Positions 1 through 64,000 of a stretch of 64,000 nt of DNA are shown here, one piece after another. The notes beneath the pieces were generated by a model. That model saw only the letters and a list, made by a program, of their open reading frames with translations. It searched no databases and was not told where the DNA came from. A program made the position numbers and the translations under genes. This stretch comes from Octopus vulgaris (lineage: Eukaryota), in the NCBI GenBank assembly GCA_951406725.2, contig OX597815.1, positions 158,534,001-158,598,000 of the forward strand. The letters are read 5' to 3'. The first letter of the stretch is position 1. Every line of letters starts with the position of its first letter.

Positions 1-213
1 GCATTGAACAGTGACAGAAGAAAAAAAAAATAAATAAAACGTAGACAAAAGAAATCTACATCAACATCACTGCAGCTAAGTACAATTATTTTCCTACAAA
101 AACTAACACAAAGAATGCCAGTCAGATTGAGCTATACACTTCAGAAGGCATTGCAGCTCAAATCTTAACTGAGCGACTGGCTCGAACATATACACACACG
201 TACACAGACACAG

Positions 214-274
<61 letters not shown>

Positions 275-276
275 TG

Positions 277-311
<35 letters not shown>

Positions 312-557
312 TAAAATTATAAATAAGGGTATCTAAAAGACACCATCATGCTAGAGATAGCAGTCAAAACTTGACTTTAAAACCACATCAAGTTTTGACT
401 GCTATCTCTTGCATGAGGGTATCTTTTAGATACCCTTAATTATGATTTTAATAATAATTATAACCTATGAGGTTTTAATTCCCATGCTAGCCACTTGATA
501 TGATCGGTATTTTAAATAACGATCTTATCCTTATATATATATATATTTAAAAAAAAA

Positions 558-809
558 GATGCGTCCTTTTAAAGCCTAGCCAGGCTCATGGGCCCGGTTT
601 CGCGGTTTCAATGGCGTATGTGTTCCCCAGCTGAATGGGACGCCAGTCCATCGCAGCATTACTCATTTTTTGCCAGCGGAGTGGACTGGAGCAACGTGAA
701 ATGAAGTGTTTTGCTCAAGAACACAACGCGTCGTCCGGTCCAGGAATCGGAACCACAATCTTACGATCATGATGCTGACACCCTAACCACTAAGCCACGC
801 GCCTCCACA
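558..809 (-). mobile_element. tRNA-derived SINE, family B (V-domain-like)
   Basis: The minus strand begins GGAGGCGCGTGGCTTAGTGGTTAGG (A box) and has a GGTTCCGATTCC B-box-like motif. It then has GCTGCGATGGACTGGCGTCCC, resembling the V-SINE domain, and the tail GGGCCCATGAGCCTGGCTAGGCT. Related copies lie at 14047, 30195 and 52242. Confidence 0.85.
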
Positions 810-821
810 TATAATATATAT

Positions 822-918
<97 letters not shown>

Positions 919-927
919 TATACATAT

Positions 928-1213
928 AGTGAATATGCGTGTACTCCATCCCATGACGCTGTGGTAGGTTATACAAAGGGGAAACATGTCGCCCCTCAAA
1001 ATAAGAGTATAGGAAACATCGCAAAGCTGTGCCACGGGGAAATATTGATATATCGGGTATAGCTGATCATGTATGCAAAAATGGAGACTACCTCCTCCTA
1101 TGGGATTAAGTTAAAATAATAGACACAGAACACCACTGGAAAATACGAAAACTAAAAAAAGCAGCATGTAGGAACCGGTATTAAGGAAGGATAGGAGAAT
1201 ATTAGATTTATAA
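928..1213 (+). pseudogene. Penelope-like element GIY-YIG endonuclease, decayed C-terminal fragment
   Basis: Manual translation across frameshifts gives VYSIP*RCGRLYKGETCRP/LKIRV*E/HRKAVPRGNIDISGIADHVCKNGDYLLLWD*VKIIDTEHHWKIRKLKKAA...EPVLRKDRRILDL* (stop 1211-1213). This fits the PLE pattern VYxIPCxCGxxYxGETxRxLxxRxxEH...SxxAxH...WxxVKII...RxxKE. Confidence 0.8.
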
Positions 1214-1236
1214 GCCCTAAAATTCACTGCATATAC

Positions 1237-1430
1237 CACGGGCATATAGTATAGTGATTAAGAGCGCGGGCTACTAACCACAAGATTCTCAGTTCGATTC
1301 CAGGCAGTGATAAAAAATTACCTTAGGAATGAGAACCCAGTTTCGAAATTTCCCCAAGAAGGCTGGAGGGTATATTATCCGAAACAACAAACAAGATGAG
1401 GACAAATATCCGTCAATTGTAAATAATGTA
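1237..1430 (+). mobile_element. tRNA-like head plus deleted hammerhead module in the PLE 3' region
   Basis: It has a degenerate A box (TAGTATAGTGA) and a B box GTTCGATTCC at 1292-1301. It is collinear with 48679-48997 apart from two short deletions in the ribozyme and the missing internal microsatellite. Confidence 0.8.
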
Positions 1431-1436
1431 GAAGAA

Positions 1437-1550
1437 ACAAAATACCCTGTTGTTGATGCTGAAATTCCACTTGAATTTCTTAACCGAAATTCAAGTGGAA
1501 TTTCTGGTTCTTTATTGACTAGAAATCTTGAAATAAAACTGAACAATGAC
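1437..1550 (+). mobile_element. short repeat with (CATA)n tail, second copy at 7380-7484 (-)
   Basis: It shares CCCTGTTGTTG...GAAATTCCA and CTTTATTG..AGAAATCTTGAAATAAA.CTGAA.AATG with the reverse complement of 7380-7484. Confidence 0.65.
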
Positions 1551-2894
1551 GTACGCACACACATACATATACATATACATACATACATACATACATACAT
1601 ACATACATACATACATACATACATACATACATACATACATACTAATGCAGAACTTACAGCTCTTGTACTCTGACTATGAATTTTCATTTGCACCTATCAT
1701 CATAGGTGCATAAGATTATGTACCAACAAATATAAAAAAAATCCCCCAAAACTTAGAAATACTCGGTCTCCCGGAGAAAGTTCAAAAGAAATTGATACGG
1801 ATTCTCCAAATCCAATCTATCAGTGGCACAGTGAAAATTTGCACGACATTCCAAAGATTCTCCATCTGAGATTTTTATGTGAATAGACGCACACACATGG
1901 GTGTGTGAATGGACAGTTCAACCAACACACCAACTCAACTACATATTTAAAAACACCGGGAACTCTCTTAACTCAAAAGGCTTTGTTGCTTTGTTAGCAA
2001 CCGTTTTAAAGTCTCTCTTGAAGAACTCGAAGGAAAAACATACATATACATACAATCTGTAAGTGAAACACTAAAAATACGCCAAATTTTTCTCAATGTG
2101 AATTTGTTTTCCTTATTTGAATTCCATTGATGGAATTTTGTATCTGTTAGAAACCAGCTCCACATAATACACACACACACACACATATGCATGTATGTAT
2201 GTACATATGTATATTATATAAATAAACTCATCAATCGCACCTACACTCACACACATATACGCACATACACACACATACACACGCACCCATAATCCGTACA
2301 AACGTGTATATAATACAAACTAATATTAAACAAATACAATTCTTGATTAATATAAAACTAGCCTTCACTGTCAGAAATGTAATGTAAACATAATTAATAC
2401 ATCGGGGAGATTAATGCAATACACAAACACATGCATTGCTTTGTATCTACGCGTGTCCTCCTATTTACTTCGACATCAGCTCGTACCTCAGTACAAACAT
2501 ACATATATAAGTAGAAACATGCGCATACAAATGCACTTTGTGCATTTGCATATGTACAGAGGAGCCAGTGATGATTTCGGTCATTTGATTATTGCAGTGA
2601 TGGGATACATATAATCTTTAAGATATGTGAAGTAAATCGTACCATTCCAAGTTCTAATTTTAGAATTCTCTGTATTTTATCGAACTCTGTCGAATGTCTC
2701 AGTTACATTTTGACGGATAAATACATAGCTCAACAGCTTGTTTTACGCCGAGATATATTCAGATACAAGTAACACACGCAAGACGTGCAAGAGAATGAAA
2801 GAAAGAAAGGAAGAAAGGAAGAAAGAGAGAGAGAGAAATAGAGACAGAGACAGAGACAGGGAATAAGAGAAAGAAAGAGAAAGAAAGAGAAAGA

Positions 2895-3020
2895 GAGGAA
2901 TTGGTAAAGTCGTTAGAGCATTGAACAAAATGTCAGTATTTCTTCCGGTTGTGCGTTTTGAGTTCAAATCTCGTAGAAGTTAATTTTGCATTTCATCCTA
3001 TAGGAGTAGATAAAAATAAA
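2895..3020 (+). mobile_element. degenerate SINE family C (Meta-domain-like)
   Basis: GAGTTCAAATC B box followed by TTTGCATTTCATCCT...GATAAAAATAAAG, matching the better copies at 26517 and 62090. Confidence 0.55.
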
Positions 3021-3311
3021 GCTGAAAGGTTGTGGATTAGGGGAATTTGTTAAACATCAGACGAGATGCTTTGCAATATGTTTTTCTGCTCTTTACATTC
3101 TGACTTGTTAAGGGAGGTAGATTGAAATCACCTCCCGGTTCAACACCATCATCTTATCCTCTGGTGCCTTCACAGGTGCTAATTCTGAACAAAGTATATG
3201 AACTGGTTCTCGGGTTTAATGATAACATCCTCTCTTCTTTGTTTGCCGGATTAGAACATTGAATGAATGAACAGGGACGGAGCATCCAAACAACGACTAC
3301 ATACACACACA

Positions 3312-3371
<60 letters not shown>

Positions 3372-3384
3372 ACACAGACACGCA

Positions 3385-3530
3385 CATATATACGACGAGC
3401 TTCTTTCAGTTTCCACCAACCAAATCCACTAACAAAGCTTTGGTCGGCCCGAGTCTTTAGTAGATGACACTTGCCTAAGGTGCCACGTCGTTGTGAGTAA
3501 GCTTCTTATCATAGAGCCACGCCTGCGCCT
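3385..3530 (-). mobile_element. SINE family A (CORE-like), 5' half
   Basis: Matches the family consensus CTTCTTTCAGTTTCC...GACACTTGCCCAAGGTGCCACG...CAGCCACGCCTGCGCCT. Confidence 0.8.
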
Positions 3531-3799
3531 ATACATACATACATACATACATACATACATACATACATACATACATACATACATACATACATACACACAT
3601 GCATACATACATATGATGCTCGACCTTCAGGTTTCTGAAGATGATCATATTAGCAGCTTTACTATTTGTGAGTTTTGAGCTGACTTATTAGACCAATGTT
3701 GTCATAAAATTTACAATAACAGTGAAGGGTATGCTATAACATAGTCGGAGCCCGTTGGGGCACTTGCATCCCGCCTTTAATTATTCTGAGTGTTTTACT

Positions 3800-4240
3800 C
3801 CAGCGAACAGAATATTTCGCCACAGTGAGTGATCTTGAGCAAGCTGTAGATTGATCTGAGATACATATTTTTAAGTTCGTCTTCCGAGTGACTTCGTATC
3901 TTCTCTTTGGTCCAGTTCCCCACGCGACCGGGAGCCAACTGCTAGTTCACCGAAGAAAATCTTTTTAAGGGTGTCAGGAATCTAACATGCGTGCTACATA
4001 TGCACACTGTCGCAGCTGGAATTTATTTAGGAAAGCATACATGATAGACATATTAGCTTTCTCTTACACAGTAGTAATTAGGAATTTTATCCGGCCTCTT
4101 GGTGCTGATAAATTTGTCGCAGTCATGTTAGATGAAAACGATTAAGCCTTTCTTTTTTTTTGCATGTCTTTGATAAACTGTCCAGGTTTCACATTCACAA
4201 AGTGATGTAGTCACCACAACAGCTTTGAATTCGTTAAATT
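3800..4240 (-). mobile_element. RTE-type LINE, decayed 3' ORF fragment
   Basis: The minus strand encodes KKIFFGELAVGSRSRG, similar to the RTE C-terminal motif PKxxxYGELxxGxRxRG. It contains frameshifts and stops. Confidence 0.55.
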
Positions 4241-4950
4241 TTGTTTTATGTATGAGCATGTGTGTGTATATATACATATATATTTATGTATTTATTTATA
4301 AGTACATATACCTATACATATACATATATATGTGTGTGTGTGGGTGCATATACTTACACACACACACATGCACGTACTCACACAAACGTACACAGACATG
4401 GAATTTGCAAAACATCAACTATCAATGTAAAAGGAAACTAGAGAACGAAAAACAACAACACATATACACTGCTTAAAACTTTGATATGTTTACTTAGAAA
4501 TCTGTGCTATTTAGCTCCACAGAGAGTGTTCAACTGATGTAGTGATAGCGTTATTAGAGACTGATGCCGTTGTAACTCGGCAAAACTACATGTTTGTACT
4601 GTCGTGATTGTTTCTACTGAGATATTTTCAATGTTTACTGTTTGCGGAAACGGTTATCCAATGTAAACATTGACACGCCTTAGTAATTCTTCGTTAGAAA
4701 ACAAATACGCACATGCACGAATGCATTTTAGCATTAATGCACTAATACACAAACACACGTATATTCGTAGATAAATTTATATACATTCAAACGCAAATAA
4801 CATATACGTACTTTGAAATGGAAAGGAACTGCAATTTTTTTTTAAAGAAGAAAGCATTTCATATATTTATTTATGTATGAAATACGTCTGTACACAAATA
4901 TGTGCAATTGTTAAAACAGGCATACACTTAGCCATACATTCATACATACA

Positions 4951-5119
<169 letters not shown>

Positions 5120-5165
5120 GCGCAACTCCATTGTCTCCCGAGACAAAAAGGATGCTAACCACACT

Positions 5166-5202
<37 letters not shown>

Positions 5203-5209
5203 GCATACA

Positions 5210-5395
5210 CTCTCTTTTACTCTTTTACTTGTTTCAGTCATTTGACTATGGCCATCCTGGAGCACCGCCTTTAGTCGAGCAAATTGACCCCAGGACTTAT
5301 TCTTTGTAAGCCTAGTACTTATTCTATCGGTCTCTTATGCCGAACCGCTAAGTTACAGCGACTTAAACACACCAGCATCGGTTATCAAGCGATGT
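5210..5395 (-). mobile_element. SINE family A, 3' half
   Basis: Contains CTCTTTTACTTGTTTCAGTCATTTGACT..GGCCAT.CTGGAGCACCGCC, the family 3' tail, which is repeated many times in the window. Confidence 0.85.
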
Positions 5396-5462
5396 CGTTA
5401 GAAATGGCCGTAATGGATTGACATCTGTACCTCTACTGTTATTCACACATATATATATATAT

Positions 5463-5511
<49 letters not shown>

Positions 5512-5844
5512 CACCCACACACACATAGATATACATATACACATACATACATACATACATACATACATATCCAAAATCTATGTCTTTCTGTCTGTCTGTC
5601 TGTCTGTCTATGTACGTTGACATGCCGCCTGTACACCATATCGCACACGTACGATCAAGCATGACATGAACTTTTGAAGACACATATCGTATATATTTGG
5701 TTCTTGCTTCTTTATTCGATACCTTTGAGCGAAGCAATTTTTATGATGCCATTCTCGTAATACATAACTCAATTCTTGCAAGTTGAAGTGACAGGAATAC
5801 AGATTTATCTGGAGCTACGCGAAATATTTCGAAAATTTACAAGC

Positions 5845-5975
5845 GCCGGCGTGTCTCTGTTGTAAATCACATTGTCCCAGGTTCAGTCCATCTGTGTAGT
5901 ACCTTGGGCAAGTGTCTTTTGCTATAGTCCTAAAGCCTTGTGTGTGGACTGGTAGACGGAAATTAAAAGAAGGCC
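5845..5975 (+). mobile_element. SINE family A, degenerate 5' half
   Basis: GGTTCAGTCC B box and CCTTGGGCAAGTGTCTT CORE-like motif. Confidence 0.7.
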
Positions 5976-6475
5976 TTAATAAGTACAGTTATGAACCTGA
6001 AGTTCTAATCTGGATAGAATAACTGCAGATTTCTCAATAGTTCAACATAGCTTTATGTTAACATTCGCTGGGCAGCTAATTTCCACAACTGTGCACTATG
6101 TATGTATGTATGTATGTATGTATGTATGTATGTATGTATGTATGTATGTATGTATGTATGTATGTATGTATGTATGTATTTATGTGTATGCAGGTCCCTA
6201 TCAGACCTAGCAGCATATCTTTGTGTGGAGAATTCTTTCCGGCTGTATTATCCTAAAAACAGTGACACTTCGTGCAGGAAGGTGAAGAAAGAATGTGGTG
6301 ATGCTAAACTAACAATACGTTAGATGAGTTTATCACACAAATTAGGTCTAGCGAGCAATTTAGGCCTACTACACAATTTCTGCCAAAACAGTAGCAAGCC
6401 CACAGGGAAACTAATCATACAGAAGTGCACAATACCAAACAAGCTAAACTTTAACTTTTGCTTAACATTCTATCT

Positions 6476-6754
6476 CAGTGATTCTCAACGTGGGGTATAC
6501 GCTCCACTGGTGAGTCCTGAGAAAATTGTGATGGGGCGTAGGATCCAAATCTTTTTTTCTTTTTTTAGTGGGACATGGAGTTGTGAAATATTTTTTTTTA
6601 GTAATACACCTTTTTTGTACTCTGTACTTAATAAAAGAGTAAATAGTTGTGATAAAATATTAAAAATGAAAATTTTTTTTCCAAACACCGCGGGGCATAT
6701 ATTTTCCTGGAAAGTTATAGTGGGACTTGAGGAAAAATAAATTGGGAAACACTG
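6476..6754. mobile_element. hAT (Charlie-like) MITE
   Basis: TIRs are CAGTGATTCTCAA and TTGGGAAACACTG. The flanking 8-mers TTCTATCT and TTCTATTC (6/8 identical) resemble an 8-bp TSD. Confidence 0.7.
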
Positions 6755-6852
6755 TTCTATTCTATCCACTCGACATTCTGTTTAGGAATCATATTTAGAA
6801 ATCTAATTCAGACAATATGGGTGATCAAAAATAGTTGCATGTTTGTATTCAT

Positions 6853-7019
<167 letters not shown>

Positions 7020-7379
7020 TGTATCAAACCCACTTGAATTTTATGAACTTGACATTCAGTTGTCATTAACAACGTAGTTAAATATAAGTTTTTTCCCCTT
7101 TTGAAAATATTTCATTTATATTTTAAACACTTGGTGTTAAAATACAGATGTATCTGACATTTTATAATATATGAATATACACACACACACAAGCACACAC
7201 ACAGACGAACACACACACAGACGAACACACACACATAGAGACATGCACGCACACACATACACGCATTATGAAATAAGTAGACTTGTACATGAGAACTTCA
7301 CATGGAGACACACACGCACGCAGACAGACATGTGTATGTATGTATGTATTTTTGTATGTAAGTATCTTTGTATGCATGC

Positions 7380-7484
7380 CATTATTCAGTTTATTTCAAG
7401 ATTTCTTGCCAATAAAGGACCGGTTTGTAACCTAGATCCAAGGCTCCTTCATTGGAATTTCAACGGCAACAACAGGGCATTTTT
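7380..7484 (-). mobile_element. short repeat with a hammerhead-like core
   Basis: The minus strand reads CCAATGA-AGG-AGCCT-TGGATCT-AGGTT-ACAAAC-CG-GTC, a degenerate CUGAUGA/stem II/GAAAC/GUC arrangement. It is homologous to 1437-1550. Confidence 0.5.
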
Positions 7485-7508
7485 CTTTACCTGCATGTAT
7501 GTATGTAT

Positions 7509-7543
<35 letters not shown>

Positions 7544-8644
7544 AGTGTCTGTGAGTATGCATGTATCTCACGCTCTCTCCCCATATATATATATATATAT
7601 CAAATAGTAGCCAGGTTCTATATGAGATGCTCCTAATCATGAATTTGATCACTGCTTGAGGATGGTTTGGACAATGATATGATTTATAGAGGCTTGTATT
7701 TAAATCTAATAAGAGGCGTGATGATGCAGAATTTGAATGATATAAGGAGCTAATCAAAAATTTAAAAGATATTCGGACAATCCATTACAATGATTATGAT
7801 TAGAACAGAATAGTGAAGTTCATAGACGTTTCATTCAACTTAAACCCGAACCTCTAAAGACCCTATCATAAACCGAATATATATATTCGGTTTATGTTAG
7901 GAAATGTTGATTTTGAATGCGAGCTACTGGAAGTTACACTCTATATAAGCATGTCGGATAATTGTATTATCAGAAGCATGAAAGCTATATTGGTTCGAAT
8001 GGAACTCTACTGGAAGGAGAACTTCTTTGTTAAGCCCACCAATAGCAGAAATAACTCACAATATGTATGTGCGCATGTGTGTGTGTGTGTGTGTGTGTGC
8101 GTGCGCGTGTATATATGTACAGGTGTACGTATGTATAAATATATATATACATACGCGCATGTACATATATTCATTTCTATGCGTATACTAATACTTATAA
8201 TGCATGTATTAACAAACACATGCTTTATGCGTGTCTGCAGTTCTTTGCCTCTTGAAAATTTTTCTTGTTTTCCAATAAAATTACGGCGAGGCTCCTCTCA
8301 CAACTTATGTTTCATTGAACGGACAAACGCAAGAAATTGGATTCTGTCAGGAACCATTGTCGGCTTAGCGTGAAATCTTTGAAACATTTCTATCATACGA
8401 ACTTCTGTTCGGTAAGTTGTGGCACTGTTAACAAACAACCGACATTAAAAGCTAATATTTTTGCTTACCATCCAGTCCCCACTTGACAAGACATGCTTGT
8501 TTTTCAATCCAAAGTAAGAATAACATTTAAAATTACTTTACTTCTGTGTACATTCACGTACATTTGTATGTACATTTTAGCTTTCGTATGTCCGTTTTCG
8601 CTTATTTTCTTATTTCTTTGTGTATATGTATGTGTGCTCGTATA

Positions 8645-9007
8645 TCTATTATATAAAATCTGATCTGTCTGTCTGTATGTGTGTCTTCTGGGATCTCGGG
8701 CATCCTCCATCTGATTGCGCTCAAATTTGATATGTATATACCGACGGTATCAAGGCATATATAAGTCTTGAAACAATTGCAATAATCGATTCCTGGTGAG
8801 AATGCGATCGACAAAGTGAATAAAATCGTTTTTCTTTGGAATAGAAAAAAGTCTATCTTTATTTCTTCTTTTGCTGGTGTCTCAAATTTAGGTTAAATCA
8901 GTGTTTCTCAAAAGGGAGGCCTATGGGACGGTCGGACAAGTTGTTTTGAGAAAATTTGGTTTAAATGTTTGACAACTCAGCACTGTCCATTGGATGGGAG
9001 ACGTTTT

Positions 9008-9056
<49 letters not shown>

Positions 9057-9266
9057 GGACGGAAGCAGTATTAGTACTGATTAGCAATCAATATATCGTA
9101 CATAACGTGGATATTCTACATGCTAGAAGAAGGCCACAGTACTGTGGTATTGGTCATCAGAAAGCCTCACATATCGTGCTAAAAAGAACAGGAGCCGACG
9201 AAAAGTACGCAGAAATCTCGTGGTCTAGCAATTCTACCGCCGCTGCTACACACTTTTGCCTTGCTA
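8645..9266 (+). mobile_element. non-autonomous Helitron-like element (3' boundary uncertain)
   Basis: It starts A|TCTATTATATAAA, then has (GTCT)n and CTGATTGCGCTCAAATTTG, the same layout as 30534. A possible CTAG|T end lies near 9266. Confidence 0.5.
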
Positions 9267-9664
9267 GTGATACCCCTATGCTTTTAAGAACTCTAATGTA
9301 TTTTACAAGATACTTTCTAAAACGGATACCGCAGTATTGTGGCTTAGTATAACCGTAATAAGTAAGATATACAGATTGATATACATACATACATACATAC
9401 ATACATACATACATACATACATGTTTGTTTGGATGTCATTAGAACTTAGAATTGTTGAGAAAGTGAAAAAAGTTATATAAAGAACCGACGAATTTCTAAG
9501 TAAATGTAGCGATTAAAACGTAGAAAACTGTCCTGCAGACTCGAACCCTCAACTCCTGCAAATGGATAGCTTTCGATAAATTCTTTTCAAAAGGATTTTA
9601 ACTCCATATATAGACTATTTATAGCTTTATTTGCTTCGATATTCAACGTTCCGAATATTCATAT

Positions 9665-10045
9665 ATTCTTTTACTTTTACTAATTTCAGTCATTTGACTG
9701 GGGACATGCTGAAGCACCGTCTTTTAGTCGAAGAAATCTCCCCTTGGACTTATTCTTTGTAAGCCTGGTACTTATTCTATCGGTCTCTTCTGCCGAACCG
9801 CTAGTTTACGGGGAAGTAACCACACCAACATCGATGGTGGTGGTGGTGGACAAACACAGACACAAGGACACATATTATTATAGAAATACGTCGGGCTTCT
9901 GTCAGCTTCCGTCTATCAAATCCGCTCAAAAGGCTTTTGGTCGGTCCGAGGCTATAGTAGACGTCACTTGCCAAAGGTGCCACGCAGTGGAACTGAATCC
10001 GGAACCATGTGGTTGGGAAGCAATCTTCTTACCATACAGCCACGC

Positions 10046-10047
<2 letters not shown>
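9665..10047 (-). mobile_element. SINE family A, near full length
   Basis: The tRNA-like head (GGCGTGGCTGTATGGTAAG; GGATTCAGTTCC), the CORE-like motif and the 3' tail are all present. Confidence 0.9.
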
Positions 10048-10108
<61 letters not shown>

Positions 10109-10493
10109 CATGTATATAAGTATGTAAGTATGTATGTATGTATATATGTATGTATGTATGTATATACATTCTGCATATATAGTGGTGGTGCATCATTCGA
10201 TGCAGACGTACGTCCTTAGATGACTTGTAAAAAGGAACCGCGTGTCTTAATCTCTGTTTCGCTTATTTCAATTAGAATACATTTCGGCATTTGCCTCTAG
10301 CTATCTGCATACAAAAGGGAACATGAGTTAGAATGAAGAACAGTTATCTTATTACCTATAAGAGTATGCCACTAGCTACAGACAGTACCAAAATTTATTC
10401 TAATCGAAATAAGCGAAAGAACGAGGTACTTTTCAGCAAGTTACCTGACGAGGCACATCTTCCCCGAGTGATGCACCACAACTATTTGTACGC

Positions 10494-10546
10494 AATCTCA
10501 CTCACGAGGGAGCAATGCACGATGGGTTGAAACGATCGTAGTGATT
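10494..10546 (+). ncRNA. degenerate minimal hammerhead ribozyme motif
   Basis: AATCTCA-CTCACGA-(weak stem II)-GAAAC-GATC-GTA-GTGATT, with palindromic stem III ACGATCGT. The core has G5>C. Confidence 0.45.
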
Positions 10547-10591
10547 AATAAAGAATCTTGTAAATTATTTCTTTCTCTTTGTATGTGTGTG

Positions 10592-10697
<106 letters not shown>

Positions 10698-11061
10698 AGA
10701 AGAACAAGATAAAGAATTAACAAATAATTCTACAATATACTGAGCAAAGTAAAACCAATTGTTTGTTCTTTTCTATATTTTGGCTTTTAAATATTAAAAT
10801 ATATTCTAAAATATTGAGAGAGAGAGAGAGAAAGAGAGAGAGAGGGAGAGAGAGAGAGAGAGAGGGAGAGAGAGAGAGAGAGAGAGAGTGATAAAATAAA
10901 TTAAATTGCTTCGGATGACCGTAATCAAATAGAATTCGGTTAATTCGTGATCAACATTTTAAAAATTCAGCAGCTGGCATTTCGTGAAACCATTGATAGT
11001 GCTGTGATGGACATGCTATCTTCTTTTTTCTCTCTTTCTTCCTTTCTCTCTCTCTCTCTCT

Positions 11062-11104
<43 letters not shown>

Positions 11105-11775
11105 TATATATATATACATATATATATATATACACACAGTATATACATAATATATACGCAATATATATACACACATACAGAGACGTGCGCGCGTGTGGAC
11201 ACACACACACATACACAAACACAATTACATACACGCACCTGTATAACTAATGAATGGTCCTAAAAGATATAACGGTTATAAGAAAAAATTATCTTTTTTA
11301 ACTATTCGATATTTCTACTATTAAGATTTAAATTATAACATTAACTGTAAACAACATTAAAAGAACTTTACGAATTACGTAGAAGTACGCAGCATAACAA
11401 AATGAGTGGAGTTTGATATTATGATTAGAAGCTACATTTCTGATAACGTAGAATCTTCTCACGGTTGTTTTGTAGTTTCAAGTACTTGATTAGTATGGCT
11501 TCTTCAATGAACAACTTGTTTTTTTACTACTTAGAACGTGGAGGAGGGCGGCTACTTATGATAATTTGAAGCTCTTCTAGACTGAGTAGGTCGATGACAT
11601 TCTAGAATGCATGTAAATTGATGCCGGCAGATAAAACAGAACGAATGAAAGCAGCTCGATCTGTTAAAAATACCAGCAAAATCTACCCCAAATATTTCGT
11701 GTTATAAATTGCCAGACGCATTACGCTATGTAGTTTTAGCTATTTGTTTGTAGTCTGAACAATCTGCACATACAA

Positions 11776-12255
11776 CACTGTGTAACAAAATGTTATACTT
11801 TTCTTTTGCCTTTGGTTGATAAGTGTTATTTCCTATTTGCTTCTGTCTAGAAATCAAAGGAAATGACTACTATTCCCGTGAAACTTTGCTTTTGTGATTT
11901 GGATATTAAATGTTTGAAACTTAACTAGTTTCCATTACATTTCAGACAGACTCAGCACTGAGTTGTGGAAGCAGAAATATCGTTATAGTAAATATTCTGC
12001 TCAATACCACAAATTTGCTTCTCAATTATTTGACCATAACCACATAAGCATGTTCCTTCGTAGCTGACAATATGTGTATCACTGATCATGAGCAGGAGCA
12101 GCGGGGGATTATCATAATCATTCTTTGAGGTTTGAATAAACATCGCAACAAAAGCAAAGTTTAAAGGAAATATTTGACATCTTTCATGCGTTATAGGAGT
12201 AAGGAAATAGAAAATAACAGTTGCTACTCAAGGACAAAAATTGTGTTACACAGTG
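11776..12255. mobile_element. MITE with long imperfect TIRs
   Basis: Ends are CACTGTGTAACA and TGTTACACAGTG|TA. Internal inverted matches are TGTTATTTCCTATTT/AAATAGAAAATAACA and AAACTTTGCTTTTGT/ACAAAAGCAAAGTTT. Confidence 0.7.
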
Positions 12256-12299
12256 TAATTTGATTATAGTGATCAAATGTTTGTGTTGTACATGAGTTC

Positions 12300-12478
12300 A
12301 CTCTCTTCATCTTGCAGAAGCACGATGCGACGCACATCAGATGTTGAAGTGATCACAGAGCAACGCCAAATAAAGTGTTTTGTTCAAGAATACAACACAC
12401 CATTCGGTCCAGGAATCGAAATCTTGATCTAGAGGTTGTGAGTGCAATACCCTAGCCACTAGGTCACGCACCTTCACA
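12300..12478 (-). mobile_element. SINE family B-related head
   Basis: AAGTGTTTTGTTCAAGAATACAAC...GGTCCAGGAATCGAA...CCCTAGCCACTAGGTCACGCACCTTCAC matches 700-809. Confidence 0.7.
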
Positions 12479-13074
12479 AGATTTAGATATATCATGCCGG
12501 AAAATAGAACGAGGTGGTGACTCTGAAACGCATTTAATCATAAGTCATTCTGATAAAGATCTACCTATAGTTAAACAACAACGACAATTACATCCACAGA
12601 AGCAATAACAGAGTAGGTAGTGAATGAGTTCAAGAGGTTTGCTATTCTGGGGTAAAAGAAGGACTGAACAAAGGTGTTTAATATAGGATGTCTGGTGGGA
12701 GGTTACATAATACAGACAATGAAGAGAGAAAACTTGTGTATATGATGTGTGTATGGGTACAGGCTGTGAGCAGCTTGCTTGATCATGGAAGCAGCTATTA
12801 GGTTGTGATGGATAAAACGGGCAGCCAGAAGAAACAATGTAGCTGTGGTTTAGTTTAAGTGTATTGTATATTGATGAGTGAGTATTTTCTGATTATTCGG
12901 TCTTGACAATAAGTGATCTTTTGGTGGGGTACTGGCGTCATCTAAATGATTGCAGCTCTTGTTCAAAGCGTGGCAAGGCCAGGTGGTAGAGAATACAATT
13001 TTGATGGTGAGAATGCAAACTGGACGTGAGCTACACAGATTCATCGTTGTAAGCTGCATTTTCGTACACTTGTG

Positions 13075-13280
13075 TGTATGTATGTATGTATGTATGTATG
13101 TATGTATGTATATATGTATGTATGTATGTATGTATGCATGCATGCATGCATGCATGCATGTATATATGTATGTATGCATGCATGCATGTATGTATGTATG
13201 TATGCATGCATACATGCATGCATGTATGTATGTATATATGTATGTATGCATGCATACATGCATGCATGTATGTATGTATA
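13075..13280. repeat. (TATG)n/(CATG)n compound microsatellite
   Basis: Directly visible. Confidence 0.95.
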
Positions 13281-13693
13281 TGTTCATCTACTTATCTATC
13301 AATCCATACCTCTTTCCCTCCTACTCTCTCTCTATCTCATTCACTCACTCACACACTAACTCACTCACTCACTCACTCACTCACTCACTCACTATATCTC
13401 TTTCTCTTTGTGAGTTTTTTTTAAAGTACTTATGAAGCACCGAATGATACTCAAGTTTCATGTAACACAGTCAGATTAATGTCTTAGAGCGTTGCAAACA
13501 CACAGGTGTCCTTACGATAGAAATAATCCAATACCATGTGTCTTTTTTAAGTTCCAATGAGATTCATCCACCAGACATGCATGAAATTTGAGTAACATTC
13601 TATATTCCACAAGTACATTATAAAGAAGTATTTAACTCATCATTTGGTAATCGAGTACTCTTTACTGAGCAAATTTATACCCAGCATTATACT

Positions 13694-13759
<66 letters not shown>

Positions 13760-13898
13760 TATATATATATATATACACATATATATATATACACTTATAT
13801 ATATATATACACATATATATATATACACACATATATACATATATATATATATATATATACACATATATATATATATATACACATATATATATATACAC

Positions 13899-13929
<31 letters not shown>

Positions 13930-14046
13930 TATATATACATATATACACATACACATATATACGTACACACATACATTCATACATATATATTTATATTTAT
14001 ATATACATATATATATATATATACATATGTGTTTGTATGTATTAAG

Positions 14047-14345
14047 ATGGAGGCGCAATGGCCCAGTGGTTAGGGCAGCGGACTCGCGTTTGGAGTATCG
14101 TGGTTTCCATTCCCAGACCGGGCGTTGTGTGTGTTTATTAGGTGAAAACACCTAAAATCTCCACGAGGATCCGGCAGGGAGTGGAGGTGGCCCCTGTTGT
14201 ACTCTTTCGCCACAACTTTCTCTCTCTCTCTCCCTGTTTCTTGAGTAACGCTGCGATGGACTGGCGTCCCGTCCAGCTGGGGAGAACACATACGCTACAG
14301 AAACCGGGAAACCGGGCCCATGAGCCTGGCTAGGCTTGAAAAGGG
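14047..14345 (+). mobile_element. SINE family B
   Basis: Head GGAGGCGCAATGGCCCAGTGGTTAGG, V-like CTGCGATGGACTGGCGTCCCGTCCAG, and a tail shared with 558-600. Confidence 0.85.
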
Positions 14346-14597
14346 TGGAGAAAAATGCTTTTGAAGTTTGTATGTGTGACTGCTACTGTTAGTGCATGCG
14401 TCTAACAAAGAGTAAGCGTGAGGTTATGGTGTTTCACTCTTCCTTGTTCGTTGAAGCCGTCCATATGGTGAACAAACTGAGATAGGCGTAGAATGAGGCG
14501 AACAAACGATTGAGCAAAACTGTGTTGGACATTTTTTATCTTTCGTCAGTACACGCATGCGCGCGCTCACACATATACAAATATGCGCATTAAACAT

Positions 14598-14745
14598 AGG
14601 CAGAGGTATGGCTATGTCGTAAGAAGCTTGCTTTCCAACCATATAGTTCCCGGTTCAGTCTCACTGCGTGGCACTTTGGGCAAGCGTCTTCTACTATAAC
14701 CTCGGGCCGACCGAGGCCTTTTGAGTGAATTTGATAGAAGGAAAC
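14598..14745 (+). mobile_element. SINE family A, 5' half
   Basis: A/B boxes and the TTGGGCAAG motif. Confidence 0.8.
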
Positions 14746-14813
14746 ATAGATATATACATACACAGATGCATACATATATATGTGTGTATATATATACATG
14801 TGTATATATATAC

Positions 14814-14854
<41 letters not shown>

Positions 14855-14869
14855 TGTGTGTATGTGTGT

Positions 14870-15040
14870 ATTTTTTTCTCTCCTTGTTTCTCTCTTTGTT
14901 TTTTCTGTGTCCCTTTCTGTAGAAGAGCGTAGGCTCGAAACATAAAAGATCTTTTCTATTCCTGAGCGTTATACTAATACATCTATTTGTTTTGTACACC
15001 ACCTGTCTTCGTCTTTTGTTTTTTTTCGTAAACTCTCCTT
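14870..15040 (+). mobile_element. short PLE-like module with hammerhead-like motif (14913-14948)
   Basis: CTTT-CTGTAGA-A-GAGC-GTAG-GCTC-GAAAC-ATA-AAAG, flanked by microsatellites. Copies lie at 17586 and 29972. Confidence 0.7.
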
Positions 15041-15076
15041 ATGTATATATATCTATATAGATAGATAGATAGATAC

Positions 15077-15113
<37 letters not shown>

Positions 15114-15114
15114 C

Positions 15115-15180
<66 letters not shown>

Positions 15181-15464
15181 GCCAATGGATATCCGGGTAT
15201 TCGTTTGTGAACGAATCACAACAAATCACAATAAATGAGTGACAATGAATGAATACCTGACAATGTCGGAAAATATTTGAAAGATTAGCTTCAAAACGTT
15301 TTTCAATTTTGTAAAATCGCTTGTGAACAGAAGGGTTATTGCTCTCAAAAATTTGTTTACAAGATCTTCCATAACTATCACTCACAAAAAAATATAGAAT
15401 AAATCAATAAATATCTGAGTTAAACTGGCTATTCAAATATTCTTACATCACCATCATCATTAAA

Positions 15465-15506
<42 letters not shown>

Positions 15507-16263
15507 ATAACTTACCCTGTGTTTTTTATTCTGCTCTCCTTTTTGCTTTGTTGTTATCGTTTTGCTTCATACTGTCGTTGTTTTCTTCTTTACACCATGT
15601 TCATATAATTTTTATTACTTTTGTTTTCATCACTAGTCGAGCGTCCGTTCATTTCAAATCACTCCATAACAATAAAAAAAAATGAGTCTCATTAGCCTAA
15701 CATTGTTCTCTTACACAAGCTTTCATTTTGGTTTTAGCTTTTACCTTTTTACATAATTTCCGTTAATACCCGTTTAATACTAACCGTCTTTTAAACAGGT
15801 GAATTGGTCAGATCACGCAAAACTCTGCTTGTAAGACTTATATTGTTCTTTTTCTTTTCATTGTTTCTTTTTTTTTTGTGTGTGTGTTTTCGAAGCCATT
15901 AAGCTTCAAGAGTAAAGAAAATATGGTAAAGAAACAGTACGTAAAAGACAAAAAGAGAAAAATCTTGTTTTTGCGAATCGGTTATTCAAGACGATGACAA
16001 AATAGGGTAATTATATTTGTGATAGAAATAAAATTTATGAATACGGGTATTTTTGATAGAATGGAACCCGTTTTTGTCTTTTTTTTCTTTTAATCAGGTT
16101 TAGTATTACGTAGTAGGGATAATATTGTAAGAACACGGAGAAGAATATTGTATCTCATTAAAGCAACTTGTCATTCTAAGTTTTATTCCCTTAGCTGCTC
16201 TAAACAGGTATACATACAGACATACATAAATACATACATAAATGCACACAAATGTATATGTAA

Positions 16264-16305
<42 letters not shown>

Positions 16306-16359
16306 TTAAGTACATAGTATATATTATATATATATTTGTTTAGGTACATATATATGTAG

Positions 16360-16406
<47 letters not shown>

Positions 16407-16549
16407 TTTATACATATATATTATTGGTGTACATTTATGGATATGAGTATATGTGCATATATATAAATATGTATACATATATATATGTATATGCATATCT
16501 ATATGGATGTATATATATACAGATATACATATGTATATCTGTATATATG

Positions 16550-16580
<31 letters not shown>

Positions 16581-16611
16581 ACATATATACATACATGTAT
16601 GTATATGTATA

Positions 16612-16664
<53 letters not shown>

Positions 16665-16750
16665 ATGTATATATATATCTATATCTATATATATATATGT
16701 ATATATGTATATGTATATATATATCTATATCTATATATATATATATATGC

Positions 16751-16816
<66 letters not shown>

Positions 16817-16916
16817 GTATATATATGTATAAATGTACGTATGCATGTGTGTATGTTTGCATGCTTGTATATATGTATTAGGTATCTATGTATTGTGTGC
16901 GTGCAGCTTACATGCA

Positions 16917-16992
16917 CAGGGGTACTGAAATGAACTGAGTGGAAAAAATTTTAAGCCGCATTTAATTTTTTGCAGTTCATCCCAGTACCGCG
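16917..16992. mobile_element. tiny TIR/hairpin element
   Basis: GGTACTGAAATGAACTG...AAAAAATT pairs with AATTTTTT..CAGTTCATCCCAGTACC. Confidence 0.45.
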
Positions 16993-17585
16993 TAAAATGA
17001 AGAAAATATACGCATATATGCTACGTACACACACAAACACACATACACACACACACGTGCGCGCGTGAACCTATGAACACAGACACATACATACATGTAC
17101 AAATATATATATATATCTGTTTATGCGTGGAAGTATGTATAGCTATATTTATATACAAAAAATATATATATATTTAGTTATGTACGCTCATGCACACGCA
17201 CACTGATATACGCGCGCTCGCACACAAGATTACGCATATTTTCCTTTCTGTAGGTTGTGGATTAGAAGCTAACTGTTCATTTATTCAATCACTCCCATAA
17301 TATTTACACGCATAACGAAGCGCGCGCACACACACATATATTCGTTTGAGGTGAAATGCAAATGTATATGGAATTGAAAGAGTGGCAGAAAGAGATGGAC
17401 AGAGAAAGTTAAGGGGATAAGTGAGTGAAGAAAAGATGATACGGTGTGTGTATATTTGTATTTATGTGTATTTAGGTATATATAAAAGTATATCTGTCAG
17501 TTTATCTATCGACCTATCTGTCTATACATACACACTCACACACGTGCGCACACACACACACGTACGCATGTATATGTATGTATAT

Positions 17586-17810
17586 AGGGAGAGTTTACGA
17601 AAAAAACAACAAAAGACGAAGACCGGTGGTATACAAAACAAAAAGATGTATTAGTATAAAGCTCAGGAATAGAAAAAGTCTTTTACGTTTCGAGCTTACG
17701 CTCTTCTACAGAAAGGTACACAGAAAGAAACAAGGAGAGAAACAAGTAGAGAAAAAAAGGAGAGAAAAAAGGAGAGAAAAAAAAGGAGAGAAAAAAAGGA
17801 GAGAGAAAAA
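17586..17810 (-). mobile_element. short PLE-like module with hammerhead-like motif (17680-17715)
   Basis: Reverse complement of the 14870 family, retaining GAAAC-GTA-AAAG. Confidence 0.7.
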
Positions 17811-17832
17811 ATATATATACATATATATATTA

Positions 17833-17927
<95 letters not shown>

Positions 17928-18001
17928 TGAGGGAATATTATTCCAAACTTACAAGGAAAGATTCAATTCAAAAATACTAAATCAAATTTCACAAAATATA
18001 A

Positions 18002-18187
18002 TATATATAAATTAGAAAAAAAAACATCTTTTATCAATTCAATAATAAAAAATTAAATTATACCATTTAGAAAAATAACACATTATAATTTATATTATAA
18101 TATTATAATATGTAATTTTTCTAAATGGTATAATTTAATTTTTCGTTATTGAATGATAAAATGTGGTTCTTTTTCTATTTTATATAT
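18002..18187. repeat. long AT-rich imperfect palindrome
   Basis: AAAAATTAAATTATACCATTTAGAAAAAT is mirrored by ATTTTTCTAAATGGTATAATTTAATTTTT. Arms are about 90 bp. Confidence 0.85.
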
Positions 18188-18463
18188 AGCTTTTCATCTC
18201 ATGTTGCTCTGCGTTGACTTTGACACCTGACGTGTGTACACCGTTTACCTGTTCAGACGACGTCTATTTGATGCAAGGAATTAGCTAATGTAGAACACAT
18301 ACATTTGATCGCTATAAACAAATAATTTATGCAGCTCGTTCGCCAAAAATCTAAGCACTCATGCGTCGTCTTGGACGAGGGATTCTATTGTCATCATCAT
18401 CATCACGCTCATCACTCACACACACACACACACACGCACACACATACACACACACACACACGC

Positions 18464-18519
<56 letters not shown>

Positions 18520-18609
18520 GGGACCCTTCTAAATAAGTTTATCAACCTAATAGCACTTCATACAAATATATGGCTAACATGATTATTCAAAAAGGAGACC
18601 CAACAATTA

Positions 18610-19020
18610 CTCTCTTTTATACACTTTTACTTGTTTCAGTCGTTTGACTTTGGGCATGCTGGGGCACCGCCTTTAGTCAAGCAAATCGAACCCATGACTT
18701 ATTCTTTGTAAGCCTAGTACTTATTCTATCGTTTTCTTTTGCCGAACCGCTAAGTTACGGGGACGTAAACACACTAGCATCGTTGTCAAGCGATGTTGGG
18801 GGGACAAAGACAGACACACAAAGATATACACACACATATATTTACATATACATATATACGACGGACTTTTTCAGTTTCCGTCCACCAAATCCACTCACAG
18901 GGTTTTGGTCAGCCCGACCAAAGTAGTAGAAGACACTTGCCCAAGGTGCCATGCAGTGGGACTGAACCCGGAACCATGTGGTTCGTAAACAACTACTTAT
19001 CACACAGCCACACCTTCGCC
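18610..19020 (-). mobile_element. SINE family A, full length
   Basis: Collinear with 41660-42065. Confidence 0.9.
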
Positions 19021-19336
19021 TAATAATTCACTTTAATAATTAATCAATTAATCAATAATTACTTAATTAATTATAATTAAGTGCTTTGCAAATACAAGAA
19101 TTGTATAACAACGGATTTAAGTGCATTTATTGTAGAGTAAATTGAACATTTTTTGTCAAACGAATCAACCCCGTTCCATATTTTTAAAGTCTGGCATTTA
19201 ATCTATCGGTAGCTTTTTATTGAACGGTTATGTTATGGGTACGTAAACAAATCGACTCTGGTTGTAAAGCGCTGGTGGGGACAGACACAAACTCAAAGAC
19301 ATATATAAGCACACACATATATATACATATATGTAC

Positions 19337-19369
<33 letters not shown>

Positions 19370-19403
19370 TGTATGTATGTATGTATGTATGTATGTATGC
19401 ATG

Positions 19404-19452
<49 letters not shown>

Positions 19453-19597
19453 CAACGTGATCACCTTGAACACCGTGACCGACCAGGCTATCAGATGTTG
19501 CTACACATCGCTGGTCACAATGCGCTTCGCATTGTTTTAGCCTTCAAATGACACCACCCCGCTGGCTAAGCGAGCAGGCCATATATATATGTATATA

Positions 19598-19655
<58 letters not shown>

Positions 19656-19751
19656 CGCGTACATACATATATACATATACACACACATATATATAATATA
19701 TATATGTATTTGTATATAATGTGTGTGTACATACACACACACACACACACA

Positions 19752-19794
<43 letters not shown>

Positions 19795-19817
19795 ATATAT
19801 ATATATATATATATGTT

Positions 19818-19849
<32 letters not shown>

Positions 19850-19865
19850 TGTATGTATGTATGTT

Positions 19866-20295
19866 TATGATGCTCATCCATTCGTGACCGAGAAAGACCA
19901 TTGCTGACCTTTATGAACATTGTGCGCTCTATGACTAACTCATATTTTCCATTTGCGGCTCCGTTGGTGGTTAATGATCCATGCTCTTGTCAAGCATATG
20001 TGACTGCAAACATGGAAAACCAAACTTTCCCCAATCACTACACTAGCAGAGCGCTTTCGAGCAGCACGCTAAAATTCTTTATGCAGAATAGGTTTTCTCT
20101 CAAAGGTGTCGACACCCTCCTTAACTTACTTCCTCCACCTGTGGTGAAGGTAGGCATTGCGCTCCCAGTCGGTCTCCTGCATATCACAGGCATTTAATGT
20201 GGACTTGGCATAGTCCTTAAATCGCAGCTTTGATCTCTGCTCGGGTCTCTTTCCACTAACAAGTTCTCCATATGAAGGTTAGCAGGATCCCTAAA
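19866..20295 (-). mobile_element. RTE (BovB-like) LINE 3' fragment
   Basis: Homologous to 24797-25272, including the 3' UTR TCGTGACCGAG.AAGACCATTGC and a (CATA)n tail. Confidence 0.8.
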
Positions 20296-20304
20296 CAGGT
20301 ATAT

Positions 20305-20395
<91 letters not shown>

Positions 20396-20479
20396 CACAC
20401 ACACACACACACACACACAATCAAACACACACACACACACACATATATGTGTATGTATATATATATTTGTGTGTGTGTA

Positions 20480-20529
<50 letters not shown>

Positions 20530-20769
20530 ACAGGTTTCTTTCAGTGTGTGAATTCATCTTAAAATATTTCTACTCCATTATCAAATCAAAATTACTCGAA
20601 TACTTGGAAAATTCCTTTTCTTCGGACTACTGCTGAAAGATTTAAAGACAAAATTGAACAAAATAGGGTTTAGGCTCTGGCGCAAAGAGATGTCACGAAG
20701 TAACAGAACAGAAAAGCGTTTTTCCATTACTGTTCCGTGACGGTATTCGGGCCTATCTTTATCTATGGG

Positions 20770-21195
20770 CATGAATGTTTGGTAGTGACAACAAAAGCAG
20801 AATCGCAAATGCAAGCGGCCAAAATGGGGTTCCCTCGTGGGATCTCGGAGTGACGTTACTTTACCGGGTGCAAAGCTCAGATATTAGGGACTATCTCCAG
20901 GTGGAGGTGCTACATCTCCGCATTGAGAGGTACAGTTCCTAAACTACGGATATGTAATTATAATGTCATAGGAAATAACAGAAAAACGGATTCTTCAAGC
21001 TGAGTCAACTGGCAGGAGACCGAAGGGTAGACCAAGAACTGGATGGCTGGATAAAATCCATAACCTCAGTTGGTCACGCTTGCGAATCCAGTCGCAGAAT
21101 CTAATGACGGTTGCTTCTGACAGAATTCTGTGGAGGAGGTGGCTGAGGACTTGTACCCTACGACCCTTCCAAGAATAGTAGGCTAAAGGATAGTT
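20770..21195 (+). mobile_element. RTE (Expander/Rex3-like) LINE 3' fragment
   Basis: Translates as KRILQAESTGRRPKGRPRTGWLDKIHNLSWSRLRIQSQNLMTVASDRILWRRWLRTCTLRP. A homologue lies at 37140-37495. Confidence 0.75.
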
Positions 21196-21312
21196 GAATG
21201 CTTTAAGCTGTCGTGATATGTGGCGTGTCTTGGACAATTTTAAATCTAGCGACGCCCATCATTTTCCAGGTCTGACAACAGCCAATTTCTATCAGAAAGG
21301 AATACAAAGAGG

Positions 21313-21343
<31 letters not shown>

Positions 21344-21660
21344 AGAGAGAGAGAGAGAGAGAGAAAACGAGAAGAATCAATCCTAGATTATGGCTAGGAT
21401 TTTATTTATCGATCCCAGAGCATGGTTAGGATTTATCGATCCCGAGATGATGAAAATCAAAAATTATCTCGATTGCATTTGAATTCAGAGACCGATTTAA
21501 AATGAATTGAGACCGATTTAAAATGAGTTAAAGCCGATTCGCTCTTTGACCGTTTGTATATGCATAAATGAGGAGTTTGCTCTGACGGCTATCTTGTGCT
21601 TGATGTAAATAGCTATTTGTGATACGTTCCCTTCATAGGATGAAGAATCAGAGTACACGT

Positions 21661-21703
21661 GTATTCTGATGAGTGGTCAGTGAGCCGTGAAACATATCTG
21701 GAC
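21661..21703 (+). ncRNA. degenerate hammerhead motif
   Basis: CTGATGA-GTGG-TCAGTGAG-CCGT-GAAAC-AT-ATC. Stem I is poor. Confidence 0.45.
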
Positions 21704-21867
21704 AATCTCGGGTTTTTTTTTTCTTTGCTGAAAGAGAACAATAAAATATACTGACACCTTTTTAAAGTTGTACAACAAAAGGGTTAACTACAGTACTAAG
21801 GTAGCGAAATTATTTATATTCATCTTAGGTTTACTAATAACAGTTGCAGTGTGTATAAATCTGTCTG

Positions 21868-21949
<82 letters not shown>

Positions 21950-21951
<2 letters not shown>

Positions 21952-22185
21952 CTCCCCTTTTTTCCTCTTTTGTCTTCCTTTTTTATTTTTCCTTTCCTTT
22001 TTTTCTTTTCTTTTTTTTTTCTTTTTCCCCTTTTACGATCCCTTTTGATCGAAAACCTACGCCACTTTTTTTGTTTCTTTTGTTTTTTTGGGGTTTTTTT
22101 GGTTCTTTTCGTCCCACAAAAGAAAAGCTCTACCTTGTAATTTGTCTCATCTGTGTGCAGCCCTGTGTGGCCAATAAAGAAATTT
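21950..22185 (+). mobile_element. probable retroelement 3' end (AATAAA plus (ATCT)n tail)
   Basis: CTGTGTGCAGCCCTGTGTGGCCAATAAAGAAAT followed by (ATCT)n. A related sequence lies on the minus strand at 62023-62090. Confidence 0.5.
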
Positions 22186-22194
22186 ATCTATCTA

Positions 22195-22226
<32 letters not shown>

Positions 22227-23128
22227 CCTTATCTGTCTGTCTGTCTATTTATCTACCTTATCTGTCTGTATGTGTGTCTGATTGTCTGTCTGTCTGTATA
22301 TCTTACATATATACATATAGGTACGCAAAACACATATGTGTATATAATTGTGTATAGATGAGAAAAACATAACATGTGAAGTATGGAGCTATTGGTTTGA
22401 ACATCATGGCGCATTGCATAAGCGAGCAAAGTAGGGTTAAGCAGGGTTACGCTAGTAATTATATACAAACACGTTACAGGTTCGGAAATGTTATGAATTG
22501 TTTCGTGTTAATGCGTCTATCGTGAAGCACATAATTGGAAGTAGCATGTTTATATGGACATGGTAAATGACTCCGTTGTATACCTAGCTCAGAAAACAGA
22601 CGCCACAAACTAAGAAAAAAGAGCTGGATTTCTAAATTTTATACGTGGTATAACAACTCCCCTTTCTTTCATAAAGGCTCGTGCAATGCAGTTAAGTGGT
22701 CTTAGTGAAGCAATGGGCACCAGATGTATGTGTCAGTGTGTATTTAATAAGGTCTATCCACACATTGATTGAAATTTAAAGGCAGATCTTTTTACAGCTA
22801 AATGTTTCCACATTGAAGCTTAGTATCTAGATTATATTAGCAAATAATCTATTTTAAAGGAATGTCTAGCAACTGTTAAATATGTGTTATCTTTACATTA
22901 AAACTGTCTCTTATTTGAGGTGGTTCCATATTGAGGAAGTTAGCGCAGTTGGTTGGTGACATGTATGTTTGGTGATTTGTTCCAGAGGAAACTTTTTAAT
23001 AGTCTCCACCATCATCCAAAATGAGGAAATGAGTTTCAAAACAACCTCTTAAAATATATTTAGCTAGAGTAGGCACATATTAAAACTACCACCACCATCA
23101 CTATGAACAATGTGTGTGTGTCTATGAG

Positions 23129-23187
<59 letters not shown>

Positions 23188-24299
23188 ATATATATATATA
23201 TATATATACATGCATGCGTATATGTACATATAGTTTTGTATAGATGAAAAACATAATAGCATAAGGAACTTGAAGGAGGAATATATATTCGCTTAGAAAA
23301 AAATATGAAGCAAAAAAAACGCGGTAAATAACACATTCAGGTCAAAGGTGAGAACTTTTAAAAACCAGATCTTCTTCAGAAATTTCTATAGGGTATTTTT
23401 CTTTCTAAGAAGCTTATATAGTCTCGGTGAAATTCTTAGAAAGGAAAACAAGACGCCCCAGCTTCGTTTAACTTGACGCTTGAGTTAGACATACATTCTC
23501 ATCGGCTCATTACCTGATTGTTGGTAACTTAAACACAATAAACTATCCAAATAATAAAAAAAAAAATGAAATAAAAACTAAGAATAATGATGATAATTAT
23601 CATAAAACGGAAACAATGCGAAAAATAGCATAGATTGGTTTGTTTAATCTACTTTTGCATTCAGACGGGTCAGCCGGTTCCCGAATAAAATTGCCCTCAC
23701 TGAAAAAAAAAAAATAATAAAAAACAGAACCCAGTCTTATCTTACAAATAAAAAAAAAAACATAAATAAATAAAATAATAAAAGCGAAGCTAACATTTCT
23801 AATATTTCTTTCTTTCAACTCCCATCCAAGAACAGTGCGAATTTTTTTGTTTTTTAATAAAAGGGAGATGTATAGAGATTTAAATAGTTATCTGAGTTAA
23901 TGCATGTGGGAGAAGAGGAAGAGAAATATAGAATATGCGTGAGAAGGGTGAATGAATGTAAAATGTAGGAATAAAGATAAGCGTTTCTGTAAGTGTATGC
24001 GTATGTGTGTATATATGCATATATGTGTGTGTGTGTGTGTGTATGTACGCACACGGGTGTATATTCATATGTATTTGTGCGTATGTATATATATATATTT
24101 ATATATAAATATGATGCATGCATTTGTGTGAGTATGCGTATGTCTGTGTGTGCGTGTGTGTGTGTGCGCGTGTGTGTGTATGATTATATATATATATATA
24201 TATATACATATATATGTATGTATGGATCAAAACAGTTTGAGTCAAATTCGTTGGTACTCTTGAGTTTCAAGCATGATGCTAGTCGTCAGCCATTTTTAC

Positions 24300-24709
24300 A
24301 GTCTAAATAGGGGGGATCATCATGAGCTTCCTGGTGGACTTGCTCTGCCTAGCCTCTTGTGCCAGCGAAAACAGATGGTCAACTCATACAAGTTATTCCA
24401 TAAGCAATTCGGAGCATTTCGTAAATTTCTGTAGCGCGTTTACTCAGTTTAACATAAAACTTTATTGCATAGCGGACTTCCAAATTGGCTTCACGTCTCG
24501 CCTGCACTCTGCAAACTAGTCAGCTGTGACAAGCAGTGTTTGCTAGAGTATATTCCAAACGCTGCTACATCCTTCTCCTTCAGCGTGGAATAAAAAGTTG
24601 GCAGGTCAGCTTATCAGATGTATTGTAATGATATAATAAAATTACAGTAATCTGGGACAGTTATAACTGTCTCTCCTAAAGAAGTCTCAGAACTTCTGGA
24701 ATGCACCTC

Positions 24710-24710
<1 letters not shown>
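24300..24710 (-). mobile_element. mariner 5' fragment
   Basis: TIR-like TA|AGAGGTGCATTCCAGAAGTTCTGAGACT. The minus strand encodes EVRYAIKFYVKLSKRATEIYEMLRIAYGITCMS*PSVF/WHKR, the mariner N-terminal HTH. Confidence 0.75.
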
Positions 24711-24740
<30 letters not shown>

Positions 24741-24796
24741 CATACATACATACATACATACATACATACATACATACATGCATGCATACATACATA

Positions 24797-25272
24797 CATG
24801 ATGATGGCCGTCCACTCGTGACCGAGGAAGACCATTGCCGACCTTCAGGAACATTGTGCGCTCTAGGACTAACTTATATTTTGCATTTGCGGCTCCGTTG
24901 GTGGCTAATGAGCCCTGCTCTTGACAAGCATACACGACTGCAAACATTGCAGACCAAGCTTTTCCCATTCACTATACGAGCCGGGCGCTTTCGCGCAGCT
25001 CGCTTAAGTTCTTCATGCTGGATACGTGCTCTCTCAAAAGTGTCGATCCCCTCCTTAACCTGCTTCCTCCATCTGTGGCGATGACAGGCATTGTTCTCCC
25101 AGTCAGTGTCCTGCATATCAACGGCCTTTAACGAGGATTTGACACAGTCCTTAAATCGCAGCCTTGGTTTCTGCCGGAGTTTCCTTCCATTCACAAGTTC
25201 TCCATAGAGCATCTGCTTAGGAATCCTTCTATCCTCCATTCTAATAAGGTGTCCAGTCCAACGCAACCGATG
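24797..25272 (-). mobile_element. RTE (BovB-like) LINE, 5'-truncated
   Basis: ORF 24874-25332 reads RLRWTGHLIRMEDRRIPKQMLYGELVNG...KPRLRFKDCVK...W...R..WR...CNVCSRVCLSRAGLISHQR, the RTE C-terminus with a Zn finger. It has a short 3' UTR and sits in a (CATA)n tract. Confidence 0.92.
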
Positions 25273-25867
25273 ACATACATACATACATACATACATACAT
25301 ACATAATTAAATGCATACATATATACATACATACGTATGTATGTGTATGTATGTATCCTCTGGTTCAGGTGTTTGAGGAGTGTGGAATTATCTCTTAGCC
25401 ATTATTGTTCCTAGGTGTACTCTGACCCGATGTAGTAACACCTATCAGGCTCCTAGATGTGAGATAACTAGCACACATTTGTTGACATTTCATCTGCACG
25501 TGAATACACAGATATACCTTTGGGCCGTGTTAGGGTGCATAGTAAATATGCCAGGAGTGAGGGACCTCCTAGCTGTTGTCACAGCATCCTTCTAAGAGAG
25601 GGACACTAGTGTAAAACTTGCGGTTTTATGTAATTACTGGTCATCTTGCTTCGGTCTGTCGATAGGGACTAATTACAGAGACTCAGAGAGTGATACTTGT
25701 GTTCTACAAGTGAATATCACTATAATCTATAGACGTTCAGATGTCTCTTTATAGTGAGCTTATTTGTCATACCGTTTACTGAAAGTCCTCTGGCAATGGA
25801 AGACTGGCGACATGTGCAGGCCTACCCTATATATATATAATTTGAAACTGACTTGTATATTGGAAGT

Positions 25868-25910
25868 CCACCTGAAGATTGTCGATCAAGACAAGAAACA
25901 ATTGTAGTGG
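25868..25910 (+). ncRNA. minimal type-I hammerhead ribozyme, apparently intact
   Basis: CCAC-CTGAAGA-TTGTC-GATCAA-GACAA-GAAAC-AATT-GTA-GTGG. Stems I and II are perfectly paired, the core is canonical, stem III is palindromic, and the cleavage triplet is GUA. Confidence 0.85.
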
Positions 25911-26061
25911 CGGTTTTTTTGACTTTTTTAAGTCTTTCCTTGTTTGTTTTGCAAAATAGTGGTTTTGTCTCTAATAATATTATATAATATTTTACTATAA
26001 AATTGGATTTAATCCTAAATCTGATTTTTTCCCTGTAAATTTGGATTTATTCCCTAATATT

Positions 26062-26144
<83 letters not shown>

Positions 26145-26147
<3 letters not shown>

Positions 26148-26275
26148 TCTGCCGAAGTCGACTTTGCCTTCATCCTTTCAGGGTCAATAAATCGAGTACC
26201 AGATGAGCACTGGGATCGATGGGCTCGACTTCCCCATCCTACGAAATTGCAGGCCTTGTACCAAAATTTGAAAGC
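26145..26275 (+). mobile_element. SINE family C, 5'-truncated
   Basis: GTCGACTTTGCCTTTCATCCTTTCAGGGTCAATAAATCGAGTACCAG. Confidence 0.8.
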
Positions 26276-26348
26276 AATTTATATATATATATATAGCTGA
26301 TAAGTGGTGATAATGAGTTCGAATTTCAGCCTGTTAGCCTTCATTGGA

Positions 26349-26389
26349 CAGTTCGGTGAAGGCCAGGTGACCGAAACTTCGAGTCACTT
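26349..26389 (+). ncRNA. degenerate hammerhead motif
   Basis: AGT-TCGGTGA-A-GGCCA-GG-TGACC-GAAAC-TTCGA-GTC-ACT. Confidence 0.5.
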
Positions 26390-26516
26390 TTATCACACCC
26401 GTTTTTAAAAAGTATAATAAATATGTACTCTACAAAAATCATTGAATAATCCTTCTGTTTAATGTAAAATTGTTTTTATTTATTTATCTATTTTTTATTA
26501 TTATAATTGAATATAG

Positions 26517-26730
26517 GGCGGCGGCGGGCTGGCAGAATCGTTAGCACGCCGGGCAAGCTGCTTAGCGGAATTTCGTCTGTCTTTATGTTCTGAGTTCAAA
26601 TTTCGCCGGGGTAGACTTTGCCTTTTATCCTTTCGAGGCCAATAGCATTAGTACTTGTTGAGTACTGAGATCGAGATGATCGACTTACCCCTCCTCCGAA
26701 ATTGTTGGCCTTATGTCAAAATTTGAAACC
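26517..26730 (+). mobile_element. SINE family C (Meta-domain-like), full length
   Basis: Head GGCGGCGGGCTGGCAGAATCGTTAG, B box GAGTTCAAATT, and GACTTTGCCTTTTATCCTTTCG. Confidence 0.85.
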
Positions 26731-26904
26731 ATCATAACTCGACATTAAAACACATACACACACGTATAAGCAAGCAAGCAAGCAAGCGGCAAAGTAAGTA
26801 AAGGAAGGTACAGCAAGCAAGGTGTGCTGCTGGTGCTACAAGAAAGAAGTAAGTAAGTAAAGGTGCTGCTGCTGCTGCTGCTGCTGTTGCTGTTGCAAGC
26901 AAGG

Positions 26905-26943
<39 letters not shown>

Positions 26944-27080
26944 TGCTTGCTGCTGGGCTGCCAGCAAGGCGTTGCTGCTGGCATGGTTGCTGCTGCTGCT
27001 GCTGCTGCTGGCTGCTGTTGAAGGCGTTGCTGCTGGGTAAGCTGGTTGCTGCTGCTGTTGGTAAGCAATAACACTGCGTA

Positions 27081-27771
<691 letters not shown>

Positions 27772-28431
27772 ATGCATGCATCCGTGCGTGCGTGCGTGCG
27801 TGCGTGTGTGTGTATACATGTATGTATGTATGTTTGTATGTATGTTCATACATACGTAAGTACGTATGTTTGTATGTATGTTTGGGCAATATTATTATTT
27901 ATATTGCAGTACATATAACAGGAACCTACATTTAGCGTTTAGTATTGCATTCAAAATTTGTATCTCTGTATCTGAACTGTATCCAATCTCGAAGACAATT
28001 CGGGTTGTAAAAACACTTAACTCAAAGTAGGTCCTATTTAAAATGAGAATCAAAATGTCCACATATTATGCATTAGGCAATCTTGTTTATTGAATCTTAA
28101 GTTTCGCACTCAGTGACAGCAAATATTATCTTCTATGTCTTAAAACATTTATCATAATAATGACATCTGAATATGTAAATGATTTTCGAGAACTTACGTT
28201 TTAATTATAGCTACAATGTCTATATTTCAACAACTATTTTTCAACTATTTGAAAGCTCATCTTTATTCATGCAAAAAGGGAAAAAAGAAACTTGATTTAC
28301 ACCCTTTCACATTGAATTTAAGTTGGAGAGTTGGTAATAAACAAGCGAGAAACGACTACAAAAGATTTCAAGCGTTTTAGACTCAAACAGTAACATGAAA
28401 ATAATTAATTTTGTTTGGTATCTATATGTAC

Positions 28432-28835
28432 TCTTACTCGTTACTCTTTTACTTGTTTCAGTCATTTGATTGTGGCCATGCTGGGTCACTGTCTTTAGTC
28501 GAGCAAATCGACACCAGGACTTATTCTTTGTAAGCCTAGTACTTATTCTATCGGTCTCTTTTTGCCGAACCGCAAACTTAAGGGGACGTAAACACACCAG
28601 CATCGGTTGTCAAGCGATGTTGGAGGAACAAAGACAGACACACAAACACATACATACATATTTATATACATATATACGACGGGTTTCTTTCAGTTTCCGC
28701 CTACCAAATCCACTCACAAGACTTTGGTCGGCCCGAGGCTATAGTAAAAGACACTTGCCCAAGGTGCCACGCAGTGGGAGTGAACCCGGAACCGTGTGGT
28801 TGGTAAGCAAGCTACTTATCACACAGCCACTCCTA
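28432..28835 (-). mobile_element. SINE family A, full length
   Basis: Collinear with the other copies. Confidence 0.9.
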
Positions 28836-28961
28836 CGACTGTGATGAACTTTTATCCTATAGTCATTTCAAGCTCTTTTCATGTCTATTTTTATTTTTAT
28901 CGTGAAGTTACATTAGGTCTACAAGAAATATGCAATTTTCTGCCAATACATCCACATTTAA

Positions 28962-29172
28962 GGGCGGCAAGCTGGCAGAATCGTTACCACGAGGGCAAAA
29001 TGCTTAGCGGAATTTCGTCCTTCCTCACGTCCAGATTTCAAATGCTGCCGAGTTCCCCTTAGCCTTTCACCCTTTCGGGTTCGATAAAATAAGTACCAGT
29101 TGAGCACTAGCGTCGATGTAATCGACTTATCCACTCCCTCGACATAGCTGGATTTGTGCCAAAAGTTGAAAG
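28962..29172 (+). mobile_element. SINE family C
   Basis: GGCGGCAAGCTGGCAGAATCGTTA...CCTTTCGGGTTCGATAAAATAAGTACCAG. Confidence 0.85.
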
Positions 29173-29971
29173 TAATATATCCATGTTTAACAGACATATG
29201 TATTACACAATGAAATCTATAAACGAGCTTTAAATTAAAGTGACATAATAAAAAAAATTCCAATTGTAGTCTTCTTATCATAGATCAACAGTCATTAAAC
29301 ACTAATAGTATTCAAATTGATAAATAATTCATTATTTCCCCAGAGAAACACAAAGCTAAAGCATTAATATTCTTTGGAAAACTTAAAACGGCTCTTGAGT
29401 TAATTTTGTTGTAAAATGTTGAATATTCCTTTCTTCCACTAAGCGCATCATAATGTTTAAAGTAGTTATACAACACTTATAAATAAACTCTTCACAAATG
29501 CGTTAGCAAATGATGTGTTCCGACGTTTTGTTAAGGTTTCATAAAATCAATATTAATGATTGCGTAAGGCGACGAGCTGGCCGAATCATTAACACACTTG
29601 GCAAAATGCTTGGCTACATTTCATTCGAAAGTAAAAGAACCTGTACTGGATCAACCATTGAGCAAAATAAGCACGTGCAAAGGATATCAAAGGAAGTGGG
29701 GAACACCACAGAAATAGCAAATGGTTTACGGTACAAAAGAAATCAGTTTAAACTTGCTAAAATGATATTTGAAGTGTTTTGTATGATCGGAAATATAATT
29801 TCAAAGCGTTCATAGTTAGGATCCGATGAAAGACTTTAAGTGTTTTGCTGAAGAACACAATGCACCACTCAGTCTAGGAATTGAAATCATTATCGCCAAA
29901 TCGTGAGTGCAACACCCTAATCATTGAGCTATGCGTCTTCTCTGTATGTGTATGTGTGTGTGTATATATAT

Positions 29972-30159
29972 AAGGAAAGTTTAGGAAAAAAAAACAAAAG
30001 ACGAAGACAGGTGGTGTACAAAACAAACAGATGTATTAGTATATCGCTCAGGAATAGAAAAGTCTTTTACGTTTTGAGCCTACGCTCTTCTACAGAAAGG
30101 TACACAGAAAAAAACAAGGAGAGAAAAAATGTGTGTAGTGGCTAACGATCTATCATGGC

Positions 30160-30160
<1 letters not shown>
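29972..30160 (-). mobile_element. short PLE-like module with hammerhead-like motif (30064-30099)
   Basis: Third copy of the 14870 family, flanked by (TA)n. Confidence 0.7.
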
Positions 30161-30193
<33 letters not shown>

Positions 30194-30194
30194 T

Positions 30195-30470
30195 GTCTTT
30201 GTTGTTGTTTGTTCCTTCTCGAGCCATGCCTGGCTCATAAGGACCAGTTTCCCGGTTTCATTGGCGTATAGGTTTCTCACCTGGACGGGACGCCGGTCCG
30301 TCACAGGTGAGCTGCTAGATGCAGGAGGAAAGAGTGAAAGAAAGTTGTGGCGCCTGGAGCTTAGGTGTTTCACTCATAAACACACACACACATCGCCCGG
30401 CCTTAGATTCGAACCCGTGATCTCTCGACCGCGAGTCTGCTGCTCTAACCACTAGGCCATGTGTCTCCAC
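30195..30470 (-). mobile_element. SINE family B
   Basis: Head GGAGACACATGGCCTAGTGGTTAGAG with B box GGTTCGAATC. The body is related to 14047. Confidence 0.8.
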
Positions 30471-30533
30471 CACTGCTCTAACTACTAGGCCAATGTTTTA
30501 TTAAATAATTTGCTCGTGACGAAATATCGTACA

Positions 30534-30723
30534 TCTATTATATATAAATCACAGTATGTGTGTGTATATTGACTAATGCATACATTTCCACAATTCCCAA
30601 CCGATTTTCATCAAACTTTACACACACATTATTTACGTCTAAAGGATGGTCATGCACTATAACATTTCCCCAGAGCTCCTGCGTAAATGGAAAAACCGGC
30701 GGTTAACACGGGTTTTTCTCTAA
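30534..30723 (+). mobile_element. short non-autonomous Helitron
   Basis: It starts A|TCTATTATATATAAA, contains CCGATTTTCATCAAACTTT, and ends in the hairpin AAAAACC.G...C.GGGTTTTT followed by CTAA|T (CTRR). Confidence 0.65.
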
Positions 30724-31537
30724 TTCGTTGTATGTACATAGTTTTTTTTGTATGTAGGGTCTTTCATACTTTTTTAATCTATATAGTTGTATACTGGCAT
30801 TAGAGAACATTTTTAGTGGTTTTCACATTTTAAAAATTTATCATTTATTTATGTTGTAATTGTGTATTATTACCTGGTAAGAGAATATAAAAGTGAACGG
30901 ATTTTGTTTATTTATTTATTTCGACTGTCCACCTGCGACGGTGATTAAATTGACTAGGAACACTGTACGTGGTGAATATCCAATACCAAACAATCTTAAT
31001 CACTACATTTAAACTGCATTAAACTTTGGTAAGCATACCTTTACCTATTCTGAGTTACTTGAAAGGTGATGTTCCCTTCCCTCTCTTCTATTTGTTGATA
31101 CATTTGTTTATATAACAACGCGTTGTTTCACTTTAAGGATGCTTATTTACCCATCCATTATGATATTTCGAACGCAGCATTTTTGAAAGGGATTCAAAGA
31201 GAATAGTTGATGTCAGTGGTATTCTTCTAGTCTGTGTGGTTTGGGTAAGAAATCTAGCAGTAAGTGCGTGTGTCCGTTTTATGGCTAAGGTCAGTGGCTG
31301 TAGAAATATTTTTAGCAATGAGAGTATGGGTGTGTAGGTAGTCGTGAATGGAGAAACCAGTTGAACGTTAATTTAGTTAGAAATAAGAGTTAGAATTAAA
31401 TATTAGGGGATTTATTAGGTTAAAGTTTAAAAATAAATTAAAGAATTAACATTTATTTTATAAAGTGATGAGGTAAAGTTGATGGAAGACATACACAGGA
31501 GTATGTGTTAACGCTCATGGAGGTTTGTATGTGAGTG

Positions 31538-31912
31538 TTATTCGTTGGGTAGGGGTGTTCTGAATTTACATTTGGATTTATGGATGAATTTAAAAGTGCG
31601 GAAGAATTTGTGTTTACACGTTGTGAAAGCTTCGTTGTGTTTGTTAAGCAATTGTGGTGAGTTAAGGATTAACATTTTGAGGGCTTCTTTTAAGTAGAGT
31701 CCACAAATGGACTGCTGGCCCTGACATGGGATACCAGACTCTATTATAGCTCAGAAAAGTTTATATTGAATCTTTCTTTTAATTAGATGGTGAACATACC
31801 TGGCTAGTGATGTGGAATTGCTATTCTCTTTATATTTAAACGGGTTTAAATGTGCATAATAGCTTTGCTTAAATTCTGTGGTAGATCCAATGTAGTAGCT
31901 ATTGGAGTTATT

Positions 31913-31915
<3 letters not shown>
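31538..31915 (-). pseudogene. Penelope-like element GIY-YIG endonuclease C-terminus
   Basis: One frame with a single internal stop: [38 protein letters not shown]...F*AIIESGIPCQGQQSICGLYLKEALKMLI...LLNKHNEAFTTCKH. This matches the Penelope EN pattern YIGxT..FKxRxxxH...STxL...WxII...CxLCLxE...LNxRxE...CxH. Confidence 0.85.
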
Positions 31916-31980
<65 letters not shown>

Positions 31981-32468
31981 TATATATATATATGTATATA
32001 TGTATATATCTATATTTATATGTATATATATATATACATATATGTGTATATATATATATGTATGTATATAATGTATACACATGTATACATTATATGCATA
32101 CATATATATACATACATATATACATTCATACATAAATATATCTATGCACACACGCACAAAATGTATGTATGCGTGTCTCTAAGTATGTATGCATGTATGT
32201 ATATATATGTATATATGTGTATGTATGTATGTTTGTATGTATGTATGTGATGGAGTACTTATTTCTGTTTGTAGAAATACACATGCTAGTGAGTATGACA
32301 ATTTCAAAGTTGATGTAAATTTGTAGCAGTCTATATCTGTATGTATGTGTGCATTAAATGTGTAGATGGGTTATGACATTTTCTGTCGTTGGCGGGATGT
32401 TTTTAATATCAATGTGGATGCGAATAGAATAGCAGATGGAAGAATATGAATCGGGGAAGAGCCCGAGC

Positions 32469-32511
<43 letters not shown>

Positions 32512-35228
32512 TGGAAGAGAGTACGTTTCTGTGTGTGTGTATGTGTGTGTGTGTGTATGTGTGTGTGTGTGTGTGTGAGTGTGTGTGTGTGTGTGTGTGC
32601 TGCGTCTTTAAATATACATATGAATATGTGCGTGTAATGCCATCCTTCTAAACATGTGGCTGATATATGAATAACCTATTAAATTACAAAATATGTAATT
32701 ATGTCAGTATTTATATGCATTGAAAACGAAGGACATAATAAAGCAGATTCTTACTTCCAGTCCCAACCACTATGTCAGTTTTTTAGGTTTAGAAGACATA
32801 TTTTTGAGCTAAACTATAAGCCCCCTTTTTTAAAGACAATTACAATCAACTCATATACATATCATCCCGTCCATTGGACCCTGCTTTTAGTAAGTGTTTG
32901 CCTATGTGTATCCTTTTATTATTCTATGTTTCACCCCTAAAGTTTCCTTGTTTTTCTTAAAAATCATTCTAGCGTTAAGTTCACAATTTTGAAATGATGT
33001 AATTTATACAAAATGTTACACTTAATTAGAAATTCTCAGAGTAGCTCTCTCGTGGTTATGACAATATAAGCTTTTGATAAAGTAGTTGTTTATTACAATG
33101 TCAAGATATTGTCTGTTTTGGTGGAAATATTAGTTAACAATTATTCGCAAACATGACTGAGTTTTTAGACATAAATCTTATCGTCTAATTTCTAGAAGTG
33201 ACCTTATAGATAATGGAGTGGAACACAAATCTGATTGAGGCAGACAGCATAAAGATCCAGCTGGAATAGAAGGAAAATTAATCGGGTGTCAACAAAGCTT
33301 TTTGACAAAGATTTATTGGCATAGAATGTTAAACAAGAAGACAAAAAAACAACAATGAATATAAGTTTTATAGATTACTGTACACCTAAAATCACTTCTA
33401 GAATTTTCTGTCATAGGCATTCAAACGTGACACGAATGAAAACCCGTTAAAATGTTTCGTGCAAGTACATATTCACAAGAATATCAAAGAACGGAATTTC
33501 TGAAGAATCTTTTTTTTTCCCCTTCTCTTGTTCATTCATCCTTCCTGAACACCAGGAAATTTACTTAGACAAATAATTAGCAAAGGCTGTCTTTTTATAA
33601 AGTGGTTCTGGCATTTGTATTATTAATTACTTTTCTATCATCTTCATAAATAATGCTGTCCTTTAGGCTACAATTATAACATTTTTTCGTATTTTAAAGT
33701 CTGAAGATTTCAGACATAAACTGCTTCCTTCGTTTTGTTTAACGTTATAAGCAATGTAGGCATATATGTGATGTGTTGTGATTTCTTTGTAATTTTAGGT
33801 GTCCGGAAATGATGGATATTCATGGTAGATTGTGCCTAGAATGTACACTATCTCTACCTACACTTTCTCTTGTCAACCGGATTTCCTCTCAGCAGTCACT
33901 CCTAGTCATTAACCAGATTGACCACGAAATCATTTACTAAGGATTTCCCATCCAGAGATTCTAACTTCTATGTTATTTATTGCAACCATTAACTCACAAA
34001 ACTAACCAAACGACACTCTCCGTCGTTTATCGCCATTTCTAAGTTAACGATTATATAGGTTTGTTCTGTTTGAAATTTTCTTTAGTAACACCAACCTGCA
34101 ATAGTTGAACATTTCTTGCAACACAAGATGGCCCTAACAATGTCATGAGCGATGATCTTTTCTCTTTTCTTTCTCTTCGACTATATAGTGAAAAGAGCCT
34201 CTATGATTACGCTTTGGCTATGAAACGACAACAATGTGACAAAATCATACATCGGTCCAGTGAAAGCGAATACAAGTAAATAGTCATTTCTTAACTGTCA
34301 GATATATTTCTTAATAAATATTTTTCTTCTAGCCTTCGTTATTTGCTAATATGATATTCAACCAATCTACCTGATTTAATATCAACCGATCCACTTTAAT
34401 TTCTAAAGTAATTTTAAGAATTAGCAAAGACATTTTGTCAAAGTAATTGATTTCATATAAAGTTTGAAATTTTTTATCACTACTGAACAATGTCATTTTC
34501 ATTTTGACGTTAAACATAACTGTTATACGCAGAGAATACTCTAGTTGAAATTGTTCGACGTAAACAGCAACATTACATATATCGTTCGCACATAACTATC
34601 CTTTATTGTTCCTCAAAATGAAACAGGAAAAAAAAACGAAGCAAAGTTAAATCTGGTGTCAGTTCCGGTTTATTAGACGCCAGTGGTTTTTAAGAAAATG
34701 GCAGATACTATAACATGAAGAATCTACATTTCGCTCCCCTACTCACCTACTGCCTACTAAAACCAAAGGCTGTTTTCTTTGGTACAATGGACGAACACAA
34801 ACTTTTATGCATCAAAATTTGCCAGACGACAACAAAGTTCTCGTTTTCACTTAGTCATTGAGGCGCCCCCTACCAGAGATGAGCCGCTTCGCACACAGAG
34901 GGCGCCGTATCGTTGAAGCATATGGCTACAACAGCACTACACCTTTATCTCTGTGGCACATCTCTGTAAATAATCAGCGGATGCCATAGTAATCGGACCA
35001 GCTGTTTCCCTATTACTTCTTCTCAAAGAAAAACAAACATGTAAGATCAAAGGTTTAATGTGAAGAGTCATTACGAAGTGGGGAGGAAGAATTCTAAAGG
35101 TGAACAGTCTGAAATTAGAGGAAGAAAGATCTCTTACTGTGAAGATGAAAATAAAAAGCAAGGCATAAAGACGGAGAAAATGGTAAGAAGGAAGTGGGAA
35201 AAAAGAGAAGGTAAATGAAGAAAGAATG

Positions 35229-35308
35229 AAAGAAGAAGAAGAAGAAGAAGAAGAAGAAGAAGAAGAAGAAGAAGAAGAAGAAGAAGAAGAAGAAGAAGAA
35301 GAAGAAGA
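35229..35308. repeat. (GAA)n microsatellite
   Basis: Directly visible. Confidence 0.95.
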
Positions 35309-35471
35309 AAGGTGATAAAGTGCTAAAACTGTTGTAAAAAGGTATAAGAACAAAAAACTGAATGGCGAGGAAAGTAAAGTTTGCAAGGATAAGATAGGGT
35401 AACACACACATACAGACACTGTTACACATACACACGCACCCTCCACTCACACACGCATACACAAACACGCG

Positions 35472-35517
<46 letters not shown>

Positions 35518-36214
35518 GAGAGAGAGAGAAATGAAAGAGAGAAAGTGATAGAGAGAAAGAGAGAGAGAGAGAGATAATAATCATGCTAATTTCAGTTATC
35601 ACTTCCATTTCTGATCCGAACATGACCGTTGCTCGGAAGGACACGAACAACTAATTGAAGATTGCCATTATTAACCGTTATTACAGAGATATTGGAATGT
35701 TGTTGAATGGAGAAGAGAACTCCTAGATGGCGATATCGAGAGTAAACAATTGTAAGAATAACAGCTTTGGCAGCGGTGGTGGCAGCACTATAGTTAAATA
35801 GAACTGAACAACGTTTCAGTCTTAAGACGCTCACTATCATCCACTTGCGACAAATAATTATTGGAACTACTCCAGCTCTTTATTCTACTCTACATATAAT
35901 ACTACTCTGTCCATTATATTCAGCATCATTGATATCTTTCAGCGTCGACAACTTCATTCCGTTGAATTTACCTAAGTGTTCTAAAACGGCTGTACAAACC
36001 TATATTTAATAGTAAAGAATGCTGACAACACGGACAGAAGTGAACCTAATTAGGTCTAAAAGTCCTCGTTGTCTTGTCAGCTTTCTCCTCTCAGCCTCTT
36101 TATTACGGTCTGTTATTTTAAAGAAGTGGTATCTATTGTGGCATTTTATTTTCTTCCAAAACACGGATAAGATGCATCAACTAACCACGAAGTAAAAACA
36201 TCTAGCTTTTATCT

Positions 36215-36420
36215 TTTATCTTTTACTTGTTTCAGTCATTGGACTGCGACCATGCAGGGGAACCGCCTTGAAGGCTTTTAGTGAAATGAATCGACCTCTC
36301 CCAGTGTTTATTTTTAAAGTTTGATAATTATTCTTTCGGTTTCTTTTGCCTAACCGATGTGTTATTAGAATGTAAACACACCAATACCAGTTGTCAAGCA
36401 GTAACGGGGGACTAACACAA
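36215..36420 (-). mobile_element. SINE family A, 3' half
   Basis: 3' tail TTTTACTTGTTTCAGTCATTGGACTGCG. Confidence 0.75.
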
Positions 36421-36477
36421 ACATCGTGACACATATGCATACACGGACCCACACGCACACACGCACACACACACACG

Positions 36478-36509
<32 letters not shown>

Positions 36510-36512
<3 letters not shown>

Positions 36513-36668
36513 GCGCAGGTGTGGCCGTGTAGTAGGAAGCTTCCTTCCCAACTACATGGTTCTGGGTTCAGTCCCACTGCGTAGCACCTTAGGCAAATGT
36601 CTCCTATAATAGCCTCAGGTCGACCAAAGCCTTGTGAGTGGATTTGGTTGTCGGAAACTGGAAGAAGC

Positions 36669-36763
<95 letters not shown>

Positions 36764-36950
36764 TACATACATACATACATACATACATACATACATACAT
36801 ACATACAGATAGATAGATGTAAATTTTGAGTGTGTGTTTGTCCCCCCGTCATCACTCGACAACCGATGCTGGTGTGTTTATGTCCCTGTAACCTAGCCCT
36901 TTAAAGTGGTGCTCCAGCATGGCCGGAGTCAAATAACTGAAACAAAACTA
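36510..36950 (+). mobile_element. SINE family A with expanded internal microsatellite
   Basis: Head AGGCGCAGGTGTGGCCGTGTAGTAGG, then internal (TA)n(CATA)n, then tail GGTGCTCCAGCATGGCC. Confidence 0.85.
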
Positions 36951-37139
36951 AAGGATTATATGACGGGCTTCTTTCAGTTTCCGTCTCCCAAATCCACTCA
37001 CAAGGCTTTGATCATTCCGGAGCTATAGTAGACGACACTTGCCCATCGTGCTACGGAGTGGGCCTTAACCCAGAACAATATCTATATCTCCTCTTTTTTT
37101 TTTTTTTTTTGTAATGTTCACATTTCCCTAGATCTCTTT

Positions 37140-37495
37140 CCGAAATGAATACGATCGTGAATACAAGAAACCAATATGTAGCTCTTTCGAAAGATTTCTG
37201 GAAGAAATAACGTTACTCGACAGGGTACGTAGTTCGGAGCTCAGGGTCGCTCTCCCAGTCGAGACGCAGCTTCTCCGCATTGAGAGGCTACAGCTCCGGT
37301 ACAATGGACACGTGATTAGAGCGTCGCAGGAAAGGATCGCAAGACAGATTCTTCAAGTCAAGTCAAGGCCCAGGTGTGATAGACTAAACCCGAAGAGATT
37401 GGATAATATCCATTGTCTCATTTGGTCACAGGACTCTATGTAGGAAATAACTGAGGACTCCACCCGAACAACCACCCTCCAGGAATAGTGAGCGA
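37140..37495 (+). mobile_element. RTE (Expander-like) LINE 3' fragment
   Basis: Homologous to 20770-21195 (TCTCCGCATTGAGAGG...GATTCTTCAAG...CC.TCCA.GAATAGT). Confidence 0.7.
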
Positions 37496-38015
37496 AGAAA
37501 GGGGATAGATAGATGTTCACTTTATCTAATTTTTACCCCGTTGTATTAGCAGCTTCTGTCGGAGACGTTTCTTATAACTCTATGTAAATAAACATTTTGT
37601 ATATTAGTAAGTAGTCGATGGCTCGATATTGTATTAAATACAACTATCATTTCTTAAAAAGAGGTAGCGTGTACCAAACATTCGCTAATTATTCTAAGTA
37701 CCCGAATAGTCGTGAGCACGCACGCACTCACTCACTCTCTCTCCCTCTCTCACACACACACGCACACACACACACACGCACACACACACACATGCACACA
37801 CACACACACGCACACACACACACACACGCACACACGCACACACGCACACACACACACACGCACACACACACACACCACATAACCACATACACAATTCTTC
37901 GGCTCTCCGAAGCTTGACAATGTAGAACAAGCATGATTTGACAGCTGGCGGCGGTGTCTGCACCAACGCTCGACAGGTACTTTATGCTGCTGCTGCAGCC
38001 ACTACCACCACCACC

Positions 38016-38104
<89 letters not shown>

Positions 38105-38489
38105 GTTACGTACGAGCCTAGCAAGGACATTTTACAGTAGCGATCATATTGCTACCGTCTTAGAAATTGGAACGAAATATTTCAAAAGAAAAAATAGAAA
38201 AAGGAGTACGAGGACACTAGAGGGGTAACAATGTCGATAAAAGTCATACAGTAAAATTTGCATAATTTTTTTTTTTTTTTTTTGCTGCTTAATGCTTGTG
38301 AGGGTAGATGAAACCTGACGTTACTGGACGAACTCATAATCTGATAAAAGAATATAAATAATAAAAACCAAATAGCTTTAAAATTTAGCACTGGTTGCGT
38401 ACATGGAATGGCTGCTCGATATGGGTCTCTAGCACATTATATATCTCACCTTCATCGCATGTCTCTACAACGACGATATCCTATAAGCG

Positions 38490-38645
38490 CAGACGTGACT
38501 GCGTGGCAAGAAGCTTGCTTCCCAACCACATGGTTCATGGTTCAGACCCACTGCATGGCACCTTCGACAAGTGTCTTCTGCTATAGCCTCGGGCCAACCA
38601 AAGCCTTGTGAGTGGATTTGGTAAACGGAAACTGAAAGAAGCCTA
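38490..38645 (+). mobile_element. SINE family A, 5' half (3' half at 39845-40050)
   Basis: The head and CORE-like part are interrupted by the maT element. Confidence 0.8.
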
Positions 38646-38650
38646 TGGTA

Positions 38651-39843
38651 CAGGCTGCGGAAGCAAAACTTGGAATATTTTGGAAGCTTTATTTTTCATA
38701 TATTTCTGAGGGTAAATACTAAAATATTGTTTTCTATTTCAGAGTGGAGGTATATAGAGTTAATTTAAGCAGAAGTTCCAGTCATACGATCTAGTATGTC
38801 CACTCAAGAAGCCAAGAGTCAACGCATTGCAGATTTGCTTCGTGCCGGGGTTGCAATTAGACGTATTACTGAGATTGTCGGGCCTTCTGTGTCCACTGTC
38901 TACAACGTTAAGAACCAAATGCCGGATATGGGAGGCATCAAGAGAAAGCAAGGAAGTGGAGGCATGGATAAAAAATGGAATAATGCATTTCTTTAATCCC
39001 TCAAAGTCAAAATTTCGAAAAACCCAAGAACATCCATGAGAAAACTGTCCTTGGACATGAAAGATGATCCAAAGACCACCAGAACTGCTGTACACACAGA
39101 CTTACAGTTGGGGGTTATACGTGAGGAACCCGAGACACCTATTGCCCCATGCAACGAAAGTCAGAAGCCATGAAAGGGCCAAAAATGTCTTGCAATACCT
39201 GAAGCATTGCTAAGTCACCTTCTGAAGTAAATGGCGTTTTTAGGACCAAAGTATCTAGCTCAAGTTATGGTACTCGGAATCGTGGGGTCTGACGGAAAAT
39301 AAGATGCCTCTCCATTTTTTTCAAGTCTGGGGAAAAGGTGGGGACTGAAGTTTATTATAAAGTTCTGCGGTATAAGGTTTTGTCTTGGTTAAAGTCTCAC
39401 ATTTATTATGTGTGGACCCAAGATGGTACTCCTGCTCATATGTCGAAGAAAGCGTAGAAATTCTGCGAAGACAACTTCGCCGACTTTTGGCCTGCCAACT
39501 TCTGGCCTTCTTCCAGGCCAGACTTGAAACCCCTGGACTATACCGTATTGGGTAAATTGGCGCACTCTACCAATAAAACTTCGCATTCAAGTATCGATCA
39601 TGTTAAGCAATTCCTGAGGGAAACGTGGGACAACATGTCTGATACTACATCATGAAGAATTGTGACGCCTTCAGGCGGCGTGTGAAGGCTGTGGTGGACA
39701 ATGAAAGCGGGCATGTTGAATAAATTGTTTCTTTATATCCCTATAAACTTGTGTTAAAATTATACTTATATCCGGTTGCTGGTTGTAAAATGAACAATTT
39801 GGTGAATTATCTATTATTTTCCAAGATTTGGTTCCCCACCATG
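38651..39843 (+). mobile_element. decayed maT (DD37D) Tc1/mariner transposon
   Basis: Imperfect TIRs CAGGCTGCGGAAGCAAAACTTGGAA / TTCCAAGATTTGGTTCCCCACCATG with a TA TSD. The transposase remnant runs from 38796 (MSTQEAKSQRIADLLRAG...RKQGSG) to about 39723. QDG to DLKPLDY has exactly 37 residues between the catalytic Ds. Confidence 0.9.
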
Positions 39844-40067
39844 TATGTATGTGTGTATATGTTTCTCCCCCACCCCAGCTTGATAACCGGTGTTAGTGTG
39901 CTTTCGTCCCCGCAATTTAGCGGTTCGGCAAAAAGAATGTACCAGGTTAAAAAAAAAATTACTAGTGTCGATACATTCCATTTAAAAATTCATCAAAGCG
40001 GTGCCCCAGCATGGCCGCAGTCTAATGTCTGAAATAAGTAAAAGATGAAAGGTAAATAGGTATTTTT

Positions 40068-40460
40068 TATCTTTTACTTGCTTTGGTCATTTGACTTCGG
40101 CCATGCTGGGGCACCGCCTTGAAGTTTTTGTTTTTTTAGTCGAAGGACTCGATTGTTGTACTTATTATTTTAAGCTTGGAAGTTATTCTATCGGTTTCTT
40201 TTGCCAAACCGTTAAGTTACGGGGACGGAAACACACCAGCATCTGTTGTGAGGCTGAGGTGGGGGACAAACACAGACACAAAGACACATACACACACACA
40301 TACGACGGGCTTCTTTCAGTTTCCATCTACTAAATCCACTCACAACACTTTAGTCGGCTCGAGGCTATAGTAGAAGGCACTTGCCCAAGGTGCCATGCAG
40401 TAGGACTGAACCCGGAAGCATGTGGTTGGGAAGCAAGCTTCTTACCACACAGCCACGCCT
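40068..40460 (-). mobile_element. SINE family A, full length
   Basis: Collinear with the other copies. Confidence 0.88.
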
Positions 40461-40794
40461 GTTACTCTACGCTGAGTATCGTTATTACAGGATCAAACGT
40501 TTGATCTGCTGGAAATAGCGGCCACAACTTGCTCAAACCATATAGTACCAACATAAAAAGGTAGGATACATGAGTAAATATTGTCTTCGAAAGTTTGTAA
40601 AGTGAATTGCCCATTCGCTGCAGATCTGCTCAATTCAGGTTGACCCAGGGTTAAACAACGACAGCAACACCCACAACAGCAGCATCTAATTCATAAAACT
40701 GGAAAAAACAGCAGTACCACCACCACCACTACTACCAAAAGTTGCGTCTGTTGTATAGTTGTAAACGTCATAGCAGTAGAAGCATCCATTTTTG

Positions 40795-40927
40795 AAGTAG
40801 TAGTAGTAGTAGTTGTAATAGTAATAGTAGTAGCAGTGCTGGTAGTGGTGGTGGTATTAGCAACAATTTTTAGTCGTGGTGGTAGTGATGGGGTCGTGGT
40901 GGTGGTCATCGTCGTAGCAGCAATTTT

Positions 40928-40971
<44 letters not shown>

Positions 40972-41028
40972 AAAGTGGTAGTAGTAGTAATAGTAGTATT
41001 GGTAGTGGCGTCGTCGTCGTTGGTGCTG

Positions 41029-41066
<38 letters not shown>

Positions 41067-41168
41067 TATTGTTGTTGTAGTAGTAGTAGCAGCAGCAACG
41101 ACGGCAGCAGTAGTGAAGATAGAAACGATGCGGTGGTTGCGGTGGTGGTTCTCGCCATCGTGGTAGTA
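40795..41168. repeat. degenerate (TAG)/(TGG) trinucleotide tract
   Basis: Directly visible; it explains the poly-S/T/V ORFs. Confidence 0.9.
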
Positions 41169-41568
41169 TGATACGATGTTGTTTATTTGAAGGCTTGGAT
41201 ACGGTTCTGTGTTATTACAAAACATTTATGAATGCGCATATTGTTGCGAGTTTATAAGAATAGATATCTGTATACGCGCATTAGATATCCATAAGCACTT
41301 AGGCATGTGCGCAGAAGCACACACACACACGCGCATCCAGACAACATGCATATGTATTCTTAGATGTTATACCTATGCGTATATAAGTGCATGTATGTGT
41401 GCGTGCGTGAGTGTTTGTATGTGTGTGTGTATGTGTGTGCGTGTGTGTATGTGTGTATACATACATATATGCCTGCATGTACGTACTTACATTTACATAC
41501 AAACATATAAACTCCACATGCATACATTTGCGACTATATACACAGACTAATTTTATATAAATATTCAA

Positions 41569-41602
<34 letters not shown>

Positions 41603-41659
41603 GTGCGTGTGTGTATGCATGTATATGTGCATGTATGCATATATCTATATATATATGTA

Positions 41660-42065
41660 TACTCTTTTACTTGTTTCAGTCATTTGACTGCGGCCATGCT
41701 GGAGCACAACCTTTAATCGAGCAACTCGACCCCGGGACTTATTCTTTTTGTAAGCCCAGTACTTATTCTATCGGTGTCTTTTGCCGAACCGCTAGGTAAC
41801 GGGGACATAAACACACCAGCATCGGTTGTCAAGCAATGCTAGGGGGACAAACACAGACACACAAACAAACACACATACACATATATATATATACATATAT
41901 ACGACAGGCTTCTTTCAGTTTCCGTCTACCAAATCCACTCACAAGGCATTGGTCGGCCCGGGGCTATAGCAGAAGACACTTGCCCAAGATGCCACGCAGT
42001 GGGACTGAACCTGGAACCATGTGGTTGGTTAGCAAGCTACTTACCACACAGCTACTCCTGCGCCT
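41660..42065 (-). mobile_element. SINE family A, full length, well preserved
   Basis: The minus strand reads AGGCGCAGGAGTAGCTGTGTGGTAAG, then GGTTCAGTCCC, CTTGGGCAAGTGTCTT, an internal (TA/TG)n, and TGACTGAAACAAGTAAAAGAGT. Confidence 0.92.
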
Positions 42066-42068
42066 ATA

Positions 42069-42121
<53 letters not shown>

Positions 42122-42673
42122 TAAACAGAGACACACTCACATTCATACATTTATACGTAGATTTTATATATTACACACACACACACACACATGCACGCAG
42201 ACAGAGAGGCGCGCGCTCCTTTATACATATGGATGCATGCAACTGTTTAAAATATCCTAAAGTATATTTCCATTTATGTCTATAAAGGAACCAACCAGAA
42301 AAAGAAGTAAGGAAATAGACATGTTTGACAGGGGCAGGCACAGGAGTAGCGGACAAATAAAAAAAAACAGTAAACATATTAATAAAAATAGTAAAAAACA
42401 TCGCTGTGTGTGAGGAAAGTTTTATGGAGTTGGGTAGAGGTTTTTCAGTAAAGAAAGCACAAATAGAGCGAAGTTAAATAAAGCCCGTTGTTGCCAGACG
42501 GAAAAAAAAATTGGCTAAGCAATGAGATGTGTTGGTGGGTAAGCGTTGATGATAGTAAAATGGCTGATGATAGAACACGTATTAGGGAGAGTTAGGGAGA
42601 ACAAGATTCATTAAGGAAGGGATTAGAAAAACACGTTCTTTATACGGATTTATTTCAACTGTAACACTTTATA

Positions 42674-42746
<73 letters not shown>

Positions 42747-42776
42747 ATATGTATGTATGTATAAATAACACATATA

Positions 42777-42825
<49 letters not shown>

Positions 42826-43192
42826 CATGTATAAATAACATATATACGATATATATATATATATCACACATATATAGATATATTATGTATGTATTCACTT
42901 TCACTTTGTTTTATTTCGTAATGTCTGTCGAGATTAGCAAATTCAGATAAAGTTATAAATCCCAGTTCCTGCTTGTTTATTCATTTAATTATTTAATTAT
43001 TTATTTATTTATTTGCTTATTCATTTAATTATTTGGTTATTTATCAATTCATTTATTGAAATCTCTTGTAATAGTTGTAGCAGAAGAAGCCAGAGAAACG
43101 AAAATCTTTTTGAGAAGAAAGACGGAATGCAATGTAGGAAAGATTATAATTATTTGCATTTTTTTTTTAGATTTATAATTAATTATTTGCTG

Positions 43193-43194
<2 letters not shown>

Positions 43195-43277
<83 letters not shown>

Positions 43278-43299
43278 TCATTATTACTATTATTATTAC

Positions 43300-43364
<65 letters not shown>

Positions 43365-43366
43365 CC

Positions 43367-43422
<56 letters not shown>

Positions 43423-43460
43423 CATCATTATTATTACTATTATTATTATTATTATTATTA

Positions 43461-43493
<33 letters not shown>

Positions 43494-43500
43494 TTATTAT
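43195..43500. repeat. (ATT)n/(ATC)n/(ACC)n/(GTT)n compound microsatellite
   Basis: Directly visible. Confidence 0.95.
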
Positions 43501-43658
43501 TTTACTTATCTAGATTCTTTCTTGCAGTCATTTACAAGAATGTTATTTTTAATTTGATGACGTGGATATTTGTATCTTTAATATATATATAAATGGATGT
43601 AATAGATAAATTCCTGCGCGCAGGCGCACAAACCACGCATATGCATGCATACACACAC

Positions 43659-43730
<72 letters not shown>

Positions 43731-44378
43731 GACACACATATGGGGACGTTTCAATTTACAACGGGAGAAACGGTGAAATATACCCATTATATATATTAAA
43801 GTTTATTAATTTCTTCGAAGCTGAGAATTTATATGTCTTCGAAAAGAAACTCAGACAATCAGCACGAGAAAATAAAACCTCAGGATCGATGAATGTGTGT
43901 GTGTATGTGTGTATGTGTGTATGTGTGCGTGTGTGCGTGCGTGTGTGTGCGCGTGTGAATGTGTGTATGTGTGTGTATGAACATAACTATATGTGTGCGT
44001 ATTTATGTAAGCGTGTATGTATGTATATGTATAAGAGATTTCCTATATATATATACTGGACACCTTAAGCAAGAGATTCGACGCTTTAGTCATCTCTAGA
44101 GACGCGAAGGGGAACGATCCGAGCAGACTGAAAAGACCTAATTCAAAGACTTGACTTTCTTGACCCTAAAAAACGTACGCACGCACAACTAGCCGCCTTC
44201 GGGTCAATAACGGCAGCAGCAGCAGCAGCAACAGAAGAGAATGTGTAGGCGGAGGGAGGGTCAATGTAACAAATATTGGTACCACTAAGGACAATGCCAA
44301 TAATGGTAACAACAACTATATAAAGATAAAGGGCAAGGATACAGACAATATAGTAAGCAAACCCCCACACACACATAT

Positions 44379-44460
<82 letters not shown>

Positions 44461-44840
44461 CCAAGAAAAAAGCAACAAGAATGGATTAGTAGTTTAGTAC
44501 AATTGTTTCATACTAAGAACATTTTATTTAAAGCTGCAAATATTGCAGCAAATATAATGTTAAGTATTCATCAGCTAAATCACATATATGTTTTCCAAAC
44601 ATCCTGGAGAGTGTAACTATCCTTATGAAGTATTAGGAGTGAGTTCTATGAATTTGAAGTCAGATTATAGGCAGACTTAAAATGTTTCTAATAATGCACA
44701 GTTTTTTAAAAAAAAGTTTTAAAAATGATTGTTAACTTCCCAGAGAAGGTAAATCCATCCATAAAGATGCAGATATAATATCCAGGAGCCATGAGGAAAG
44801 CTGTTGACCGGTTCAGTTCCCATCTAAACTGTTGCAGACA

Positions 44841-44889
<49 letters not shown>

Positions 44890-45204
44890 TTTATATATAT
44901 TTATATAATACATGGCATACATACCTACAGACTCACACACATATATATATGTATAAAAACTCCTACATGAATAAAAATAGAGAGTAGATCTGAAGAATTG
45001 AAAAGTCCAAAAAGAACGTTTTGTCAAATGAATACGTCTACTATATCTTCGGGCCTACCAAAGCCTCGTGAGAGTATTTGGTAGACAGAAACTTAAATAG
45101 TCTGCCGTGTATACATACATACATACATACATACATACATACATACATACATACATGCATGCATGCATGCATACATGCATACATACATACATACATACAT
45201 ACAT

Positions 45205-45240
<36 letters not shown>

Positions 45241-45243
<3 letters not shown>

Positions 45244-45599
45244 TAAGGAAAAAAATTTTTTTTAAATGCAGAATGCTCAAATGAAAGAAAATTTTAATAA
45301 AATGAGAAATTGATCAAATATATAAATATATATTTATTCAACCGGTTTTCGTCATTGTATGACTTGTCAAGAATATTTATGTTTTAAAAAGTTTTTTTTA
45401 GAAATTAGAAAGGGGAAAAAAAGAAAATTGCATTGTTTTTTGCAAAAGAATAATGATAAAAATGTATATATTTATATATTTTATCAATTTCTCATTTTAT
45501 AAAAATTTTCTTTCATTTGAGCATTCTGCATTTTTAAAAAATTTTTTCCTTACTTATCATTTCTCCACGTGCAGTCAACACAACCCCACCATTTATTGA

Positions 45600-45602
<3 letters not shown>
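45241..45602. mobile_element. inverted PLE-like module pair with degenerate hammerhead (45335-45375, -)
   Basis: Arms 45241-45333 and about 45465-45555 are reverse complements. The minus strand reads TATTC-TTGACAA-GTCAT-ACA-ATGAC-GAAA-ACCGGTT-GAATA. (TA)n lies on both sides, and another copy lies at 60260-60350. Confidence 0.7.
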
Positions 45603-45641
<39 letters not shown>

Positions 45642-45644
<3 letters not shown>

Positions 45645-45861
45645 TTTTATTTGATTTAGTCATTTGACTGCGGCCATGCCGAAGCATCGCTTTTAGTCGA
45701 GCACATCGACACCACGACTTATTCTTTGTAGGCCTAGTACTTATTCCATCGGTCTCCTTTGCCGAACCGCTAAGCTACGGGGACGTAAACGTACCACCAT
45801 CGGTTGTCAGGCGATGTTGTGGGAATAAACACAGACACACAAACATATACACGCAGACATG

Positions 45862-45913
<52 letters not shown>

Positions 45914-46082
45914 CATACGACGGGCTTCTTTCAGTTTCCGTCTAACAAATCCACTCACAAGGCTTTGGTCGGCCCAAGGCTATAGGTAGAAGACATTTGC
46001 CCAAGGTGCCACGCTATGGACCTGAACCCAGAACCATGTAGCTGGTAAGCAAGCTACTTACCACACAGCCACTCCTGCGCCT
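45642..46082 (-). mobile_element. SINE family A, full length
   Basis: Collinear with the other copies. Confidence 0.9.
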
Positions 46083-46109
46083 ATATATATGCATTTGTGC
46101 GTCTATGTT

Positions 46110-46295
46110 TATCAACCCACCATCGCATGACAACCGATGTTGGTGTGTTTATATTCCCGTAACTTAGCGGTTCGACGAAAGATAACGATGCAATAAGTAC
46201 TAGGCTTACAAAGAATAAGTCCTGGGATCGATTCGTTCGACTACAAGTGGTGCTCCAGCATGACCGCAGTCAAATGACTGAAACATGTAAAAGAA
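46110..46295 (+). mobile_element. SINE family A, 3' half
   Basis: AAGTACTAGGCTTACAAAGAATAAGTCC...GGTGCTCCAGCATGACCGCAGTCAAATGACTGAAAC. Confidence 0.85.
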
Positions 46296-46645
46296 TATAT
46301 GTGCGTGTGTGCGTATGTGTGTATGTGTGCGTGCGTGCGTGTGTGTGTGTGTGTGTGTTGTTAGATATTGTGTAATAAGTAGTAATATTGATTGCCACAG
46401 CATTTTCGCAACTAATCCTCTGTGCTCTCAGTAATTTCTTCTGCGCACATTAATTTCTCTTGTGCACTGGCTGCAATACGTGTGCGTATACACGCACACA
46501 CGCAGGCAGTTTAAAGGGAACTGCATTTCTGACATCCATTAAATCTACTAGTAAAAATGGATGGATATCACTTGATATACTATAACAATCAAAGTGGTAA
46601 GCCTTACAAAGGAAACATGGAGGGTAGCTGATGTGTGTGTGTGTG

Positions 46646-46700
<55 letters not shown>

Positions 46701-46820
46701 CTAGAGAGAGAGTGATACATATATGAATACACACATACATATACAAATATACATACATATATGTATGTATATATGTGTATTATGATTATATATATATATG
46801 CATACATACGCATACATGCA

Positions 46821-46877
<57 letters not shown>

Positions 46878-47544
46878 ATATATATGTATTATGATCATAA
46901 TATGTATTATAATATTATATGTATTATAATTACACATGCACGCACATGCTGATGGGCAGCGTTGAAAATTTAAGGGTTTAGTCGATCAGATTGACCTACA
47001 AGATATCGGTTGGCACAGAGTTATTGTAGAAGACATCTTGGAACAATTGAATTTCTAAAAGGAGATATCTTACATGTTTGTCTTAACTCCAATTAGCAAA
47101 TGAAACCCCTGTAATGGTGAATAAACAATACCAAAAACAAAAGCAAAAAAAAAAAAAAAGAAAAATCTCTTACACTCTCCTGTTTTGATATGTAAATTAC
47201 TCAACAAATGCTATTTTCCAGTATTTTTCATGTCTCATGTATGCCTCACTCAATTATAACATCTACATACCATTTTCAAGTACTAGAAAATGTGGAAGTG
47301 ATTCATGAGGACACATCTTGGATTATAACCCTATCTACATACTATATATGTGCGTGCGTGTGTGTGTGTGTACACACACACACGCACACATACATACATA
47401 CGTACGTACGTGTGTGTGTTTATATATACATATAAGCTCCTATAATAGCACGTTTTTGTATCTTACTTCGCTGCAGTAAAGGAAACATATGGTTAAAATG
47501 TTACAGCACAATTTCCAAATAATAATAATAATAATAATAATAAT

Positions 47545-48000
47545 ACTCTCTACCGTAAGCACAAGGCCTGAAAATATGGGAGAGAGGATAGTCGATTGCA
47601 TCGACGCCAGTGCGTAACTGGTATTTATTTTATTGACCCTGAAAGGATGAAAGGCAAAGTCGACCTCGGCGGAATTTGGTCTCAGAATGTAAAGAGAGAG
47701 TTTTTTTACCGCTAAACATTTTGCCCAGCATGCTAACGTTACTGCCAGCTCGCCGCCTTAATAATTATAATTTCAAATAATAATAATGGCTTCGAATTCT
47801 TCCACAAGGGCAACAGTTTTGGAGGAGGGGATGAGTCGATTACATGAACCCCAGTGTTTAACTGGTACTTATTTTATCGACAGCGAAAGGATGAAAAGTA
47901 AAGTCGACTCCGGCGAAATTTGAACTCCGAATGTAGCGATGGGCGAAATACCACTATGCATTCCGTCCTGCGCGCTAACGATTGTGCCAGCTCGCCGCCT
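47545..48000 (-). mobile_element. two tandem SINE family C copies
   Basis: Copies at 47545-47760 and 47790-48000 each contain GAAAGGATGAAA.G.AAAGTCGAC and end at GCCAGCTCGCCGCCT. Confidence 0.85.
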
Positions 48001-48593
48001 TTTTAGTAGTTGTAGTAGTAGTAGTAGTGGTGGTGGTGGTGGTGGTGGTGGTAGTAATAATAATAGTAGTAGTAGTAGTAATAATAATAATAATGATTAT
48101 GATGATGATCATGATAGAAAAAATAAGCAAATGAAAACAAATAATAATAACTTCTAATATATTTATTTTAAAATTTGTGCACACTGGCACAAACTATGTT
48201 CCTTTATGAACGTCTGACATATTTTGTATATATCTTTCATGTTGAAGGTGTATTTTACATTTTATGCGCCTACCAGACATTCTGTGCGTGTTCTTTTCAT
48301 TTTATTTACGTGCCTCACATTCTATTTGCGTGCCTTAAAGTTTTCTGCCTGTTCTTATATTTCTTGAACATAAAATATATTCATTCGTAGAGAGCGTTAA
48401 CAAGTTAGCATTTTCCCTAATATGACGCATTTAATACAAGAGGACTTAAAAGGACTTTGCTGAGAGCAACGTATTGTATATATACTTTGGGAAAGGAAAC
48501 AATATTAATTAACAGGAGATGGATTCAGTATTAAATACTCTAATCGATTTATTTGTCCAAATTATTTATTATTATTATATTATATATTATACA

Positions 48594-48652
<59 letters not shown>

Positions 48653-48678
48653 TCCCGTAAATAATAATAATTTATAAT

Positions 48679-48757
48679 CACGGGTATATGGCGTAGTGGT
48701 TAAGAGCGCGGACTACTAACTCAAGATTCCGAGTTCAATTCCCAGCAGTGACCTGAA

Positions 48758-48789
<32 letters not shown>

Positions 48790-48997
48790 ATAATAATAAT
48801 AATAATAATAATAACAACAACAACATCGAAAAATAACTAAGGAATGAGAACCCAGGTTCTAAATTTCCCCAAGACACCTGATGAAGGCTGGAGGGTATAT
48901 CAGCCGAAACGTTGTGTTAACAACAAACAAGAAGAGGACAAATATCCATTGAATGTAAATAATGTACATAATTGCTCATCTCTTAAATATAGAACTG
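48679..48997 (+). mobile_element. tRNA-headed, hammerhead-containing short element (putative PLE-linked SINE)
   Basis: A box TGGCGTAGTGG (48689-48699), B box GAGTTCAATTCC (48731-48742), a (TAC)n(TAA)n spacer, and a hammerhead at 48873-48918. Homologous to 1237-1430. Confidence 0.8.
48873..48918 (+). ncRNA. minimal type-I hammerhead ribozyme, apparently intact
   Basis: GACAC-CTGATGA-A-GGCTG-GAGGGTATAT-CAGCC-GAAAC-GTT-GTGTT. Stem I is GACAC/GUGUU, stem II is 5 bp, stem III is the palindrome AACGUU, and predicted cleavage is after 48913. Confidence 0.85.
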
Positions 48998-49075
48998 GAA
49001 TAATAATAGTATTTTTATATAAGCTTAAAGCTTATAAACTCGGCGCCGTATAAAGAACAAGTCGCACTGAACTAC

Positions 49076-49182
<107 letters not shown>

Positions 49183-49257
49183 CGGTGTGAATGGTTTTTT
49201 ATACGGCGTCGAGTTTATAAGCTTATAAAAAAATACTTTATTTATTAAAAAATGCTG

Positions 49258-50398
49258 TGAGGATAAAAATAAACTTTCTTTTCTATAATGTTATCCAATA
49301 AAGCCGCCTTCATCTTCAACAACTTCTGTATGAGATCTTAATCATCTACATGCTCGAATCAATTAGTTCCGATTCATTTTGGACATTACTCTGACTATGG
49401 TAGCTTTGAAAGAATCTTTGGTGTTATGGGCGACTTCATTGACTTCTTTCTCAACAACGCTCCACATGTAATAGTCCAATGGATTGAGATCTAGGGAATT
49501 AGGAGGCCAAATTTTATGTGATCATGAAAATTTTCAGCCATCCATTCCTGTGTTACTAGAGCCATGTGTGATAGTTCAGAGTCTTATTGAAACACATATG
49601 ACCTTCCATTGCATACACGGTCTATTCAGGGCTTAACAATTACTTACAGGACCTCAATGTAGGCGGCAGAGTTAACTCTAAGGTCTTGTGGAAAGAAGTA
49701 AAGAGGCATCACATGTCCTTCATTGCTTACAACCCCTAAAACCATAACAGTTGCAGGAAATTTTGTATGCATAACACTTGAAACTTCAGAAGGGTCTGCA
49801 CATAATCATCTCTCATTTCTCCTGCTAACTTTTTGATCTTGGTCGACGTTCTTCTCGTTTGAGAAAAACCAAATTAAATCTTCTGCTGGATTTTTCAGTT
49901 TGTTGAAGAGCCTTTTAGATCTTATGTAGTGATTTTCTTTTACTTTTTCTGAGAAATTTACCTTTCCTCATCATATAAGACATCTGATGTCTTCGCGGAC
50001 AACATTTCTGACTGTTTCTTCTAACACATGGAGACCTCATGAACTTTCTGGTATTGTAATCAATGGTCTGTTGAAGTTGCTGGATAAATTCAGGTGTTCT
50101 GACGCTTTCAGAGCGTTTAGAATGCTTTTTATGCTTTGATACTGGTGATACGTTTCCATCTTCAGTCTCTAACTCCTTACAAACTTTGTAGACGAAAGAT
50201 CTGGCAACTTTTAAAAGTCGAGATATTTCTAAATCGCTATGGTCAGCCTTTATAACCACAATATCAGCATGCCTCTTCATTTCTTGAGTAAGCTGAGTAT
50301 CTGCCATTATTATTTGTGAAGCAAAAATTATACAGAGTTAGCAAAAAATGCAGCAATGACCCCAAAAATGTATGTCCTCAAATATCTAACGCACCCTG
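49258..50398 (-). mobile_element. decayed maT-like Tc1/mariner transposon
   Basis: TIR TA|CAGGGTGCGTTAGATATTTGAGGACA. The transposase remnant reads MADTQLTQEMKRHA...; KFPATVMVLGVVSNEGHVMPLYFFPQDLRVNSAAY; WPPNSLDLNPLDYYMWSVVE. The 3' TIR is truncated. Confidence 0.88.
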
Positions 50399-51572
50399 TA
50401 CACACACACATATATAAGAGTTTTGGAAACTTCGAGCTAACGCGAAATATTTATTTTTTGTAGAGGAGAATGTCAAAGCAGACAAAGCTATAAATAAGAG
50501 CTTTTATCTGTTAATATTAGATTAAAAACCCTTTGGAAAAAAAGAGGTCGAAGGTTGCTTGTGAGACACGAAACTGACATCTCCTGTAAACATGAGAGAT
50601 GCCCAACTATTTGACCAAGGCAATCCTTCGAAGTTCTGCATCCATTTAGGAAAATTTATTCTTACCGGCTAGAGTTGTATGTTGATGGCGTCATAAGAGT
50701 TTATGAACATTGAGAGAAGTGAAATAATTGATTTTTGGTACAGTGAAACTCGAATTAGATAAAGCTATAAATGACAGCGTGTAAATATTGGGTTAAACAA
50801 CACTTTGGATAGAAGAAGCTGAAGGGTTGCCTGTATATAAAAGACAAGGTGGTCGCAGCTGGAATGCCTTTGATAATAGGTTTACTCAATCAGAGTGAAT
50901 CTGGATTTAACAACAGCAGTTGACGTTTTATATGAGCTTATGGGTTCCGGTTTCAGAGGATCTCTTGTAAGATTCTTTGGCTTTCATGCTTTTCTTAACA
51001 ACCCGAATTTAAGCGTGTGAAGAAAATAGCTGTAATAAAGACATACGGTTTCGTCCCTAGATAATGTTTCTTTTCTTTTCCTTTCTGCTAACTTCAGAAT
51101 GAACAAGAAAAGCCGTATACCTATTGCAATCGAAATAAAAATATCTATTTCCTGTCTTACTCTTTTTAAGTTAATCAGATTCCTAACTAATTCCAGTACG
51201 TTGCAATCGCTTTAGACACATGTGTGATCGGTTGGGATGAGCTGTCATTCTATGACAGAATACAAACAAACGGCCATTGAAGTCTCCTCCGATCAAACAC
51301 CATCAAAAAGCGTAAATCCATGGGACCTAGTTTCTTCTCATGTGATATTCTTCAGTTGACAAGCAGACTATGCCTCAGTCTGACTTCCTGTCACTTTTTT
51401 CTTGTTTTCGATAATCTTTGTCTTTACACGCATAATTGTGTCACACATTAAATGTATATTTATGGACATACATACATGACATACGAATATATGTGTGCGT
51501 GGATGCATGTGTGGGACATACACATACATGCAAACATACATACATACATACATACATACATACATACATACA

Positions 51573-51608
<36 letters not shown>

Positions 51609-52241
51609 TACATAGCTACTAAGAGAAAGAATATATAACACACATATATATACATAGGCACACACACATATATATACATAGACACACGCATACATATACA
51701 CATACTTGTATAATGTATGTATGTATTTGAATGATTTTTCTCACTCGAACAAAATCCCAGAAGACAACGTAGTTTCCAAGAGGATTTGAACTCATACAGT
51801 TGAGGAACACAACAAAAATATCTAACGTAATTAGTATCGTAGTCAACCATTAAATTCCATCATTCGATCTTTACCATAGGCTTATAAATCTACGCGTTCA
51901 CGTACGCATTTCGTATAGTTTATTTCCTATTGTTTTATCTGCTTGTTTACATATAATGTATTCGGGTGTCTATTTTCTTACCACTGCTTTTGTAGAGTTG
52001 CAGCACATTCTCGGTAAGTCATGTGTAAAAAGACTCTATATTTAATAATATAACTACGCGATGGTAGATACTTTTAGCAACTGAGAAGTCAAGGAAGAAC
52101 TGCATTCCTTTTATCTGTGTGCGGTAAGTTCCTACAACCCAGAAGCTTCTCCTTGCACAACTTTTTACAATGCCAGTCATGTAAAGAATAATGTTAAAAA
52201 AAGATAGCAGTGTAACGATAAGGTATTTGCTTTGAATTGTG

Positions 52242-52450
52242 GCGGAGTAGCGTGGTTTTGTGGTTAGTGTTGAACTCATCATCGTAAGATTGTGGTATCG
52301 ATTTTTGGAACGTGCGATGCGTTGTGTTCTTCAGTAAAACACTTCAGTTCTCGTCGCTCCAGTTCACTCAGCGGGCAAAAATGAGTATTTCTCCTACGGA
52401 CCGACGTCCCGTTCAGCGGGGAATATACAACGTCACAGAAACTCAGGAAG
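52242..52450 (+). mobile_element. SINE family B, degenerate
   Basis: Collinear with the reverse complement of 620-809. Confidence 0.75.
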
Positions 52451-53193
52451 AATACTTATCCCATTTTGTTTTATTGTACCAATGAAACGATTTTGTTGAG
52501 TTAATCTGATATCGTTTAAGCAAGTACACAAATTCCATTTGAAATTTTAGATACAAAATTATTTATTTTATCGCTAAAAATAAACGATGTATTGTTGTCA
52601 CGTCCAACGACAGAAAAATGCTTACACCAAGTTACAAGAATTCACCAACTTGAGATGATTTTGCAGGTCTAGATAGTTACAGTAGCCTTCATTGGATGAT
52701 TCTAGTTGCTAGGTGATTTTAGCTGTGCCATCCTCTTAACTGCTATAGCCATATTCGCAGTTGACTGAACTAAAGAGTGCGCCACTACTCTCATACAGAC
52801 AATACTGCTTAGTAGAAAAACAGATCTATATAAAGCTATTCTTTCAAAATGAAAAGGGCACCAAAAGGTGGAACTGTATTACACGAGATGGGAGTAGTCA
52901 GTGATTGCTGATGTTAGCAATAACTGTGTGAGTTGCGTTTGTGATGTTGTGCTGCTTTTGCATAGTGATCTGGGTTCGATTTCTCTGCAGTGAGTTCATG
53001 TTTAGGGCTACCAAATACTCCTTTCACTGCAGTTTTGGTGGTGGTAACTATGAAATGTTGAATGTGACTGCATTTAGATAAACATTATTGCGCTAGCTCT
53101 GTTGCTGTTTCAAATAAAAATAGTCTCGGAGAAATCCCTCTAAGCTACATGAGTGCTGTGTGCGTATTTAATAATGAAACGAAAAAATAGATA

Positions 53194-53353
53194 CAGGCAT
53201 ACCTCAACTATTTTGAGGTATGCCTGTATCTAGGTGGTTCCAACACATGCGATGTAATTCGAAAAACGACATAACAAGGTAGCTGGTTCGAAGACGTGCG
53301 ATGTAACTGGGAAAGCGACATAAAACAAAAGGGCATAAGTTGAGGTATGTCTG
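53194..53353. mobile_element. pogo/Tigger-like MITE with an extra internal TIR
   Basis: TA|CAGGCATACCTCAACT ... AGTTGAGGTATGTCTG|TA. CAGGCATACCTC is the Tigger1-type terminus. Confidence 0.7.
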
Positions 53354-54186
53354 TATTTGTTTTGTGGCGATTTAGTCAGGATTACTTCCCTTGTTTCCCT
53401 CTTTCTTACACTTCCCAAAATGCATCATATAAAGGCGATAACTGAATAGCAGAATCGGTTGAATATCAGACAAAATAACTGCCACCTGTAGTTATGGCTC
53501 TTTACACTCAGAATAAATTTCACTGAAGTAAGTTTTACCTTTTATACCTTCCGTGGTTAATATAGTTAAATAAGATATCGATCAAGTACGGGCATCAATT
53601 TAATAGTCGAGATCATAAAAGAAATGTAGGATTTAACTCTGTTCTTTGAGAGAACTTATTTAACAAAATGCGAAAACAAAATTTCCAATTAAACTTAAGC
53701 CTATGGCTTACAGTGTACATTATACAAGATTGATATGCAAAGAACTTTTGATTACGTTTTATAATTATAACATGCTACTAAATTATACTTCATTATAAAG
53801 TCTGTTTCTCTGAATCATCATCATCATCGTCATTATTATTATCGTAGTCATTATTATTATTACTTGTGATATAGTATTTCAGATTAACTTTTCAATTTCC
53901 AGATTCTTTCTTATATAAAGTACAAAGACGTTATGATTTCACTCAGTTAGGAAATGTTAGAATTTCTTTGACTTTTCTCCGCTTTTGTAATCTCGAAGTG
54001 GTTTGCCTACATATATGTTGATAAAAAATAAGCAGGGAAATAACCGAGTGGATGATAATGGTTTTGGATTTTATCCCATTACGAATCTATTTGGACGAGC
54101 GTATTCCACCAAACTGTCGAGTCGACCAATGGCTTGTGAGTGAAATTCGTTGAACGTAAACGGTACGTAAGTCCTAATATATTTTT

Positions 54187-54280
<94 letters not shown>

Positions 54281-54444
54281 CATCCATCCATCCATTCATC
54301 TATCTATTTATCTGTCTGCCTGTCTATCTTTGTGTCTACATACATAAACAGACATATATGTTATATAAATACATAAATGCATATGTACACATACACACAT
54401 ATATGAATTTTATACGTACATAGCTATACATATGTATATAAACG

Positions 54445-54484
<40 letters not shown>

Positions 54485-54580
54485 AATATATATATATTTA
54501 TATATAAATATAAATACACGCATATATATTATATTAAAAAATATATGCATATATATTCATGTATACATATATATTCATGT

Positions 54581-54661
<81 letters not shown>

Positions 54662-54692
54662 CATACATACATATATATGTGTTTGTGTGTGA

Positions 54693-54744
<52 letters not shown>

Positions 54745-54807
54745 TCGCGGGTGCGTAGATAAATTAGATGACAGAAATTTGAATGAACGACATTCCTTAT
54801 CTACTAA

Positions 54808-55265
54808 TACTACAATCGTCTTGTTACGTTTTTATACATGTTGTACATTGGTCAGATGTTGTGTAATCATTATCATGCATCCCATGTGACTATTTCAATA
54901 AGTCCTTTGTTACATTCTTACCGTCGTTTCAGTCTGCGTGAGAATGGATATCCAAAGCGATGCGTCATTTTCAGCAGTTTTTATTTTTGTTAGTTTGTCC
55001 ATTTTTATATTTGTGTATTTTGCTGTTTAATCATAATTGTATGTCAGTGTATGTACGGATTCAGTTTTGTTCATAAACTGCTGAAAATCACACAGAAGTT
55101 TTGATATGCATTCTCACAGGGAGTGAAATGACAGTAGGATAAGGAAGGACTTATTTAAACAATCATTACAGGAGGCGCAATTTAAACCTTGGATACGTGA
55201 TAATGATTATAGAACAGCTCACCAATGCACTACGTGTGTGAAAATATTTCGAAACAATTGTAGTG
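54808..55265. mobile_element. foldback MITE with long imperfect inverted repeats
   Basis: Paired segments are TACTACAATCGT/ACAATTGTAGTG, AATCATTATCATGCATCC/GGATACGTGATAATGATT, ATAAGTCCTT/AAGGACTTAT and TTTTCAGCAGTTT/AAACTGCTGAAAA. The right end reads CACTACAA, possibly CACTA-like, but there is no clear TSD. Confidence 0.7.
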
Positions 55266-55429
55266 ATTTGAAATTGTTTATCTATTTACATAAAGTTTAC
55301 GATAATATGGGATTCCTGATATAGATCCAGTAGCAGGAACATTTCCTCTGTATCATGGCATCAGATAGCTAATAGCTGTTGCTAAACTTTGCATTCTACA
55401 TTTGTAGGCAAATTTGAGTTAAGTATACA

Positions 55430-55505
<76 letters not shown>

Positions 55506-55603
55506 CATGCATATTTATTCGTCTTCATTGAAGTCACAGTCAACAACATTCCTATTTAGAAGAAGAAATTTGTACTGCAAGATATATATATATATATACA
55601 CAC

Positions 55604-55668
<65 letters not shown>

Positions 55669-55704
55669 TGTGTGTGTGTGTCTGTGTGTGTCTGTTCGCG
55701 CACA

Positions 55705-56100
55705 AGAGTGGTTGTGTGGTAAATAACTTGCTTACCAACCACATGCTACAGGGTTCAGTCCCACAACGTGGCACCTTGGGCAAGTGTCTTCTACTATAGC
55801 CTCGGGCCGACCAAAGCCTTGTGAGTGGATTTCGTAGACGGAAACTGGAAGAAGCCCCTCGTATATGTATATATATGCATGTTTATATGTGTGTATATAT
55901 TTGTATGTCTGTGTTTGACTCCCCAGCATCGCTTGACAACCGATGTTGGTTTGTTTACGTCCCCGTAACTTAGTGGTTCGGCAAAAGAGACCGATAGAAA
56001 GTACTAGGCTTACAAAGAATAAGATCGGGGATCGTTTTGCTCGGCTAAAGGCGGTGCTTCAGCATGGCCGAAGTCAAATGACTGAAACAAGTAAAAGAGT
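55705..56100 (+). mobile_element. SINE family A, full length
   Basis: Head, CORE-like motif, internal microsatellite and 3' tail are present. Confidence 0.9.
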
Positions 56101-56102
56101 AA

Positions 56103-56158
<56 letters not shown>

Positions 56159-56187
56159 ATATGTATGTATGTAGGTATGTATGTATG

Positions 56188-56302
<115 letters not shown>

Positions 56303-56354
56303 TAAATCATCAGGTTAATACAAAATTCTCTTTATTATAATTAAACAAAAGCAA

Positions 56355-56495
56355 TTTCTGCCTACCAAATCCAATCTCAAGGCTCTGGCCAGCCCTAGGG
56401 AAAAGTAGAGGCCACTTGCCCAAGATGCCAAGCAGTGAGACTTAAACCGGAACCATATGGTTGGGAATCAAGCTTCTTACCACACAGCCATGCTT
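56355..56495 (-). mobile_element. SINE family A, 5' half, degenerate
   Basis: CACTTGCCCAAGATGCCA...CTTCTTACCACACAGCCA. Confidence 0.75.
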
Positions 56496-56697
56496 GCACG
56501 CGAACACACACAAATATGTATGTATGTATATATGTATATAGTATGTATATATATATATATATTATTATTATATGTAGAAAAATACAAACTGGGACAAGAA
56601 CGCAAAACACTTAGAAGACGATACAAAAAACACGCACGGGACATTCGAAGCCCTCAATCTTCAGTCAAGAACCGGATTATCGTAGCAATTTCGACTG

Positions 56698-56750
<53 letters not shown>

Positions 56751-56759
56751 ATATATACA

Positions 56760-57246
56760 TATTCCGTTGTGTCTGGAGAGAGTCATTCTCTTTTAGTGTC
56801 TTATTATTTAACACACTCACCGGTAAAATTTCCACTTATTTCTTATTTTTATTTTCTAAAATTTTCGTTGCGTCTTGCAACCTTTTCAATATTCTTGAAA
56901 GCGATGTTGGGTAGTCAAACACAGACATACAAATATATCCACACATATACACATGCATATATATATACATATACGACGGGCTTCTTCCAGTTTCCGTCTA
57001 CGAAATCCACTCACAAGGCTTTGGTCGGCCCGAGGCTATAGTAGAAGACACTTGCCCAAGACTATTGAAAAGGTTGCAAGACGCAACGAAAATTTTAGAA
57101 AATAAAAATAAGAAATAAGTGGAAATTTTACCGGTGAGTGTGTTAAATAATAAGGCATTAAAGAGAATGACTCTCCCCAGACACAACAGAATATGCTTCA
57201 ACACACGAACTCGTATATAGAATCTTTCAAGCCAAATCCAAAAACG

Positions 57247-57250
<4 letters not shown>
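56760..57250. mobile_element. inverted PLE-like module pair enclosing a SINE fragment
   Basis: Arms about 56760-56897 and 57057-57193 are near-perfect reverse complements. They carry the hammerhead-like TTGAAAA-G-GTTGC-AAGAC-GCAAC-GAAA-ATTTTA and are flanked by (TA)n. Confidence 0.75.
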
Positions 57251-57293
<43 letters not shown>

Positions 57294-57359
57294 TATATAT
57301 ACATATACATACATAAATATATATATATATATATACACACACATATATATATATATATA

Positions 57360-57552
57360 TTCAATATGTGACATCGTGTGTATCGTTGGCAATTTTCTTT
57401 CTCCCTCTTCTATTCTTTGGATTTTTCTATATTTCTGACTAAGAGCTCCGCACGAAACGCGAATTCCTCTTTCTTTTCTTTCCTTAGCTGAGCGTCCAAT
57501 AACACTGTACTCGCGTTGTTGTTTTTTTATGCTTGTTTATGTTTGGATTAAC
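57360..57552 (+). mobile_element. short PLE-like module with hammerhead motif (57431-57465)
   Basis: ATTT-CTGACTA-A-GAGC-TCC-GCAC-GAAAC-GCG. Same family as 60126-60228 (+) and 60361-60575 (-). Confidence 0.7.
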
Positions 57553-57782
57553 TATATATATATATATACATACATACATATATACATATATATACATACA
57601 CACACGCACGTTTATTAATTCGTTTTGCAAGATTCCTGATGCAAAATCGTGTGTTGAAACAGATGTTGAATTTCGGGTTGGTCATATTTTTTTTGCATTT
57701 TTTGGGGAAAAAAAGGAATGACCATATATATTAATTTCATATATGTGTGTATGTATACATATGTATATACAGATGTACATAA

Positions 57783-57838
<56 letters not shown>

Positions 57839-57992
57839 GTATGCATATATAGACACACGCGCGCGCACACACACGTGTATATATATACTTAAATTATATG
57901 TATATGCATATACACGGAGATATATATATACATGTATAAACACATGTATATATACATGTATATAACTATATACATATACGTATATCTATACA

Positions 57993-58049
<57 letters not shown>

Positions 58050-58573
58050 AACACATACATGCATACATATATATATATATACGTATACCTGCATATAAAT
58101 ATATATAAATATATACATAGGCGTTGGATTGACTGTGTGGTTAGAAGCTAGTTTTCTAAATTCAAATTTCTGCGTTCAATCCCACTGCATATCACCATGG
58201 GTAAGAGCCTTCTACTATAGCCAGAGCTATATATGTATATAACTTACTTGGAAATAGATGCGTGGCGTTCGATCATATAATAAAATAAATAATATATAAA
58301 TATATGCATATATAGATACATATATGTACGTACCTACATATGTATTTATGTATACATGAATATATGGGTACAGCACACCAAAAAAAACTGATCAAAATGA
58401 GAAACGAGAACATAAAAAACAAAAACATAGAAAACGAACTTTTTTTCGCAGAAGGAAAGAAAGAAATAGAGAAATGAGACAGGCAACATAAAGAACATAC
58501 CCTTCGTCAGTTGTCCCCTGTTTTGTCTACTCCGAGTTTTGTTCACGTGCTTTTGACGTCCTATAACCATGTA

Positions 58574-58609
<36 letters not shown>

Positions 58610-58624
58610 AGCCATCTCTATATT

Positions 58625-58836
58625 AACATTTCTAAAGGCACAAGGCTTCACAATTGTGGGGAGGGGAGTTGTAGATGATATCGACCTCAGTGTTTCGGTG
58701 GTGTTTAATTTATCAATCCCGAAAGGATGTAAGGCAAAATCGACCTCAGCGTAATTTGAAATCAGAACGCAGCGCCAGGCAAAATACCAATAACTACTTC
58801 GTCCGACGTGCAAACGATTCTGCCAGCCCACCACCT
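58625..58836 (-). mobile_element. SINE family C
   Basis: GAAAGGATGTAAGGCAAAATCGACCTC...AACGATTCTGCCAGCCCACCACC. Confidence 0.8.
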
Positions 58837-59029
58837 TAAGAATCTCTATATTATGTATTCAGTATTATCATGGTCTCATGTATACACACACACATATATA
58901 TATACGTATATGACGAACTCACCCGGCGTTAGACAACGTATGAGGGTTCGATAATTTCTTACTGAACAACCACACATGATTTGTTTGTAGCCAATTGTTT
59001 GCGTAGACATAATCTCACTCCCTCCATCA

Positions 59030-59213
59030 ACTCGACATTACCTGTACAGGTGCAACAGGGTTCCACATGTTCACATGTTAGCTGTCGAAATGATCGCAGA
59101 GCACCGTGAAACAAAGTGCTTTGAGATGACAATACACGCCCGGTCTGGGGATCGAACCCATGATCTCACAATCGTGTGTGCAACTCCCTAACCACTAAGC
59201 CATGCGTCTTCAC
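59030..59213 (-). mobile_element. SINE family B-related head
   Basis: GGGATCGAACCC...CCCTAACCACTAAGCCATGCGTCTTCAC, similar to 12300-12478. Confidence 0.7.
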
Positions 59214-59218
59214 ATGTG

Positions 59219-59307
<89 letters not shown>

Positions 59308-59310
59308 CAT

Positions 59311-59548
59311 GTATAAAAGATCGTGGGTAAGGCCAAAACAATGCGAAGTAAATGTAGGTAAATCACAAGAAAACAAGTATATGAACTCACCCACTCGCTC
59401 AACGGCAACGTTCGTCAATTTCTTGAAAATGAAGCCATAACCCCAAATATTGAATATAAGGTAAATCTACATTAATTCACATATTTTTTCGTGTGATTTA
59501 CCTTCCATTTACTTCGCATTGTTTTGGCCTTACCCACGATCTTTTATA
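59311..59548. repeat. inverted repeat element flanked by (TA)n
   Basis: GTATAAAAGATCGTGGGTAAGGCCAAAACAATGCGAAGTAAATG is mirrored exactly at 59505-59548. Arms are about 75 bp. Confidence 0.85.
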
Positions 59549-59587
59549 CTATATATTCTACACAATGCTTCATAGTAATTATTCTAT

Positions 59588-59626
<39 letters not shown>

Positions 59627-60125
59627 GAAATAAATATATGTAAATGTATGTATATTAATATATGTATACATATATACAAATGTATATACATATAATAAGT
59701 GCCAATACACGAAACACTCATATCTTGAGTCACTCTGTTGCTGATGCTATATATTAATAAAAATATACATGTGCTCATATTTTGAGTTCTATTTTTCCTG
59801 TTTGCATCTCACATGCCTGTATATTTATATATATGAATATAAATACATCTAAATTTTATACATAAATATGTATATATGTATACGAATATGCATACATATA
59901 TACATTCATACATACATACACATATATATGTGTATATTCATATATATACACATATATATGTATATTTATATATATATTTGTGTCTATAAATGTATTAATA
60001 TTTATATATATATATGTAAACATATAAATATATATCTGTATATATACGTATATATACATTTATACACAGACACACACACATCTACACATATATATATGCG
60101 TGTGTGTATACATATATATATATAT

Positions 60126-60227
60126 ATCCTTCTTTCTTTCTTTTCCTGAGCGTCCAATAACACTATACTTGTTCCACGCCCTCGCGTTGTTGTGTTTTCT
60201 CTTTGTGTTTTCCTGTTTGGATTAACC

Positions 60228-60262
<35 letters not shown>

Positions 60263-60575
60263 CAAGGAAAAATTGTAAAAATGCAGAATGCTAAATTGAA
60301 AGAAAATTTTAATGAAATGAGAAATTGAAAAAATATATAAATATATATATATATATATAAAGGTAATCCAAACAAGAAAGCACAAAAAAAACAACAACGC
60401 GAGGACGTGGAACAAATATAATATTATTGGACGATCAGGAAAGAAGGAAAGAAAGAGGGTTTAACGTTTCGAGTGGAGCTCTTTGTCGGAAACATAGGAG
60501 AAAGAAAGATCCAGAGAAGGGAAGACAGAGGAAAAAAATAGCCAACGGTACACACGAGGTCACATTTTGAAATAT
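60126..60575. mobile_element. tail-to-tail PLE-like modules with hammerhead (60459-60493, -)
   Basis: The minus strand reads GTTT-CCGACAA-A-GAGC-TCC-ACTC-GAAAC-GTT-AAAC. A partial inverted copy lies at 60126-60228, and a piece of the 45241 family is nested at 60260-60350. Confidence 0.7.
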
Positions 60576-60688
60576 ATATATATATATTTACATGTACGAA
60601 TATATTTATAAGTATATATTCAACTATATGCATTTTCATGAAACATATATGAATACACATCTCCCCCTCCTCTCTCTCTACACACACA

Positions 60689-60747
<59 letters not shown>

Positions 60748-61008
60748 CTTCTGGTATCATCAATATATGGCACCATACGGTAATGTGCGCTCTGAGAGCT
60801 AACTGTGACCTTCATATTTGATATATATTATTAGATATATTTATATATATATAAATATATATATACATATATATGTGTGTGTGTATATGTGCATACATGT
60901 GTATACATACATGCCTATATATATATATAGATACCTTTATTAGTTTTTGTATGATTGAAAAACACGGCACCGTATAACAAAACCATTCGCATCGAAATAT
61001 CTATCAAC

Positions 61009-61073
<65 letters not shown>

Positions 61074-61118
61074 CCCCCTCTCTCTCTTTATATATATATG
61101 TATCTGCATATGTATATA

Positions 61119-61799
61119 AGAGGTGGTATCAAACAATTCCTGGACTATTTAAATTTAATAAAAAAAATAACTTTTGACTTACGTTTTAAACATTATCTCC
61201 TACAAAATAGTTACCATGCGCTGCAATACACTGATCCTGGCGTTGCTGCCACTTTTGGAATCCGGCCTATAAGTCGTTTTCCGTAAGCGAGTCGGGGACC
61301 TTCTGCGATACGTTCTCGCTCTTTGCTACTAAAACGACTACATTTGAACTGCCTCTTAAGGGAAATCCGCAGGTGTTCAATCTGGCGAATATAGATGGGG
61401 GTGCGGAAGCGATACCATGATGGTTTTGACGAGAAATTCACGGGTGGGGACAGCTCGGTGACAGGGTGCATTGTCGTTGTGAAGAATCCAATTCGTCGCG
61501 CTCCGCAGATCCGGTCGCTCTCACCGAATGTGCTCCCTCGAACGCTCCAAACATCGTTGACTGGTTTCCGACAATTCTCGTGCACAAGCTAATGCATTTA
61601 CTCCACATTTCTCGTAAAAGGTCTTCTAGATCGCTCATCGTCTGCCAGGGTCGTTCTTTTCCTTTGGAAGTACCTGTGCCACTTGCAACATTGCGTACGA
61701 CACATTGCCTCATGAAGGTCTCACAGCGGACACTAACGTATGCTGCCATCTATTGGCACGCCACAGAACTAGTCCGGAAATCTTTTTGATACCACATCA
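61119..61799 (-). mobile_element. internally deleted mariner
   Basis: TIRs AGAGGTGGTATCAAACAATTCCTGGACTA / TAGTCCGGAAATCTTTTTGATACCACATCA with a TA TSD. Peptide remnants include WHRY..DDERSRRP, WILHNDNAPCHRA, LPHP.YSPD and FQKWQQR.DQCIAAHGNYF. Confidence 0.88.
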
Positions 61800-61859
61800 T
61801 ATATATATCACATACGCACTTACAGTGGAAGCTACCCATCTTGATCACTGAAAATAATA

Positions 61860-62255
61860 TTTTCTACTCTAGGTGCAAGGCCCGAAAATTTGGGGGAGTG
61901 GACCAGTCGTGTAGATCGACCTCAGTACGCAACTGGTACTTAATTTATCGACCTCGAAAGGAAGAAAGGCAAAGTCGCCCTCGCTAGAATTTGAACTCAG
62001 AAAGTAAAGATAGACGAAATACCTATTTCTTTACTGCCCACAAGGGGCTACACACAGAGGGGACAAACAAGGATAGACAAACGGATTAAGTCAATTACCT
62101 CGAGCCCAGTGCGTAACTGGTACTTAATTTATCGACCCCGAAAGAATGAAAGGCAAAGTCGACCTCGGCGGAATTTGAACTCAGAACGTAACGGCAGACG
62201 AAATACTGCTACGCATTTCGCCCGGCGTGCTAACGTTTCTGCCAGCTCGCCACCT
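61860..62255 (-). mobile_element. two SINE family C segments separated by a short insert
   Basis: Segments 61860-62020 and 62090-62255 match family C. The insert at 62023-62090 resembles the 22140-22185 tail. Confidence 0.8.
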
Positions 62256-62510
62256 TCATAGAATATATTATGAAACGTTTATTGTTACTAAAAAAAAAAG
62301 AAAAAGAAAAGTCAATACTACCCAAATACACCGAAGATTTTCTTATAAACTCTAGTTAACGTCACTAACTGATTATTATTATCTGAAACAGCGATAACAA
62401 AAAAATATGCCTGTGCATATGCTTATGTGAAAATGTGTTTGTGTGCGTCAGCAGACGTTATGTGCATATCAACGAGATTGTTGCCGATAAACAAATGCGT
62501 CGAGGACATA

Positions 62511-62660
62511 CGATGGAGCGCTGAAAAGTTTCTGACTTTAGGTAAAAGAAAATACAGGAGGATCACTTAATTATGATTTTGTTCAACGTATTCCCCTCTC
62601 AGATTCACACAATTATTGCAGCGGTTCTGCAATTTTTCTAAGTCCTGTGAAAGAACTCGG
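62511..62660 (-). mobile_element. mariner 3' terminal fragment
   Basis: Encodes QDLEKLQNRCNNCVNLRGEYVEQN, the mariner C-terminus, followed by a TIR-like end TA|CGATGGAGCGCTGAAAAGTT. Confidence 0.7.
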
Positions 62661-62807
62661 CAAGTTGAGCCTCTAACCAGGTCTTTCGTGGTATCCTTGA
62701 AGCCAGGAACTTTACCCCCTCGTATACGACTAGTGGTATTGCGTTCAAACGGCATCAGCACTCTCAAGTTATTCTCGCTGTCAATATCAATATAAAGGAA
62801 TATTTAG

Positions 62808-63042
62808 CCCTTTTACTGAGGAAACCATATATATCCACCAAAAATTTCATTACTCTTAATTGTGGAAAGCAGGTTTATATAGCAATGTATCTTTTCCTGA
62901 GGAATATTTTATTTGAAACTATTTTTTGTTGAGATATGTCTATATTATTGAAGTAATTTGCAAAAAATACCAATTCTAATTTTGTTCGATATTTAAAATT
63001 ATCAGCAGAATAACCAAGAAATTTAATTTCACAGTTAACGGG
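62808..63042. mobile_element. piggyBac-like MITE
   Basis: TTAG|CCCTTTTACTGAG ... CACAGTTAACGGG|TTAA (10/13 TIR match and a TTAA-like TSD). Confidence 0.5.
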
Positions 63043-63169
63043 TTAAGAAAGAACACCTCGTAAATATTTGGGTGTTATATAAAGAAATATTAAGAAATAT
63101 TTCTTTATTAAGAAATATTAAGCTTAACATTTAGTCATTTGACTGGAACCCATAACTAGTGTCGAACAG

Positions 63170-64000
63170 GAACTAGTCAATTACATCGACCTCCAGCGCT
63201 CAAATGATGCTTATTTTATCGGCCCCGAAGGATGAAAGACAAAGTCTACATCGGCAGAATTTGAACTCAAAATGAAAATCCTGGAGAAATGCCGTTCAGC
63301 ATTTTGCCTGGCGTGCTAACGATTCTGGTAGCACGTCGCCTTTGGAGATTTAGAAAATGAAATATAAAACAAATACTAGAAGGACAGAGATAAATATATA
63401 CAGATGTTGAGAGAAAGAGAGAGGGGAGTAAGAGAGAGACTAAGAAACACGTGGGTGACTCCAGATAACTGAACCTCAAGCATATAATCAGCATCGCACT
63501 TCGAAGAAAGGCATGAGAACATGTGACTAGATCATTAGCAAATAATAATAGTTTCTTTGAGGGGAGAAGATTAGTCAATACCATTGACCATAGTTCTTGA
63601 CTAGTACTTTATTCTACTGATCTCACAAAGATGACTGGCGATATTTGAACACATAATGAAAAGAAATATTGCAAGGCATTTCTCCCGGCGCTCTAACGAT
63701 TCTGTCAGCTCGCTGCTTTTTAGAAACAATAATAATGGTTTTAAACATTGTTACATATCAACGATGATGTCACGGCCAATGAAATCAACTCTAGTTTATG
63801 ACAGATGTAGCAAGTTGGTAGAATCGTTAAAGTGTCGGGAAAATGGTTTCAAATAATTGTTCTGGCTCTTTAATTCTGAGTTCTAATACCGTTGATGTCA
63901 ACTTTGCCTTTCGGGGTCAATAAATTGAAGCACTACTCAGACGATATAATCGATTAAACTCCATCCCTTCAAAATCGCTGGCTTAATACCCAAATCAAAA
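63170..64000. mobile_element. cluster of degenerate SINE family C copies
   Basis: Copies at 63170-63342 (-), about 63560-63715 (-) and 63810-64000 (+). Confidence 0.7.

Follow-up and report, generated by a model that had tools for sequence, protein, structure and literature searches.

The window analysed here, a 64,000-nucleotide stretch of the Octopus vulgaris genome, carries near its left end a 5'-truncated, dead copy of a Penelope-like element (PLE) on the forward strand (936..1430), which comprises the end of an open reading frame (ORF) and a 3' terminal repeat (pLTR). With family position 0 set at the C of CACGGG (window position 1237), the start of a tRNA-like head, this copy aligns to family positions -359 to +252 with several internal deletions. 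Its left part (936..1213, +) is the decayed C-terminus of a GIY-YIG-type endonuclease (EN) that ends in a TAA stop at 1211-1213 and, in alignment to the family majority, is broken by in-frame stops and a frameshift and has lost 55 nt by deletion. A stop-to-head spacer (1214..1236, +) leads into the tRNA-Arg-like head (1237..1310, +), within which tRNA homology begins at 1240 and the acceptor stem is unpaired. The head includes a box A-like motif (1247..1257, +) with three substitutions relative to the family form and a box B-like motif (1291..1301, +) that retains it. Further along, inside the pLTR, lie the ATG (1329..1331, +) that opens the 835-aa frame of the family and the remnant of a minimal type I hammerhead (1358..1385, +), in which stem II remains, deletions of 10 and 11 nt having taken out both core strands. 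Since its hammerhead and box A are decayed, this copy cannot be the working example of the family. Judged by its sequence, it is a dead fragment of an abundant, formerly autonomous octopus PLE.

An earlier note on this DNA had correctly placed the end of the stop codon at 1213, CACGGG from 1237, and the 3' end of the element at 1430; the start that it gave, 928, moves to 936, where homology begins. The spacer of 23 nt that it reported is right for this copy, but the family length is 26 nt, 3 nt having been deleted here. Similarly, a microsatellite is missing from this copy by deletion, but an (AAT)n tract lies between head and hammerhead in the family, and the hammerhead module described after the head survives as a remnant, not as an intact module. 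A target-site duplication of the 936-1430 copy was searched for by eye and none was found. The spacer is faintly like the inverted start of the head (shuffle P 0.044); as a lead, it may be a decayed fold-back of the head.

Several other repeats lie close by. By eye, ~324-438 resembles a MITE: it is a long palindrome, nearly perfect, whose loop is short. Upstream of the element stands a CORE-type tRNA SINE (~600-806, -), which has 29 matches in the window and 560 kb of sampled blocks taken together and whose head is identical to the PLE head at 45 of 73 positions. A second repeat family adjoins the 3' end of the element (1431-1600, +), occurs again at 7331-7490 (-), and ends in (ACAT)n; it contains a degenerate hammerhead-like stretch and an internal palindrome (1461-1504), and has nine matches in the DNA examined. 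A 70% match at 54515-54650 looked like a second family and was rejected as a microsatellite.

A solo pLTR of the same family is found at 48679..48997 (+), with head, microsatellite, ATG (48844), and hammerhead, and with a 3' end equivalent to family position +283. Its box A (48689-48699, +) has the family form and its box B (48732-48742, +) one substitution. A minimal type I hammerhead motif with stems I and II and a palindromic 1-bp stem III is intact at 48873..48918 (+), as it is in the family majority, Rfam giving no match; minimal hammerheads of this kind were already known from PLE pLTRs (PMC4209133). Directly after the solo unit, at ~49012-49235, inverted repeat arms flank a (TA)n/(CA)n core, again MITE-like by eye.

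Walking upstream from the endonuclease, a check that the earlier note had called for, recovered a unit of ~2.66 kb that reaches the reverse transcriptase (RT) and runs in the order head, (AAT)n, ATG, hammerhead, remaining RT-endonuclease ORF, stop, 26 nt, and head again. The majority sequence (22-51 copies per block) forms a single open frame of 835 codons with an N-terminal domain, an RT with YVDD, and a C-terminal endonuclease; the frame starts at the ATG at +130, within the pLTR, and reads through the hammerhead. Close relatives match RVT_1 above the cut-off, and a CCHH motif (C27, C29, H48, H65) is invariant in 20 aligned sequences. None of three window frames and seven locus frames matched Pfam GIY-YIG, the core motif being a variant, and a PDB search returned nothing. 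An alignment was nevertheless obtained between 936-1213 and the part of the PLE protein P0100 that Pfam assigns to GIY-YIG (pairwise E 1e-5; 8e-14 for a better copy, L014), so that the GIY-YIG identity previously given to 928-1213 stands by alignment to this region and fails by Pfam profile. Among the traits of EN+ PLEs, the family displays pLTRs, partial tandems, inverted 5' arms, and two clusters of 3' ends, and by these features it is an EN+ PLE with a single ORF in which RT is followed by GIY-YIG. By inspection, the majority frame has no Cys-rich linker between RT and EN. In the Penelope/Poseidon clade the C-terminal EN is described as lacking the Zn-finger linker found in Neptune/Nematis (PMC8557442), and the absent linker appears to fit that type. 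A quick RT tree of 62 of 113 rows, in a set without any named PLE, placed unnamed proteins as the nearest neighbours.

Copies of the family differ from the majority by ~5% at non-CpG sites (2.6-9.9%, 70 ORF pieces), and no intact copy was seen among those examined. The closest relatives, 66-76% identical, are known as proteins. A relative at 57% identity (P0003) likewise reads through its own hammerhead, and the N-termini of P0003, P0244, and P0248 (~57% identity) are all in frame through it, so that constraints on RNA and on protein overlap there. Scans for the DNA of sister families gave one distant locus in metagenomes, none in viruses, and eight distant PLEs (37-46% identity) in genomes. 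PLE genes also occur in contigs labelled as bacterial genome bins (L362-L369), one with a frame unbroken over the matched region; these are probably contamination from animal hosts. A fragment of another PLE family in the same genome (L047:402-773, -) has 39% protein identity.

The junction of endonuclease stop and tRNA-like head recurs across loci. Among the 30 best loci for the query 928-1430, a set biased by the query, the stop-spacer motif and box A are both present in 24, this locus included, and stand at the same distance in 19. An independent set was drawn with a foreign endonuclease protein, P0188, as the 30 best of 150 matches; in all 30 the endonuclease runs on into the head, the exceptions in detail being two rearranged junctions (L344, L356) and one locus without the stop (L360). 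Contigs from sequencing runs of a second organism label bridge the junction as well. The recurrence that had been put forward as a check is thereby confirmed, and the idea of a chance SINE insertion behind the stop codon, confined to this locus, for which nothing speaks except the resemblance of the head to octopus SINE heads (45-47/73), is refuted by the independently picked loci and the second-label contigs and retains a vanishing probability. The head is not a chance sequence: the genome has 1,292 exact occurrences of a 28-mer taken from it and none of the reversed control. In 56 fixed-interval 10-kb blocks (560 kb) seven loci were found, every one consisting of pLTR pieces without ORF, which extrapolates roughly to ~35,000 loci in the 2.8-Gb genome (Poisson range ~14,000-72,000). 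Both the family majority and a complete copy (below) bear out the earlier proposal that the head lies within the pLTR of a formerly autonomous PLE, and tandem pLTR-ORF junctions do exist among the long copies.

The head was compared with tRNAs of 11 sampled isotypes, for which Arg(NCG) was fetched deliberately, and Arg was the best among those tested: 50-51 of 73 positions are identical to genomic tRNA-Arg(ACG/TCG), at a score of 70 against a mean of 20 and a maximum of 45 for shuffles, and the head is closer to tRNA-Arg(ACG)/(TCG) than to nine other sampled isotypes. Neither a tRNA nor a hammerhead was called by ARAGORN and Rfam; motif and alignment are the basis of both labels, and the boxes were assigned by the usual A and B consensus patterns. 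A relaxed ARAGORN run gave noise and was discarded. The family majority retains both boxes while the acceptor stem stays unpaired, and conservation of the boxes is about that of the whole head, without excess. In folding, none of six stretches, the head included and three being neither head nor hammerhead, did better than shuffles. A 5-bp palindrome spans the start of the head (-4..+7), with an ATT at -6..-4. A translated head was sought among 269 proteins with no convincing case, and the A/B-box pattern is absent from the 3' sequence of five distant relatives. Genes for tRNA-Arg(ACG/TCG) form tandem clusters in the same genome (G000), at C2:211.89-211.91 Mb, C20:5.23-5.24 Mb, and C1:130.86-130.90 Mb; the period of one cluster is ~206 bp.

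Copy 5' ends were read, with box B as the anchor, for 94 of the 100 places that head the list of 28-mer occurrences, all of them on contig C1; of the six places omitted, four are close neighbours of a kept one, and five loci gave two arms. The start lies at the head in 69 of these 94 head-bearing copies: 59 begin at -5..+8, a spread of 14 nt, and 10 apparently begin at -10 to -15, by inspection as fold-backs at the head palindrome. Sixteen begin at +11..+41, one at -17, and eight extend more than 200 nt into the ORF; the ORF is missing upstream in 86. Starts peak at -4/-3, -1, and +3 rather than at one base, and a clean purine start rule, sought by eye, was not found. An inverted piece of the element lies on the 5' side in 57/94. 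The boundary at the head is sharp and not the product of random truncation, though 14 nt wide. Long copies agree in part: of the four in which the 5' pLTR reaches the head, only two start at +1 (L141 and L169), one starts at +39, and one is a tandem. A complete copy, L121 (G000:C2:109993500-110003400), runs from head through pLTR, ORF, and stop to a second head, from which it follows that a full-length template also began at the head. Several repeats of a 27-nt piece that straddles the pLTR end and the ORF continuation occur in L121, which looks as though priming had restarted at that point.

Clustering of copy starts at the head is the pattern that an internal promoter predicts, and the head is likely to mark the RNA start of the element. 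The boundary might alternatively be an artefact of RNA processing at the tRNA-like fold, of the palindrome stalling or redirecting the RT, or of an endonuclease cutting the upstream ATT. The largest single peak (11/94) does fall at +3, the position of the mature-tRNA 5' end, the palindrome lies across the boundary, and the anole element PAc cuts an ATT beside its ORF-pLTR junction (PMC11167929), an ATT also lying just upstream of the head here. Yet the acceptor stem is unable to pair and the head folds no better than shuffles, 31 of the 94 copies begin at -5..+1, upstream of +3, and the eight copies that pass the site go on for more than 200 nt; an artefact of any of these kinds is thus highly improbable.

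At the other end, 278 matches reaching past +230, not de-duplicated, fall largely into two clusters, with 100 ending at +250..+259 and 122 at +280..+293. The second cluster peaks at +283..+289, which is 111-117 nt past the start of hammerhead stem II. In PAc, according to the parts of PMC11167929 used here, the ORF opens at the start of hammerhead stem II and reverse transcription begins 111-118 nt later, two RT start sites bound an optional tail, and the template requires the first 172 nt of the ORF. Taken with the 5' ends, this geometry is consistent with a simple life cycle in which the copy at 936-1430 is a dead copy of a formerly autonomous PLE whose tRNA-Arg-like A/B-box head probably served as an internal pol III-type promoter where its RNA began. 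The RNA of the element would start at the head, and, by analogy with PAc, the element protein would prime reverse transcription at two internal 3' sites. From the first repeat, a primed copy would reach the RNA start after only ~290 nt; the product would be a solo repeat like the one at 48679, in many cases with a folded-back arm. Priming in the second repeat would proceed through the head into the ORF, and its products would be truncated, as at 936-1430, or on rare occasions full-length. A solo repeat would not contain the downstream part of the ORF that a PAc template requires and would found no SINE lineage. The lack of T-runs may let RNA polymerase III read through the whole unit, and the protein could be translated either from this uncapped RNA or from a polymerase II read-through RNA.

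Free units might be regarded as a SINE, and the earlier note had proposed a separate candidate SINE with a partner element. A free unit does possess, by sequence, the tRNA-related head with box A and box B of a tRNA-derived SINE; it does not form a non-coding lineage distinct from an autonomous partner. Comparison of 76 ORF-linked with 108 solo heads, the latter partly selected by an exact-match pattern, found 4 of ~250 positions different at P<0.01 and none after correction. The majority base is identical in both sets at every flagged position, and polymorphisms at +107 and +253 are common to both. Free units moreover carry the first 40-50 codons of the ORF. Shared variants and these codons are the grounds on which free units are better read as solo pLTRs, and they do not support the proposal of a separate SINE; the free units are likely by-products of the coding element. 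A pLTR tail follows the head in 80/94 copies. In the other 14, the 620 nt that were examined show the head ending in (AAT)n; another repeat is inserted in some of these and one is ORF-linked, and a minor independent class of head plus (AAT)n may exist. One and the same unrelated repeat sits behind the (AAT)n tract, downstream of the head, in five loci (L257, L270, L288, L181, L013), as though another element used the pLTR microsatellite as a target for insertion.

A related possibility is that the head drives only short pol III RNAs that are copied in trans, the coding RNA coming from polymerase II read-through, and that free units are a true PLE-dependent SINE. Such a SINE would account for the many head-bearing copies with no ORF upstream (86/94), for the seven of seven loci in the 560 kb of blocks that are pLTR pieces only, and for the 14 tail-less heads, and it has a precedent in schistosome SINE-like elements that join a pol III promoter to a hammerhead (PMC6765202). 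It is nevertheless rather unlikely: no diagnostic variant divides solo from linked heads, solo units stop inside the ORF at PLE priming sites, a complete coding copy also begins at the head, and solo units carry less of the ORF than the first 172 nt that a PAc template must contain (PMC11167929).

As to which polymerase was used, the 2.7-kb unit has no T4 run at all (P 0.03 by synonymous-codon shuffling of the ORF, 0.05 by dinucleotide and 0.008 by mononucleotide shuffling). Nor does the unit have a non-canonical T-rich terminator, canonical and non-canonical ones together being absent from the ORF at a joint P of 0.01; the wider non-canonical pattern was added after the first test. Against this, T-runs are missing from two shorter control PLE frames (1.2 and 1.0 kb) of seven, the other five having the expected number, and G4 runs are absent from the unit too; the terminator signal is modest. 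By inspection, T4 runs are present in the 3' region of three of five headless relatives. Copies start 2-15 nt upstream of box A, and tRNA-type promoters start transcription just upstream of box A at such a distance. Three raw, unstranded RNA-seq runs revealed no start site. From the geometry of the boxes and the lack of a T-run terminator over 2.7 kb, we infer that the element probably used RNA polymerase III.

RNA made by polymerase III is uncapped, which is awkward for an ORF of 835 aa. This translation problem would be solved if the head were a passenger, a tRNA or SINE head captured at the RNA 5' end, with an ordinary internal polymerase II promoter in the pLTR setting the start. Known PLE promoters are indeed LINE-like internal promoters (PMC2377424; PMC8557442), that of D. 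virilis Penelope being TATA-less and internal (PMC2377424); pieces of small RNAs do get added to retroelement 5' ends (PMC4494074), and the boxes lack excess conservation. A captured head is unlikely all the same, considering that the majority keeps both boxes although the acceptor stem is unpaired, that copies begin 2-15 nt upstream of box A, and that the whole unit is without T-runs while three of five headless relatives have T4 in the 3' region. Returning to the head as the element's own polymerase III promoter, the fullest version, an autonomous coding retrotransposon that had switched to a tRNA-derived promoter, transcribed by polymerase III end to end over a terminator-free 2.7 kb and shedding tens of thousands of SINE-look-alike repeats from its RNA 5' end, is a tentative proposal, possible but somewhat short of an even chance.

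Polymerase III promoters are a mark of non-coding parasites such as SINEs and TRIMp3 elements; a PLE that codes for protein and yet starts at such a promoter would be exceptional and would raise the question of how its RNA was translated. If end-to-end reading by polymerase III were true, the line between SINEs and autonomous elements would blur, and one way for a PLE-dependent SINE to arise would be shown. Thousands of copy ends appear to record the start of the RNA together with the two priming sites, in agreement with the geometry of PAc in vitro, so that genome data by themselves suffice to test the PLE priming model. At a rough estimate, ~35,000 octopus loci would be mislabelled as SINEs though they are PLE terminal repeats.

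Among known systems, the closest are EN+ PLEs of the Penelope/Poseidon clade, above all Anolis PAc (Poseidon_Ac; PMC11167929) and D. virilis Penelope (PMC2377424), which, in the portions of these reports relied on here, share with the octopus element a single ORF of RT and C-terminal GIY-YIG, a pLTR with a minimal hammerhead that overlaps the ORF start, a promoter assigned to the pLTR, two 3' ends ~30 nt apart, and inverted 5' arms. In the octopus element, by contrast, a tRNA-derived A/B-box head opens the pLTR where copies start, the ORF opens upstream of the hammerhead, and T-runs are lacking; those portions describe no tRNA-type head for either PAc or D. virilis Penelope. Schistosome Sm-alpha and Sj-alpha likewise place a pol III-type promoter before a type I hammerhead in a short repeat, and are reported as non-coding, often tandem, and self-cleaving (PMC6765202), whereas the octopus module serves an autonomous element as terminal repeat and as 5' coding end, with solo units dispersed and often in inverted pairs. 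The TRIMp3 elements Cassandra, Helenus, and Ajax also have a promoter for polymerase III, one of small-RNA origin, inside a terminal repeat; these are short, non-autonomous LTR elements, whose autonomous partners have been argued to require polymerase II (PMC10886601). The octopus element is a coding PLE with its own RT and EN, and hence falls outside that group. Animal non-LTR retrozymes are short hammerhead repeats related to pLTRs, defined by tandem arrays and proposed to be non-autonomous derivatives of PLEs (bioRxiv 10.64898/2026.07.22.740005). In the available part of that text the words tRNA, promoter, and octopus do not occur, and no head-to-tail hammerhead arrays were seen among the 94 copies or the seven sampled loci, which are solo units and inverted pairs instead.

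The octopus SINEs OR1 and OR2 have an Arg-like head and share the genome with the PLE, and have a different body and tail. Both are presumably SINEs of tRNA-Arg origin. OR2 has been cited as a CORE SINE (PMC4758252). Of the 73 positions compared in the PLE head, slightly more agree with tRNA-Arg genes (50-51) than with the heads of the sampled CORE-type octopus SINEs (45-47), and for that reason no SINE is named as its donor. A tRNA-headed PLE was not found in the open literature searched, though Repbase, Dfam, or the supplements of PMC13282606 may hold the family; the octopus repeat annotation itself does not mention a hammerhead in the part of its text covered here (PMC13282606). In these sources, as far as they extend, PLE pLTRs with hammerheads, a pol III promoter joined to a hammerhead, and small-RNA promoters in terminal repeats of non-autonomous LTR elements are each described, and a tRNA-headed coding PLE is not among them.

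Follow-up and report, generated by a model that had tools for sequence, protein, structure and literature searches.

The unit of about 320 bases at positions 48679 to 48997 of the window (the whole stretch of 64,000 nucleotides of octopus DNA analysed here) is almost certainly the detached pLTR of a protein-coding Penelope/Poseidon-type element. A preliminary description of this DNA had suggested that it may be a separate SINE/retrozyme hybrid living on borrowed PLE machinery. Mobilisation by that machinery is supported; the separate hybrid is not, because the unit in its entirety, including the head, is the pLTR of the autonomous element, and it is also contradicted by a 3' half that is protein-coding, by solo and ORF-linked copies that have alleles and age in common, and by head-bearing copies (11 of 57) that enter the ORF. 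The explanation that we judge best, at slightly better than even confidence, is that the element carries a Pol III head in its own pLTR, begins its cDNA internally, and yields solo units from short products.

The unit and its parent element

All parts of the unit lie on the forward strand. It is a solo pLTR in its long form, with tail, running to the distal 3' end, a classification that rests on the same unit flanking the ORF at other loci and on the bimodal 3' ends of copies. It opens with a tRNA-derived head (48679-48757, with the tRNA-like +1 at 48682), recognised by its likeness to tRNA-Arg and by a pile-up of 5' ends, which holds an A box (TGGCGTAGTGG, 48689-48699) and a B box (48731-48742, core 48733-48741), both read from the sequence and the latter also from a column profile. 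There follows an (ACT/AAT/AAC)n trinucleotide spacer (48758-48824), variable in length and a frequent target of other retroelements. The stretch 48844-48997 encodes the beginning of the PLE protein, from the start codon through the first 51 codons, and is stop-free in this copy; within this coding sequence lies a minimal type-I hammerhead (48873-48918) with a predicted cut after 48913 and a predicted need for a dimer. Copies end preferentially at about 48964-48972 and at 48994-48997, and these two ends (48964-48997 overall) bound a tail of about 26 nt. The preliminary description had placed the boxes, spacer and minimal hammerhead at the same positions, and it was also right that the first run of four or more T comes at 49012, just past the end of the unit. 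Immediately 3' of the unit lies a MITE-like arrangement (49002-49242), with a (TA)n(CA)n core between two inverted arms that are about 90 bp long and 82% alike.

A second copy of the pLTR occupies 1237-1430 on the same strand, in the native position behind the ORF. It had been described as the same unit following a PLE endonuclease, and it does sit behind a broken GIY-YIG-type endonuclease frame (the 3' end of a PLE ORF, with spacer, at 936-1236); the likeness fails at the hammerhead, where the CUGAUGA core has been deleted.

At other loci the head stands directly behind the endonuclease stop in 14 of 20 cases found by a stretch of the element's protein, and in 19 of 20 chosen from the same match list for long open frames (the two sets have one locus in common); the 3' end of the unit continues directly into the ORF in 25 of 30 loci found with the N-terminus of a relative. 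Three of these N-terminal loci (L190, L196 and L208) have a second endonuclease end upstream, and are therefore partial tandems. The frame from the ATG at 48844 crosses the hammerhead and goes on into the ORF in frame (in L162, L241 and others), and the N-terminal frame of the unit is identical to the N-terminus of relative P0003 at 12 of 20 positions (E 9e-6). An intron at the unit's 3' end, where a GT..AG stretch occurs, was considered and ruled out, as the ORF reads across it in frame. The order of the element is accordingly read as head, AAT spacer, ATG, hammerhead, RT, endonuclease, stop, about 25 nt, and the next head, with partial tandems.

As in Penelope/Poseidon, a single ORF encodes RT plus, at its C-terminus, a GIY-YIG endonuclease: an open frame of 569 aa gives an RVT_1 match (E 2.7e-6, slightly below the curated cut-off), and the endonuclease is recognised from its motif and from Pfam GIY-YIG matches that come from relatives, with none on this family itself. 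At E<=1e-30 there are 2,744 relatives, and the closest (P0001, P0002 and P0008/P0166) stand at 60-68% identity. The linker between RT and endonuclease is without the extra zinc finger that, in the available text of PMC8557442, marks Neptune and Nematis, and this again agrees with Penelope/Poseidon. A second PLE family in the host genome (G000) does have a zinc finger in this linker and is in that respect Neptune-like; its members (L261-L266 and L268-L270, for example G000:C15:43316698-43323231) are 95-98% alike, with open frames of 626-1,181 codons and partial tandems.

Further agreement comes from pLTRs that arise from partial tandems, with an inverted 5' copy and an optional tail. The inverted arm is found at the 5' end in many loci, and is a known PLE trait in the accessible parts of PMC8557442 and PMC4209133. 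Of 131 tail alignments, 62 stop in one narrow zone and 54 in another, with about 26 nt between the two (tail lengths in the PLE literature are 30-40), and by analogy with anole PAc these two preferred 3' ends may be internal reverse-transcription starts bounding the tail. The element passes every structural test run and seems to behave like Penelope/Poseidon, an assignment made by structure and not by a tree with named clades.

Several side observations concern the same loci. Copies with a 5' pLTR tend to stop about 260 or about 395 bases into the ORF (L191, L193, L194, L196, L201, L203 and L209), perhaps at further internal RT start sites. In L078, L088, L114 and L131, RT-bearing LINE-type elements, which we take to be Dong/R4-like, sit in the AAT spacer of the pLTR, and an RT frame with a PLE-type motif at L140:185-1342 (reverse strand) comes from yet another family.

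The hammerhead had been called intact, and as a motif it is: stem I, CUGAUGA (48878-48884), stem II, GAAA (48906-48909) and a palindromic AACGUU are in place, with a GUU triplet at the expected cut, and stems I and II are preserved through two-sided changes across seven aligned PLE ends, at 8 of 13 predicted pairs (on the same alignment RNAalifold drew four false pairs across the hammerhead core). What does not bear the description out is Rfam, which at E<=10 matched neither a hammerhead nor a tRNA on 48660-49010, and gave simple-repeat artefacts only among the matches listed (150 of 558) from a scan of the whole window. Since the fold of the region does not beat that of shuffled sequences (z -0.78), it is core motif and covariation that carry the ribozyme call. 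By these two marks the pLTR holds a minimal type-I hammerhead, as Penelope/Poseidon pLTRs do, and its cleavage is a prediction; the core is intact in 35 of 105 arms, with loss elsewhere due mostly to CpG decay. A dimer requirement is reported for such hammerheads in the available portion of PMC4209133.

The unit is abundant: in the 2.8-Gb genome a 26-mer from its 3' part has 7,715 exact occurrences (reversed control, 0), against 737 for a 26-mer just upstream of the head, a drop that fits a defined start at the head. Solo and ORF-linked copies are not separate lineages. No allele split was seen between 37 ORF-linked and 78 solo copies at 22 variable sites (lowest p 0.02, at a CpG), their median identities are 0.927 and 0.938, respectively, and their divergence is the same, at about 6-7%. 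With SINEs the unit shares a tRNA-derived head with A and B boxes; a composite, independent origin with a propagating lineage of its own, the other mark of a SINE, is not what we found, the unit being native to the element and without solo-specific alleles. Nor do the unbiased loci, which are solo or head to head, have the head-to-tail arrays with at least two hammerheads that characterise retrozymes. Small internally deleted families do occur, and among 81 matches one junction is common to six, all on C29, and another to two. These families with fixed junctions comprise L241, L244, L245 and L246 on C29 and L247 and L249 on C24; the C29 family, a head-less unit of about 290 bp with hammerhead, is in tandem in L244, and it alone looks like a nascent retrozyme.

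The tRNA-derived head and the 5' ends of copies

Compared with 25 distinct host tRNA sequences of six isotypes (63 candidates scored), the head shares 51 identical positions with tRNA-Arg(TCT) (z 7.3) and 49 with Arg(TCG) (z 7.8). On this sample of candidates the donor may be tRNA-Arg-like, tRNA-Arg being the best match among the host tRNAs compared. ARAGORN found no tRNA anywhere in the window, and the head is therefore tRNA-derived rather than a tRNA; run on the 40 best copies of the head, the same program returned 0 of 40 at default and five matches at a lowered threshold. Conservation of the boxes, on which the preliminary description had made its case depend, is borne out, both consisting of the commonest letters over 107 copies, with variation in the A box only at CpG. 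In the loci examined, 190 of 193 head matches precede a trinucleotide-type spacer (173 by pattern and 17 of the remaining 20 by eye). A free donor SINE for the head was sought in the window and rejected: the head profile matched only the two pLTR copies there, other tRNA-headed repeats giving E of at least 0.03. Several further repeats that have a tRNA head with A and B boxes are abundant and only weakly like this head; they lie at 740-797, 12409-12466, 30402-30463 and 59146-59203 of the window, among other places.

The 5' ends of copies pile up at the start of the head and are not random, the outcome that the preliminary description had named as support for a SINE. In an unbiased sample (the first 80 of 100 listed places, all on C1, picked solely by a 3' motif and with pairs merged), 57 copies reach the head and 23 stop short; 12 of the 23 end at or near the spacer, at least two of them with a large insertion there. 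Among the 42 copies that reach +5, 30 end at -4 to +5, one ends at -8, and 11 extend at least 22 bases into the ORF side. As 11 of the 57 head-bearing copies extend past the head, some templates began further upstream, which counts against the Pol III reading. The cleavage site of the hammerhead gathers no pile-up of 5' ends in the 80-copy sample. Copies that contain a 5' pLTR and the start of the ORF were read by hand, and 7 of the 12 reaching the head stop at -3 to +8; templates that contain the ORF therefore start there too. The edge of the pile-up lies about 10-14 bases upstream of the A box, which is the usual distance of a Pol III start in tRNA and SINE genes, and on the simplest reading the pile-up would mark a true RNA 5' end at this distance, a few bases upstream of the tRNA-like +1.

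Junctions upstream of the head complicate the picture. The first 100 of 2,772 head-pattern matches, classed by hand, comprise 38 with native upstream sequence, 33 fold-backs and 29 other junctions, the last being a class that the pattern undercounts; 62 of the 100 lack the native 15 nt upstream. The fold-back junctions are centred on a native 5-bp palindrome at the pile-up edge, which counts against the Pol III reading. Because the edge sits on this palindrome, it was compared with control hairpins elsewhere: two ends fall at a stronger cDNA hairpin in the head, two at stem II of the hammerhead, and three to five at a same-shaped hairpin in the tail.

RNA-seq on L166 drew on about 6% of each of three runs and on one contig set. 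Depth was the same on the two strands and tracked copy number, and neither starts nor ends piled up in the unit, the predicted cut site included; the signal, from standard paired libraries unsuited to circles, reflects read-through of old copies. At L166:1305-1351 all three RNA runs contain a 45-nt GT..AG skip on the strand opposite the endonuclease, possibly splicing of host read-through RNA.

Transcription of the element

Animal Pol III is stopped by TTTT. Over 2,392 positions of the 2.4-kb ORF the commonest letters contain 12 TTT and no TTTT, an absence with p 0.007-0.05 by null model, for one sequence and tested after the fact; the codon-model null has frame errors near the N-terminus, and its p values are approximate. 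Individual copies hold 0.44 TTTT per kb, in line with the 0.59 per kb expected from neutral decay of a TTTT-free source. For comparison we used 79 related metagenome PLE loci, 59 once 20 redundant ones were removed. An A and B box pair beside the ORF occurs in none of the 79, many of whose contigs end early, and in these relatives without the boxes the mean is 4.7 TTTT per kb, or 2.1 where T content is alike; TTTT-free ORFs make up 1 of 51 long ones and 1 of 20 at like T content. The second, younger PLE family of the host, which is without a B box, has 4-27 TTTT per ORF at a higher T content, and host LINE-type frames hold TTTT near expectation. Other results count against the Pol III reading: GGGG is likewise absent from the commonest letters of the ORF (p 0.12-0.17), two TTTT sites in the ORF are common to 2 of the 3 older-subfamily copies covering them, and one relative, L275, has a TTTT-free ORF without a tRNA head. 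L275 was considered as a second Pol III case in its own right and ruled out, having no head and a T-rich pLTR.

That a Pol III start at the head of the pLTR makes the transposition RNA of the element is, on sequence evidence, modestly favoured. Transcription would begin about 10-14 nt upstream of the A box. With TTTT missing from this strand in the dominant lineage, it could then pass through both the ORF and the pLTR that follows, and the protein might be made from uncapped Pol III RNA or from Pol II read-through. The RT/EN protein would nick AT-rich DNA and begin cDNA internally at the two preferred 3' ends; the cDNAs would end at the RNA 5' end or earlier and be joined head to head, often via a short palindrome, and short products would give rise to many solo pLTRs, this unit among them. 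Such solo pLTRs are, by analogy, likely dead ends, because they are without the downstream ORF stretch that the anole enzyme needs: PAc requires RNA beyond its RT start sites, according to the available text of PMC11167929. Counted against the Pol III reading is the argument of Kojima 2024, in the part accessible, that such elements are held to about 1.3 kb by the processivity of Pol III. We put forward only tentatively the fuller proposal that an autonomous coding retrotransposon has switched to Pol III, having captured a tRNA-Arg-like promoter and purged T-run terminators from its 2.4-kb ORF, with full-length or multimeric RNA and possibly cap-free translation.

The main alternative, to which we give less than even credence, accepts the pLTR and regards the head as a captured SINE or tRNA piece, with a Pol II start or no promoter role, a pile-up produced by Pol II or by fold-back, and an absence of TTTT due to chance. 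The known Penelope promoter is indeed internal and TATA-less, as the available text of PMC2377424 has it. A Pol II start at the same place would yield the same pile-up, tandem templates exist, and the palindrome with its 33 fold-backs in 100, the one TTTT-free ORF in 20 relatives of like T content and the two TTTT sites common to older copies are all on its side. Yet hairpins of equal or greater strength elsewhere in the unit gather few ends, the ends that do pile up lie at the A-box distance expected for Pol III, the A and B boxes are both intact, and TTTT is depleted relative to the 59 relatives. Processing of the tRNA-like head in a long read-through RNA, in the manner of RNase P, could also make a 5' end here, and about 13 of the 29 non-fold-back junctions fall at +3 to +5, near the tRNA-like +1; we nevertheless give this very little credence, as fold-back junctions need template upstream of the tRNA +1, the head does not fold as a tRNA, and the ends are smeared from -4 to +11 with no peak at +4.

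The model of the preliminary description, in which the solo unit propagates itself as a Pol III SINE/retrozyme with PLE protein supplied in trans, can draw on solo copies that are several-fold more numerous than ORF-linked ones and that retain the boxes without TTTT, on the 5' pile-up at the head, and on the small internally deleted families with fixed junctions (6 and 2 of 81 matches). We consider it unlikely: solo copies have neither diagnostic alleles nor a shift in age, the unit is native to an autonomous element, copies carry PLE hallmarks (the inverted 5' arm and two 3' ends) and not those of ribozyme-cut tandem monomers, the cleavage site is without a 5'-end pile-up, and the anole PLE, as far as the accessible part of PMC11167929 goes, requires RNA beyond the RT start sites.

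Comparison with known systems

The available sources already describe tRNA-headed hammerhead SINEs (Sm-alpha) and pLTR-derived retrozymes. A tRNA-derived or Pol III promoter in a protein-coding PLE is something for which we found no report in the literature searched, and a prior description, for example in a repeat database, is possible. Papers on cephalopod repeats, in their accessible portions, name Penelope and tRNA SINE families, and the head-hammerhead anatomy of the pLTR was not found in those portions. The available part of PMC10886601 states as a working rule that Pol II serves the protein-coding retrotransposons and that Pol III is confined to short non-coding ones. If the Pol III reading is true, the element would violate this rule, as a coding PLE that has a Pol III head and no terminator in its ORF, and would raise the question of how uncapped RNA gets translated, with the hammerhead within the first codons as an obvious suspect. 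It would also provide a tangible path by which an autonomous PLE could give rise to retrozymes and to hammerhead SINEs like Sm-alpha, since small deletion families occur here alongside solo pLTRs that already have a Pol III promoter. In practical terms, annotation would wrongly label such copies, in their tens of thousands, as tRNA SINEs.

The closest relatives in structure are the Penelope/Poseidon PLEs (anole PAc and Drosophila Penelope), which, so far as PMC11167929, PMC8557442 and PMC4209133 are accessible, likewise have one ORF with RT and a C-terminal endonuclease and pLTRs in partial tandems, as well as an inverted 5' arm, an optional tail between two 3' ends, and a minimal hammerhead overlapping the start of the ORF. 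In anole PAc the hammerhead is described as overlapping the ORF start, and reverse transcription as starting at two internal sites that bound the tail (PMC11167929, available text). The octopus pLTR differs in its intact tRNA-derived head with A and B boxes and in the position of its ATG, about 35 nt upstream of the hammerhead core. The promoter of Drosophila Penelope differs as well, being internal, TATA-less, located in the pLTR and accompanied by an intron in the part of PMC2377424 available.

Among non-coding elements, Sm-alpha and Sj-alpha of Schistosoma resemble the octopus unit as short repeats with a tRNA-derived head, apparent Pol III transcription and a hammerhead (accessible parts of PMC6765202 and PMC2770079), but there they are described as SINE-like tandem repeats that are non-coding, have canonical hammerheads and are assigned no autonomous parent, whereas the octopus unit ends a coding element. 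The non-LTR (animal) retrozymes are also short hammerhead units descended from PLE pLTRs, according to the available text of bioRxiv 10.64898/2026.07.22.740005; they occur in head-to-tail arrays, and the octopus solo unit is by contrast dispersed, mostly head to head. The TRIMp3 elements (Cassandra, Helenus and Ajax) have a Pol III promoter, from 5S rRNA or tRNA, inside a terminal repeat, with a proposed origin by SINE insertion (PMC10886601, in the part accessible). However, these are non-autonomous LTR elements of <1.3 kb whose autonomous partners, by the same source, must use Pol II, whereas the octopus element is protein-coding and has about 2.7 kb per unit.
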